From: Hyphochytrium catenoides
Taxonomy: Eukaryota; Protista; Hyphochytriomycota
DNA: 64,000 bases
Reading direction: 5' to 3'
Assembly: GCA_900088475.1 (NCBI GenBank)
Contig: FLMG01001623.1
Location: 62,001-126,000 of the forward strand
The translations under genes and the position numbers were made by a program. This document shows positions 1-64,000 of this stretch, piece after piece; positions within the stretch are counted from its first letter, which is position 1, and each line of letters starts with the position of its first letter. The notes under the pieces were generated by a model. The model was given only the letters and a program-made list of their open reading frames with translations, was not told where the DNA came from and did no database searches.

Positions 1-451
1 GAGGATGTTGAGACTCACTTAGCACCTTATTAATTATGGCCACCCAGATCAGAAGAAGGTAGACGGAAATGGAGAGTGTCGATTTCTCTTCCAGAATTTC
101 TGAACTCTAAAGTTTTTGATGTCGTTGGGTGCAGTAAGACTGACCGAGTCTATTGTAGCATAGTGTCTCCTCATTTAAAAGTTACCGCTGTCTGTGTGGG
201 GCTAAAGAGAATAAGAGACCTGCTACATCACCCACAGACTCAGTTGGTCGGATTTTCAGTGCAGTTGACCTCGTGAAGTGGCTTACCCTAGTCCTAACCC
301 TGACCAGGATGGGCACTGTTGATTTTTTTGGCATGGGGCCGCTGGAAATGTGACTCTTCTCGATGATTTGCTCCTTACGCCGCTGCTTTGACTTTTGAGC
401 ATCATCGCTGGCTGAACCTCTCAGCCGCCCCTTTGCGGCAGAATACGCCCG

Positions 452-1201
452 TCATGCCCTGCACTCTCGTTCTTGAGGAGTCTCAGAACAGCACTGTTTG
501 CATGGTCGGATAAGTGTCCCCGCCTTGTCGTATTTGCAATAAGGTCCGATGCCAGGCTGAAAGTGGCAATCCCCTGTATTGGTCATTGAGCAGCTTTGAC
601 ACCGTAGGCTGTTGACTGTGGCTGCCCCCTCCTCCCCGTACCAACTCCAGAGCAGATCCATCTCACAAGGCAAACAGGGCTCCGCCTCCGAACACGCCAA
701 TCCCTGTGGACAATTGCGAAATTAGGTTCACAGCTGTCAATAGAAACAGGATTTTGAAGCTCATCACCTCGCCTCTATTGCAGTCCCTGGTGTAGTTGAG
801 TGCCGTTGCAACGGAAGGACAGGGGTTCCGGTGCTCCGTTGCCTGATTCTTGTTTCCATCAACGACCTGAGTGCTGCTTACTTTGCCTCCCTTCGTGCTT
901 AAAAGGCAATCGATCCGCATATTCGAGACAAATGACCTAGAGTTTCGAGTCAACCGAATCCCCGCATAATAGATATGGTAATACTGGACCAGCACCATCG
1001 CAGTCACGATACCTGCAGCCGTTTGCTTACGGACTGAGAACCCATAGTCATAATCATAAAGCAAAGACCTTACTTACCCATCACAGCCTTTTGGCCATTC
1101 CGGTACGACTTTCTACCATCAGGAGAACAGCAGCTGACCAGCCCTATCACCGCTACGAAGAGCAGTAAACAAGCAAAGGTCAAGCTGGCGATCTCCTCCA
1201 T
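452..1201 (-). CDS. Small membrane protein with two hydrophobic segments and a Cys-rich C-terminal domain (spliced; 5' end uncertain)
   Basis: Manual splicing gives MEEIASLTFACLLLFVAVIGLVSCC...AVMG|IVTAMVLVQYYHIYYAG...RDCNRGE|GLACSEAEPCLPC...CQSC...GDCHF..GIGPYC...PCKQCC...*. The GT-AG intron at 704-767 keeps frame and the last exon has 11 Cys. Confidence 0.55.
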
Positions 1202-1932
1202 GACAGCATATGATTTCAAAGCATTTAGCTGTTTAAGTGAGGTTGCAGCATAGCTGAACTTCTGTGGCACACCCAGCACTACGTCCATAGTGCGAGAGGA
1301 CTATACCTATCAGAGAGTATTAAGGGAATACTGGGCCAACAGGTGCAGGCAGCGTCAGTGACAGGGGACAGGTATGAGAATCGGAGTGCTGCTAAGCCTA
1401 AGGTCTTCGGGCTTATGCCACAGACGTGGGCTGCATCAACCTTTCCGTTTCCCACGACCTCGCGCGGGATAGTCATCGCAGCATAGAGACCAAGCGACCA
1501 GACTTCATGATCTCCGTCTTACACCCTGCGGTTGGCATCAAGAATCAAGACCTAACTACTCGCCATTGACGAGCGAGCACTCTAGCTCATAGCCTCAACA
1601 ATGGAAGGAGGAACAACGATGGAGTGGAAGAGAGAATGATGGATTACAGTATGCCCTTTCAGCAGGCAATGCAAACCTCCCCCAGGAGCTTTGTGTCAGG
1701 AAGACCGTTACTGGGCAGGATTCTGATCCATCATCTCTCTTCTAATCTCCGTCCAGAAAGCTGTATGCTGGCCTTGATCCAAACTCCTCGGTTGTTGAGG
1801 AGCAGGATAGAAGCTCCAGGTCCTCGACGCAATGGCTGATAGAGTCTCTCTGGTGACTCCCATTGGTCTGCCCTTGAATTTTCCGAAGCTTGAGGCAGCA
1901 AGCCGGCAGGATGCGCTTGTTGAATAGGGAGG

Positions 1933-3484
1933 ATGGCAGACAATAGCTCAACGGGAACAGCTGGCGACGATAAGGAACTCCAGGCAGAGAGAGGCGCCCT
2001 TAAAAATTCCTGGTCGCTGTTAGCAGAAGGCGAAGCAACCGGACCCGCTCGGTGCAAGACCTTACGAGGACTTTGGGTAACGACATTGGAAGAAGATGAA
2101 TGGCTTGACAACCTATCACTCGCGTATCCACATCAGTTTGATAAGGTCATGGCATGGAGTTTGTCTCAAGAGTCCACTGGCTCTGGAAAGGCTAGTCGTG
2201 ACAGTTCTTCGACGACCGGAATCCCACGCATTATTCATCAGATCTGGTTGGGCGGGGATCTTCCTAGTGATTTGAGATCGTTCTGCGAGTCATGGCGCGC
2301 TCATCACCCGCAGTGGCAGTATGTAAGACTCTTTTCCATTGAATAGATGCACTTTGAAGTGACTGAAACTTTAGCCTGCTACACTATGAAGGCAAGCTCT
2401 CTCATCCTTCGCTGATCTTCAGAGGCTATGGACCGATACTGAGATTAGCAGCGGCGAGCTGAGACTGAGAAACCAGGTAATCCTCTTTTCTTCGGAGTTG
2501 AGAGCTCAGCTAGATTTTCTCACACTGCTCGGCCTTATTTCAGGCTGCTTTTGACGCTGCGAAGAATTATGGGGAAAAGGCCGATATACTCCGCTATGAA
2601 CTGCTTCATACCTTCGGAGGTCTCTATGTAGACTGCGACTTTGAGTGCCTAGCCTCCTTCGAGATATTCCACCAGGTACTGGTCCTGCAGAGCCTGATAT
2701 ACTTTGCAACTAACAGTGGGAACTGCCGCAGAACTTCGACTTCTTTTGTGGATTCTCCAATACCGGAGCTGTGGAGCTCAATAATGCCTTGCTAGGCTCG
2801 AAAGCTGGCCATCCTATATTGGGACACTTAATAGACGATATTGGCCATCAATTTAGGACGGCTAGCCTAGTTGCATCCTATCTAGGAAGTGGCAATTCGG
2901 GTACCAGGCCACTTGCTGAACTAGGTGGGAACCTCCTGACATGCCGCGTTATTCTCTGCTCTGACAGCATGTGGTTTCTAGTTATTCCTGCGCTAGTGCC
3001 TTCATTAGCCAGGAACGCTGGCCGCTCAACGGGGCAGACAGAGGACGTTGTCATACCGGTTATAGATCGTGCCATCCGTGTTGGGGAGTACGAGGACGAA
3101 TCCAAGAGAGGCTCATCACCGCCATTAGGGACGATCGGCAGAACGGGACCAGGTCTCTTAACTCGAGTGGCTATAAAGTACTACTTGAGTCATGCCCAGA
3201 AGTATCCTCAAGAAAAGGAGTTGTTCCGCCTCTCAAGCGTCTTCTTTGCCCCTGAGCAGTTCTTCTACCCTATTCCGAATACGGAACAAATGCCACCAGT
3301 TGCGGACAGTGGACCATCAAAGAGCTCGGAGAAGGATGAACACCTGGAAGCTCTTGGCAGTACAAGACGATTGCCGTTGAGGAAGTCGTACGGCCTTGCC
3401 TCAGCCTATGCCGTGCACCATTGGCGGCGGTCGTGGATGCCACAAACTACTGCAAAGGGCACAACCTCGGCAAGCACGGTGTAA
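1933..3484 (+). CDS. GT32 glycosyltransferase (Gly_transf_sug, OCH1/SUR1-like DxD family)
   Basis: Motifs IPRIIHQIWLGG, SWRAHHPQWQY|RLWTD, KADILRYELLHTFGGLYVDCDFECL (DxD), NNALLGSKAGHPIL, RTGPGLLT, YAVHHWRRSW. Introns at 2323-2422, 2477-2543, 2676-2731 and probably near 2901-2979. Confidence 0.9.
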
Positions 3485-4894
3485 CGCCATCACTAGCTCC
3501 GAAATGGCCCCCTGGCACTGATCCTTGTTTAAGTGGCTCTGAAAGCACCGTGACTAGATTGCCTTATTGAGCAGCCCATTGGACGCTTAGCACAGAGTCT
3601 TATGCCTCTCATGTATCCGAGAGAAAGAATTTATATTATAGATGTACACATACAATTTGCCCTTGTAAATGTTATTTGATGTCCGAAAAGGGCAGGTGGT
3701 CCAGTATCACCTCCAGGACGACCTCCCAGGCAGATGGCTCCAGAACAGCCTAGGAACCCTGTTGGTCAAGGTATTCCCACGGCCACGGAAGAAATTTTTT
3801 GCACGCACTAGGAACGAAGAGGTCTATCATCACCAGCAGGTAGAACTTAGCACACGCACGCAGCAAAGAAGACTTTGACATCCTTTCCTCTTCCTAATAA
3901 TGTGCTTCCATGCACTGTTCAAGACCTCCACTCACCTAAGAGACACGAAGAACTGGGTTGAAGCCGCTCTTGCATCTCTTGAGGGCCTGGAGGAAGAAGA
4001 GCAGCCATTGCATCTATCAAAGAGGAAGGAAGTAAAGGTGAAGGTGCCGCTTGCTAGAGCTCGTGCCAGTGCGTTTTGGTCCTTTGGTCCTGGGCCGCCC
4101 TTCCCTGCTTCTGATCCACAGGAGACAGCAAATCTTTTGCAGCTGCCAAACCGATCCATAGTCCCCATTTAATTCTTGCATGATCTTTCATCACAGTTCC
4201 TATAGGAGTCTGGGACCTGGATATTTTATTAAAAGAGGGAATACGCTTGCTCTCGTTACCGAATTCAACAAACTACTTTGGTAGTGGATCCAGTGATCGG
4301 GCAATAATAAAAGGGCCCTCTAGTGTTCTTTTTCTATGTCTTATTTTCGGGCAAAAGTCGTTCCGTGTCGGTTGATGGGTGAGAAGAAGTGGGAAGTTCT
4401 GCTGTTCGCACTTTCTCTTTTTGCTCTTGTTGCATCGGCCTGAAGCCTGGCACTTGCCGCGACAGCCTAAGGGCCAGCAGCGCAACGCAGCAGCACGTTC
4501 CTTACACCCTTTCAACCTTCATCCTACAAGGGAACTAGTGCATGGTTCCGTCCAGCGCTGCCACTGGTTTATGATGTAAGGATACAAGGGGCGTGAGGAC
4601 TATACTGACGAGACACCGGCATCTATCCAGGGTGTATCCTTGTCAGCACCATGCCCCTTAGCTTGAGACGTTCACCATGATGAAGCGGGAGGAGGACTGA
4701 TCCTCGTCTAAGGGCCTGGAGAAAGATTGATATCTTTGTCTAAGAGAGCCATCTGACTGGGCTATCAACCGCCAGCAGGAACGCATCGATGGGGTTATTA
4801 TGACAGAGTGCTCCAGGAGGCTTTAGTACGCCTGCCTAGCTGGTGAAAAGGCTGAATAGCGTCCCGCGCCTTCCTCTGTGGTGTATACCGAGAT

Positions 4895-7110
4895 ATGGAG
4901 GGAATTCTAAGGCAGCCCAGCTTCCCTGAAGCCTGGAATTCTCACAAGGAGCGATGGACCATGCAGAGGATACTTGAAAACGAGGAGGAATCCGACGAGT
5001 CTCCACGGCACTGCTATGATGGGATACACCCGATTGACAGCTCCAGAGGTTTACGACAGGTAAGATATTGTGCCTGCAAATGGCCCTCCCTCTCTGACAT
5101 ATCCTCCTCCCAAACCTGGCTACTCCTTTCCCAAAATGGCCGATATGATCGCGGCACTTCGCAGAAATGGAGCCAAGGAGGAAGAGATAAAGGAATGGGC
5201 GAGCTATTCAAGCCGGCAAGCTCCCGGCCAGTCGCTGATCGGACAATTCAGGTACATTGAGGTCCCTGCTCTATAGGATCGGGGCATATAAGGCATATCA
5301 GGTTGTTTCTCACTTATCCGACTTTTAGAGGCCAGGAGATCGGGAAGCAAGTGAATCTAGCTCTGAAGAATCAGAGTCGAGTACTGTCGAACAAGAACCA
5401 GGGCAATGTGGAGGTCAAGAAGAAGAAGAACGAGCCCTTGGAGGCGGGGATGGAGTAGTCAACGCCCGACCGCGCGGGGGAAATGGCAAAGCTAATAAGG
5501 ATGATTTTCTGGAGCGCCTGAACACTCTAAAGATGCTCTTAGAATGTGGTCACCTCTCTGAAGAAGACTACCGGGAGAGGAGCAGTCAGATCATTAATGC
5601 ACTGACGGGAACATCTGCTAGAGCACCACAGCCAAAGAAGAGGAAATCAAGGCGCTTACAGCCAATTTTACAAACTGTTGTCGCTCATGGGCCGCCAAAT
5701 TTTGACACCATTGCCATGGAGAGGTAAGAGCCACGAAGCATGTCTGGAGGGAAGTGCTAGAAAGGGGACTAGATGGTCTTTGAGAATTTGCTCATCAGGG
5801 TTTGAACACTTCCCTCACTCGTAACGTAGGGCTGAGAAGCTTACTTTTGATGTGCAAACCTTGGAGTGGGTGTCGTGTCAGATATACGTCAGGATAGACC
5901 ACGTTCCGTTCGCCTCTGGGCAACTGCGGAACGCTTACTACCTTAGAGAGTATGGCCAAGATGGGCACAGTCCTAGCGAACTCTTAGTGGCCAAAACTAG
6001 CATCCATGCGGCTGATGCGGCTTCGTACCTCAGGTTTAGACCGTATTCCTTTTTCTTCGAACTCTTTCTCTCTTCCTCTACTCCGATTTAGCTTTATTGT
6101 ACCGTTTCAGCTAATCTGGCTCATGGTACTTACGGTGCCATGTTGGGCCTAAAAACACTAGGTACTGGTGTGGTGACTGTCCATGAGTTGTGACTTTCAC
6201 AACATCTTCTCTTCTTTTTATGTCGCGGTGGTCTCGTTTGGTCACTATGGAAGCTACATCCTCAACAAAGCTCGTTTTTTGTGCTTCGTCTACTCCCGGC
6301 TTGGTCTGACTAATATCTGGGCTTCCACGCTGCTCTTCTCTCGATTAGTGATGTGGAGATGCAGGCGTGCTGCTCTCACTACGCGGAACTGTACAACCAC
6401 CACGATCCTCCGCGCAAGGTGCACTATGCAAGATCGTGGCTCCTGAAGTTCAAAGGTCGAAATAGCATGGTGGCAGGGGTTGAGGAATACATTCATGGAA
6501 AGTATGTGAAGTATAGCAACAACAACGGATTCGTTGGGACTGAGACTAGCACCAACGAGGAGCGAGAGAGGAACACGCCTCAGGCCTTCTCCCACTTCTC
6601 CTTCGTCGCTTCGGACTACCGGCTCATGATAGTTGACGTTCAAGGTATTTATTTCTAAGGGCAACACAGATCGCCCCAATCTTCCTCTTACTTGTTCTGG
6701 GCCTTACCGACCTCTTACTTCTGTCTGTGTCTTTTAACATTGCACCTTATTCCTCCCAAATTTACACGCTAGGTGTCGATGACAAGTATACCGACCCCCA
6801 AATCCACACCCCGGACGGCTATGGCTTTGGCTCTGGCAATCTTGGCATATTCGGCATTGAGCAGTTCCTGAAGACCCATCGCTGCAACCATATCTGCCGC
6901 TGGCTGGGCCTGCGCTCTCTACATAACAGAGTGAAAGAGGGTGGGACCGCTGCACCCCACTACCGCATGCCCCACAAAGAGATCAAGAAAAGTACCAACA
7001 AGATCAGCTCTACTGTCAATTCCTACTCGCGTTCTCTCACCANNNNNNNNNNNNNNNNNNNNNNNNNNNNCCGCTACCTGAGGATGATTTGCTGTATGAG
7101 TGATGACTAG
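4895..7110 (+). CDS. Alpha-kinase (eEF2K/MHCK family) with an upstream SHOCT-like segment; 3' end unresolved because of the N-gap
   Basis: Motifs PFASGQLRNAY, LVAK, DVEMQAC, VEEYIHGKYVKYSNNNGFV, RNTPQAFSHFSF, MIVDVQG|VDDKYTDPQIHT, GFGSGNLG, FLKTHRCNHICRWLGL (Zn-binding His/Cys). Exons join in phase through GT-AG introns. Confidence 0.93.
7043..7070. other. Assembly gap (N run) in the 3' part of the alpha-kinase gene
   Basis: 28 N characters. Confidence 0.99.
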
Positions 7111-7559
7111 GGCGATTGCCACACATGCCTACCTCCAAGGACACAACCAAGCACTGGAGACGGTGACCATTCGATGTGTAGTTGTTCCTTGGGAGCAATC
7201 GATTTACAGATAGTAAATAGAACGAGAGACAGACAGATAGACAATCGAGAGACTGCATGAAGGGGTTGTAGCTTGATAGGAGGGCATTTCGGGGAGGAGA
7301 GCTAGGGGAAAAGATAAGTAAGCGACATAGGTAAACTGAGGGAGGACACGGCTAAGTCGGGTAGGATCTTGAAGTAGATGATGGGAGCAAAGCACACAGA
7401 GAGCAAGCGATCCAGGATCTCCAGGCACAGATGTACATTTCGTATGTATCTAATTAGTATGATGGCACATTTTTCCAGCATTGGCTTCCCTGCCGTGAAA
7501 TGGATCAACCTCAGGATGTCAATAGCCTCATGAACCTCCGCCATGTTTGGCTATCCTAA

Positions 7560-9213
7560 CTAGGTAGTGGTCGCCGGATCTAGCTCCAGCTTGTCGAGCT
7601 GATCCATTAAATCACGGATCTTTTCTTCAATCACTTCCAACGCTGTGGCCACGATGGATTCGGGCCTTAAGGCACCGGTGGACTGCATATTCGACAAAAC
7701 CCAGTGAGAGGCTAGTATAGCTCTTAGCAGCAATGTAGGACGTGCAAGGAGAATAGAGCTCTTCCTAGTATGAAGGCGCAGAGGCTTGCAGGCTCACCTC
7801 TACAGAGAAGATGAAGCGGTTGTCGTCCATTTTAACGGAGACCACATTGTCGTCTTCGGCATCTGCCTTGAAGCTATCACCACATTTGACACATTCATCG
7901 CAGAATATGCAGTCTTCTGGCCTTGCTACCCGAATCTGTTCGGTCTCACCGCTGAGTTTTGACTCTTGCCATTATGACTAGTTTACGGGAGTTACCTGCT
8001 TGGTACGATCGTCGAGCTCGTAGACCTTAGCTGGACAGCTAGTCACCAGTTTCTCTCGCTGCTCTAGGTTTAGCCGCTCCATTACCGCTGAGCAGAGAGA
8101 AACACTCAGTCACACCGCTATCAAGATACTAGGCGCTACCTGCGACCTACCGGCGTTGACCCTAATGATAGGATCGAATCTGTACACGGCAGTGCACACC
8201 GGCGACCACTTTGCGTGCTCTTTTCCTATACCCTAAGAGTTAAGGAAGGACAAAGAAAGGAAGGCGGATGGCGTGAGATGAAAGAGATCCCTAGATGGTC
8301 TAGCCCTTCATGTGGAAACCAAGTAATTGCTACCTTCTTGGCTATACAGGTGAGCCTCACACTCTGCCCTTTGGAAAGACGGACGATACTAATGCCATCA
8401 TCTTGCGAGTTGTGCTGTTCCTCCTCTGACGAATGGTGTACGGGCGAGACTTTATCATCCTGCAAAAGACAGAGAGGGTCACCGGCAAAGTATTGGCGTC
8501 ATAGGCCACGCTGACCAAAAAAGTCCAGGCTCAGCTTGAGAACAGTGAAGAATATTTCTAGCTAACGTCGGCAGATTGGCAGAGATAGAAGACAAGTTGG
8601 AGGAGAAAGGGTGAATATGCTTCCATACCCTACTAATCAAGTCTGCACTTGTAACGTTGATGGGTTCATCCGTGGTGCAGGTCTTGCTAAGGACCAACGT
8701 GACGGAACAAGCAGGACAATGATCGATGCAAGTGCATTCCTACGTAGTTCGCATAGCAAATACATGAGCGGTAGATTGAGCAAGAAGGACGGTGTAAGCT
8801 GGTGACAGTGCAGACAGGGTTGTGCTAATAGGTACCCACCCAGGTGTATCTGAACTCCTTCATGCTCTTCGCGCAATAGAGAGGAATCATTCCCAGTCTA
8901 TGAGCGATGAATTCGTCATGGATGACAGATGAGTTCTCCTCAATCATCACTAAGTCAATAGCCATGGTAGGGACCTACAGCGTAAAGAGAGAAGTAGGAT
9001 TGGCAATAAAGATGAGGGGAAACTCGAACTATTTTCTTTGTTCAAAGAGAGCTTGGCCCCCGTCAAGTCGTAAGGCGTTCGGCTTACCTCTGCGTGAATC
9101 ACTCTTCGGAGAGAGTTGGCAACACTTGTGTCCGTATCGGAGAGAACAAACTTGATGAAGTCTTCTCTGAGCTCCAGAACCTCGACCTGTGGGTACCTAA
9201 GGTTCTTCGGCAT
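7560..9213 (-). CDS. RPB3: RNA polymerase II subunit RPB3 (8 exons)
   Basis: [21 protein letters not shown]|VPTMAID...[33 protein letters not shown] (Zn site), IAKK|[18 protein letters not shown]|[11 protein letters not shown]. All introns are GT-AG. Confidence 0.96.
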
Positions 9214-10529
9214 GATTCCTGGGCGCTCGTTGCCCTGCTAGAGAGGGCTTGCTACTCTAAAGCACGGATATCTACTCTATACAAATCTACTGGCTTCGGG
9301 AGAGGACAGTGACCCTTTAAGCGCAGGCGCCCAGTTAGCTAAACAGAGTGGTGAGTTTGTTGGTCCTCTGAAGCGTTGGGCATCGGTGAGGCAGGCTAAA
9401 AGGAGAAAACAAACACAGTTGGCCAGCGTCAAAATCTCTGTGGGATGAATATGTAGGGCAATGAGGTGCCAGGTAGCTTGTGGCTCCGTTATAGCTTCTT
9501 CACATGTGCTGGAGCTGGTATCCCCTCCGTCGTGTGTCTGCTTGCCAAGACTGATTGAAGCTTTGTGTCGATCATCTGCATCTTCATCAGGCTTCTCCGT
9601 GGACAAATCTTCGTGTCTTCATCGCGTTGGTCAGGACCTCACTTCCACAGTTTTTGGGGAGGCAATCACGACTATCCCAGGACAAATCATGCGGTAAAGC
9701 CACTTTCAATATCCCAGAGGCTTAAGCTATGGTAGTACGATTCAATTTTGTATCTAACTTGTATTCTCCTCTTATTGGTATTATATACGCCAATCTCTGG
9801 ACTAGATAAACAGAGTGCGAGTGAATCTATGGTAGCTGAGCTTCATCAGCTCTTCATGAGGAGCTTTGAATGCAGAGATGATGTTGAGCCTCCAGACGAG
9901 CAGACGGAAGGCAAAGAGGTTGTCTTCAGACAGGATGCTCAGCTTGGAGGGCCGATAATCCGTAGGATGAGGTTACTGCACGCAGCAGGTGGAAGGACTG
10001 ACCCTCCTGCTGAAGAGGAGAGGCTGGTCGTCTCACAGTCAGAGGTCGGGTGAGGCACACAGAGCCAAGGAGGACAAGTTCTCTTCTGACGAACGGCAAG
10101 AAAGAGGAAGCCACCTTCATTGGAAGGTAGTACACAGGGGAGGCATGTCTTTGAGGTGTAAGGCTCATAGCGATTGGCCTTTCAGGCGCGGAGTTTCTTT
10201 TTCACTAGGAGGCTCCTCCAAGAATAGAAGTTAGATGATAACTCGCTCAATACTAGGCCGACAGCAGTCCGCTGCGCTATCCTACGACTTACAGACAGGT
10301 GTCACGACACTGAGAACGTCACTTAGACATGGGAATCTGCTAAGCAAGACCAACAGGAACTATATCTTCGTATGGCAGTAAGGAAATCGCGGTGGCATCT
10401 CCTTCATGGCTCCGGGAGCCCCTACCTTAGCATTGCGTCCTATGTGTATCCTGTTAGTCTTCATACCCAGATCGCAACTTGGGCTGAAGTGGCTCAGGCC
10501 TTGCTTACTCTGACATGCTCCCCCGTCTT

Positions 10530-13248
10530 TCAGTCATCAGCCCCCTTAGACCGCTTTGACGCTCGCCGAGACGATCGGACGGGAGTCTCTTCCGGCTTCC
10601 GCTTGCTTCTCGTTTGCGGAGTGGCGCCGGCGGAGGCCCTGCCTCTTGGTCTTGGCTGTGATGGGCTCTGTCGGGTCGCTCGACCTCCGCCCCGTCCGCC
10701 CCGCCTGCCTCCTGCTGGCTTCTTAGCATCTTGTTGCTCTTCTTCCCCTTCACTCTCCTCTTGGCTCATATGCTCTGAACCTTCTCCTTCCTCGTGGACA
10801 TCTGACTGAGCATCAGCGACAGACTCCGCCTTTTCCTCCTCTTCATCGTCTGACTCTTTTTTACTACGTATCCGGAGAGATTTTCTAGGAGTAAACTCAT
10901 TAGTGGGTTGAGTTTTCCGTGATCGCCGAGCTGCGGTCCTTGAGTCTACACCGGCCTTCCCTGACTCCTCACTCGGCTCTCCCTCCTTCCCCGACAAGTC
11001 GCGAGCCTTATCTTCTTCTCCTACTCCAGATGTCCTATGGCTGCTACCAGCTTCAGATGTCTTCAACTCCGGGAGATCAGGCTTTCCTCCCTTCGGAGGG
11101 CGACCAACGCGTCGTGGCTTTCCCGCTGGGCTAGTCATAGGAGGCGGAACCGCGCCAGTGCTTGCCGATTTCGCTACCTGGAGCTCTGGCTTGGTCCTTG
11201 GAGTCATCTTGATGGGGCTTTCAACAATGGGTTTGCTGGCCTGAGCTTGACCACTCTGGCCCGATGGCGCATTCCTCGGAGATGCCACCTTTCTAACAGA
11301 CGGCTCCTTGTCAGCAGTAGAGCTTGTGTCGGACTCATCATCTTTATCTTCTTCGTCAGATTCAAGCAACAACTGGCCGAACTCCAGCAGCTGGTTTGCA
11401 TTATCACTTAGCTTCGAGTCCTCCCCATAATATAAGACCGTGTTGGTGCACATCCGATGTATGGCCGTCGCGAACTGTGACCATGTCTTGATGTGCTGAA
11501 ATCATGAGGTGAAGAAAAACAGTTCTTGTGGTCAGCACCATTACCAGGGAAAGAAGTTTAACAGGATACAAAGAATCACATTCAGAAACAAGCTGATGAA
11601 AGAACAGGCCCACAGTTAACCCAGCAACAGCAGAAGGACTGGGCGGACGGGGAGACAGGGAAGGCGAGAGTAGAGATAGGTTTCCGAGAGGCACGCTTCG
11701 GTAGTCCAGTGAGTGTGTTAAGACCACCTCTCATAGAGGTGCTACAGATGACAATACATACTCCTTGTTCTACTTGGTCCCTTATATATTGAAGATCGAC
11801 GATTGGGCCCGCATGCTTGGGGTGCATTACTGGCGTCTTGCTCTGTGGAGAGGAAGAGAGTCAGCGAAGACTTCGGCTGAGGGCTAACTTAGCTTGGCAC
11901 TTACCCCTTTCCTGTAAGGAGCAGCTAGCTCATGGTCGTGTATCGTCTGCCAGACCTGCAGCAAACGCGCAGTAATGGACTTGGCCTCATCTTGTTCGTC
12001 TTGTTGCTTCTTCAAATCCTCCTTGGTTGCTCCCGACAGCTTAGGTGGAGTGGATAGAGCTGGCACCTTTTCCTCTTTCTTTGGAACTTCCGCAATTGCG
12101 GTTTGCTTGATGGAGCCACCTTGATGTGGCGATGTAAGTGTAGCAGATGAAGAAGCAGTAAGGGGTACATCAACCCCCGGAATAGCAGAAAGCGAAGAAA
12201 CGCTGAGTTTCTCTTCCTTGTCAGGCAGCTTTATCTTGCCCCCTTTGTCATTGGCCTCAACGCTTGCCGTCAGGGTCTCGGAAGGTCGTGGACTGCCCTT
12301 GTCCTGACGTACGCTGGGCGCCTCATCAGCGTTTTGATTAATCTGTGTACTACTTTCAATGGGACTCTTAGCTACGGACGCATTCAACAGCGCCTTTCTC
12401 TTCTCTTCCTGCTTTCTCATCTCGTCCTCCTTAGCTTTCCTCTCCACCTCTTTCTTGAGCTCTTCTTCCTTCTTCCTCTTATCCTCCTCTTTCCTTCTCT
12501 GTTCATCTTTCTTCTTTCTCTCTTCTATCTCCTTCCTTTTCTCCTCCTCCAACCTCTTCCTTTCATCCTCCTTCTCCTTCTCTTTGATTTCCTTGTCTTT
12601 CTTCTCTTCCTCCTTTTTCTGCTCTGGTTTCTTCTCCGCCAGCGCAGTGGCGTCCTTCTTTGGAAGCGCAATATCCTTCGCTTCTGCCACGGCCAACGGG
12701 CCGCGAGCTTTGGACTCTGCGTTTGTATGGTCTTTCGATAAGAGCTTCCTGACCGCCTCCAACTCTTTAGGAGCAGGTGTCTTGGCCTGCGAGAGCAGCG
12801 CGCTTGCTTGATCCTGCTTTGAACTTCCTGGAAGCGCAAGACCTGGAGGCACTTTTATCTCCTCCTGCTTAGATGGGGCTGATGAACTCTTTTGCTCCGG
12901 CTTTTTTCGCTCTGCTCTCTTCTTCTCCTCGAGCGCTACCGCGTCAACCAGTGCCTGTGGAGCTTTCGGCAGCGTCACCACCGCGGCTATGGTAGGGAAA
13001 AGGCGCTCAGGCAAGGGCTTCGTGAGGATTTGCAGCAATTCGTCATCTGCATTTCCCTCTCGAATATCCTTAACCTTTACCGTGAGATATCTGAGGAGAC
13101 ACATGAGGAGCCAGGACAGACGAGCAGCGATGGTTTGGGTCAAGCTGGTATCATCCTATCATCTTCCCTGCAGGTCAGCCTACCGAATTGCCTCTTCCAG
13201 CTCCTCCTGAGGAACGGCCTTGGCCGCCTCGTCCATCTTTATCGCCAT
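10530..13248 (-). CDS. BRD8-like bromodomain chromatin protein with a Lys/Glu coiled coil and an AT-hook-like motif
   Basis: N-terminal LEEAIR|YLTVKVKDIREGNADDEL. Spliced bromodomain LLQVWQTIHDHELAAPYRKG|SKTPVMHPKHAGPIVDLQYIRDQVEQG|HIKTWSQFATAIHRMCTNTVLYYGEDS. RRVGRPPK in the tail. Confidence 0.75.
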
Positions 13249-13868
13249 TCTGGCACCGGAAGCCTCAGAGTCTACCACTTGAAGGACTATGAAGGGACAT
13301 CATAGCGACCCTCGATCAAGCACCACAGCCAGTCTTGCGGTTCCAAACTGACGCTCTGCTACAGGCTGGCTCAAGGATAGTGCGGCACTATCGGAAGCAG
13401 GAGCAGAGCACTGATATCTCTTGTCAGGAATAGCAATAGAATGGCAGGAGTTGTCCACGTTCAAAGACACGACTTACGCCCCTAAAGAAGTTGCAATGGG
13501 AGAAGCGATTGAGCCTCTCTCTGAAAGATCAGAGAAGGAGCCGCTAACACCTAGACACCTCCACCCAAAGAGGAGAGTGTGCTGTGTCTGCAGATTATTG
13601 TCTTATCTTACAATAAAGACACCATATAAAGACAAGGGAAGATCTTTGAAGATCTGGAGATGCTGACAAATCATCACAGAGATTTGGCACTGGGAGAGTG
13701 GCTAATAAGCTAGGAAGTTCTGAGCTAAGAATGCTGGTCAACGCGGAGGAGCAGGGGTTCGGCAGGCAAGACTGGCCAAGGAATGGACTCGTGGAGCTCG
13801 TGTGGGCAATCTTCAGTAATAAATTAGGAGTCTGATGTACTATCTTAGGCTCTCGGTAGGCCCTTCTC

Positions 13869-16800
13869 TCACATTTTCAGCTTCCATATCTTGAGCTTGA
13901 AACCCAGTAGCTCAGATATCGTGGCGGAGAAAGCGGAGAGAACGAGAACCCGGGTCAAGTTATAAAGAAAGGGGTTCATCGTCACCCCTGATACCTTGTT
14001 CGGCTTCTCTAGCTCCTATGGGCAATAATATGCAGCGACATGATCAAGAGAAGAGAGATGAACATCAGGGCGATGAGTGGCAAACAGAGGTCCAGTCTAT
14101 GGCCCGTACCTTGAGAAGCTTGGTGGCAACTTTGAGGACACTGTTTGACATCAGCAGAGACTCCTTCTTCTTGCCATGATGAGTCCCATGTATGAGGCGT
14201 AAGTATATGTTCAGCTACAAGCAGCCCGGCCAGCAGCAGTTAAGATTAGTGGCCTCAGATGAAGCCTTGATACGTCACGATTTCCAAAGACGACTCTCAC
14301 TTTGAGTAGTATCGAGAATGCATTGACGCAGAGACACACTCCTCTAACCAGCACATGGAGGATATCTAATGGCAAAGGAGGGTGGCGGAGTAGACCTACC
14401 TGTTCTGTCAACAGCAGCCCTGAGTTCTGATACTTCTTGTTGATCCTTGACCCAAGCATCATGAAGCGAAGGACATAAAAGCTGCATAACGCAGGCAGTT
14501 AGCTGCTACCGACCCAGGGCATTGTTCTTCTGAGAGAGGGAAGGAACACACCTTACAACGGCGCACCAGCAAAACACCTCTACCCCAGGCAACGATGTGA
14601 GAAGCTCCGTGGTATCGTTCTTCTCGTACAACGCAAACTGGGAAAGATGTAACACGTCAGGTGGGCGAGGAGGATGAGTTCAGAGACAATGACATGGGCG
14701 ATTACAGCTTTAATCGAGAGATATCACAAGAGATAAGTAGGGTTCACCCTGAATGGCCCTAGGTGGCGTCCTGACATACCTGAATCATAAGGAAAGCCAC
14801 CAGCAGAAGGTTTATTACAAAGCATGAAGAGACAATGGCGTCAGCAGCCCGCTGTTTGCCTTGCTTCTTCAGCCAAGCACGACCAGCTCGGAGAGATAAC
14901 CAAGCCTGCAAGGATAGTGCCAAGAGTCACTAACAATAAGGCAACCAGCTGTACAATTCGCCAAAAAGCCATCTTTACCTTGATATTCACAGCGTTCTTT
15001 AATCGAAAGTGAGGCAACCGCGCTCTTTTAGCTCTAGAGGCAGAAGTTAACGCCGCGAAGCTCTTCGCATATCTAAGTCAAGCGATATCAGCGAGCTCCC
15101 AACGTATTACAAAAGAACCGGAAGGCATGTGGCTTACATATATCTGCGATAGTAGGTGACCTCGGCTTCTGCAAGCTCCAGGAAGAAGAGGGTGGCTAAG
15201 ATGAACGAAGAAATCATGCTGGTCACAGAGATGAACGAAGTTAACCAGCCGCTGCCGAACATCAGGGGTGAGACTTGAAGCAGGATTTGCACGAGCTCTT
15301 CGATCCGCTTCTGTCCTTTGTGAATGTGTGGCTATTGCGTGAACGAAGAGAGCATAAGCAAGTTGGTTAGTACTAGCATCAACTACCAACGAGAGGATCA
15401 TTGAGGGCCATCGTTAGCAAACGCTGGAGCAAGCAATGGACAGTGAAAGGAGGACAAGAGAGAGTAGAGGGAGGAGATCCCACGTACATAAATGGTGGCA
15501 CCTTTGTCCGAGCTTGGTGCGGGACAGGCGTAAGAAGGTTGCGCCGTTACTACTGTCGCCGCACAGGCAAGGATATTGGGGATGGCGAGGAGTCGCTGTA
15601 TGCAAGGAGACGTAGCGATTAAAGCTGCGCCCAAAGGTGCAGCATTCCGATATAAATGGCTTGGAGGGTGCCGTTTGACCTACAGAGTGAGCACGAGCAT
15701 GGACTCAGAAAATGTTGCTTCACCTTGCTAACTACCTATGGTCGCCTTTTCGATGTGTCCTCTTAAACGCTTCCATGACGTAGTCGTGGATACGGCAGAT
15801 AGAAGATTCCTTTTCTCACCCCCTCTCTAGCTTGCCCACAAGCCCGGCCTAGGTAATAGTGCTGAGTCAACCAGCTCCGCCCCAGCCTACCTTTTCAATA
15901 ATGGCTTCCCTAAGGCTGTAAACCGGCATCTCAACTTTATAAGCAATTCCTGATTCGGTCCACTTGATGACGTTGACTTTCCGGTTGATTGCTGAACTTA
16001 ACGAGTTATCCTGGTCGGAATGCAAGAGATTCTGGTCGTACTCCTAGGACATGGGATGGTCGTCAAGGTGTGAGCGATTGCCAAAAGGGCTAAATCCTGG
16101 GGCCGTTACCAGCACAACGAGAAGCTGTAATCCTTCTTTACTGTACCTTCTTGATGGCCTCTTCCATGGAGTCTTTGGGTTCCTTTGAGGGATCTGTTCT
16201 GGCTTCTTCCTTCCACGGAGGAACTGGTGCATCACTTTCCCTCCTACGACGCCGCTGGGTTTTGGAGGTCTTGCTCCTCGTTATTGGACTGCCGTCATAC
16301 TCGTCCGTTGCGACAGTTGAAGGGGAGAGGAGATGGTCAGGAGTCATAACGCCTGGAATAAGTGGGTCTGCCTCAGAATCCGACGACTGGTCGGATCCAA
16401 AGAAAACCTTGCTCCTCCTCTCAGGTACTGTTCTTGGCGGTATCCTCCTTTTCAAGAATTGCGTCGCGGAGCCGTCCTGTCCAGATAAAGACAAAGAGTC
16501 AGTCGAGCTCTAGCCCAAGATCCCTTTCTCTCTAGATATAGCTCTTTGGTCTAGCTTGGTCTATTCCGCAACTTGTTTTGCTCCCTACTCTTCCCGCTGC
16601 TGATTGACTTACACTCAGGTGATTTCTTCCTGGAGAAAGCTTCCCTCCATCCAATGAAGTCGAACTGATTCTCCTAGCCGCTCTTGCCGTATCCGAGTTG
16701 GCAGGAGAACAAAGATAAGGATGGATAGGTTGTGCGTAGTCCGCAGCACGACGCAGACCGGCGCCTTCTGGGGAGCTTTGTGGCCTTGCCCTCGGGCGAG

Positions 16801-18624
16801 GCGGTTGACCCCTAGCGAGGGCGGACTGCATAGTTTGCGCACTCCGGACACCCCATGTTCGAGATGGTAGACTAGACGGAGCCCACGTGCTATACTGCTT
16901 CGAGGAGTGACCGGTGGCCGGAAGCTGCCAGGAATTAGGGGGAATACGCCTTTCCCTCCCTTCCCTGTCGGAGAGATCTTCAGAGGCTGATGAAGTGCCA
17001 TCACTTGTATCTGACTCAGAGTCGCTGGAGTTCAGGGCATGGTCTGCATGGTAGTACCATCCACGAGCCCAGTAGCATAGCAGAGGCCGAGATCAAAGAG
17101 ACATTAGTTGACTATGTCCTCAGACCCAGAATCCTTACTTCCAAAACAGATATGCAAACTGTTACCTCTGTCCACCCCCATATACGCTTCTCGCTCGACG
17201 GCGTCGCGAATGATAGTGCCCTTTAGTTTCCCCTTGGATTTGGCAGGGCTCATGTAGCCTTGTATCCGCCCATAGCCTTAGTTCGACGTGGCAGCAGAAG
17301 ATGGGTGTGAGAGGACTACAACTTCTCCTTGTTTTGTACTCACTCTGTTCCCTACCTAGCGCACAAATAAGCAGCAGAATTACTGGCATAAAGACCTCCA
17401 GTGGGTGTAGCTCAATGTGCTCCTCTCTGCTGCTGGCTAGGTAGAGGTAGATGGCAAGGCCCTGTAATGCTGCCATTGCTGTAGCCAAGCCCCACTTCAG
17501 CCGTGTAGCCTATAGAAAGGTGAACAAAGTTGCTAAGACGCAGTATATGGGGAGCCAGACGAGAGCAGTGCATGGAGAGGTAGGATGCCATGATAAATAA
17601 CAGAAACTGCTCAGCTACATCTATGAGAGTAATAGAAAGAAGGGAAGGCGTCGACGAGAGCCGCGGTAAAGTGTGCTGTGATTTGATGGTGAGGCCCTCC
17701 TGTGCCAACAGCTTAAAAAACGCACAGGGAGATAGCAGAAATAGCTCTTACCCTGTGTGTCCAGTATGAGGGATAGAGAGGAAAGAAGAGTAACCGGACG
17801 AACGCCGCCTTCGCAGCTTCGTAGTCATTGTGTGATGGCTTAGTATTGAACAAGCTGGACCTGCAAGGAAACAACCAAGTAGTGGCACAAACAAGGGAGA
17901 GGTGATTAGACCAGTCGTAGTCTCTTGGCTTGCCCCATAGCCTAAGGCTCTATGCCTTCCCATTTCATGGCCCCAGTTAACCCTTTCCAATGAAGTCCCT
18001 GCCCCTCTTCCCCATGCATACGCTAACACTTACTCCTTGATCACTTCGATGTCTAACAGCTCGCGTTGCACAGCAAGTTTCCGAAGCCTTTGGGTGGAAC
18101 CAGAGTGTGAGAGAGACTTCTTTCTGATCTTTCCTCTTGTCCCAGGAGAGCTTCCAGGGGTTCCTTTCATGTGAGGAGAAGGTGCTCTGGAGCTTCTTCT
18201 TTCTGGGAGTGAGGCCGTTCTTCTCACAGGTGCTTCCATTGGTGGCAGCATGAGTGAACCCTTCAGGGCCTAAGGTGTAGTCAACAGGCAGGCGCAAGAC
18301 CGCAGAGCGCGTGGCAAAGTGTTACAGGGGGACGCGGTAAGAAAACTGCTCAGAGGCAAATAGAGGCCGTGAAGCTAGGGGAGCTGGCCTGGGAGAGAGT
18401 CGGGAGTTGATATGCCAGAGACAAAACAGAGGCCAAACGGAGACCCCGGAAATTAGGAGAGGTGCAACCAAAGCGATATGAAAAGCCAGATACGGGGGCC
18501 ATGAAATTCGAAGTATGAGAAAGCGGCTAAATCGGGTACTTGAAGGGTTAGCAATGGCAGAACCGGGTACTTTGTTGACCTTTTCCTCAGGTACCGTCCA
18601 TGGACTAGGGACTCCTTGCTCCAT
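13869..18624 (-). CDS. PHTF: PHTF1/2-family multi-pass membrane protein (many exons; start uncertain)
   Basis: N-terminal RELLDIEVIKE|SSLFNTKP...FVRLLFFPLYPSYW and HPLEVFMPVILLL. C-terminal YAKSFAALTSASRAKRARLPHFRLKNAVNIK|AWLSLR, LGSRINKKYQNSGLLLTEQ, VLKVATKLLK|ELEKPNKVSGVTMNPFLYNLTRVLVLSAFSATISELLGFKLKIWKLKM*. These match the recalled PHTF conserved blocks. Confidence 0.88.
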
Positions 18625-19458
18625 CTCCCCTCTGCGTGAGTGACTACGCGTTGTACGCTCTCATACCACCTGCTAATCCCTCAGGACTATGGCTGAACTC
18701 TAGCCGCCTACTTCTTTCCTATACTCTCAATCAGATAAGCCTCGTCCCCGTGCTTCCACGAACTCCTACTAAACCTCCTAAACCTTCTGAGAACCTTGGC
18801 TTCTACGCCCAGCTGCACACCTTTTTAACAGACTATAATCTGCCTGTCAAAGCTAATGCTCGGTAGGGTCCAAGGATCTGCAGGCCAGAGTTAAGGAGCT
18901 TCCGAGCCGACCAACTCGGCGAACGCGTCTCAGCTGTGACCAACCTGTCATCCTCTCAACGGCCATCAAACTCTCTCTCTCGCTCCCACAGCACAAGAGA
19001 GGGAATGAGGAAAGGGAAGCCGCTCCTGGGGGAGCTTTGGATGTACACACCTCCTAATAATATGACCAGTTACCCATATTGTTACCTCATAGGGCTGACA
19101 TGCGCAGAGGAGGTGGCGAGACGAAAGGTTGCACAAAGCTCTGGAGCTCCCTCGCTCACTGCACTTGATCTCTTTTTTCTGGCTCTCCCTCGAGGATCTT
19201 CCCAGATGTTCTCACTTCTCAATCCTGGTAGACGGCTCTCTCCTCCTAGTTGCTCACTCTCTTTACTATCTAATAATCTGTCTACCGTCTCTTCCACCAG
19301 CCATCGAGCGATCCATGACGGGGATAATGCGTCAGTAGCATCGCGAGCAAGACTGGCCACGACGGCGTATCTACTGCTCCGCGAGACGGTAAGGGAAGCT
19401 TAAGGACTTGGTAGGTAGTGCTATAATATAATAAGTATAGTCAGCCTTGCTCTCACTA

Positions 19459-20956
19459 TCACGATTCTGGAGAAACGGACGGCTTTAAAGGGAGGATTTT
19501 TGGTGGAGAGCCTTGCACGAAGGTCAAGATGACGTTCGAGGGGATCTGCACCCAGGATCCTCCCTGGTGGTGAAGGGGCTCAGAGGCAATTAGAATGGCA
19601 TTCTCAGTAGGTGAAAGGGTAATCTCTGTCTCTCCTGTGGCTGTGTGTTTCACAATCTGTTGCGTCCGCAGCACCGAACCGGGACTGCTCAGCGGCATAG
19701 CATCAGTGATAACACCCGATACTGCATCCTCAGACAGCTGCGGAGGTTGTAGATGGCAGGGTGAAGTTGCTTGAGTCTTGATCCTCTTGATTTTTGGGGA
19801 GGTGGCATGGCCTTCTCCTTTGGACGTTTGGTCTGATCCATCACCTGGCCTTTGATTGGGTACAGCACCCGACTTCCTTCTGCAGAATCCCTCAAGTAGC
19901 TCGCTATGCTTCACGTAACAATAGTACAGGGACGGTGGTGGAACCCGAGGGTACTTGTCGCAGTATCTGCGAGAATTCTGAGAGTGAGAAGTCATATTCG
20001 GGGGCCTCTACCAATGAGCGGGAAGCTCTTCACCTTGTGGCGAGGACGTTTTGCCCGTCAGTGACAGCAAAATTGAAGGTAGAGAATCCTTCCTCTATCG
20101 CGGCTTCCTGAACCATGGCCTCCAGTTGAAAGATGGTCTTCTTTATTGCCGCGCACAACTCCTGCGTGAGAGACTAAGCAATACTACTCACTAGTTGCTC
20201 TGCCTGCTTCTACCTACCTCCAGTGTGAAGGATGGAGCGCAACAGTCCTTCAGGTGGCTGAGAAATAGCGCAAAAATATGCTCAGTGTCGGTACTGCCTT
20301 CAATTCCGTTGTATAGATGGTCAGGCAACACTGATCTGATCTGCCTCCTGATCTTCTGAAAGCCTTCCAAGTGCCCATTGTGCTTCATAGCAAAGACTAA
20401 GACGAGGCTCTGCCACAGCGCATTGACAGATCGCGATCTCACACCTGAAAGAGAAGCATATGATGCCTGAAAGGATGACAGTTGTAGATCATGATTGGTG
20501 CTCCCGGAGTGGCAGCTCTCACGTGGCCCAAAATACAGTTTGATTCTGTAGCTCTACAGACTTCGCGAAGGTTGGGATCATTCCATGCAGGCGTGATGCT
20601 TCTAAGCACGGCAGGGGGTTTCTGGGAGTCATAGTACCAACCTAACACGACCGTCAGCAGTCACGCTTGAGTATGCTTTCACTAAGAGGTCAACGCACGT
20701 ACCAACTCCAAAGCCATCGGCATTGAAATTTGCGTTATTCTCACACGTGAACCCTGGGTGGTAGGTTGCATCAAATGACTGCTTTACCAAGGAGTTTTCG
20801 GAGCGTAGAACCAGGTCAGCAAGCGTCACCTTGTTATTGGACTATGAAGGATAGATTATGGTGAGTACTGAGCAAAGACCGCAATTAGAGAAAGACACGA
20901 GAAGTAAAAGTTCCCTGATGTGTCTGTTATACCTTAAACAAGAGCCATCGGCACAT
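19459..20956 (-). CDS. Class II (Ntn) glutamine amidotransferase, DUG3/EgtC/YafJ-like
   Basis: N-terminal MCR (Cys2 nucleophile), NADGFGV|GWY, PAWNDPNL, GHVRAAT, NCHPF, HNG, IEGSTDTEHIFALF, FNFAVTDG, ATR|Y, IASEPL. Confidence 0.92.
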
Positions 20957-21301
20957 CTTGGCTGGAAGAGGCGGCCCTACTATCCCTGTAGACTTCAAGA
21001 GCTCCTCTTTTGAACAAAGCCGCTGCTTTATGGGTTCGACAGTCAAGCAAGCACTTGCGACTTGTTACGTATGCTAGCTCCTCGACGCCGCGACAACACC
21101 GCCTTGTGGCTCATAACGCTAGAGCTCAATGAAAGCCCTTGAAGGAGCGGTAGGGAGCTTAGAGTAGTATCAGATCTCACTGATCTATGGCTACTATGTT
21201 CCATCAAACCCTCGGCACAAAGGAAGGTATCCTTGAGCTTCATCCGGCGGTACTCTATGTCGTCTCTTCTCGATGGCTAGGTGCTCCACCCGCGTACCAA
21301 C

Positions 21302-21374
21302 NNNNNNNNNNNNNNNNNNNNNNNNNNNNNNNNNNNNNNNNNNNNNNNNNNNNNNNNNNNNNNNNNNNNNNNNN
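21302..21374. other. Assembly gap (N run)
   Basis: 73 N characters. Confidence 0.99.
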
Positions 21375-21935
21375 CGAAGCTGATAACCATCTCCCAGTAA
21401 CTACAGGGCTCGGACGGTTCGGGAAGGGCTATTTTCGGTTCATGATGACCTCAACATCGACAGGGATCCGAGAATAATAAGGTCTTTCAGCCCTTTGATT
21501 ACGGCACGACTGTTTCCAGTTCTGTTTTACCATAAAATATCCTGACTACTGACTACTGACAATCTTTGAGACACATGGCATAGAAGATGATAGCGAACTT
21601 TTCTCTGGTCGAGTCTACGGACAAACCTTGATGACGAGGAACGCCCGCCCTAAGGAGGTTTAAATAAGACGATGGGGTTCCCTTCCCGTTCCGCCAGCTA
21701 CAAGGCCTAACTATTGCCCTTTTAGTTGTTGACTGTGTTTATGTTTGGGGTTCAATGCGTACTACATAGTTGAATAATAATGATATAGGAGAGGATATAC
21801 ATTCCCTCGTCACTGTGGAATAACTTATGTCTCTTCATGCTAGCACCATCTACATGCCTTCTTACCTTATTGGTACGTCTGCCCATGCACTTTTCAGTTG
21901 TGATAGTGGACGCTTCCGAAGCCAGCAATCACGGA

Positions 21936-23390
21936 TTAGGCACCCATCCAGTTGCAGCTGGCATTTGCTATAATATGTTCCCGAGCTGGAAGCATGCTTC
22001 TCTCGTACTGATTGATGCTGTCCACATAAGCGTCAAGATAGTGTTCTTTCACGTTCTTGAAAGCTAAGCTCTGAGTCGCTTCTGCTGGGAAGTTGCTGGC
22101 TTTCAGGTCAGCCAAAACGTCCATTTTACCATCATGTAACCACACCGGTGTACCGATGTGCTGATAGTGATCCCAGGGTGGCATGGCTGCGACAGGATCC
22201 TGGCCATTAACGACTCTCATCTTCCGCTTCAGCATCACTTGCAGCTTCCGAAAATTGGACATGACGAGATCAGTTTCCTCCTTTCCCCTAGAGTCATCAC
22301 CAACAGATATTGTTCGAGGCTCGGCAAAGGTCCAAATTGACAAGTCTTGGCTGTTTGGATCTCGGAAGCGGGTGAAGTTGTAGCGGTGGTTACCCTCGTC
22401 ATCGCTCTCAAGAGCATCGTCTAACATCAGTTGAACCGCCAGCAAGTTCGCCAACCCGCCTCCTCGAGAATGACCCGTAATCAGTAGTCGGCGGTGATCT
22501 CCTAGGCACTCACGAAGGTCCTGAATGAATTCGCTGTAGGCTGGCTGCCCTTTGTCATTTGACGTGAGTGTTAGCCTCTCGTAGGCGTTCAAAAAACCTG
22601 TGTGGCCGTAGGTCATCAGTTGACCAGTCGACTTGTCCGTCTTGAATTTCTTATGTTTACCGTACAGCGCACCGACAGAGCCAACCAGCTGTGAGACTCC
22701 GACAGTAGCACGAAAAGCAACCAGACAAGTGTGATCGTCCCTATGCCTAGCCAGAAGCCCGTAATCGCCACCCCAGTAGTACTCAGCAAGGAGATGATAT
22801 GGCGTTGTTCCTAGATACTTTAGAGATGGCTCGGCTTCCTCACACATGTGACAAAGAGTTGCGTCTGAACGTTGAGGACCAGGCTTTAGGCAGACAGCGC
22901 ATGATCTTTTAGCTTTTGCTCCTTCATCATGCGACTCACGGCCGGTGCAAGTGAAGACCTCCTTCACAATATGGAGTAGTGTACGCATGAGCTGCAGTAG
23001 CTGTTGTACATCGTTACGTCCTGCCTGGGCATCTGCATCGCTCTTTCCCTCCTCTGCCGTGTTTCTAGAGGTAGGCAGCGACTCGAGTGGCCTTGAATCA
23101 CTTAAAGCGTTCTTGGCAAGAACAGGTGCTGCACGCCTTCCACAATCCGGCTCATCATCTCCGGGCTTTGGCATGGTTATTAATGGAATATTCTTTGCTC
23201 CTGCTTGCAACCCAGATTCATAGTCCCCGGATAGTTCCATAGCAGCTCCATTCAGGCTGGTTTTCCCGTTTCCATCAACCTTCTGTCGTCCGCTCGGTCT
23301 GTGACACGATGCAGAAGTGAAACCTGCTGCCAGCATCAGGAAGAGACCGAGGATGACAAATCCCCGAAGAAAGAGGCTCGTCATCCCCAT
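21936..23390 (-). CDS. Secreted class 3 lipase (Lipase_3), intronless
   Basis: 484-aa ORF with a hydrophobic signal peptide, VAFRAT, GHTGFLNAY, ITGHSRGG (nucleophile Ser), WTFAEPR, RVVNGQDPVAAMPP (Asp), YQHIG and EHYLDAY (His). Confidence 0.9.
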   Translation of the reverse strand: MGMTSLFLRGFVILGLFLMLAAGFTSASCHRPSGRQKVDGNGKTSLNGAAMELSGDYESGLQAGAKNIPLITMPKPGDDEPDCGRRAAPVLAKNALSDSRPLESLPTSRNTAEEGKSDADAQAGRNDVQQLLQLMRTLLHIVKEVFTCTGRESHDEGAKAKRSCAVCLKPGPQRSDATLCHMCEEAEPSLKYLGTTPYHLLAEYYWGGDYGLLARHRDDHTCLVAFRATVGVSQLVGSVGALYGKHKKFKTDKSTGQLMTYGHTGFLNAYERLTLTSNDKGQPAYSEFIQDLRECLGDHRRLLITGHSRGGGLANLLAVQLMLDDALESDDEGNHRYNFTRFRDPNSQDLSIWTFAEPRTISVGDDSRGKEETDLVMSNFRKLQVMLKRKMRVVNGQDPVAAMPPWDHYQHIGTPVWLHDGKMDVLADLKASNFPAEATQSLAFKNVKEHYLDAYVDSINQYERSMLPAREHIIANASCNWMGA

Positions 23391-26300
23391 AATGATGGGC
23401 TCCTTATAGTCTAGGCGTCCAATTCAGCCGTGAATCGCCAGATAAGTACCCTACCTTCCGCTTCTCGTGACCGCTAGGTCGGCTGCAGAGGAGGATGGCC
23501 TCAAGCGAAAGCTAGCCTTTACACTGACCGATTCTATCGCAGCCCGAAGCCCAGTCATATGCGGACCTAGGCAGTAGAAGGAAAGCTACGCTTATGTGAT
23601 CAGTCCACTACGCAGACATCTGGACCTGCAGTTGCTGAGAGATGGTGAACCTAGGTCTGCAAAATGTAATTGTCGCCAGTGTTGGAAATGAAGCTTGGCG
23701 TAGTGTCGCTCCGTCCTAGTCCTCTTGACTGCTTTTCCGCGCCACTGTGGTGGGCTGCTGGGAGGTAAACTAGGCTTCATTAAACATGGCAGCGTCAAAT
23801 CAGTCTCTCACATGACAAAACCCGCCTTTCGTTTTGCTTGTTCTGTTCTGGTCGGTTCCGCTCCAGATCTTAGCAGCTAGACCACAGGTGCTCTCTAGAA
23901 ACAAATCTTACTATTCGGCACTGCAGAACCAGACTAAGGAATCGGCTGCCCGGGTAGAATAATATAAGATTCCTCGAGGTTTCAAGAGGAGGCATTGTAC
24001 AAGAGGAGGCATTGTAGAGTCCACTTCTTCTCGGTTTCGGCGCTCTTAGAATTACATCCTCGCGTTGCCCTATAATCATGAGCCCAGGCGGTGCCGAACT
24101 TTTCTTGTTGGAGCTCTTGTTGGTCCCCATATCAGGGGCCCACAGCGCACTGGAGGCCTTCATGGCATGGGACCCACGATAACAGTGATAGAACGATACC
24201 ACTATAGTGGCCGGGCCGGGCGTTCTACGAGCCGGAGATTCCTCGCATCGTTATGAAATTCTTAATAACACTGTCGGCAGACTCGTGCTTATGATGTTAT
24301 TAGAACCCTTTGTTAGGGATTCTATGGCACCGACACTCCTAGTCACCAGTCTCGTCTCCGCCTACTACAGTCTCTCATAATGTGTCTTTCAGGCTCCTTG
24401 AATTTTAGCTTTTTTGTATGCATAGTTCTGCGGCAATAGCTACCACGTAGTACTACTCAGAAGAAGGACAAGAAGAAGACGGAGAAAGGAGAAGAATAAA
24501 ATTTGTTGCTTATTATTACATATCTACCTACACCTTAACGTCAACTCGGTGACAAAATGTAAGGCGATGCACACGTAGTTCTACAGACTCAAACCCTGGA
24601 CTGTGGCAAACTCCAAACACCTCGAGGTTGCCTGGATCCTATCACCTTGCTTAATTATAGTAGCTATAAAAGAACTTGTCCTGTCTCTTTTCGACCAAGA
24701 TAAATAGGCACGTGCAGCTAGCTACGTAGTGATACGGTCGGTACTCTTACTACCGCATCTCCCGTCGACTCTAGATAAAACAGTTGTACTCATGGGGCGT
24801 TCGACTGTAATAAATTTAGGCTTCCCTTCAATAACATCACGCTTTGGGTAGAAAGGACTAGTTCTACAGTAGTGTATAGCCAGTGTGAAGTGCTTTGTAC
24901 TTGGATTGGCATAGCATTGGGTATGATGGCATGCAGGCTAAGCACGCTGACTTCATCAGTGACCAGGGCAATTGATCCCGTTCCAAGCATTAGAAAAATA
25001 GTTCTAAAAAGAAGGATGTACACATTGTATTGAGAAAGGAGGAGAGAAGCGCCGACGGTTTGGGTGGAGAGTGGAGTGAAGGAGAGAGGCAAGAGCATGT
25101 GGTTCGTTCTACCGCTTTGTCCGTGACTAAAATAATAAGAGGAAGCAGAGAGGTGGGATGCAGGATGACGGTGGATAGTAGAAGTCGGTGGCGACAGAAC
25201 CTCTGGAGATGTAGAACTCTACTGGCTTTTTTTTGGCCGAGACGATACGTCGGACCTTGCATAGGACATAGGACATAGGACATAGCGTCAGCCCACCAAG
25301 AGACATGGGGCAGGGTCCAGCTGAAGATGCGGTGTATTTGTTGTCTCGCCGTACTACTTGTAATGCTGCGTGGCTTCGATTGGCTTCAGCACGGAGCAGC
25401 ATTGAATGAAACTAGAGACTATCAATCCTTTGGGAACTGTCTGTTTATTGGTTGGACACGAAGAAATAAAAAAATTATCGGCCTCATCGAAGGAGTTTTC
25501 TCTTACTCATGTTTCTCTGTAGCGAAAGGGGATGCATCGGGTTCTAGAGTAGCCAAGATGAGCTCTCTAACATGTTGTTACTTCCTCTCACTGTATCTTC
25601 TTCAGTGGGCTCAATAAGAAACAGTCCGTGATAGTTGTCCAGAGTTCCAGTGTACACTGAAAGTGCTCTTGTACGGGGATGCCGCGCAGAGGTAGGAGTT
25701 GCGACCGCTGAGTGAGGTACTTTCAAACTGGATGCACAACAGGTAGAGGATGACGGCCAAAATTCCCCGTCCTCCAGGCAGGTACAGAAGTATTTTAGGA
25801 TCGGAGCACCTGCTGGTATCGTGGCGATAACCTAGGAACTGACGGACCGACTGCCGTGACGTGATGAGAAAGCCAAGTGCTTGATGCAGTAGGCTCGACT
25901 GCGGCAAAAATTATCTTAGGCAGTGCCTCCCTCCATGCGTCATACTAAGTCATGGGTCTTTGAGGGTCTAATCCCTCCACCAGTAGTCCTTGAAGCAGAT
26001 AGTAGACTCTCTCATCGTTTGAAAAAGTCCTAACAACATGGATATGGCTAAGCTCATTGTAGAGAGGAAGCAGTTCTTAGCATAACAGTCCTTCATGGCT
26101 CGATATTTGAGCTTCGGCCTCAACGCTGCTTCACCAGATCATCCCCAAGCCACTATCTCGAGCTAATGCAGCTGCTTGAGCAGCAGGCAAGCACTGTGTA
26201 GCCGTTCCCTACCCCTCCCTCATCACTCTGTTAAATATCGAATGTACTCTCCCATAAGGACTCAATAAGCATAGTACTTAATCCTGCCTGCTTCTGGCCC

Positions 26301-26454
26301 ACTGTTATTATCACCATTGTGCTATGAGTCTCACCCCAAGGCTTGAATCGCTATCTACTCTGTCTTTCACGTCTAGATACTCCTATTTTACAGGACATGT
26401 TCATAGCGTCTTGCTAGCATCTGCACAAGGTCCTTATATTGCACCCTGATGCGG

Positions 26455-29400
26455 CTACTCATTGTCGTTGTGATGTACCACTTGCTTCGGGTTCAGAATT
26501 AGCTGCATGCCTTGCCGTTCAAGACAATTGTGAAAGGCTCTGATGCCGGCAGACTCACATTGCTCAGCAGCGACGTCCTTGCCTTCCCGAGCCACTCCAT
26601 AATGGCAATCTTGTTTCACAGCAGCCGAATTATAAATAGAGAGCCCTCCGTAGCAAGAGCTAACGGACAGAGGAAGATCGTCACTGTCAACAAATGTGTA
26701 CTGGAGAACACTGCGACCTCTTGAGTCCCGGATGAGCTTGGACTCGAAAGTTTCGACATCTGCGAAGGACATTGGGTTGCTCTTGGTGATGGGGTTTGCG
26801 CAGGATACATCCCAGCTGATAAATTTCTTGGCAAGGAGAGAATAGGGCATTGGAGAAGAAAAAGCTGTTCTGCTACGGAGTCCAAAGGAATGCGCCACGC
26901 CATCGGTATCCCAGCCCAGATGGAGATCAGACTCTAGAAGTATAAGGAACGAGGCCTCACCCCCATCCTCTCGGGAGAAGGAGAGGTTGCCTGCCGTGGT
27001 AAACAGCCCGCGGACTTTCGTCAACAGATAATCACGCAGGAACAAGGTGTTGCTCGCTGCAGCAGAACAACCTATGGAACTGTTCCCATCGGCTTGAGGG
27101 ACTGAGACATAGTGCTTCATGTCCTGGAAACCATCATTTGCTTTCTTTCGCCACTGCTCAAGGACCTGAAGCTCTGGGTCTGCACCGTCCTGGGTCACGG
27201 TGACAATGGTAACGTTTCGGAATAACCTGCCGAGGCTAGCAATATGAGGTAAGGTGTGCTTGAATCGAAAGGCAGTGTCTCTCCGAATCACGGTTCCGAT
27301 AATAACTCTAGATCTCTGCATAAGTTTGTACCCGCGATCAACGACGTCATTGACATCTGAGCCGATCTGATCTGGCCGCTTTAATACCGGATACTCTGCA
27401 GCTGGCAAGTCATCAGAGCCAATGAAGTTGACTTCTTGCAGGGAAGGACCAAGGTTCGGTGCCTGACGCACTAAAAGGCTGTAGCCTTCTCTGGTCCATT
27501 CAAGAAGGTAGCGTTCTATAGTCATTGCAGGCGAAGAGTGGTTCCGAAATGACTGGACCTTAACTGAGCCCTGTATGCGATAGCAACTTGATCCTGCTGG
27601 GTAGTTCTCCACCATCATCATTCCTTCTCCTGTGTGCTGCTGAAGGTACTCCCAAATGTATGTACGGCCTTCCTGTCTACTTAGCTTGGCCATGTTCCGA
27701 TGGAGGAAAATAATCTCACCGTAAGGATCGTGCTGTACCATCGTCATGCCGCAATAGTAGCTCTCAAAGCCCGCTCCTCTCACCCTAGATACTACTCTGC
27801 CGGCAGTCCCAGCAGGCTTAGAGATCATATAAAAGGACTGGCCCCATTTCATCCAAGCAAAGCGGAAGAGATCCTTGTCTCCCCAAAGAAAAAGTTTGAG
27901 CACCGCATCATAGTGCTCAACGAAGAAGGCAAGCACTCCAAGGGGTCCTGCGTTTCTGCGTCTGTCAATTACTAGCTGGCCACTTTCTTGCTCGTACCCG
28001 CTATTACTGGTCGAGAGGTTCAGCGCATCCCAGAAAAGTGACGCGCTGTCAAGGCGCGCGAAGAGGCTGTGCTGGACATGCCAGAAATCAGGCCAAAATA
28101 TGGCCCCATGCTTCTTGTACTGAGAGGTATGGAAGAGGTAGGTGGGATCCCGCAGTGGGTAGTTATCAGCATCAAGAAGTAAGACCTGGTCAAACCTCGA
28201 GTGGATAACTGCGTATGGTTTAATCATGAAACCCGTTTGGAGCGCAGGTGAAAGGTGGGCCTGCCGTAGAGTGACGTTGAAGGTGGACGTTAGGATCTTC
28301 AGAGGAACAGAGTCGGTCTCCATTTCTCCTTGTCTGTACCAAAGCTCTACCGGCAGTTTGCACCCTGTCTGCTGGAGAAGCTTTAGAAGGCTGTAAGCCT
28401 CGATCCAGATTTTGTCATGCACGCAGATGACAATCCCACGGCTAGATCTACCTTTCTGTTCTCGGTATAAAGCCTTAAAGCTTTTGACGGGTGGCAGCTG
28501 CTGTTGCAATCGTTGGACATGGCCGTCCAGTTCCCTTTGAAACTGCACGATATCGGGCACAGCCTTGCATGCAAATGGTGCGATGAAGGTCCTGCAATCT
28601 TTGAGCATCAAGGCGAAGTGCTCTCCAGAAGCCTTGTCACGATACTCACAAAATCCAGAGTCAGCTTGCGGCACCAGATAGGTGCAGTCTCTGTCAGATT
28701 CCAACAACCGCTTCCCCATAGGGTCACAGGAAGCTGTAGGTCTCCAACCGAGGCATTCCCACTGGCTCTGCTCTAGAAAAGAAACCATTTCCTCCCAGTT
28801 GACCAGCAAAGAGAAGTTTCTTTGAAACCATTGTAGGGTCTCGTTGCACCTCAAAGGATGACGCCACCTAGTTCCTGCTACGGGAACATGATAGCGGACG
28901 GCCTGTTGAGTATCGTAGAACTCACAAGAGCCGCCAGCCATGAAGGAAAAACTCTCATTGCACAGCCGGTCTTGCCGCGAGGTTAGCAGTCCCCGATTCT
29001 TGCTTCCATTCTCTTGCGCACGGTATCCAACACACTCAATGGAATGTCTCTTCTGAAGGGTCTCTAGCTGATCTCGGGTAGTGATAAGAACAGGCTCTCG
29101 AAGCTGTAGGCCACCGAGGTTATGGCATCGAAAGAGGCTTCTCGGCCTATCGCAAGTATTGGCATGAATCCTAACTCGTTTGTCACTCTTCACGTCCAGA
29201 TACTCGCAGTATCCCCACTGATCTCCTCGAATAAAAGTGCCGCAACCTCTGTTCCCTGACAGAACGTGTCTCCCTTCATGAGGATCGCAACTGTCCAACC
29301 CTCTCCAACCGATACATTGAAGGCTGCCCCAGTCGAAAGCAGCAGGAACCTGTTCCAGATCCTGCCAGACAACCGCATCCCGGCCAAGGACCTCTAGAAG

Positions 29401-30579
29401 ATCCCTGCAGGTGTACTCTCCAACAGTACTTTCGCAACCGGTGATCTCAGGGATGAGAGCCTTGACAAGTCTGCTATTTTGAAGATTAGTGTACTCGCAA
29501 TATCCCGCAATATCCTTTGACGTTGCTATCACATCCGAGCAGCCCAAGTCTCTACTGAGCACTCGCGGGCCGTCCGGATCACAGTCCATAGTCGCCCGCC
29601 AGCCCCTACACTGCAGATTGGGCCAGAGACGCTGGAGCTCAGATGCACTGTTAACGACCTCATAGGCAGCCTCGTCTAGCAGCGAGACGAGGCTGTCGCA
29701 GCGGACCTCTCCCTCTACACTGTCACATCCTCGGCTGAACGCACGAAATCGATGATCTGACGTCTTGTTCCTGAACTCACAAAATCCTGATGACCATGCG
29801 CGAGTTACCTGGTGACATGCTAGATCCTTGGAGGCGTCTCGATCCCCGTTGGCCTCGCAGTTGACGGTACCTCGCCACCCTACGCATTCGATGTCGGGGC
29901 TCTGCACCAGTGCACGCAGGTCTTCTAGCGTCTCAACAGGGGTGTACATGTCCTCCTCCGCGAGAATGTAGAGGAGATCTTGGCAGCGGAAGCGTCCTTC
30001 TAACCCCTTTTGAGGACAGCCGTCATCCAGTAGATAGCGGTAGATTGTTCCATCTTGCTGGCTCTGGAACTCACAGTAGCCAGCTAAGGCACGGCTCACA
30101 GCATGGGTACAGTCCCGGGGCAGCCCCTGCGACGTCTTTGGGCGTCCCATTGCAACTCTGTGTGGTCTATCTGCGCTAATCTGCTCACAAGAGACAGGCA
30201 TCCAACCAATGCAAAGGAACTTCTCATTCCGACGCCGTTGGCCCTTGTCTCCGACCATGTACCACAGGTCCCGGAGCTCTGTTGGAGACGAGAGTTCCTG
30301 AATGCTGACTGCTGGGAGACTTAGGAGTGAAAGGGTGGTCGGAGAGGAAGTACTAAGGAGCCAGGTTAGCGTAAGAAGAGATAGGGAGAGGAACAGAAGG
30401 AGAAGTGTCACAGCTGTCCAATGCCTCTTGAGTCGGAACCTAGGCACTCCATTGATAACGCCGTGGTCTTTTGCATATTCCTGTCCTTCTCTGCCTCTTC
30501 CTTCTCCGCGTTCAAAGTCAGGCGCTTCCCCAGAAGAAGGGTGCAGCCCTCGCGTACGAAAGCGGTTATAGTTCTTCAT
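26455..30579 (-). CDS. Type II membrane GT71 (MNN2/Mannosyl_trans3) alpha-mannosyltransferase with six Cys-rich modules and a C-terminal CAP59/GT69-like domain, intronless
   Basis: 1374-aa ORF with a TM segment near aa 55-77, RGIVI, GCKLPVELWY, GFMIKPYAVIHSRFDQVLLLDADNYPLRDPTYLF, GAIFWPDFW, EQESGQLVID, WGDKDLFRFAW, GMTMVQHDPYGEIIFLHRN. Confidence 0.92.
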   Translation of the reverse strand: MKNYNRFRTRGLHPSSGEAPDFERGEGRGREGQEYAKDHGVINGVPRFRLKRHWTAVTLLLLFLSLSLLTLTWLLSTSSPTTLSLLSLPAVSIQELSSPTELRDLWYMVGDKGQRRRNEKFLCIGWMPVSCEQISADRPHRVAMGRPKTSQGLPRDCTHAVSRALAGYCEFQSQQDGTIYRYLLDDGCPQKGLEGRFRCQDLLYILAEEDMYTPVETLEDLRALVQSPDIECVGWRGTVNCEANGDRDASKDLACHQVTRAWSSGFCEFRNKTSDHRFRAFSRGCDSVEGEVRCDSLVSLLDEAAYEVVNSASELQRLWPNLQCRGWRATMDCDPDGPRVLSRDLGCSDVIATSKDIAGYCEYTNLQNSRLVKALIPEITGCESTVGEYTCRDLLEVLGRDAVVWQDLEQVPAAFDWGSLQCIGWRGLDSCDPHEGRHVLSGNRGCGTFIRGDQWGYCEYLDVKSDKRVRIHANTCDRPRSLFRCHNLGGLQLREPVLITTRDQLETLQKRHSIECVGYRAQENGSKNRGLLTSRQDRLCNESFSFMAGGSCEFYDTQQAVRYHVPVAGTRWRHPLRCNETLQWFQRNFSLLVNWEEMVSFLEQSQWECLGWRPTASCDPMGKRLLESDRDCTYLVPQADSGFCEYRDKASGEHFALMLKDCRTFIAPFACKAVPDIVQFQRELDGHVQRLQQQLPPVKSFKALYREQKGRSSRGIVICVHDKIWIEAYSLLKLLQQTGCKLPVELWYRQGEMETDSVPLKILTSTFNVTLRQAHLSPALQTGFMIKPYAVIHSRFDQVLLLDADNYPLRDPTYLFHTSQYKKHGAIFWPDFWHVQHSLFARLDSASLFWDALNLSTSNSGYEQESGQLVIDRRRNAGPLGVLAFFVEHYDAVLKLFLWGDKDLFRFAWMKWGQSFYMISKPAGTAGRVVSRVRGAGFESYYCGMTMVQHDPYGEIIFLHRNMAKLSRQEGRTYIWEYLQQHTGEGMMMVENYPAGSSCYRIQGSVKVQSFRNHSSPAMTIERYLLEWTREGYSLLVRQAPNLGPSLQEVNFIGSDDLPAAEYPVLKRPDQIGSDVNDVVDRGYKLMQRSRVIIGTVIRRDTAFRFKHTLPHIASLGRLFRNVTIVTVTQDGADPELQVLEQWRKKANDGFQDMKHYVSVPQADGNSSIGCSAAASNTLFLRDYLLTKVRGLFTTAGNLSFSREDGGEASFLILLESDLHLGWDTDGVAHSFGLRSRTAFSSPMPYSLLAKKFISWDVSCANPITKSNPMSFADVETFESKLIRDSRGRSVLQYTFVDSDDLPLSVSSCYGGLSIYNSAAVKQDCHYGVAREGKDVAAEQCESAGIRAFHNCLERQGMQLILNPKQVVHHNDNE

Positions 30580-33211
30580 AGGAAGGTTATGCAGAGGTTT
30601 AGGCAGTCCTTCGGATCAACTCCGCCTAGCATGAGCAGCGTATTCCTCTCATACCCCAATCGTTTGACAGAATGTATTTATTCAATAGCCTCCTCATCCA
30701 GCTAGGAGCTGGCATCAGCAATAAAGGAGGCGCAGGAGCTCCATCGCTTCCAATAGGAGGGCATCGCGGGCGCGTTGACAACGCTCTAGCATTCTCTGCA
30801 CCATTCCTTGTCTCCCACCCCGTAGTGTATGAAGACCCACCATCTTCTGTTCCTCTTCTCTTTATAATCTCAACCTCTACCCTTGTCTTCGCGTCTCTCA
30901 CTTGCCACTTGGGCCGCTGCTGTTGTCTGCTGGGTCAAAGCAGCGCTGCTGGGGAGGACCACAATGATTATAGCGATTCTTCTTTGTTGTTGATCCGTTG
31001 ATGATGCTTGAAGAGTTGTGGAAACCTACACATCAGAACCCCTGACACACGTTCCGTCGGTAGTCGCCTGTAGACCGCAGCTACATTGTTAAGCCAATCG
31101 CGCAATGTGTCAAGGGCGGTGACTTCCACAACACGAGTTCCATGCCAGCGCCCATCACTTCTTCGTCATGTCGCCTCTGTCCTTAGCTCGTCTTTGTGTG
31201 ATGGCGCTAGTGACGAGATAGGAGAGACAGAGGAAGAGGATGGGCTCGATAGCTGAGGATAGGTTGCTGGCCGAATAGATAGGCCCATGAAGGGCCCAGG
31301 CCGACAGAGCAGTCTCAGCGCTATCTTCCTCTTCAAGACTGGCTAACTCATAGAGTTTAGACGGGCCTTGCCTGGGGCTAACTAAGGCGACTCGACCTTG
31401 GATGGACGAGTTGCTTGCGGCTGTCACGAGCGCTTAGATGAACAATTGAAGCGCCAAGAAAGTGAGAGAACAGGTACAAAGCTACTTGGGTCCCACTAAC
31501 GACTTCGAAGAGGAACAGGACGTCGCGTGTTATCAGCAACTTCATACCCCGCTGGAGGATGCTTGCCTCCTGTTTGTCTGTGTCGCCCAGCAGTAGTGTT
31601 GTGCGACAACCAGTCCGTCTTCAACAATCTCTTCCTTGTGATTCCTCAGCCTCTATTCTTGGCAATGCAAGGCGTAGTGGGCCAGTTTCCTAGTCAGCAT
31701 CGCACTACTCTTAGCTGTGACGGCACTCTGCAATATGTTGCTCCCGCTCTTTCGATCCTACTACTGAGCTAGCTACGTATCCTAGATTCACTTATTAGTA
31801 CGTGAGGTGAACAGCCCCTGCAGCTGCGACATGTATGGAGTGGACGACGGTGAATAATAGCGCTGCTGTAGACTATCAGCAGCGTAGACTAACTCCCCGC
31901 TTGCGCCCGGGGGCATATCAATGCTTGAAGGATCTAGGGAGTCAAAGATGAGCTGACACGAAGAAGGAAGCTGGGCTTCTTCATTTCGTTTGCAGTGGTT
32001 TACTCGTTCTCTATATCGTGGCTAGTAGTGAGCTCAACGAAGAAACGGTCACGTTCCCTCGATCTAGACACCCCATCGGCGGCTGCGACCAGGAGTCCTT
32101 TATGCTCTTTGTACGCGTCTGCGAGATCATTCAGTGCCCTCTCCTAGGAATGATATCTTCCGGCATATTTTCTAAATCTAATAACAGCCTTCTGCCGGAA
32201 CGCCAAGAGTATAAGTAGCACGATATTATCCATATTATGGTAGGGGACGGCTTAACGTCGCAATGGAGTACCAAGATTAGGCGGTCACACGCTAACTACA
32301 CCAGCTATACAAATGACAACTATGACCTGCTCTCTTGCTCTGTGGCTGAACCTGGTTTGTTGGCGATGTGCCAATACATGCTGCACTGTACTAGCGTCCT
32401 AACAACTCAGATGCCAGGAAGTAATAGCCTTGGATCTCATCTAGGGTCTGGCATGGCCCTTCATCAGGTGGAGGCGCCAGGTTGGAGACAGTGCTAACCA
32501 ACGTTATAAGAAAGAAGCATCAATAAATCCAAGTGACGGAGACTCTATCACAAATGAAGGCCCATAGAATGCTACTGCTTTGTTCCCATGTCGTTGCTAA
32601 GGCGAAACAGGACGAAGTTAGAGCCAGCAGTAAGTGCCTCTACTACTCTAAAGAGATGCAGCTAGCCGCTAGCTACCTCGAGCTGCCTGCAGCTCTCCCT
32701 GCTGCCTGCTCCTTGTTGTTGCTGGTGGGATCTGTTCTGCATCTAGTCACGCACGGAGAAGGAGGAGCACCAGCCAGCAGGATAACAGCTGTGAACCTAT
32801 CCCTTGACCTTTGACTTCTTCCTGTGAGTGAGTGCCAAGAGTTACCAAACTCCACAATATGGGTAACCTGGATAAGCTTAGCGTACGTCTTTGAAACAAG
32901 ACCCATGACCATTATGGATAAATGGTTCACAGGTGCTGTGACCTTTGGGTGAGGAAACGTACGGCATATTACTAGCGAAGACGGGTAATTCGTAGTGGTT
33001 AATGTGGCTCATTATTACTGATGAGGGAAGATGGGGACGGCGGTTGCTACTTTTTGCGAGACGAAGAGCGCGCTTCCGTTACCTACCCCACGGCCTTCTT
33101 GAGACGCCGTCATTGCCAATTTTCTCCGCAGCAGCAGCTCCTGCAGACTCAGAGTTATTGAGGCTAGCTCCAGCTCCAGATAGAGCAACTTAATATCAAC
33201 AACCAGGAAGA

Positions 33212-33480
33212 ATGTCAGAAGTACAGGCTCTAGCAGCAGAAGTCCAGAAGGCAAAGGACGAGCTGGCAAAGCTCCAAGGAAGCATCAGTGTGAAGGAGTC
33301 TATGGAAGCGTAAGTTTTACAGGTGCCGCATGGTTCCAAAAGACAGGCTACTAAGCTTGCTTGGTACGTAGATACTTCAAGCAAGTAAATGAGAAGGTTG
33401 ACCCGCTCAACGAAGGCTACAAAGAGGAGAACCCTTGGACAAAGGGTCAGGGAGGAGGAAGCAGCTGTATCATTATGTGA
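33212..33480 (+). CDS. Heterotrimeric G-protein gamma subunit (68 aa, 2 exons)
   Basis: Exons 33212-33309 and 33372-33480 give MSEVQALAAEVQKAKDELAKLQGSISVKESMEAYFKQVNEKVDPLNEGYKEENPWTKGQGGGSSCIIM*: coiled coil, DPL, ENPW and a CaaX box. Confidence 0.88.
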
Positions 33481-36400
33481 GAATGGCTTTTCAAAATATG
33501 CAGAGAGCCAAACATGTTAGGCCTTCATGGCAATACCCCTGGGGATGGGAAAGGACGTAGCCGGTCGACTGACCAAAACTTACCCTTACTACTGGGTGCA
33601 TGCAAGCTCCCAGGAAAGGGTTGTAACAATAAATATAGCCGCTCGATAGAAACAGCAGTGGCGAGAGGCTCTGAGCCACGACTGTATATGACAGACTATG
33701 TATAGCCGCCTATAAGGCGTCTGCGGCTTCCATTCTTTAGTGTTGTTGATGGCTCCAAGAACCGCGAGAGTCACTTCTCTCAATGTGCCGCAATAAAGCG
33801 TTGGGCTTCGCGGTCCTGAGAGTGTGCCTCCGCGGTCAAAGGATCACTCTTGACGAACGTCATGATGAGCATCACATCTCACATCCTTCACATGTTACCA
33901 GTTTGAGAAGATGACGAATGAGTCTTGACAAAAGTCAGCTATTTTTCAGGTCGTTACCTTGACCAAAGTCTCCCATTCCAGATGCTACCTCGACCATGTC
34001 TCTTAGACCCTCCGTAAATCGACACTCTTTCATCTCCTATCGAACCCTTTCTCTAGCTGTCAAAGGGGGTTGTCGATAGAAAGGGGAAGAAGCGGCGAGA
34101 GGGTTTGTGTGCATTTTCATCTGTTAGAAGAGTGCAATCTAGCAGGGGCCAGACCTAATGGTGAGTTTGTCATTAATTGCTTCAATGACATGTCATCACG
34201 AGGTACTGTAATGATGACTTTGCAATGAATAGGTCTGTGGATGCCTTCACAATACACTACAGCCTTGCGGTCTACCCAGGCCTCTCCATCACTACCCGGC
34301 CCAAAGTGCTGAGAGCTCGACATTTACCAATTGCGAAGCGAAGGCAAGAGACCTAGCGTTTGCGGAGTAGCACCAACAAGGTATATTTACTGGATGTGCA
34401 AAAGAAAGCTCCTACTAGTCTGCAGTTTGAGTTTATCCGTAGAGTCCATCGAACGAACCGTCTCTAACTTTGGTCTCGGTTATCGCTCAGAGCGCATGAC
34501 AAATGCTTCTGTGTCCCAGAAGAGAGAAAGTGTTGCCATTATCCACGACAAATGGGCAGCTTGTAGACATTGTGCTGGAGCCTACATTATCGCTTTTATA
34601 TTCTTATATATGAAATCACCTACCAGGTAGGAGTAATACTATTTCTAAGACAACAAAACGACAACCTATTTTACCCCTGTCATCATCGCGTGTGCTTTGC
34701 GGCCTGCATTTTTCCGTAAAGAGAAGAGTTCAGTCAAATAAGGGTGTCCTAGTCCGTGTTACTGTCCTGCGCCTTATCTAGCTTTATCAATGGCAGTAAG
34801 GCAGAGGACTGCTGAAGCACTGGAAACGGGAGGCCTGGCAGTGCCGTTATTATGTTAGTAAGACCTGTCAGGAAGTCATTGAGTCTTTGGTAGGTGTCAG
34901 GGCAATTCTCGAGTAGTAGGGGGAGAGTAGCAGTAGTACTAAATCTTTCGAGCTAGACTTTGACTAAACTGAAGAGAAACAAGGAAAGGGTCATAGTTCC
35001 GCAGGAGTGAGTAGTGCTACTGGTTTCTTCTCGCTTCTCAGCAGATCAGAAGGATTCCCCTCATTGTACCTACTATTATGAAGGAATACAGCAGTGCTGG
35101 TATTCCGTCCAAGAGAATCTGCATTTCTCTAAGGCTTTGAAGTGCGGGGAATCTACGTACATGTGACTCTAAGAACAGACATTGAGACTAATCGCACAAA
35201 GGCTCCCGCGCTAACAGAAAGGCTAGGAGGCCCTGTTTGTGCATCATGAGAAGACGCCATTGTCCTTCTCTCTGCCCACTGACAGCACAATTAACAGGGT
35301 GAGAGCACACTACTAAGGAGCCATAGTAGCTGCAAGTTAGTTGAGCGTTAAGCAGCGCGAAGGCCCATTCACTTTGGCATGGCATATGGAAAAACCAGCG
35401 GGAGTTAATGCCAATACCAATAACAACGCCGCATCACCACTAACCCGAGGACTGAAGGGACACGACTTCTTTCAACAACACGCCAAGCATGTGAATGGAG
35501 CGCTCGTCTAATAATGCCTCATCAGGACTGCCGCAGATGATGGGGGTAACATCTGATGACCTGATGCCTGATGCCTGATGCTCCCAGCAGAAACCATTGA
35601 TGAGCCTCTTCGAAAGGGGTTTGGACCTTCCACTGTTGTACCAGCTGATAGACTTGATTCTTCAACTGGAGCTGGAAGCACAAAGCCAAAGCATCTTAAA
35701 AAGGGAATTAGTCAGGAGGGGAGCATCTGTGGAGCGTGTGATTTGATCTAGAAATGAGTACCCTATGGGGTTGTAACGGGTAGTAATGAACACATCGTCT
35801 ATAGGCGACGATCTCAAGCTGAGAGCTGGTATAGCTGGATCGGCTTATTACTAGGGTTGGGTGGGGCTAGCCTAGAGCTAACTCTATGGATTACCAACCT
35901 CCTATTCTGTATTACTACAAATTTGTCACTTAGACCAAACGCAGGCCTGGGAGGTTGGTATCAAGGTTGTTTGTTGGTTATAGTGAAGTCCATCCTAGAT
36001 ACACCCCATTCATCTCATCTGGATTCCTATATTCAGTATATCTGATTCTTTATAAGGCCATGAAGATGTATGGGGGTGTAGAAAGAACGAATTTTATCCA
36101 TGGAAAGTATCAAGAGTACACGTATATCTACGGTATCTTTACACTAAACAATACCCAAGGTTTCCTCTTTTTTCCGGAAACCTTTCATCTGGGCCAATTC
36201 AGGCAGAGGGCTGAGTAGCCGTTACCGACTTTGCGGTAAATTTTTTGTTTAGCTTGCAGAAATGCATCAGAAAGGGTCTTTCGTCCTTCCTCTCTCTCTC
36301 TCCCTTCTCTTCCTTGCTTTTTAGTTGTACCTCGAGGTAGGGTCTACAAGAGGTGGAGGCAAACACAGACAAACTTTATCCACGTTATATCTCTCCGGCC

Positions 36401-36818
36401 CGTGTCTTTATAAAATTGTATTTTGTTCAGACGCTCTATTTGTCACTCTGTCTCTCCGCTCGGTCCTCTGTCATCGTGGTTGCTGGGGTTCTGCTTATGA
36501 AAGCTGAGCCCTGAGGGAGAGTTGAGGTTGTCTTGCTGTGGTTCTTGTCTGATGATGAGTGCGAACTCTGCTCAGATAGCTCCAGACCTCGAGGCTGCTG
36601 ATGCAAGGGATCTGATTGAGCCTCTAAGAGACACAGCGCCTTGCAGTTTCAGAGGCCTGGGCGGCGCAAGGAAGCAGTCTACAGAGTTCCTTTCTTGACG
36701 GCACTTGTGATCGGCCTGGGAGAACACCCGCGATGAGCCTTCTTAGAAGAAGGTAATGCACCTGGCCTGCCAATAAAGCGTCGAATACGTCCCAGGAATC
36801 AGCGGCGCATTGCCTGAC

Positions 36819-39364
36819 ATGAACCATCCACCGCCCGGCCAGCGGAAGCAGTCCTCTTCCCAGCGCTCTCCCAATCACAATAGTCCATTGGGTCTTAGTG
36901 ATGTAAATGGTGGCGCCCTTTTTGGAGGAGATGCCTCCCTCCCTACCTCTCTGCCGTCTTACTTGCCCCATGGAGCCGAAGCTTTTATGAACTTCAACCC
37001 AGCGATGTTTCCTCAGCCCGTAGGGGCGGCATTATCTGCCCCAATGCCAACCCGTATTGACGAAAGCCATTTGCAGCCGAACTCCAAGCGGCAAGCGCCG
37101 GTGGGTCAATGGAAGACGCCACCTATGTTTTTCTATACCAAACTTGGGGCAGCACCTGGTGAGCTAGATTTTGTTGTTTGTTACAACAGGGGCATAGTGA
37201 GTCCTAACCATGGCGCCTATTAGGCGTCGCACAACCCGCTTTGGTTCCTGGTCAGACCTCTATGCTTGAGGCAATGCTTGCGCAAGGTGAAGATCTCGAA
37301 AGCTTGTTGAAGAAAGCAGAGTAAGACTTTCTATCGCATCTCGTATTTAGTCCGTGGACTGACTCCTGAACCCACAGGGATCCCAATTTTGCAGCTTTAG
37401 CGCAAGGTCTGTATTGATTCCATGGTTCCATGCTCACTCCTGCACTAGTAATGAGTGTCCTGATGCGGTCTTGTTTACCTGTTGCCCTCTGTATCCCGTC
37501 AAAAACTGGTCCCTAATGGTGATTGCAGAGCTCCACGGTATGCAGGCTCTTAATATAGGCGGAATGACTGCAGGGCTTCCACCCGGGGGAATACCCGGGT
37601 ACCACCCAGGAATGGTCCCAATGTCTTCCGGTTTTACCCCGCCGACGGCACAGTATGCGTCAAAACTAGATCAGACGGTGAGCGGTGGCTGACTTCCTAT
37701 CAACCTCTAGAAAGAGGTCTAACAGCATATTCTCCAGATGGATGCCGCTACATTGACTGGGCAACAGATCGGACGAGATCTCTCGAAGAGGCCAGTTCCA
37801 GCCAATGAACGAACGACCCTTCCGGCCCCTGCCCAGGGAACTAAAATGCCCCTTTTGACGCTGAACCCGGAGATTGTGAAGCAGATGAGTGGAAAGGCTG
37901 GGATGACTGGCGAGATGGATGAAAAGACTATGCAGCAGATAATGCAATGTCCAGAGCTTCTGGCTATCTATCAAAGATTGCAAGAGGAAGACGACAGACG
38001 TCGACGAAGGTGCGTCTCCAGACCCCTAACCTCGTAGTACAAGCACAATGAGTCTGTATGCTATGAACTTTTGATCCATCGTTAACAATGGAAACTACTA
38101 TTCGATGCAGACTGGCTAGAAATCGCGCGTCGGCCCGATTGCGTCGGCTTAAGAAAAAGACTCTTGTGGAGACGTTTGAACAAGAGGTGTCGCAACTAGA
38201 AGCCAATCTTAAGAGGCTTCAAGAGTATAAATGGGGTATGGGTACTGATGAAGAGCTCGTTTCCGCCCTAGGTAAGTCTAGCCCCTTCCTATTACTACTC
38301 GCTGACGATCAAGACAGGCCTGGCGAGCGAAGTATTTTACATCTTGCAGATTTGTGAGAGGCTTCTAGGTTAGCCCCTGACGAGTTATGATGTAGGCGAA
38401 GAGAAGCAGCCAGTCAGTCTACCCAAGGAAACTCGAAGAGAACTTACGGACAACATTCTTTCCCAGCACATAGATAGTGCCAAATATGTTCAGTCGGAGA
38501 ACCTTGAGAGTGCCGTTCTTGCCTGGTTCTGCGGTGGGGCGAGCCCTGGAGAGGTACAGCTTTTTTGAGGGCAATAACAATCGTACTGCGTCCTTTTACT
38601 GAGTTATCGACTCTCCCATTCATCCATCTTTGCTCGCTTATTTATCTACCTGCGCCTTCACCTGGAAAATGCTGCGCATTCACTTTCCATTCATTGGGTT
38701 TCCGTAGCTGCTTGTACTCATCCGGATTCCTGCCGTTTGATCTTCTCCATATGGCTAACAAAGGGAACTTTGTGTCACGTATTAACATTGACTTTTATAC
38801 TAGGATCAAGAGAGCAACTGGCGGCGGCATGTCGCGCAGGAACTTCACACGATTCTACAGCTGTCTCCTGAGCAGCAGGCGGACATTGCGCAATATGCCG
38901 AGATGATTGACCGAGAGACCAGAGAGCTCAGTATCGTGGCAAAATGCTTGGCTGCCCTTAAGAGTCACGAATGGCTACACTTCCCTCAAACAGAGGTACG
39001 CACGACTGTGCAGCGGGTACTCGTGATCTGGCACTTTTATGAGCTGTCCTTCTCAACTGTTATTTTACTCTCTGACAGGCCGCTGCCGAAAGCTTTAAGA
39101 GCGCGGTGCTGCCACATCAAGTAAATAAGTACACAGCGTGGACTGAGCATAACCGGCAAGCTATTGAAGCTCTATCGGTAAGCATTCTCACCATTGACGC
39201 ATGGAAGGGGACAACACTTGTACTATTATGCTAACGCTTCCCGCTGACAGATCACGGATGCCTCATACACGGGTTCGGAGGAGCCCTTCTTCTATTTTGG
39301 TTGCAGCGAGGATGCTTCAGCTCGAAATCAAGGTGAAGGCGAGGGTGAGCATTCTGACAGCTAG
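36819..39364 (+). CDS. bZIP transcription factor (multi-exon)
   Basis: Basic region EEDDRRRR|RLARNRASARLRRLKKK (N-x7-R) followed by the heptad VETFEQEVSQLEANLKRLQ. Pro/Met/Gly-rich N-terminus and a helical C-terminal domain (LQLSPEQQADI...WTEHNRQAIEAL). Confidence 0.85.
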
Positions 39365-40104
39365 CAATCGCGTCTACCAGCCGGCCGCTTGAATGCGCAA
39401 GCTAAGAGCGGGACAAACCCACTCGCGAGGAAGCCTTTTTGTCAATCTTTCTAGCTAAATGCAGTACGTTTAGGCTTCGTGATAGTATGGTCCAGCTTTG
39501 GTCAAGAGCATTCGCCGTCTCCATTCTCTTAGTAGATCCAATGAACTAGAGGAATAAGAAGTAAAAACCTCTGTCTCCGTGCTTCGTGCGGTGAAGCTTT
39601 TCTTATTTCTGTGACCTAATAAGAGGCCGCTTTCAATCCAGCGGAACTAGTCTACGGACGAGCTTCTCAATGTCAATCCAAGTGCCTCCAGACATCATTG
39701 GTTCCTCTGGGGAGCTAGCCCGAGCAGTCTCTACACTCCAAGATGTCGTACTGCTCTCTCCTCTGTCTGGTTGCCAACCATCACTGCCAAGATCCAATCA
39801 CACTATGGATGGGAGACTAGGACGGCGCGCTCTGCCCTGCTACTACTATTGTCCGCGACCAATCTTGGCACGCTCCGCTCTTCCCTGTGATTGACTGCGG
39901 CCAGCCAGCGCAGGGCATCTCTTTTGATGGGACAGGAAGCGGCAAGAGAAGGAGAAGAAGCGCCACCTTAGTCTGCAGTTCAATAATTTCTGGACTAGGG
40001 ACATTAGGCAAGAGTGTGAGTCCTAAGGTATGGGTTATTCGTGTCCCCTGGTCTGGGTACTGGATATAGGGGTCACTGATCACTGGTGCTGACATTTTTG
40101 GGAA

Positions 40105-40108
40105 TCTT

Positions 40109-40145
<37 letters not shown>

Positions 40146-40350
40146 TTTCTGTCTCGTTTTCCTCTCTCTCTCACACAACTTTCTCTCTCTCTTTTTCTCT
40201 CTCTCTTTGTCCTCATCTCTCTCTCCATCTCTCTCTCTCTCTCTGTCTCTAGTGGTAGTCTTCTGCCTCTTTCCCCACTCTCACACTCTCTTTCCTTACT
40301 ACCTCTTCTCTTTCTTCCATTTCTCTCTCTCTCTTTATCCTCTGTCTTTT
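40105..40350. repeat. Imperfect (CT)n/(GA)n microsatellite, about 245 bp
   Basis: Long CT-dinucleotide polypyrimidine run about 280 bp upstream of the SHMT start codon. Confidence 0.9.
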
Positions 40351-40624
40351 TCAAGCAGCGTGACATGTGACATCATCCTTCCGTTGTACATCTCTTCCCC
40401 AGAAAGCTTACTCTGTCTCGCAACCCAAGAGAAAGGAAGCTTTGAAGACAGGCGCTTCTCGTCACACAATTTGTGCGGCAGTGCGAGGCCACACTTCTTT
40501 CTCTTCAACGCGGCGTCTCGTTCTCAAACTTCCAGCGTTCCTTCACTGTCTTTTCTACCATCCAGAGCGCGTCCAGCTTCAGCGGCACACAGACGTCACG
40601 GCTCCCACCTGTGCACACGAAAGA

Positions 40625-43212
40625 ATGGCCTCTACTAGCATCCCCAAGACTCTGGTGAGTGGGTCTCTTCCTCTCCCCTGATGATAGAGAGTTAGATGAT
40701 AAGATTGCAGATGCAAGGAGGAAGAATGACAGATCAGAGGGAAAGAGAGCGTTTAAGTCTCAGGAGAGGATGTGGGAGGAAGGAAGGACGGCAGCGGCCT
40801 TTGTCCTTGGATTATTAGTTACTTCTGTGCTGATGCTTTGCTGGTTGCTTTATTTCTTTGACAGCCGGGCAATGTGTCCCTTGAAGAGCATGATCCTGAG
40901 CTCTTCATGATCATCGAGAAGGAAAAGAACAGACAATGGAAGGGGCTCGAGCTTATCGCTTCAGAGGTAAGACGACGTTGTCTATCTAGAGCTCTGCCTT
41001 CTATACCTCAACTGCTAGTGTCAGGCCAAGCCTGGGTCATATAAGACGCTCTTCTTTTCAATGTCCAACCTCCATGTCGTGCTTTGTTTCAGCTGGATCA
41101 TGTTCCTTTACTCGTCCATAAGAATGTCTTCTGACTCTGACCACTCGTTTAGAACTTTACCTCTCGCGCGGTGATGGATTGCCTGGGCTCTTGCTTGACC
41201 AACAAGTACGCTGAAGGCCTTCCTAACGCTCGGTACTACGGAGGGAATGAGTTTGTGGACCAGGTGAGAGGCAACTATGGCGCTTCGACCCGTTTGGCTT
41301 TCCATCTCATCTTCGTTCCATGCAGGTGGAGCTGCTCTGCCAGCAGCGCGCCTTGGCTGCTTATGGCCTCTCTGCTACGGAGTGGGGTGTCAACGTTCAG
41401 CCTTACTCGGGTTCTCCAGCTAACTTTGCTGTCTACACTGGCCTCTTGCGTCCTCATGACCGTATTATGGGGCTGGACCTGCCAAGCGGTGGGCATCTGA
41501 CTCACGGTTATTACACGCTGAATAAGGCAGAAAAGACGAGGAAGGCGGTCTCTGCTACTTCTGTGTACTTCGAGAGTTTGCCTTACAGGGTAAGATTAAG
41601 ATACGCACGCTACATCAGTGATAATGAAGACGGGCAACGGAGGTATAAGAGCAACGCCACGGGGGCGCATAGGAAGAGAGCTTAAGGTAGCTGTCTTCGG
41701 TGTGCTATTATGCTTATGGATATATCTCGCTTTCTATCATCAGGTCCATCCTGAGACTGGCCTCATAGACTTTGACCAGCTGAAAGAGCTCGCTGCTTTG
41801 TTCAAGCCCGCAATGATCGTCTGCGGTGGAAGGTAAGCTGTGGAACGCGACTCCGGGAGGGCGGCGACGGGATGGACCGTAGGGGAGAGTCATGGAAAGT
41901 CGGGAAAATGGCGTTTGAGGAGCCTGCCTCAAAAGGCTTATTGACCCTTCTGTGTCTCTATTTCAGCGCTTACCCTCGCGACTGGGACTATAAGAAGTTC
42001 AGAGAGATTGCCGATGAAAATGGATCCCTCCTGCTGTGCGACATGGCGCACATTAGCGGCCTTGTGGCTACGAAAGAGGCAAACAACCCATTCGAGTACT
42101 GCGACGTCGTAACCACCACGACCCACAAGAGTCTCCGTGGACCTAGGAGTGGCATCATCTTCTTCAGGAAGGACGCCCGAGGCTTTGAGACCAAGATCAA
42201 TCAGGCCGTTTTTCCAGCATTACAGGGAGGACCTCATGAGCACCAGATCGCTGGTGTGGCCACACAGTTGAAGGAGGTAAACCCGACCACGAGTAGATTC
42301 TACAGGACGAAGACAAACGGTCCTAACTGGCATGCTATATTGGCTCCCTTCCGTTTCGCAACTTCAGGTGGCATCTCCTGCCTTCAAGGAGTATGCTCAG
42401 CAGGTGAAGGCTAACGCTCGCCAGCTGGCTGCGTCGCTTATGGAGAAAGGGTATAAAATTGCCACTAACGGCACGGACAATCATCTTATTCTTTGGGATT
42501 TGAGACCTCTGGGCCTAACTGGAAGCAAGATGGAAAAGATCTGTGATGCGGTAGGTTTTTGTCTTCAACTTCATCTTCCTACCTTCTCGCGCGCACTCCT
42601 CTTGTCGTTTCTTTCTGCGGCTTGGGTGGCTGCACTAATAGCAGAGGCTCCATGAATCTAAAAGTAGAAGCTATCGGAGGCACTCTAGTCTAATGGAGTT
42701 GGTTGCGCCTATAAAAATCGTCGTCTTCAGGTGCACATTACTTTGAACAAGAATACTGTTGCTGGTGATAGGAGTGCAGTCAACCCAGGCGGAGTTCGCA
42801 TCGGGACACCCGCGCTTACCACTCGAGGCTTCAAGGAGGAGGACTTCAAGCAAGTCGCGGCGTTCCTTGACCGAGCAGCGCAGATCGCATTGAAGATTCA
42901 GGAAAAGGTGAGGAGCATACATTGCCCTTTCACATGGTCTGCCTACATTGCGCGTCCACATGGTCGGCCTACGTCTTCTAAGAACTTTACGGGAGTCGAC
43001 GCTTTGTGTGTAGAATCCTTGTCCGTGGTGAACTCATTCTCGTGCTCTCTCTCATTTTGCAGAGCGGCAAAATGCTTAAGGACTTTGTAGCCGCGATCCC
43101 AGATAACACTGAACTAGCTGGCCTCCGCCAGGATATTCAGCGCTTCGCCACGCAGTTTCCTATGCCTGGATTCAGCGTGGAGGACATGAAGATCAAGGAT
43201 CTTGAGCACTAA
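40625..43212 (+). CDS. SHMT: Serine hydroxymethyltransferase, probably cytosolic
   Basis: [10 protein letters not shown]|[13 protein letters not shown]...GLELIASE|[69 protein letters not shown] (PLP Lys), [28 protein letters not shown]. No transit peptide is visible. Confidence 0.97.
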
Positions 43213-43557
43213 ATCCCCGTTACGCCCACACGATGCTTCCTTATCCCATTCTTTAGCTCAAAAGCAAGCTATTATTAACCTTGCATCAATTAAAGAGGAC
43301 CCTATTATGGGGATCCTTTAACAGTCGACCATCTCCACATTGTACATTGTCTCTTCTCGTGGTGTTGGACAGAGTCATACATTATCCCAGTCCTCCTCAT
43401 GTCTTAGCTCTTGTCTTTCAGCCACAGATCTTCATTGGCCGCAGGGCTGTATCCTAGACCAGGTGCTTCGCCTTTTTTTCTCTCTTGCCATTTAAAACCT
43501 CTTCTCTCATTTCCTTTACCCTGTCGTCGAGCTTGCCGCCTCGATTTCGTTCACCAT

Positions 43558-46500
43558 TCAGCCAGCCGTGATTTTACCTCCGAAGCAGCTGGGACAGGAG
43601 TCACCTGGCGCCTTGACTGTAGGCGCAATGACCGCCAGACAGGTGGGACAGGATAAGGCAGACTGAGGACCAGGCATACCATCCTCTCTCGCACCCGTGT
43701 TCTTGCCAACTAGTTTAAACGTCTATAAGGCAACCAAGGAAGCATCATATCAGTGAGCCTTGCGGTAAGGAGAGGGCGGTATGAACGGTATGGAAAAGGC
43801 ATGCAAACACTAAGCGACCCATATTTTTTTTGAGACGAGGATGGAAGGGGATTACTGCAGAAAACAATGCTGCCAGGCCTGACAATCGCAGGCTAGACTT
43901 CCACAAGCGAATGCCTCCACTCTGCACATCAACACTGTAGCGGTCAGACAGTAGTTACCTCGTAGCAGACCCCAAGCCTAACGTTACACTTGGAGCAGCT
44001 TCCTGAGGTACCCGAAACGTCCCCACCACAACCTCCAGGACACTGCTCAAGAAGCACGGACGAGTCTTTGAACTCCTGGAGTGCGCAGGTCTCCAGCAAC
44101 TCAGGAAATGAGGGAAGGGAGTTCTTGTTGAGGTCCTCTGCTCCGAAGCTTTTCTGTTGAGCAGCGGAGAGCGTATGACGTCTAAGAAAATACTCTTTCT
44201 AGGCTAGAATAATGTCCTTGATGTTCTTTACCGACGGTTCTAGGCGGATGACACCTACCTTCAGGATTGCAGCAGCCACCCCATAGTTGCCAAGAGCTAT
44301 ATTTTTCCTTGCTGCTATTTCAATGCATTGTTTGCTGTCCAGGATGTCCGTAACAAGTTTAGCTAACCGTGCTGACCCAGGCGTGACTTTGTTATCTGCA
44401 GGAAGATAAGCTTAGAACAACTGGCATAGCAGGGACTGGAAGCTGAAGGCTCGAAAGACAAGATGGAAACACCTCTAGAGCGAGTCTGAGAGCGTATCAG
44501 CTATGATAACTGCTAGGGTGACACCTCTAAAGAGGAAGAAAGAGCCTGGGAACAGCAGATTCAGAAGAGGCGGGGAATAGTTGATTGAAGCACGTACCTT
44601 TGGCCTCTTCCTCCTCCATGCTAATGAGCAACCTGGTAGCGAGCTTATACTTAGCACATTGGCGGATCTGCTTTGTCGTCATAGCTGCAGCCTTGGGGTT
44701 TGCTCCCTCTGTCATACAAAATGGTTAGCGATCGTCCTTCTCGCATTCATTCCCAAAGAATTTCTTTTGAGACAGCGGTCACCCCCTCTTGAGTGCACAA
44801 CTTCACTGCTTTCTGTCTAGTTTAAGTCGCCAAATGTTTGTCCACCACTAGCATGTCTGGCCTACCATGCTGGGAGCTCCGAGCTGCTGCAAGGAGACTA
44901 AGGCATTCATTAAGTCTTTCCAAAGCGATATCGAAGTCGCCGCTTTCAAATTTCTCCTTGAATGCCCTCCACATAGCCGTCGGATTGGTTGACTGGGCCT
45001 CTCTGCCAAGAAACGGAGGGGTAGTAACAAGTGACTGTTAGAATCCATACAGCTCACACCAAGAGGATAAACAAAGGGCGTAAGGACAAGGGAGTTATTT
45101 TTATCTACCTGATAATCTGCTTTGACACAGTAGGTTGTCTACTGAAGTTGTCAAAGGTCGAAGACGAAGGGGAAGCCAGCCGGGATTCAGGCTCTGAGAC
45201 TTTCCCGAGGCTACCTTCGCCAGTATTGAGCCTGGAGCTACCTCGGTGAGGTGGAGCCAGACGACCAGGAGATGAAGGAGGAGAAAGGACGCCTGATGAA
45301 CGCGGAGGGGACAGCAATGGAGAAAAGGTTGAAGAATGAGGCGGAGAAAGCAAAGAGGAAATGCCTGAGCTGTTTCCTCTGGAATCATCTCGCGAAAATA
45401 CTTTCCCGGCAGGGCGAAGAAGCCCTGTAAACGTGCTGGAGTTAGCTTTTCGTCGATGGCAGCTGTCGCACTGGCAATCGTTAGGATGGATCACCACCTA
45501 AAGAAGGAAAGAATTGAGGCAGATAGTAAGGGACACCATGAGGTTAGTTGCTGAATTCTTTTAGGTCCAAACCAGATAAGAAAAGTCGTAACGAAGCCGG
45601 AGGTTGATAACAGCGAAATTCTTACCTGCTTAGGCCTCCTCCCGATCTCAGCCAGATTCAGATAATTCTCTTTCATGTCGTGAAGCTGCTGCTCGCTCCG
45701 AACCATCGCCCAGAGACGAACTTCAGACAGGGAAAAGCCACGAAGGTCAGGTCCCATCAAGAGCGCACCACTATCGTCTCCCTTAGGAAGTGCTGGTGGA
45801 AGGATGGGTCCTGACCCTATGGGCTCGGTATCCAAAAAGAGCGACACTATAGGCTGCATGCAACATTACAGTAGACAATGAGATGAGTTAGTCTGTCCTT
45901 TAAACTTTCCGGTAAGATTGTTCCCTTGTTTACCTCCCCAGGGGCTCCTTGCAGAAGTCCACTGATCCTCATCCTCCCACTGTCCCAAGGCGTGAAAGGC
46001 CAGAATTACTTTCTCTCCTCTACTCACCTCACTGTCAGGTTTTGCATTTAAGGAAAAGGCGACATGGTGCCAGAACTCATCCACGGGCAGCTTCTTGGTC
46101 CCTTTAACTTGCCTTTTCGATCCTGCGCCGCTGTCGCCTGTGGTCACGTAAAGAATGCCTTCATCTAGACCGAACGTCCATTGCCTTGAGACCCCCTGAA
46201 GACGAGTCAATAGGACTCCTGAACGACCCTCGTTCAGGGAAGACTCTTCTGGGCCTTTTATCCATAGCTCCACTGTGAACGCCCATCGATACTGATCGTC
46301 CTGGTGGAAACCTTGCACGATATAGTGAGCGAAAAGAAGAGGGTATAATGCTGCGGCTAACATGCTACAATGCGAAAGAAGATCAGAGGATAGATTGACC
46401 GCTAAGACCAGATATAAGAGTGATAAGTATCAGCTGAGCTGAAGAAGTCGACTGAACTCAGTGACGGGTCGCCCGGCAGGATTTGGACCTAAACGGCCTC

Positions 46501-49500
46501 CATGCTGACACGATGAAAAGACGGTCTGGTGGCCCGACAAAAGGGTTGGTCAGTAAGTTGTGCCCTACTCACCCAAGTCCAATGAATTTCCAGGAGTCAC
46601 TTCAAATCTCACTCCCCAGTGGCAATAGTCAGTCGTAGATGAGTTAACAACCTCACCATCCGCAGGAGAAGGGAACACCAGGTCGAACGGCTGCAAGAGA
46701 GAAAGACAGAGGCGGCCGAATGAGTTTGGGTCGAAGAGAGGCTTATTGCCCACAAGTAGAAGTCCAAGGATTGATAGGCCGCCTTTCAAAGCACTCGAGT
46801 TTGTCTGTGATAGATTTCTTCCTTTCAAGAGTTAGCTTCTCTTCGACTTTGACTAGCATCCTACCTTGGTCACCTTATTCTCGTCACCTCTGTCGACGGG
46901 AGAAGTACTTTCCACATAATGTGGTGCCAGCTTTCCACCCAGTCGAACACCGTGATTGCAGCGCTTAGAGGAGTCACGCACAGGAGGTAACGTGGATGCT
47001 TCCTTCTCCTGCTCATTCGCCTCTAGAACGTTAGCTCCTTCATCAAACCGCCAGTAGCCCACCACAGAATCCTCATCGTCGTAAAAAGGGCCAAGCAGTT
47101 GCTGCTTGGAAGAGGAGGAAGAAGACGACGAGGCGGTCGTTGCCGCCGTGGCTTGCCATTTGGCTACATCGGATGTTGACACCTAGGATTGTTCGTGGTA
47201 AGGACACTTATCAAAGACCGTACGCCCAAGGAGCGAAAACGAGGCCGATGCCGAAGCTCACAGAGTGAGGATTATCGGGTTGCTTATCACGTCGGAAAGC
47301 CTTAATGCTTTGTAAGCAAGCGGCGCGGAAAGAATTGCAAGCGAGTATACTACCAAGAGTGGACGAGAATCTCACCCGCTCTTCCAACCTGGGTTGGGCC
47401 ATTCCCACCCAACCTCCAACACTGTCAAGGGACAATTGCGTTGTAGCAAAGAGAGGAGGACAATGCAACTCTGGAGCGTCTTCTTGTGCCTGCGCTACGT
47501 TCTGACTCTTGAGTGACCCAATCTTTGGTTGGGTCGTAATAAGCGCTCCACGGCGCTTGGCCCCATAATACTCGAAGCTCTGTGACGAGAGAGGAATATC
47601 CCCTATATAGGAACTGGTCAGACAGCCTATATATCAACCCATGAACGTCAAAATGGTACAGCTCTAGGGCATTAAACCTCTCTCGCAGTGCGCGGGAACC
47701 TTAACACATATCTGGGCCGTAGCTCGCTCTAACCTGTCCATCTTGGAGCTTACCTTTCCCTCTTTCACTTGCCAGTAGACAAGAATATACCAGAGGCGAA
47801 GAAGACTTCATCTTGGGAGCCCAGCTCTGGCTGAACTCCTTGCTAAGATCCCATGAGAGTTGTAGCTGTAACAAGGGCATGCCAGTCAAGGGGGATGCAA
47901 GGCCTGGCTTCAACCCAGAAGAGATAGGGTAATCTGATGACATCAAATACTTTTGACAAACGGAGTTCTGAGGCGGTAAGATAAGCATAGCGTGTTGTCA
48001 TCCGAATCTTGTAATAGCGCAGCACTGCATGTCATCGTGCATAGAAAGGCGGTCAATATTGGTCTCCATTGACCTACCAATTTCAGTATGAACCATTCGT
48101 CTCCGGCCAAATCGGCACACCGCAAAGCGGATGAGAACCCCCCACGGGCAGCTAGGATGGCCGCCAGTCTGCGTAGAGCTAAACTGAGATTGGAGTCCGG
48201 ATGAGGGAGCGATGGCCCAAGTCCAAAAGGCTTTAGGACGTATTCCTGATGGATATTGGGAAGCCCGTACAGCCGGTGGCAGGATTACAAAGTGGCAGAT
48301 GCAGGCAGGAGGGCACGCAGTTAGCTTAAATGCCAAAGTACTGGAGGATACATAACGCACCTGTAAACTCGGGTGATCCACAAGCATGTCCACCAGGGCC
48401 GCCTCCCATGCTCCGAGAGAAATAGATATCTTACAGCGGTCCTTGCCGCTAATGTATGGGCGGAATCTCCACGCTCCGCTTTCAACTTTCCCTTCCCTAG
48501 CTTCAGTAACCCTCCTTCCAGTTGCCAAGTAGTACGCCAAAGCATGCAGCTCTTGCCTGTGCAACTCTCTGACCAGAAGACGGGAGTTCCCACTGTCGGG
48601 CGTGAAACCTCCCTTGCTTTCTCTTTCTGCGGGAGACAGCATGCGTAGGTTCTCCATGTATCCGGTGATAAGACGGCTTATTACACTTCTCATACTGGTC
48701 CCGTTGGAGGAGAGTACATGCTTATGGGCGAGCAGACCGAGTGCCAGAGGTTCCAAAGGGAAGAATGCCCTGGACCTCATCTGCAAGGTAGAGGGCAAAC
48801 GAGAACATTTGGCTTTGGTCAGCAGGCTTGTTGGGGCCTAATTCAGATTTGAGAGACAATAGAGAAAACAGTTCGCCGCTTGACTCTGTGCCGTTGCCGA
48901 TTACACCCGTCTAACCTGCAGTTTGTGATCTTTCTTGTCCACGCACAGAAAGAGAAGCCTATCTGGAAGCACGCCAACGAGGATGAAAGAAGAAGATGGG
49001 GACGCCATCACATCCAAGCAACAGCCAGAACGACAAGGAGAATCTTTCCTGGCTGTCAAGTAGCAGACTCGGCCTCGAGACGTTGAAAATAGAAGAGTAG
49101 AGCCCATCCAGAGCATGGAGCTAACCATATCCTTCATGTTCTAGGCCAAAGAGAAGTAAAGGGATAAACGTACAGAGGGAAGGAATTGTGAAGTTAGACA
49201 GGTTACATGGTCCGATATATCGAAGCAGTTTAAGGACTCGGATTCTAATCGCTGAGTACTATGTTTTACCATGTCTCCATTAGCTGGAAAGGATGCGATA
49301 GCTTCCTGGTGATGCTCGTTCAAGAGCCGAAGCTCGGCGTCCACAATAAGCAAACGAGTAGTCGTGAGGATGGCGCACAAATGTCGTCCATCGGCCTATG
49401 TAAGCAATACTTGTTTCAATGCGTGGGAGAAGGACCGCATTGTTGAGGAACCCATCGAATAGAACCCAAAAATCAAGCAGTAAGACAGTGGTAAGGTGGC

Positions 49501-52496
49501 AAGCTCTGTGGATATTCAAATATCATCCCAACGACCAGGAGCCAAATACCACTTGCTGGAGAGCAGGTGAGCAATACAAGTCTGATAACCCTTTTGAGAA
49601 GCTGACCTCCGGGCACCAATCAGAATCTATATTCTGCCAGCATACGTCCAATACATGTTCTTTGGGAAGCAGAGGCAGAACGTAGCGGTGGGAGTCAATG
49701 GTAACAGTTGCGTTTTCGTTGACGAACGCAGAGAGGGAAAGCTGGTTTAAAGAGATAACCTCTCTTTCTTCTTCATGAGAAACCGTTAAAAGTTCTGAGC
49801 TATCGCCCTCACAGTTGCGGAGTCGTGCGGGAAAGATCCTTCGTACTGGTCCTGGGAAGTGTATTCTTCCTCTCTGGAAGAAGGTTTCGGCGTGCTCGAC
49901 AGAAGGAGGAAGCGAGTATACGGAGAGTTCTTTTCTGTCTGCTTGCAGACTGCAGAAAAGAGGAGGTAAGTCCTTGGCTTCTAGAATCCCAAAATCCAGG
50001 CCCAGCACCAGCTGGTCCTCGAGAAGGAGAGGGGGCCCATTATCAATCAGGTTGCTCCTAAGGCTAAACGCAGTGGCAGCATAGCCAATGGCCCCATCAC
50101 CACTCTCCATCATCACTGCGAGTACCACTGCTATTGTCATACTATAGCTTCCGAAGATCAGACGTTCTGGCACGAATACCCCTGCATCGCTGCCGGCTAT
50201 GCCAGTGAGGGTGCTGAATGGATCATGAGAGGTAGTAAAGGAGCCTATGAGTTGTCGCCCAAATTTAAGGTAATGGGAGAGTAAGGAATAAGAATAGGCT
50301 CCACAGTCCAAGGTCAGGGAGCACGAAAGACGAGATAGAGTGCAACCTAAGACTAACCTCACATGCTCTGGGGAGCAGTAGGTTGGCAGGATAGCGGCCA
50401 CGCGTTTCTTTTCGTTGAAGTTGATAGGCAGAAACTCCAGTCGGTAACCCTTGTTCTGTAAAGGTGACAAAGAAAAGATAACGGCCCAAGATCAACCCTA
50501 AACATTTGGAGTCTTTGGTGACTCTCGCGTATCTAACTATCGCTTGTTAGAAGGTATTCTCTTAGCTACGATTTAGTGATGGGTTCCTAGAAGATTGTTC
50601 ATGCACTACCTTTACTTACCTCTGACTTTTGTATGATAGGGATCTGCTGCATAACCTGGTCCTTAGGAGTGGTCGTCTCGTTCATACCCTCGAGGTACAC
50701 CTTCGACGGCAACGACAGGGGAATGGCAGACTGAGCTAGAAGGGGAGGTATGCTAAGGAATCCCGTTATGGTGGCATCTCCGAATTTTCCGGCTTTACTA
50801 GCCCCATGAAGTTGCTGAATGTGAGAGGATGACTTGATTGGTTGATAAGCTGTAAATCGTTGCATTTGAACTTGATTGCCAGCCGCGGATACAATGGCAA
50901 AAGCACTTCGCTTAGGATCTGACAAGATGGCAAAGTGTCTTTCTTTATCCGTAACGATAGAAGGGGGCACAAATGTCCAAAGGACTCGCCGCCCTGTGGG
51001 CCTGGATAGGTCAAGACACCTAACTATTGCAGAGCAAATAGGTGTTCCTGGACTTGCTGGGTTTAAACTCTTACTCTGACAGCAAAGGAGGAAGGGTGTC
51101 ACGTTATTGAGAAAGCAGACAGACTGCTCTTGAGTCCCCTGCGCTGTTGTGTCGTGATAGACGTTGAGGAGAGATGCAGGTTTCCGGGAGCGATCATCAC
51201 TGATCGACCAAACACGCACTTCTCCTAGAACAGGGATGCACAGATTGAGCGCTAGGACGCATAAAGTTAACTCCGACGGGAGATTCTGGTACCTTGCATG
51301 TTGCTTGTGGCGAGCAGACATTGTTCCGAACGAGCCTGCCAGGAAATTGAAGTGACAGCCTTGTTGGCTTCCGCCTCCTTCACGGAAAGGAGGAAAAAGC
51401 GTACTTAGATAGGATCGTCTGGGAGATCCAGTAGAGGCAGCAACAAAGAAGGAGGCGTGGAAGGCTGGGCAAAGCCAACAACTACGCCTATGTGACACTA
51501 CCCCTCCTACCGTGGGGGCCAAGGTGTAGAGAACAGGAGAGGACCCTTCCGGAACGTCGTCTACTGCCACAGTGCCCAGGCTAAGCACCGAATCCTTTCG
51601 TGAAGTAGTCTTGACCAAGTCTCCAGCAGGAAGAGACGTGCCAGGTGCCATAGCACCTTCATCCAATGAGAGGCTGGAAGTGCCTAATAGGAAAATGGTT
51701 TAGTTTCCATTGCAGATTGACCTCAGCATATAGATGTGACCTTCAAGTAGAGGAGGGGCACCCCGGAGCTCTACCACTTGCTGGAAGTCAATGACAAGGG
51801 TGAGGCCATCAGCAGTGCCGCATGCCACGATCAGCTTATGTGGATGGCAGGAGATTCTTGATATAGCGCTGCGTTTAGTGAGGGATTTATCCTTGAAGCC
51901 ATACTCAGGACACGCCAGTTGTTGCAGGGTCGGTGCAATGCCCTGCTGGTAATCAACTTTGACCGCGTGAAGACTATGAGAACCGTTATTGACGAAAAAT
52001 AATAACGGTATGTCATGGGCTGATGTGGTGCCGCCCATGACATTGATCTCTGCTCCACTGACCCTATGGCCCTTGGAGTTGTACAGCGGTCCCAGATATC
52101 TGCGCTTCTCAAGATCAAACAGTAGCAGGGTGCCATCACTAACGAGGGATAAAGGTTATACTTTAGCCATAGGAAGAAATTCACATGCCACTTATTCGAT
52201 TACCTTCTCAGGGCTACCAGATAGGATGGGCCGCTAGAGGAACTAAGAACCGTGGCATTGCGGATTTTATAGGTGGGTCCGTCATCTGTGTGAACATCTA
52301 ACCTGAATATTGATAGTAAAGAGCCGTCCAGACTGAACTGGCAAAGAGACTTCTCGGTTACGATGAGAAGATTGTTGTTTGAAGGGTGGCGAAGGAAGCA
52401 GATTGGTGCTCCTATATTTGAGCTAGTGCTGCTCCAACGGCTCCTGGGAGGAGAGAGGCTGAGCTCTATACTACCTGTTGGCACAATGTCATACAT
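43558..52496 (-). CDS. TSET/TPLATE-complex scaffold TTRAY2/TWD40-2-like protein (alpha-COP-related) with an inserted LamG/ConA-like domain
   Basis: WD40-like N-terminus, CAILTTTRLLIVDAEL, SMLWMGSTLLFST, LVGVLPDRLL, PLEPLALG. C-terminal FDIALERLNECL, CAKYKLATRLL, RKNIALGNYG and Cys pairs VCYE|TFK...CPTC...CPSC. These match recalled plant TWD40-2 blocks. Internal exon boundaries are only partly resolved. Confidence 0.75.
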
Positions 52497-53167
52497 CCTT
52501 TGGGACGTGTTCGTGGGAGCGGCAGCGATATCCTAACTATCAGGTTTTATCATCTGTCAACACTCGTCTTGGCCGACTGGGCCAGCGCACTTCCATCAGC
52601 GGCACTCAGCTTCACCGCGCGGCTAGAGTGCTCTCGCGCCTCCGACGCTACCTTTACTCTTGCTCTCATCAAGAGAGGATAGAGGATAGATCTGACGCCA
52701 TGGGGCTGCGAAAGGAAGCGAGGCCTTGAGCCTTGAGCGAGGCGTTACCAACATAGAAGTCTTTTCATCGGACAAGTCCTGGGGAAGGACTGAGATCGCT
52801 ATGCAACTTATCTAAAGTAATCACTCCTATGATTCTAGGGGGTGCTAAGTAAAAGTCCTCGGAATCAGAATAGACTGATCACTACTAGACTAGGTTTTCG
52901 AGGACCAGTTTATGATTCTCTCTGCGTGCCAGTCACGCTTTGATATTACTACGCGCTACTTTCCCTCTTTGAAAGTTGGCTGTATGCCGCATATTATTAT
53001 GTTTAGTGGTACCGAGGTGCCGCCGCCAATCAGTGGGGGCCAAGAAGTGATGAAGGCTTTGTCTGAAGGTTGAGATCGGAGACTCTGTGGAGCTGCGTAT
53101 TGTTCTTCATTGTCAAAGTCTTCGCTACACTGCTCGGCTGGGCTCATAACCACACACTTGTGGAACC

Positions 53168-53736
53168 ATGGTGAAGGACATCCGTATCACTTACAGGCGC
53201 AGACATGCCTATGCTACCAAGTCTAACGCCATCAAGCCTGTAAAGACTCCTGGTAAGAAGATGGATTGCGGAGAGTGAGGGGAGCAAGAGAACTGGCATT
53301 TGGAGATATTGACTGACATAAACTCTTTTTAGGTGGCAGACTGGTTGCTCACTACCGCAAGAAGCATGCTAAGGGTGCAAAGTGCGGTGACTGCGGCACC
53401 GTACTTCCAGGAGTAGGTTTTTTACAGCAACACTGGTAATATAGTACTTGGGATCTGACTGTAGAACCATCGACGATTGCAGGTCGCTCATTTGAGGCCC
53501 AAGAACATGAAGAAGGCACACAAGCCTTCAAAGACTGTGGTTCGTGCATATGGTGGTTCTAGATGCGGAAATTGCGTGCGTGAAAGGTAAACAATGCGTG
53601 CCGACACCATAGGTATGCAGCCACCTTTCTAACACCACGTTTCAGAATCGTTCGGGCTTTCCTTATCGAAGAGCAGAAGATTGTCAAGAAGGTATTGAAG
53701 GAGAAGCTCTCCAAGAAGAAGAAGACCGCTGCGTAG
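53168..53736 (+). CDS. RPL34: 60S ribosomal protein L34 (eL34), 4 exons
   Basis: MVKDIRITYRRRHAYATKSNAIKPVKTPG|GRLVAHY...KCGDCGTVLPG|VAHLRP...VVRAYGGSRCGNCVRER|IVRAFLIEEQKIVKKVLK. Confidence 0.97.
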
Positions 53737-55340
53737 ACTTTTTCATGACTCCCTTCATTGCCGAACTGTGTAGCCCACGCAATGGCAAGCGGTAATAAAA
53801 TAACCCTGTCGCCTTCACCAATCATACACAGCATGTACACTCGACTCTTTTCTAGCTTCAACTATCTACCGCGCGTGCCCATATAACCCATCGTCGTTGG
53901 TGTTGTAAACGCCTCATGCGGTATAGCGATTTCCAGGAATCTGGAGTCGCAGGCGGGAAGTTAGCACCGTGCGAGCAATGCGTACGGGTGGCAGTTGACT
54001 GCGGGTACTAAAGGCAGGGCGAAGGTGCAGACCGTTATGCGTGCGCCGGAGAGAGCGCGCAGTAACCTATTGCGAGAAACACGATATAGACTCTAACAGC
54101 AAAACATCGTCCTGCTAAAGTTTCTTGATCTTCTAGAGCTGTCTACAGCCACTTCCCACGGTGCCAATCGATCCAGCTTGACTCTCTAAACTCTTGCCCA
54201 TCATGGACCAGACTTGTTGTATTATGTACTATCCTTTCTAGACTTCTACACTCTGGCCCCTTTTCTCTAAAAAGGAGGAGATGCTGCTTTAGTCGATGTA
54301 ATTATGCGGTATACTCGCTTCCAGTGAGCCGGAGCTCTACTCAAGATATAAGCTATTTCGGTCTCTCACGACCTCTCCCTGCACAAAGAAGCCCACAATA
54401 TTGGGCAGCGCTCCTCTCTTTCATCTTCTTGAATGTACGGAGTATTTTCTCATTAAGTGGGAAGGTACGGTTACTTCCAATCAACCCTAGCCCGGCCTAT
54501 TATATCTCATGAGCAGCCCTCAGAAAACAGATAAGGTTCCTTTTGGTGATTAAATGACATCATGAGGATAGAGTCTAAAGAAGTGACAAATAAGAAGCGA
54601 GCCCTCTGTGTCGCGTGTTAGTATGCTTCTGCTGCTTATTGCAGCGACTGCTAATGATAAGCTTATCAATGAAGTGTTGCTGGTTTTCAGCACCTACACT
54701 AATGACAAGCTCATGCACCTTTCTTTAGGGTCAGAAATATATCATTATTGCTGTTGGTGCCTCTTAGTTCTTCATCGAAGGTTTCTTTACTAAGCAATCA
54801 TGAAGCTAAGAGCTCTACTCCCGGAGGATGTCTAGACAGTACCGATATTGCTACTTCTTGTAAAGCAATAGTTGTTGGGTGAAATCCTGGTTCTGTGGTG
54901 GCTTTATTATTACGACCGTCAAAGGGCACAATTGAAGAGAACTACGAAAGGCTGAAGATGTGCTGATGGCGGCGATCATCTTCAACCTTCTTCAACCGCT
55001 GTCATTCAGCATCTGTTGCCACTTCTGAGGATACTCATCTGCTGACAGCCTCTCAATAGTTCTCTCCTTTCGCCTAGTTAGCTGTTTGTTCTTCAGCGTG
55101 AGGACCAAGAGATTGGTCAGGACTCGTCAAGGGTGCAGAAGTTAAAGGTCTAATGGGAGGGAAGGCGTTCTCTTGGGCGTGATGAGTCCAGGTGTCAGTG
55201 ACGAGGGTGTGTAACATATGCCTGAAGAGTACTTCTTTTGCTCTGAGAAGCCTGCCTTCTTGTGCCCGTTAGTCGAAATGTTAGGCTTCTATAATGAACG
55301 TGAGGTGATGTAGAAGGTCATTGTACTGACCGACACAGAG

Positions 55341-58300
55341 ATGGTGGCCGACACATACCTAAGGTTCTTGGTGGGGGTCTGTGGGCTCATCAATGTACAA
55401 GGCGGTAAGTGAGCTTATGTCCTTGTCTCTAATAGTGGCATCTGTGCTTTTCATTCGTCTTTTAACTCTTGGCCTCTTGTGATGCTTGGTCCTTGGACTA
55501 TGTTGACGACAGGACCCATTACCCTGCCAGTACACTAAACATGCTCGAACGCTCTTCGGTGGCTTCGTTCCTCTTCTGCTGGCTTTTTGCACCTCATCGT
55601 CTCAACAACTTCCTACTGTCTTTCCTGACCCTTGTCCATCATCCCTTCCATTCTATTAGTAAACTGGGCCCAGGTTAGCGGGCCCCAGCGTACAAATATC
55701 GCCACAGTGCACCCTACAGGGTGGAAGTCTCGCTGGGGTCACGCGGCAGTGGCCGTAGAGCTAACGGCGGAGGAGGTGACCTTCACTCAGCAGAATAGCA
55801 GCATCTATATTATTGGAGGAGATAACCAACACTGGGCTGCAACGAAGACACACCTGGAGGTCGAGGCGTACCCCGGCGGGGAAGGCTACACTAACGATGT
55901 CTGGTCTAGCACAGGTGTAGGTGAGTTCTATTATAATGGAGTGGACTAATAAGCAAGGGAAAGGTCTTGTGGCCACATATGTCTTGAGGATAGAGAGAAG
56001 CAGCGCTGGCGAAACATAGTAACTCCCAAGAGAAAGCAAGCAAAGAGAAGAAAGCGTCATTCGTCGATAGAAGGGGACAAGCTAATCAATGCATCCTTCT
56101 GTCTCGCACAGAGTACTTTACTACCCTCAATCTGTTGGAGTCGACGGACTGGGGGGATCCAATGCCACGAATGGTCTCTGTTAATCGCTGGATTCAGAAG
56201 AGCAAGGGAAAGGTTCCGCCTGGAACTGTGACCTACAATGATTGGATTGCATGTTCCCTCCTTCCGTTTGGCGTTCAGATCAACAACAATACCGAGGCAT
56301 GTGCCGACACCACCCAGCCTCCTGGTTCCTACCTAGCTGATAACATGTTCTCTCCCCGTCGATACCACGCCGCAGTTGCAATTAGGCACCAGGTAAGGCA
56401 TCGTGGGGGCCAGCCTTCCTAGGTCTACTCCTTTGATCTGTCTTTCTTCTCACTTGTAAACCTGATGCCGTAAGTTCCATGTGCCTCCTTTCGTACGCCT
56501 TTTCGCAGTGCAACTTCAGCTGCCATGGGTCACTCTGCCTGTTGATCTCTTTTAACATGGGTAATCTTTCTTGGTGCCCTTCTTTGGAAAGATCTATGTC
56601 ATGGGAGGTCGAGCGAGGGAGATGGAGTATTTCCGCGATGAGGACTCATACGGAGGAATTCTAGCGCCAGACCAGACGCGAAGAGCAAGGGAGAGGAGCG
56701 TACTTAAGAACGACGTATGGCTCAGCAGCACTGGAGGTATGTCCCTCGGGTCCGCTAACACCTCCTTCCTACTTGTTCGTGTTTGTTGTCCGGTTCGCAG
56801 TGTCAAGCACCCTACAACCATTTTTCACCTACAATGCCTTTTTCCTGAAGACACCCCCTCCGTCAATTTTTCCTTCTCTTCCCCAACTTTGACATCCACT
56901 TTTAGCTTCCCTGTGCTAAGGTTCTCTATATATCTTGTCGTTGGTTAAACAATCTGGCTTAGGCGACCGCTGGGTCCTCATACGCCCCGGATGCCGTTTT
57001 CCTGATGCTGCCCTGATATCACCCGGGACACGATTTGGAATATGTTTTGCAACCTCACAGTGCTTCGGAGACGAGGTATGCGTCCTACCAGAAAAGGGGG
57101 GCCCCGGCTTCTGTGCATGTGGCGATCGGATATGGAGTCCCAGGGAGCAGCACAGTGTAGCCGTATTCAACGGCAAGATATACGTGGCGGGCGGCTATAC
57201 CTTCGTTTATAAGCAAATTTGTGGGGGCGAAAGCGCTACTTCAGGGCGAGGTAGGAGTGTCAACTTACTTCTTCTCTTCCTGTCTTTCCTTCAAGGGCAA
57301 CTGCTTCTCTACCTCCTTTCCCTCTCATAGAGTTGACGTCCAATCTAGTTGCTCCAATCCAGGAGAAATAGTGTTGTCTGTGCTACCTTGTTTCCTGCTG
57401 ATCTACCTTATTTCATGCTGATCTCATCGACCTCGGCCTCTTTCCACGTTGATAGGGTTGAGTTTTCCTTGTTCTGACATAGTATTGGTCCAATGCAGGT
57501 GTCCCACGATATCGCTGCGGCGGCCAGTATCCTCACTACTTAAATGATGTGTGGAGCTCGCCCAATGGAGCACTTTGGACCAAGGAAGTTGAGAGGGCTG
57601 ATTGGGCTCCCAGAGCTCTACATGGGATGGCTGCTTTCCAGAATAATCTGTATATTATGGCAGGCTTTCAAGGGGGATCGAAAGGTTGGCGAATTCCGTT
57701 TATAACTGATCTAGTGCTCCTTCTGCTTCAACCAGAGACCCTACACCCCTTCATATCCTATAAGGCTTTTGGACTATTATACCCGGGCAATAGCATGCAA
57801 TGTCTTGGCCCTTTAGTCTCTTTCTTCAAGGGGACTGTCAGCCAATACTTCGTTATTAAGTTTAGCTTTGTACCGGTAGATGAACCAGACAGTTATTTCA
57901 ATGACGTTTGGCGGAGCTCGGACGGAGTGACGTGGACGCGAATGACAGAGCCCGCATGGAGTCCTCGATCAGACTTTAAGGTCAGTTGTGTCTGATCTCG
58001 GTGGTCTGAGATCCGTCCAGCTGGATGGTTGCCACAGAAGATATTCCATACCTTCTGTTATATCAGTTGACCTTATGACTTTCAATTTTGCTTACGTCAG
58101 GCCCTGGCTGTTGCAAAAGGCTCGAGCACGGAGTTGTTAGTTATGGGTGGCACAACTGGTGACCATTTGCTGAATGATGTCTGGAGCTGGAGCGGAGTAG
58201 AGAAGGATCCATGGCTGCTTGACTACGGTCCTGCTTCCAGCTCTAGGGAGTATGTTGCCGCTAATAGCCAGGTAAAAAGCCAAGATACATGACAGGAGAG

Positions 58301-60424
58301 AATACGACAGATGTCTTGAATCGACTAGGAAGAGAGAGTGGACATTTGGGCATTCTCTATATGTTTGCTTTCTGAGTTCGTGAACTTATTTCTCCAGATG
58401 TCTATTCTGGTAAAGCTGCGCTCTGGAGAGGCTAAGAAGCTCGCGTCTCAAAACTTGACGACTGTTGGCGAATTGGCAACAGCTAATAGGTCAGCCGTAC
58501 TGCCGATCAGGAACAGAACCAGGGTTTGCGACTACAAGATGCTGGCCATGAGCATGATGGATAAGTGCACGTAAGAGGAAAAGACCCTTCTTCTCTTCAG
58601 GTGTCACTTCATAGTCGTCCACCTCTAGAATGCCCTTGTTTACAGCGACGAAGCTTGCACCCTGACTCTCGGTATAGCACGTCGTCATCCTTGTAGCTGC
58701 ACCTACCTTCTAGTTTTTCCCTCATTCTGCAGGGTGCTCATTGAGATCAATGTGATCTCAACTGAATACTGGGTATTCCGTATAGCCTCCCCTCTCGTTT
58801 CCTCGCTGACATTCTTCATGTGTCAGTATCAAGCCCATTCTTCCTGATGGTTATGAGTACAAGAATCTTCAAATTGTGGACGGTGGCATGCCTCCAGCTC
58901 CCTCGCAGGCAGACCTGGATAAAGAAGCCATCAGAAACTGGGATGGTTGTCAACAAATTTTAACAAAGATAATCAGTCTTCAAGGGACCATGGTCTGGCC
59001 AAAAGTGAATGGCGTTGAGCAGGTAATCATAAGCAAACTAAGGCTCTATTCTTGAGATGTGACCAGACGGACCTTCTCGTCGTCTTTGGGCATCACTTTC
59101 AACTCTTCGTTCTCTCTGTTAACAGTGTTTCTCCAGGCGGAAGTCTATGTAACCCGTCTCATCAGTACACTCTAACCCCTGTTGCTTCGAAATGAACGTA
59201 CAGATGGAGAAGCTGGAGGACCCCATTCCAGCAACCAAAGAAAAAATTTGTAAATGGGAGATCAGTCCGCGCAAGGGCTTCGCAGCGGCAGTGTACAATG
59301 GCTCCGCTTGGGTGCTGGGCGGGTTTGCGGGAGACCAAAGCTATTTGAACGACGTCTGGTACAGAGGTGGGTCCAACTGCCAAGTCTTCTCTTTGTGATT
59401 GGTCCGCTGCTAGCCGCTTCTTAGAGTTTCATCTTCCATTTGCTTAGGGTTTCTTTCCTTTCCTCTCTTTCTCTCTCTGTTCTCTCTCTCTCCCTCTCTC
59501 TCTCTCTCTTGCTTTCATCTCGCTACCTCTTCCTCTCTAACGCCTGCTTTACTACACTCTTGATATCCTTGGTGTCTGCAGACAACAGGCACCCAGTCAC
59601 TACTATTCCTGTAAAACCAGACACACTCACGTATGACTTACACTTTGAGTTTGCTTGTGATAAGCCTATCTGCTTATACGAGTACCAAGTACTTGACAGC
59701 ATTGAGATGGTTATGGTAAGGAGGGGATGAGCACCTTTGAACAGGATTGTGGTGTCCCGTAACGATTAAAAAGGCAAGGAGTTGAAGAGAGAATTCATAG
59801 GATGGGAAGAGGAGAGAGAAAAAGGGGGAAGTAGGGCAAAGAGTGAAAGAGAAGAAAGAGACGGAAGATTATTCCAAAGAGCGAGGAGAGAGACGGAAAG
59901 CATATATTTTGACATCTCTTTCCGCTGTCCGTCAGCTCCGAAATTGGACCCCCTCTATTGGTAAGGAAGATCTTACTTGGTTACCAAGCGGAACCCACAC
60001 GATTTCGGTTAGAGCCTTTGACCCTGCTGGAAACTATGACACAAGCTTGGAGCTTGGCAGGAATGTCTACACTTGGGTCTACGTTCCCAAACTTCCCTGG
60101 ACGTATATTGCCCTAGGCATCGTGGGCTTTATTATACTGCTCATTGCAATATTCCTGGAATGGAGAAGAAGGAGAAGAAAGAGAGCAATGGAACGGTACG
60201 CCATGAAGCGGATGCGTAGAAAGCTCAAGGCCGAGCAGCGCAAGGGAAAAGGTGGCAAGCCTGAAGACTGGAAAAAGGCATATAACGATGCCAAGGACAA
60301 AGATGGCAAGAAGAAGAAAAAGAAGAAGAAAGATGCCCAAAAAGGCGGTTCAAAGATAGCCCCTGGAGATGCGCCCGAGAGTCCGAAGAAAAAGAAGAAA
60401 GCTGAGAGCAAGAAGGATAAGTAA
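55341..60424 (+). CDS. Type I membrane protein with Kelch-like NDVW beta-propeller repeats, Cys-rich inserts, an Ig-like domain, a TM helix and a Lys-rich tail (start uncertain)
   Basis: Repeats W/F-SPR-x-H...IYV-GG...NDVW-S in successive exons (WKSRWGHAAV, FSPRRYHAAV, WSPREQHSV, WAPRALHGM, WSPRSDF, ISPRKGF). Ig-like LPSGTHTISVRAFDPAGN, then TM WTYIALGIVGFIILLIAIFLEW followed by RRRRRKR. Confidence 0.8.
59460..59512. repeat. Intronic (CT)n microsatellite
   Basis: tctctctgttctctctctctccctctctctctctctc inside an intron of the Kelch-like gene. Confidence 0.8.
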
Positions 60425-61059
60425 ACGCGGTCAATATGTCAAGTTCACGCTGCTAGACGGACTGCAAGCGAAAGGATAAAGGCAGGAGCTAAGGATCCTT
60501 CATGCAGCTTCCGGATCTCCTTCCGCACATCGCATCACAGAGTTCATTGCGACTCTTCTCACTGCTCTTCTGCCGCTTGCTCGCGGTCTGTCTGTCTCCG
60601 TGCATGGCTTTCTGATGGATGAAGTTCATCTTCTGCGCTGTGTCCAGGCCGCTGACAATGGGAATGCGAAAGGACACACTATCCATGGGAATTGGAACTT
60701 CCTTCACTGTCCGTAGACCTTCGTGCTGGCCATCTCTAAGCATCTGGTATAATGTTGGCTCTTTATACAGAATAATATCCTTTGCTCAATGAAACTGTGA
60801 GTGGCTCCTTGTGGACATTTGACGCCTATTCAGAACAGTAGCGTCGATTGATGGCTGCACACGTTTTGATGGGCCGCTCCAATTGTTCAAATAATGCGAA
60901 GAATAATCCATGGAGCAACCGTCGCAGTGTGTCAGTGCCCGGTTGATTGGTCTTAATTTCGGATGCGAAGGGAAAGGAAACAGTGTTGAGCTCATGGCCA
61001 GTCAGAGGAGAAGAGAAGCCAACCAAACAGACAAACCTTGCCTCCCCTTTCAACCACTC

Positions 61060-61320
61060 TGTCTCCCTTCTGTCTCTCAACCTTCTCTATCTCTTACCCT
61101 CTCTTACTCACCTTTTCTCCTCCTTTTCCACAGAAAGCTTCCTCCTCTCGTCCTTCCTCTGTCTTGTACATGACTATGTCTCTCCCCCCTCGCCTCAATC
61201 ACTCTCTCTCTCTCTTCTTCTTCCCTTCTCTCACGGTAAAAAGCGCTCAGCCATTCCCACCCTTCCCTTCGCTCTCTTCCATCTCCTCATCGCTTGCCCT
61301 CGTCTTCTTCTGTTCCACGC
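61060..61320. repeat. CT-rich polypyrimidine low-complexity tract upstream of eIF4G
   Basis: Strongly C/T-biased stretch with CT repeats, 650-900 bp upstream of the eIF4G ATG. Confidence 0.65.
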
Positions 61321-61970
61321 CCATCGATTGATTCGCTGTCAGCCCTCAACCTCTAGGAGCAAGCCAAGGCTTGGCTTTCTTTAGCGCGATCCTGAGCGAT
61401 CGGAGCTTGGCGCAAGAGTATAGAGCAATTGCACCTCTAGAGAGCCTTAGCGTAAGGGTGGCCGCCACCTGCCCGGAGTCTGGGAGACGCCTGAAGCGGT
61501 GCGAGAAGCTGCCAAAACTGCAGCGAATTTGCCCTTTTGTTTGTTCGTGTCTAGTGACCCTACGCCTCTTCGCTGCGTTGGCGAATGAGGAGTAGCGCTA
61601 CCCAGTGCATTGAGATCGTCGTCACTGCAGGTCGAGGACCTCATAAGGTGGCTCAATCTTTGGGGGTGGGCTCCATAATTAGTCAGAGACTATCCTGATA
61701 GGAAGAGAAGGCTCGAAGCTGCATTATTGTAAGTCTCAATCTCAGATTGCGATCGCGGAGGAAGCAAAGAGACAACTTTAGGGTAGAGCGAGGAACTCGT
61801 CTCAGCGAGCGCAAACGTAATTGGAAGAGTCGCCTTACGTGTCCTTCCCTCCTTTCTTCTCCTTGGTTCTTAGCATGGATTGTGGCCCAGTCGTACACCT
61901 CCTTCTCACATCCTCTTGCATCCTCTCTCTGGGGCGTTAACCTTAGTTTACGCTGCGGGAAGCCCTAAGC

Positions 61971-64000
61971 ATGGGAGAACGCTCCACAGGCTCAACAACC
62001 GCGAGCCCCAAACCGCATCTCAACCCTAATGCTGCTGCCTGGACCCCTCCGAGCGTAAAGATGACAGCAACACCCTCTGCCGCAGCAGAAAATGCGCCAT
62101 CCACACCAGGAGCGAAGAGCTCGCCCTCTCCTTCGACAAAGAAAGCGCTTACTTTCAAGCCTAGTCCTGGTGCCAAAGAGTTTGTCCCACGCTTCACGGC
62201 GCCGATCTATATCCCTCAAGGTGGGGAAAGGAACTCCTGACAGTCGGGATTTTGGTTCTGCATCCTCCACTCTCTATGTGTGCCATCATCTATGCGCCTA
62301 CCAACGTCGCGTCAGCTTGTCTTGGCTACGTTCTACTACTCCTCCTGTACCACCCATCTCCCTGACTCCTTACCGCAGTTCTTCCTATTTGTCTCATAGT
62401 GTGTTGCCGTGTTCTCTCCAGGCGCGATGTCGACTGGCGCTGTTGCGCCGATGACTCCTACACAGGAGTTTTCATTTACGGTTGAAAAGTCGACACCCCA
62501 GCAGACGCCGAAAAGTGTCAAAAGCAGCTCCAAGAATCATGTTACGTCACCGCTCTCTCGGTCTTCTCCTCCTGTCCCTTCTCCTGGACTCCATTTCACA
62601 GTTGGAGAGGTGGAGATAGCTGTTGCAGACATGGGAAAAGACAGTGTGCAGGCAGCTGACACTGAGCCGGAGACGAACAATGTGAGGGAGAATGGTGTCT
62701 CACATTCGCCACGCAAGAGTACAGAGACTAAGCAGCTAGATGGAACTCCCATGAAGGAAGAGAAGGACGCTGCCGTTCAAAAAGACGTGGTGGCGTTACA
62801 CTCGGAAGGGATGCAGGATGGACAGTCATCAAAGGAGACAGTAGTGGCTAGCTCTGCCAAAAAACAGTCAAGACAATGGAAGAGGAAGGATATGGAAGAA
62901 GAGGAGGAGCTAGAAGAGGGAGAGATCAGGGAACAGAAGCAGCCACAGGACGCCTCTCCAAGCTGGAGAAAGTCAACAACCAAATCTACCGCAACTGCGT
63001 CATCTTATCGGTATACTATTCAGGAGCTGTTCGATCTACGGTCCTTCCGCGTCACTTGTCCTGACATGCTAAAGAAGGCTCCTTGCTACATCGGAGCAGA
63101 GTTGCCGGCCGAGGACGATAGGGCCGGCAAAAAAAGGCGGGGAGGTGGAGGAGAGAGAGGGAAGCATTCACGACATAACCGTGACCCTTCTCCTCCTCCA
63201 GAACCCTTTGAACCAGTACCAACCAACGAGGAGACCCGCTGGGTACCTTCGATACAAAAGAGAGCAAGAGGAGCTGAAGCAGAAGAGGACAGCTCTCTCC
63301 AGATCATAAAGAAGGCCAAGAGTATCCTCAATCGTCTTTCCATTGAAAAGTTTGACAAGCTTTCCAATGAGTTTGTTCACGTGGGTATCAGGGACGAGGA
63401 GCTTCTGGGTAACGTGATCAGGATTATAGTTGAGAAAGCGCAGATGGAGTGGCACTTTTCGGAGATGTATGCTAATCTCTGCCTTCTTCTATCTTCTACC
63501 CCTCTCCCTGGGGTACAAGAGAAAGAAGATGGCGTGTTCCGACGTCTTCTCCTCGTTCAGTGCCAGACAGAGTTTGAGAGAGAAGACGAGGAGATCAAGG
63601 ACCTGGAAGGGTTGTCCCCCGATGAGCGAATGGAGAAAGAGCTCACTGTCAAGAGAAAGTCGTTGGGACACATCAGGTTTATTGGAGAGCTCTATAAGAA
63701 GGGACTGCTCGCTCCCAAGATCCTGCACAACTGCATTGTACTTCTATTTGGAGACATAGAAGAACCAGATGAGGAGAGTATTGAGTGTCTGTGCAAGCTT
63801 CTCACCACAGTAGGGGAGAGACTGGAGGCATCGCCGAATGCTATAGCGAACGAGAAGAAGAGATCAAACACTAGGGAGGCGATCCAAACCTATTTCTCTC
63901 TTCTGCGACAGCTGGCTGAACAGAAGAAGCTTAGTACAAGGGTACGCTTTATGATTCAGGACCTCCTAGAACTGAGACAAAATTCCTGGATTGCTAGAAG
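61971..64000 (+). CDS. EIF4G: Translation initiation factor eIF4G (truncated at the window end)
   Basis: Intron at 62221-62421. eIF4E-binding motif YTIQELF (Y-x4-L-phi, 63012-63032). MIF4G domain KSILNRLSIEKFDKL...EKAQMEWHFSEMYANLC...FRRLLLVQCQTEFE...LGHIRFIGELYK...EESIECLCKLLTTVG...RVRFMIQDLLELRQNSW. Confidence 0.95.

What the first reader, a model, noticed from the sequence alone, without database searches (positions are those of the whole stretch)
26455..30579. Candidate two-enzyme glycan assembly line: GT71 fused to a second CAP59/GT69-like GT-A domain
Seen: after a complete GT71 domain (about 27700-28440) the same ORF continues with a ~290-aa domain (26458-27330) containing SRVIIGTVIRRD, LGRLFRNVTIV, FLILLESDLHLGWDTDGVAHSFG, WDVSCAN, LSVSSCYGGLSIY, QCES...FHNCL..QG.QLILNP. 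Recall: this pattern fits CAP59/CMT1-related (GT69-like) proteins, and fungal GT71 (MNN2/MNN1) and GT69 (CMT1) are normally separate alpha-mannosyltransferases. Inference: one Golgi protein may make two linkages. The second domain looks degenerate (ESD for DxD, CES for CEH), so it may instead be a non-catalytic acceptor-binding module.
Basis: partly seen in the sequence, partly recalled or inferred. Interest (0 to 1): 0.72.

Follow-up and report, generated by a model that had tools for sequence, protein, structure and literature searches.

The report
GT71 enzyme with degenerate CAP59-like domain
One intact protist gene joins a normal-looking GT71 mannosyltransferase to a second sugar-transferase-fold domain of the CAP59 type. 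That second domain has lost several residues its relatives almost never change, so it is more likely a helper module than a second enzyme.

Summary

The C-terminal domain gets no Pfam hit itself. A profile built only from outside relatives matches it at 134 bits (E 6e-34 against 1.84 billion proteins). Of 47 sampled relatives, 37 match PF11735 (CAP59_mtransfer). Its AlphaFold model (pLDDT 84.5) is a GT-A fold, closest to yeast Mnn9 (Z 19.1).

The GT71 domain keeps 43 of 44 near-invariant family residues. The CAP59-like domain has changed 7 of 21, where the median for relatives is 1. The changes include ENDSxDxT to TQDGADPE, DxD to ESD and CEH to CES.

Five other loci in this genome carry the same fusion, and most have lost these motifs in different ways. 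No stand-alone copy was found.

Outside this genome I found the fusion only on one truncated Logan contig, and in no paper. The scan noted the same fusion on other pieces of this genome.

Most likely this is a GT71 mannosyltransferase with a catalytically decayed accessory GT-A domain. A true two-activity enzyme remains possible (about 0.3). It is a new variant of a known kind, of moderate interest.

The parts
26455..30579 (-). Whole single-exon ORF, 1374 aa plus stop
   Evidence: No N. Allelic variants give 22 synonymous and 15 non-synonymous changes and no stop, pN/pS 0.20, p 1.8e-6.
30352..30423 (-). Hydrophobic membrane anchor, aa 53-76, after a short basic N-terminal tail. This is the type II topology typical of Golgi transferases (inferred).
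   Evidence: Read from the translation. No topology predictor was run.
28540..30222 (-). Six tandem Cys-rich modules of about 95 aa, starting at aa 123, 232, 324, 422, 516 and 609. The motif is C-x-G-W-R...C...C...G-[YF]-C-E-[YF]...C...C.
   Evidence: No Pfam family. The same module precedes GT71 domains in oomycete proteins and precedes a stand-alone CAP59-like domain in a Pterocystis protein, P0122.
27550..28482 (-). GT71 (PF11051, Mannosyl_trans3) domain, aa about 700-1010
   Evidence: Pfam E 5.2e-37. It keeps 43 of 44 columns that are at least 90% conserved in 109 relatives. It is 35-44% identical to oomycete and bacterial PF11051 proteins.
28165..28173 (-). DAD (D803-A-D805), the DxD metal and donor motif of the GT71 domain
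   Evidence: These columns are invariant in alignment A4.
26461..27375 (-). CAP59_mtransfer-related GT-A domain, aa 1069-1373
   Evidence: Outside-only family HMM 133.8 bits, E 6e-34 at Z 1.84e9. AF2 model pLDDT 84.5, pTM 0.87. Closest solved fold is Mnn9, Z 19.1. Foldseek finds GT-A enzymes. Atlas TM 0.73 to CAP59/GT2 clusters.
27172..27195 (-). TQDGADPE loop after strand 2, where the family has E-N-D-S-x-D-x-T
   Evidence: E1129 is Glu in 113 of 117 relatives and Thr here. S1132 is Gly and T1136 is Glu here.
26926..26934 (-). ESD at the end of strand 4, where the family has DxD
   Evidence: The first Asp is present in 115 of 117 relatives and is Glu here. The second Asp is kept.
26551..26559 (-). 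CES at the start of the last helix, where the family has C-E-H
   Evidence: His is present in 115 of 115 aligned relatives and is Ser here. Helix position is from the model.

Best explanation
The gene encodes a type II membrane glycosyltransferase of the secretory pathway in an oomycete-related protist. A stalk of six Cys-rich modules carries a canonical, probably active GT71 domain, a retaining Mn-dependent GDP-mannose alpha-mannosyltransferase type. Directly after it comes a second GT-A domain descended from the widespread CAP59_mtransfer-like family.

The fold and the homology of the second domain are shown. Its function is inferred. In this copy the nucleotide loop, the first DxD aspartate and the family-invariant histidine are all replaced, while fold-defining residues are kept. 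I therefore take it to be a catalytically impaired accessory domain that supports the GT71 domain through stability, acceptor binding or donor binding. The extra GT-A domains of B3GLCT and COLGALT1 work this way.

The ancestral fusion was probably bifunctional, because one paralogue (contig C499) still has near-canonical motifs. The catalytic residues then decayed independently in most copies after duplication.
For: The architecture is a single open frame. The second domain belongs to the family: the profile search gave 1616 hits at E<=1e-3 and 499 at E<=1e-10, and the leave-out HMM scored 133.8 bits. 37 of 47 relatives match PF11735 at E<=1e-3, and P0125 passes the cut-off at 57 bits over positions 2-222 of 242. 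GT-A fold.

Decay: 7 of 21 near-invariant columns are changed, against a median of 1 and a mean of 0.97 in 117 relatives; only 3 relatives have 6 or more. The DxD column reads ESD, DSD, DIE, DPR and DPP in the paralogues, and the CEH column reads S, H, I, Q and I. That is scatter, not a new shared motif. The GT71 domain is intact at 43 of 44 columns. Among paralogues the GT71 domains are 42-48% identical and the CAP59-like domains only 21-30%. The terminal branch is 1.57 against a median of 0.87.

The gene is under purifying selection, pN/pS 0.20. Precedents are B3GLCT (PMC13597200) and COLGALT1 (PMC12003778). The best sequence match in the PDB is in fact the non-catalytic GT1 domain of COLGALT1, E 6e-7.
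Against: Several probable active-site residues survive: D1131, D1134, R1182, D1218, D1274, E1342, H1350, Y1316 and Y1327. Glu can stand in for the first Asp, as in the Glu-Asp-Asp motif of COLGALT1's catalytic domain (PMC12003778). GT-A enzymes can also lose a metal-binding His and use water instead (PMC7185993).

I could not map the invariant His onto a solved active site residue by residue. By position it sits where GT-A enzymes have the xED motif, not the C-terminal His, so what its loss means is uncertain. pN/pS within the domain alone is 0.38 from 9 variants and is not informative. No biochemical, expression or contact data exist.
Confidence: 0.55

Rival explanations
1. True bifunctional enzyme. 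Both GT-A domains are active, and the protein adds two different linkages, or alternating sugars, to one glycan. LARGE1, the EXT proteins and K4 chondroitin polymerase work this way. The CAP59-like domain would use a non-canonical E-x-D site.
For: Two GT-A domains lie in one lumenal chain. ExD, R1182, D1274, E1342 and H1350 are kept. Paralogue C499 has near-canonical motifs, so the fusion was probably bifunctional once. In this genome the CAP59-like domain occurs only fused, at 6 loci with no stand-alone copy found, so any CAP59-type activity would have to come from these proteins. The whole gene is under constraint.
Against: Two positions that are essentially invariant in relatives are replaced: Glu in 113 of 117 and His in 115 of 115. 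Three more nucleotide-loop positions are also changed. The paralogues do not share a replacement motif. The domain evolves faster than the GT71 domain.
Confidence: 0.3
2. Nucleotide-sugar-binding but non-transferring domain. It would still bind a donor and a metal for folding stability or for regulation, like the GT1 domain of COLGALT1.
For: The best PDB sequence match is COLGALT1 GT1, E 6e-7. Both Asp of the nucleotide loop and D1218 are kept. PMC12003778 shows that such a domain exists.
Against: E1129, S1132 and T1136 of the nucleotide loop are changed. There are no binding data. This is a sub-case of the best explanation, and its 0.2 is counted inside that explanation's 0.55, not on top of it.
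Confidence: 0.2
3. Artefact. Either two neighbouring genes are run together by a misassembly, or this is a decaying pseudogene.
For: No RNA run holding the stretch was found. One paralogue, C499, has a one-base frame break in the assembly.
Against: The frame is continuous for 1374 aa with no N. The same GT71-to-CAP59-like order is found in five other loci of this genome and in an independent Logan contig. Contigs from three public runs cover the whole gene between them, including the border between the two domains, though no single contig spans the gene. They show 22 synonymous and 15 non-synonymous variants and no stop.
Confidence: 0.03

Closest known systems
Fungal GT71 alpha-mannosyltransferases (Mnn1, Mnn2, Mnt2; Pfam PF11051). 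First structure: Mnt2p, PMC13756512.
   Same: The domain at aa about 700-1010 passes the Pfam cut-off. It keeps DxD and 43 of 44 near-invariant residues.
   Different: It is only 35-44% identical to its nearest relatives, which are oomycete and bacterial rather than fungal. It carries a Cys-rich repeat stalk and a second GT-A domain. Donor and linkage are unknown.
CAP59 / CMT1 / CAP6 family (CAZy GT69, Pfam PF11735), cryptococcal alpha-1,3-mannosyltransferases (PMC12493134)
   Same: The C-terminal domain belongs to a large family whose members mostly hit PF11735: 37 of 47 at E<=1e-3, and some pass the cut-off. It has a GT-A fold. The motif order is the same.
   Different: The domain itself fails PF11735. 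Its closest relatives are about 280-370-aa stand-alone proteins of protists, phages, giant viruses and bacteria, not fungal GT69. The DxD, CEH and nucleotide-loop residues are altered. I did not compare it with CAZy GT69 or with any fungal GT69 sequence, so GT69 membership is untested.
Yeast Mnn9 (GT62, PDB 3zf8)
   Same: It is the closest solved fold: Z 19.1, rmsd 3.2 A over 233 residues. The spacing of R1182, the DxD position, D1274 and E1342 resembles Mnn9 R209, D236, D280 and E364. This rests on spacing alone and is an inference.
   Different: 14% identity. It is a different CAZy family, and no residue-level superposition was available.
Two-GT-A proteins with one inactive domain: B3GLCT (PMC13597200) and COLGALT1/GLT25D1 (PMC12003778)
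   Same: Two GT-A folds lie in one lumenal chain, one canonical and one with eroded motifs. COLGALT1's GT1 domain is the best PDB sequence hit for the second domain.
   Different: In those proteins the inactive domain is N-terminal and arose from other families. Here it is C-terminal and CAP59-derived. No interface has been shown.
Oomycete tandem GT71 proteins of about 1150 aa, for example P0002 (Peronospora) and P0006 (Achlya)
   Same: They have the same Cys-rich module and the same GT71 subfamily, and they hold two transferase modules per chain.
   Different: Their second module is another Cys-repeat plus GT71 unit. None has the CAP59-like domain.

Membership tests
GT71 / PF11051 Mannosyl_trans3 | Pfam model matched above the gathering score | tested here: met
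   128.1 bits against a cut-off of 22, E 5.2e-37.
GT71 / PF11051 Mannosyl_trans3 | DxD motif and family-invariant residues present | tested here: met
   D803-A-D805 is present, and 43 of 44 columns that are at least 90% conserved are kept.
GT71 / PF11051 Mannosyl_trans3 | GDP-mannose-dependent alpha-mannosyl transfer | not testable with these tools
   Needs an enzyme assay.
CAP59_mtransfer / PF11735 (GT69-related) | Pfam model matched above the gathering score (28.8 bits) | tested here: not met
   The window domain has no PF11735 hit even at E 10. The best paralogue, C499, scores 24 bits.
CAP59_mtransfer / PF11735 (GT69-related) | Significant homology to proteins that themselves pass PF11735 | tested here: met
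   The paralogue profile hits P0125 at E 1.1e-33. The window domain alone hits it at E 3e-9 with Z 1.84e9. P0125 scores 57.2 bits on PF11735. The outside-only HMM hits the window domain at 133.8 bits.
CAP59_mtransfer / PF11735 (GT69-related) | GT-A fold | tested here: met
   Model pLDDT 84.5. Mnn9 Z 19.1, with many GT-A enzymes at Z above 12. Foldseek gives 139 hits at E<=1e-3, and all 50 listed are GT-A-fold transferases or nucleotidyltransferases.
CAP59_mtransfer / PF11735 (GT69-related) | Conserved catalytic-site motifs of the family (E-N-D-S-x-D-x-T, DxD, C-E-H) | tested here: not met
   They read TQDGADPE, ESD and CES. 7 of 21 near-invariant columns are changed, against a median of 1.
CAP59_mtransfer / PF11735 (GT69-related) | Classified in CAZy GT69, with alpha-1,3-mannosyltransferase activity | not testable with these tools
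Activity needs an assay.
Tandem GT-A protein with a pseudo-transferase domain (B3GLCT / COLGALT1 type) | Two GT-A domains in one polypeptide | tested here: met
Tandem GT-A protein with a pseudo-transferase domain (B3GLCT / COLGALT1 type) | One domain catalytically dead | tested here: inconclusive
   Motif erosion is shown, but ExD and several site residues remain. There is no assay.
Tandem GT-A protein with a pseudo-transferase domain (B3GLCT / COLGALT1 type) | The two domains pack together to form the substrate site | tested here: inconclusive
   The complex prediction gave no verdict.

The most novel reading that the evidence does not exclude
The protein, or its near-canonical paralogue on contig C499, is a single-chain two-activity glycan polymerase. 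The GT71 and CAP59-like domains would alternate to build a mannose-containing wall or coat polymer of a hyphochytrid. The six-member paralogue series would then capture a bifunctional enzyme turning step by step into an enzyme-plus-pseudoenzyme pair.
Probability: 0.25. Interest if true: 0.6.

Novelty: new variant of a known kind. Interest (0 to 1): 0.42.

Why it matters
Glycosyltransferases with two GT-A domains are few. Each studied case, such as LARGE1, COLGALT1 and B3GLCT, has taught something about how glycans are assembled or how dead enzyme domains are reused.

This genome offers six natural copies of one GT71 plus CAP59-like fusion, running from near-canonical to clearly eroded second domains. 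That makes a ready-made series for asking what a GT-A domain does after it stops catalysing.

The result also extends the CAP59 family, known mostly from the Cryptococcus capsule, to a large and mostly unannotated set of protist, viral and bacterial proteins. It points to uncharacterised glycan synthesis in the pseudofungi. It is not a new kind of system.

Tried and rejected
- **Word-index protein searches** with the C-terminal domain alone and with the full protein scored on aa 1050-1374 found nothing. This reflects low sensitivity, since the exhaustive profile search then found 1616 relatives.
- **Direct Pfam, PDB and own-genome searches.** A direct Pfam scan and a PDB sequence search of the domain gave nothing. 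PF11735 searched against the own genome also gave nothing, but its controls did not ring, so that result is uninformative.
- **Single-sequence AlphaFold** gave a useless model, pLDDT 33. It was replaced by the alignment-based model.
- **Complex prediction** of the GT71 domain against the CAP59-like domain gave no verdict, score 0.00. My alignments were not used. This is no evidence either way.
- **Metagenome scans.** The scan with the single domain found no relative.
- **Expression.** No RNA run holds the gene, so expression is untested.
- **Cys-rich repeat.** The atlas search of one repeat gave only sub-threshold rows.
- **Pseudogene or misassembly** was considered and rejected.
- **GT62 or GT2 membership** was considered and set aside. 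Relatives hit PF11735 far more often than GT2 (37 against 12 of 47). Mnn9 probably ranks first among solved structures because the PDB holds no close relative of this family: no GT69 entry appeared in either fold search, and the best PDB sequence match was E 6e-7.
Full report
**Observation.** Pfam gives one significant family, PF11051 Mannosyl_trans3 (GT71), at E 5.2e-37 and 128 bits against a cut-off of 22, starting at aa 713.

**Anatomy.**
- A short basic N-terminus is followed by a hydrophobic anchor at aa 53-76.
- Six Cys-rich modules of about 95 aa start at aa 123, 232, 324, 422, 516 and 609.
- The GT71 domain covers aa about 700-1010, with DAD at 803-805.
- A short conserved tail follows.
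- The C-terminal domain covers aa 1069-1373.
- The type II Golgi topology is inferred from this layout and was not computed.

**What the C-terminal domain is.**
- Direct searches failed. There was no Pfam hit, PF11735 included, no PDB sequence hit, and nothing from the two word-index protein searches.
- Language-model features pointed to nucleotide-diphospho-sugar transferase, CAP59_mtransfer and GT2 clusters at score 0.97, which is a lead only.
- The window's own genome holds paralogues of the domain. A profile of these (A1) searched against 1.84 billion representative proteins gave 1616 hits at E<=1e-3 and 499 at E<=1e-10. Most are stand-alone proteins of about 280-370 aa.
- To avoid circularity I built an HMM from 116 outside sequences only. 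It matches the window protein at aa 1069-1373 with 133.8 bits, E 6e-34 at the full library size. The window domain alone hits P0122 at E 1.8e-19.
- Of 47 sampled outside members, 37 match PF11735 at E<=1e-3, 12 match Glycos_transf_2 and 11 match Glyco_tranf_2_4.
- P0125 passes the PF11735 cut-off (57.2 bits, positions 2-222 of 242) and P0128 just passes at 29.3 bits. Paralogue C499 reaches 24 bits, below the cut-off of 28.8.
- So the domain is a remote but secure relative of the CAP59_mtransfer family. By Pfam's own threshold it is not a member.

**Fold.**
- With a 121-row alignment (A3), AlphaFold gives pLDDT 84.5 and pTM 0.87, with the alternating strand-helix order of a GT-A fold.
- Foldseek against the PDB finds only GT-A enzymes at the top: COLGALT1 at 5.5e-8, Mnn9 at 6.2e-8, then LH3, hyaluronan synthase, GlfT2 and TarP.
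- The Foldseek-independent search ranks yeast Mnn9 (3zf8) first at Z 19.1, rmsd 3.2 A over 233 residues. LH3 and COLGALT1 follow at Z 16.4 and mimivirus R699 at 15.6.
- In the ESM Atlas the nearest models (TM 0.71-0.74) are CAP59_mtransfer/GT2-labelled clusters from phages and bacteria.
- By sequence profile, the best solved relative is the N-terminal GT1 domain of COLGALT1 at E 6e-7. Its authors showed that this domain is non-catalytic (PMC12003778).

**State of the catalytic motifs.**
- I took the 21 columns that are at least 88% conserved in the 117 outside rows of A3 (the 116 used for the HMM plus the domain part of P0122), leaving out the start Met column.
- The window domain differs at 7 of them: E1129T, S1132G, T1136E, N1183D, D1216E, F1310Y and H1343S.
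- Outside members differ at a median of 1 and a mean of 0.97. Only 3 of 117 differ at 6 or more.
- Glu1129 is Glu in 113 of 117. The first DxD Asp is Asp in 115 of 117. The His of C-E-H is His in 115 of 115 aligned.
- Kept here are D1131, D1134, R1182, D1218, G1227, D1274, Y1316, Y1327, C1341, E1342, H1350 and N1363-P1364.
- The GT71 domain of the same protein keeps 43 of 44 columns that are at least 90% conserved in 109 relatives.

**What the invariant His does is not settled.**
- In the model, C-E-H sits at the N-terminus of the last helix, before the last strand.
- In the GT-A core described by Taujale et al. (PMC7185993), that position holds the xED motif. The metal-binding C-terminal His lies after the last strand.
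- The spacing R1182, E1216/D1218, D1274, E1342 resembles Mnn9 R209, D236, D280, E364 (PMC3787745). On that spacing, the His389 equivalent would fall near H1369-H1370.
- This rests on spacing alone. I had no residue-level superposition.
- The same paper shows that loss of a metal-binding His can be compensated by water. Motif loss therefore lowers the odds of activity but does not exclude it.

**Paralogues and distribution.**
- In the window's genome (61.0 Mb, 4759 records) the family profile finds the CAP59-like domain on six contigs only: C499, C3031, C3331 (this window), C1131, C2954 and C3655. In every case it lies downstream of a GT71 domain in the same frame. No stand-alone copy was found.
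- Two further GT71 loci lack it. C1751 has a second weak GT71-like half-domain instead, and C2327 is a plain 590-aa open frame.
- The paralogues read DSD / E-H (C499, near-canonical), DIE / E-I (C3031), DPR / E-Q (C1131), DPP (C3655, truncated) and E-I (C2954, whose DxD lies in an N gap).
- This is scatter. They have not converged on a new shared motif.
- Fold-defining motifs are kept in all copies: GW..DG.A.SFG, W.V.C.N, SCYG, FH.CL and NP.Q.
- GT71 domains are 42-48% identical among paralogues. The CAP59-like domains are only 21-30% identical.
- In a FastTree of the family, the four full-length own copies group together with weak support (79). They sit inside a well-supported clade (98) of 12 rows that includes a Pterocystis protein and a Chrysoparadoxa protein. 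The window copy's terminal branch is 1.57 against a median of 0.87.
- C499 has a one-base frame break inside its GT71 domain in the assembly. I cannot tell a sequencing error from a pseudogene.

**Outside this genome.**
- The best GT71 relatives are oomycete proteins at 35-46% identity.
- The oomycete proteins of about 1150 aa are tandem units of Cys-repeat plus GT71, twice over.
- None of the 120 listed relatives carries the CAP59-like domain when searched with the family HMM. The one exception is P0015, a 1008-aa protein cut off by the end of a 3.9-kb Logan contig. It has Cys repeats, GT71 and the first 110 residues of the CAP59-like domain (E 1e-15), and it looks like the counterpart of paralogue C2954 in a related organism.
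- None of the 150 best CAP59-like representatives has a GT71 domain. Two of them (P0122 from Pterocystis, and P0234) have the Cys-rich module in front of a canonical CAP59-like domain.
- Full-text searches for GT71 with GT69, GT71 with oomycete, and PF11735 or PF11051 returned no paper describing such a fusion.
- I could not query InterPro architectures, and only the best 150 of 1616 hits were visible. The rarity claim is therefore provisional.

**Is the gene alive?** Logan contigs of three public DNA runs cover the gene and show 37 allelic differences: 22 synonymous, 15 non-synonymous and no stop. The single one-base deletion is in a 3.9x contig and is probably an error. With 940 synonymous and 3182 non-synonymous sites, pN/pS is 0.20 (binomial p 1.8e-6). 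By part it is 0.14 for GT71, 0.20 for the Cys repeats and 0.38 for the CAP59-like domain. The last figure rests on 9 variants and is not significant. No RNA run holding the gene was found.

**Organism.** The record count (4759), the run years (2011 and 2017) and the affinity to oomycetes fit the published Hyphochytrium catenoides assembly, which has 4758 scaffolds plus a mitochondrion and GAIIx plus HiSeq runs (PMC5795050). This is an inference. That paper does not mention glycosyltransferases.

**Mechanism and verdict.** Shown:
- there is one gene;
- the GT71 domain is canonical;
- the second domain has a GT-A fold and CAP59-family descent;
- family-invariant residues have eroded in this copy and in most paralogues.

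Inferred: the GT71 domain does the chemistry and the second domain is an accessory, as in B3GLCT (PMC13597200) or COLGALT1. I put this at 0.55. That figure includes a variant, at about 0.2, in which the domain still binds a donor without transferring it. I put a truly bifunctional enzyme at 0.30 and an artefact at 0.03. The complex prediction meant to test contact between the two domains returned no verdict and counts for nothing.

The finding is a new variant of a known kind. Earlier first-stage notes of this scan describe the same stretch (s1-343173, s1-347965) and the same fusion on two other pieces of this genome (s1-349969, s1-371303).

Noticed in passing
window 28540-30222 (-): There are six tandem Cys-rich modules of about 95 aa, with no Pfam family and no informative atlas hit. 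The same module precedes GT71 domains in oomycetes. It also precedes a canonical stand-alone CAP59-like domain in a Pterocystis protein (P0122) and in P0234. It therefore looks like a shared stalk or lectin-like module of protist Golgi transferases.
   Followed up: partly
P0001-P0012 (oomycete proteins): Oomycete proteins of about 1100-1400 aa are tandem units of Cys-repeat plus GT71, twice over, so they hold two full GT71 domains per chain. I did not check whether both keep their catalytic residues.
   Followed up: partly
L021 (G000:C499) about 6381-6562 (-): The paralogue whose CAP59-like domain is closest to canonical (DSD, E-H; PF11735 24 bits) has a one-base frame break inside its GT71 domain, at ESGQ|LLID. 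It is either an assembly error or a pseudogene.
   Followed up: partly
L018 (G000:C1751) 3866-6526 (+): This GT71 paralogue lacks the CAP59-like domain. After a low-complexity stretch it carries a second, weak GT71-like half-domain at aa 535-675, E 4e-10.
   Followed up: partly
L016 (G000:C1131) 3226-7230 (+): This is the most diverged fused paralogue, with DPR for DxD and E-Q for E-H. It has long Glu/Arg/Ser-rich low-complexity inserts inside the CAP59-like domain and the longest terminal branch in the tree (2.72).
   Followed up: no
window 26455-30579: Public contigs show 37 allelic differences in 4.1 kb, about 0.9%, with bubbles at roughly half depth at 26797-26851 and 28984-29029. This fits a heterozygous diploid.
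   Followed up: partly
L023 (Logan SRR28521184 contig, 3952 bp): A contig from an unrelated public run encodes a close counterpart of paralogue C2954 with the same fusion, cut off by the contig end. I could not identify the organism of that run.
   Followed up: no
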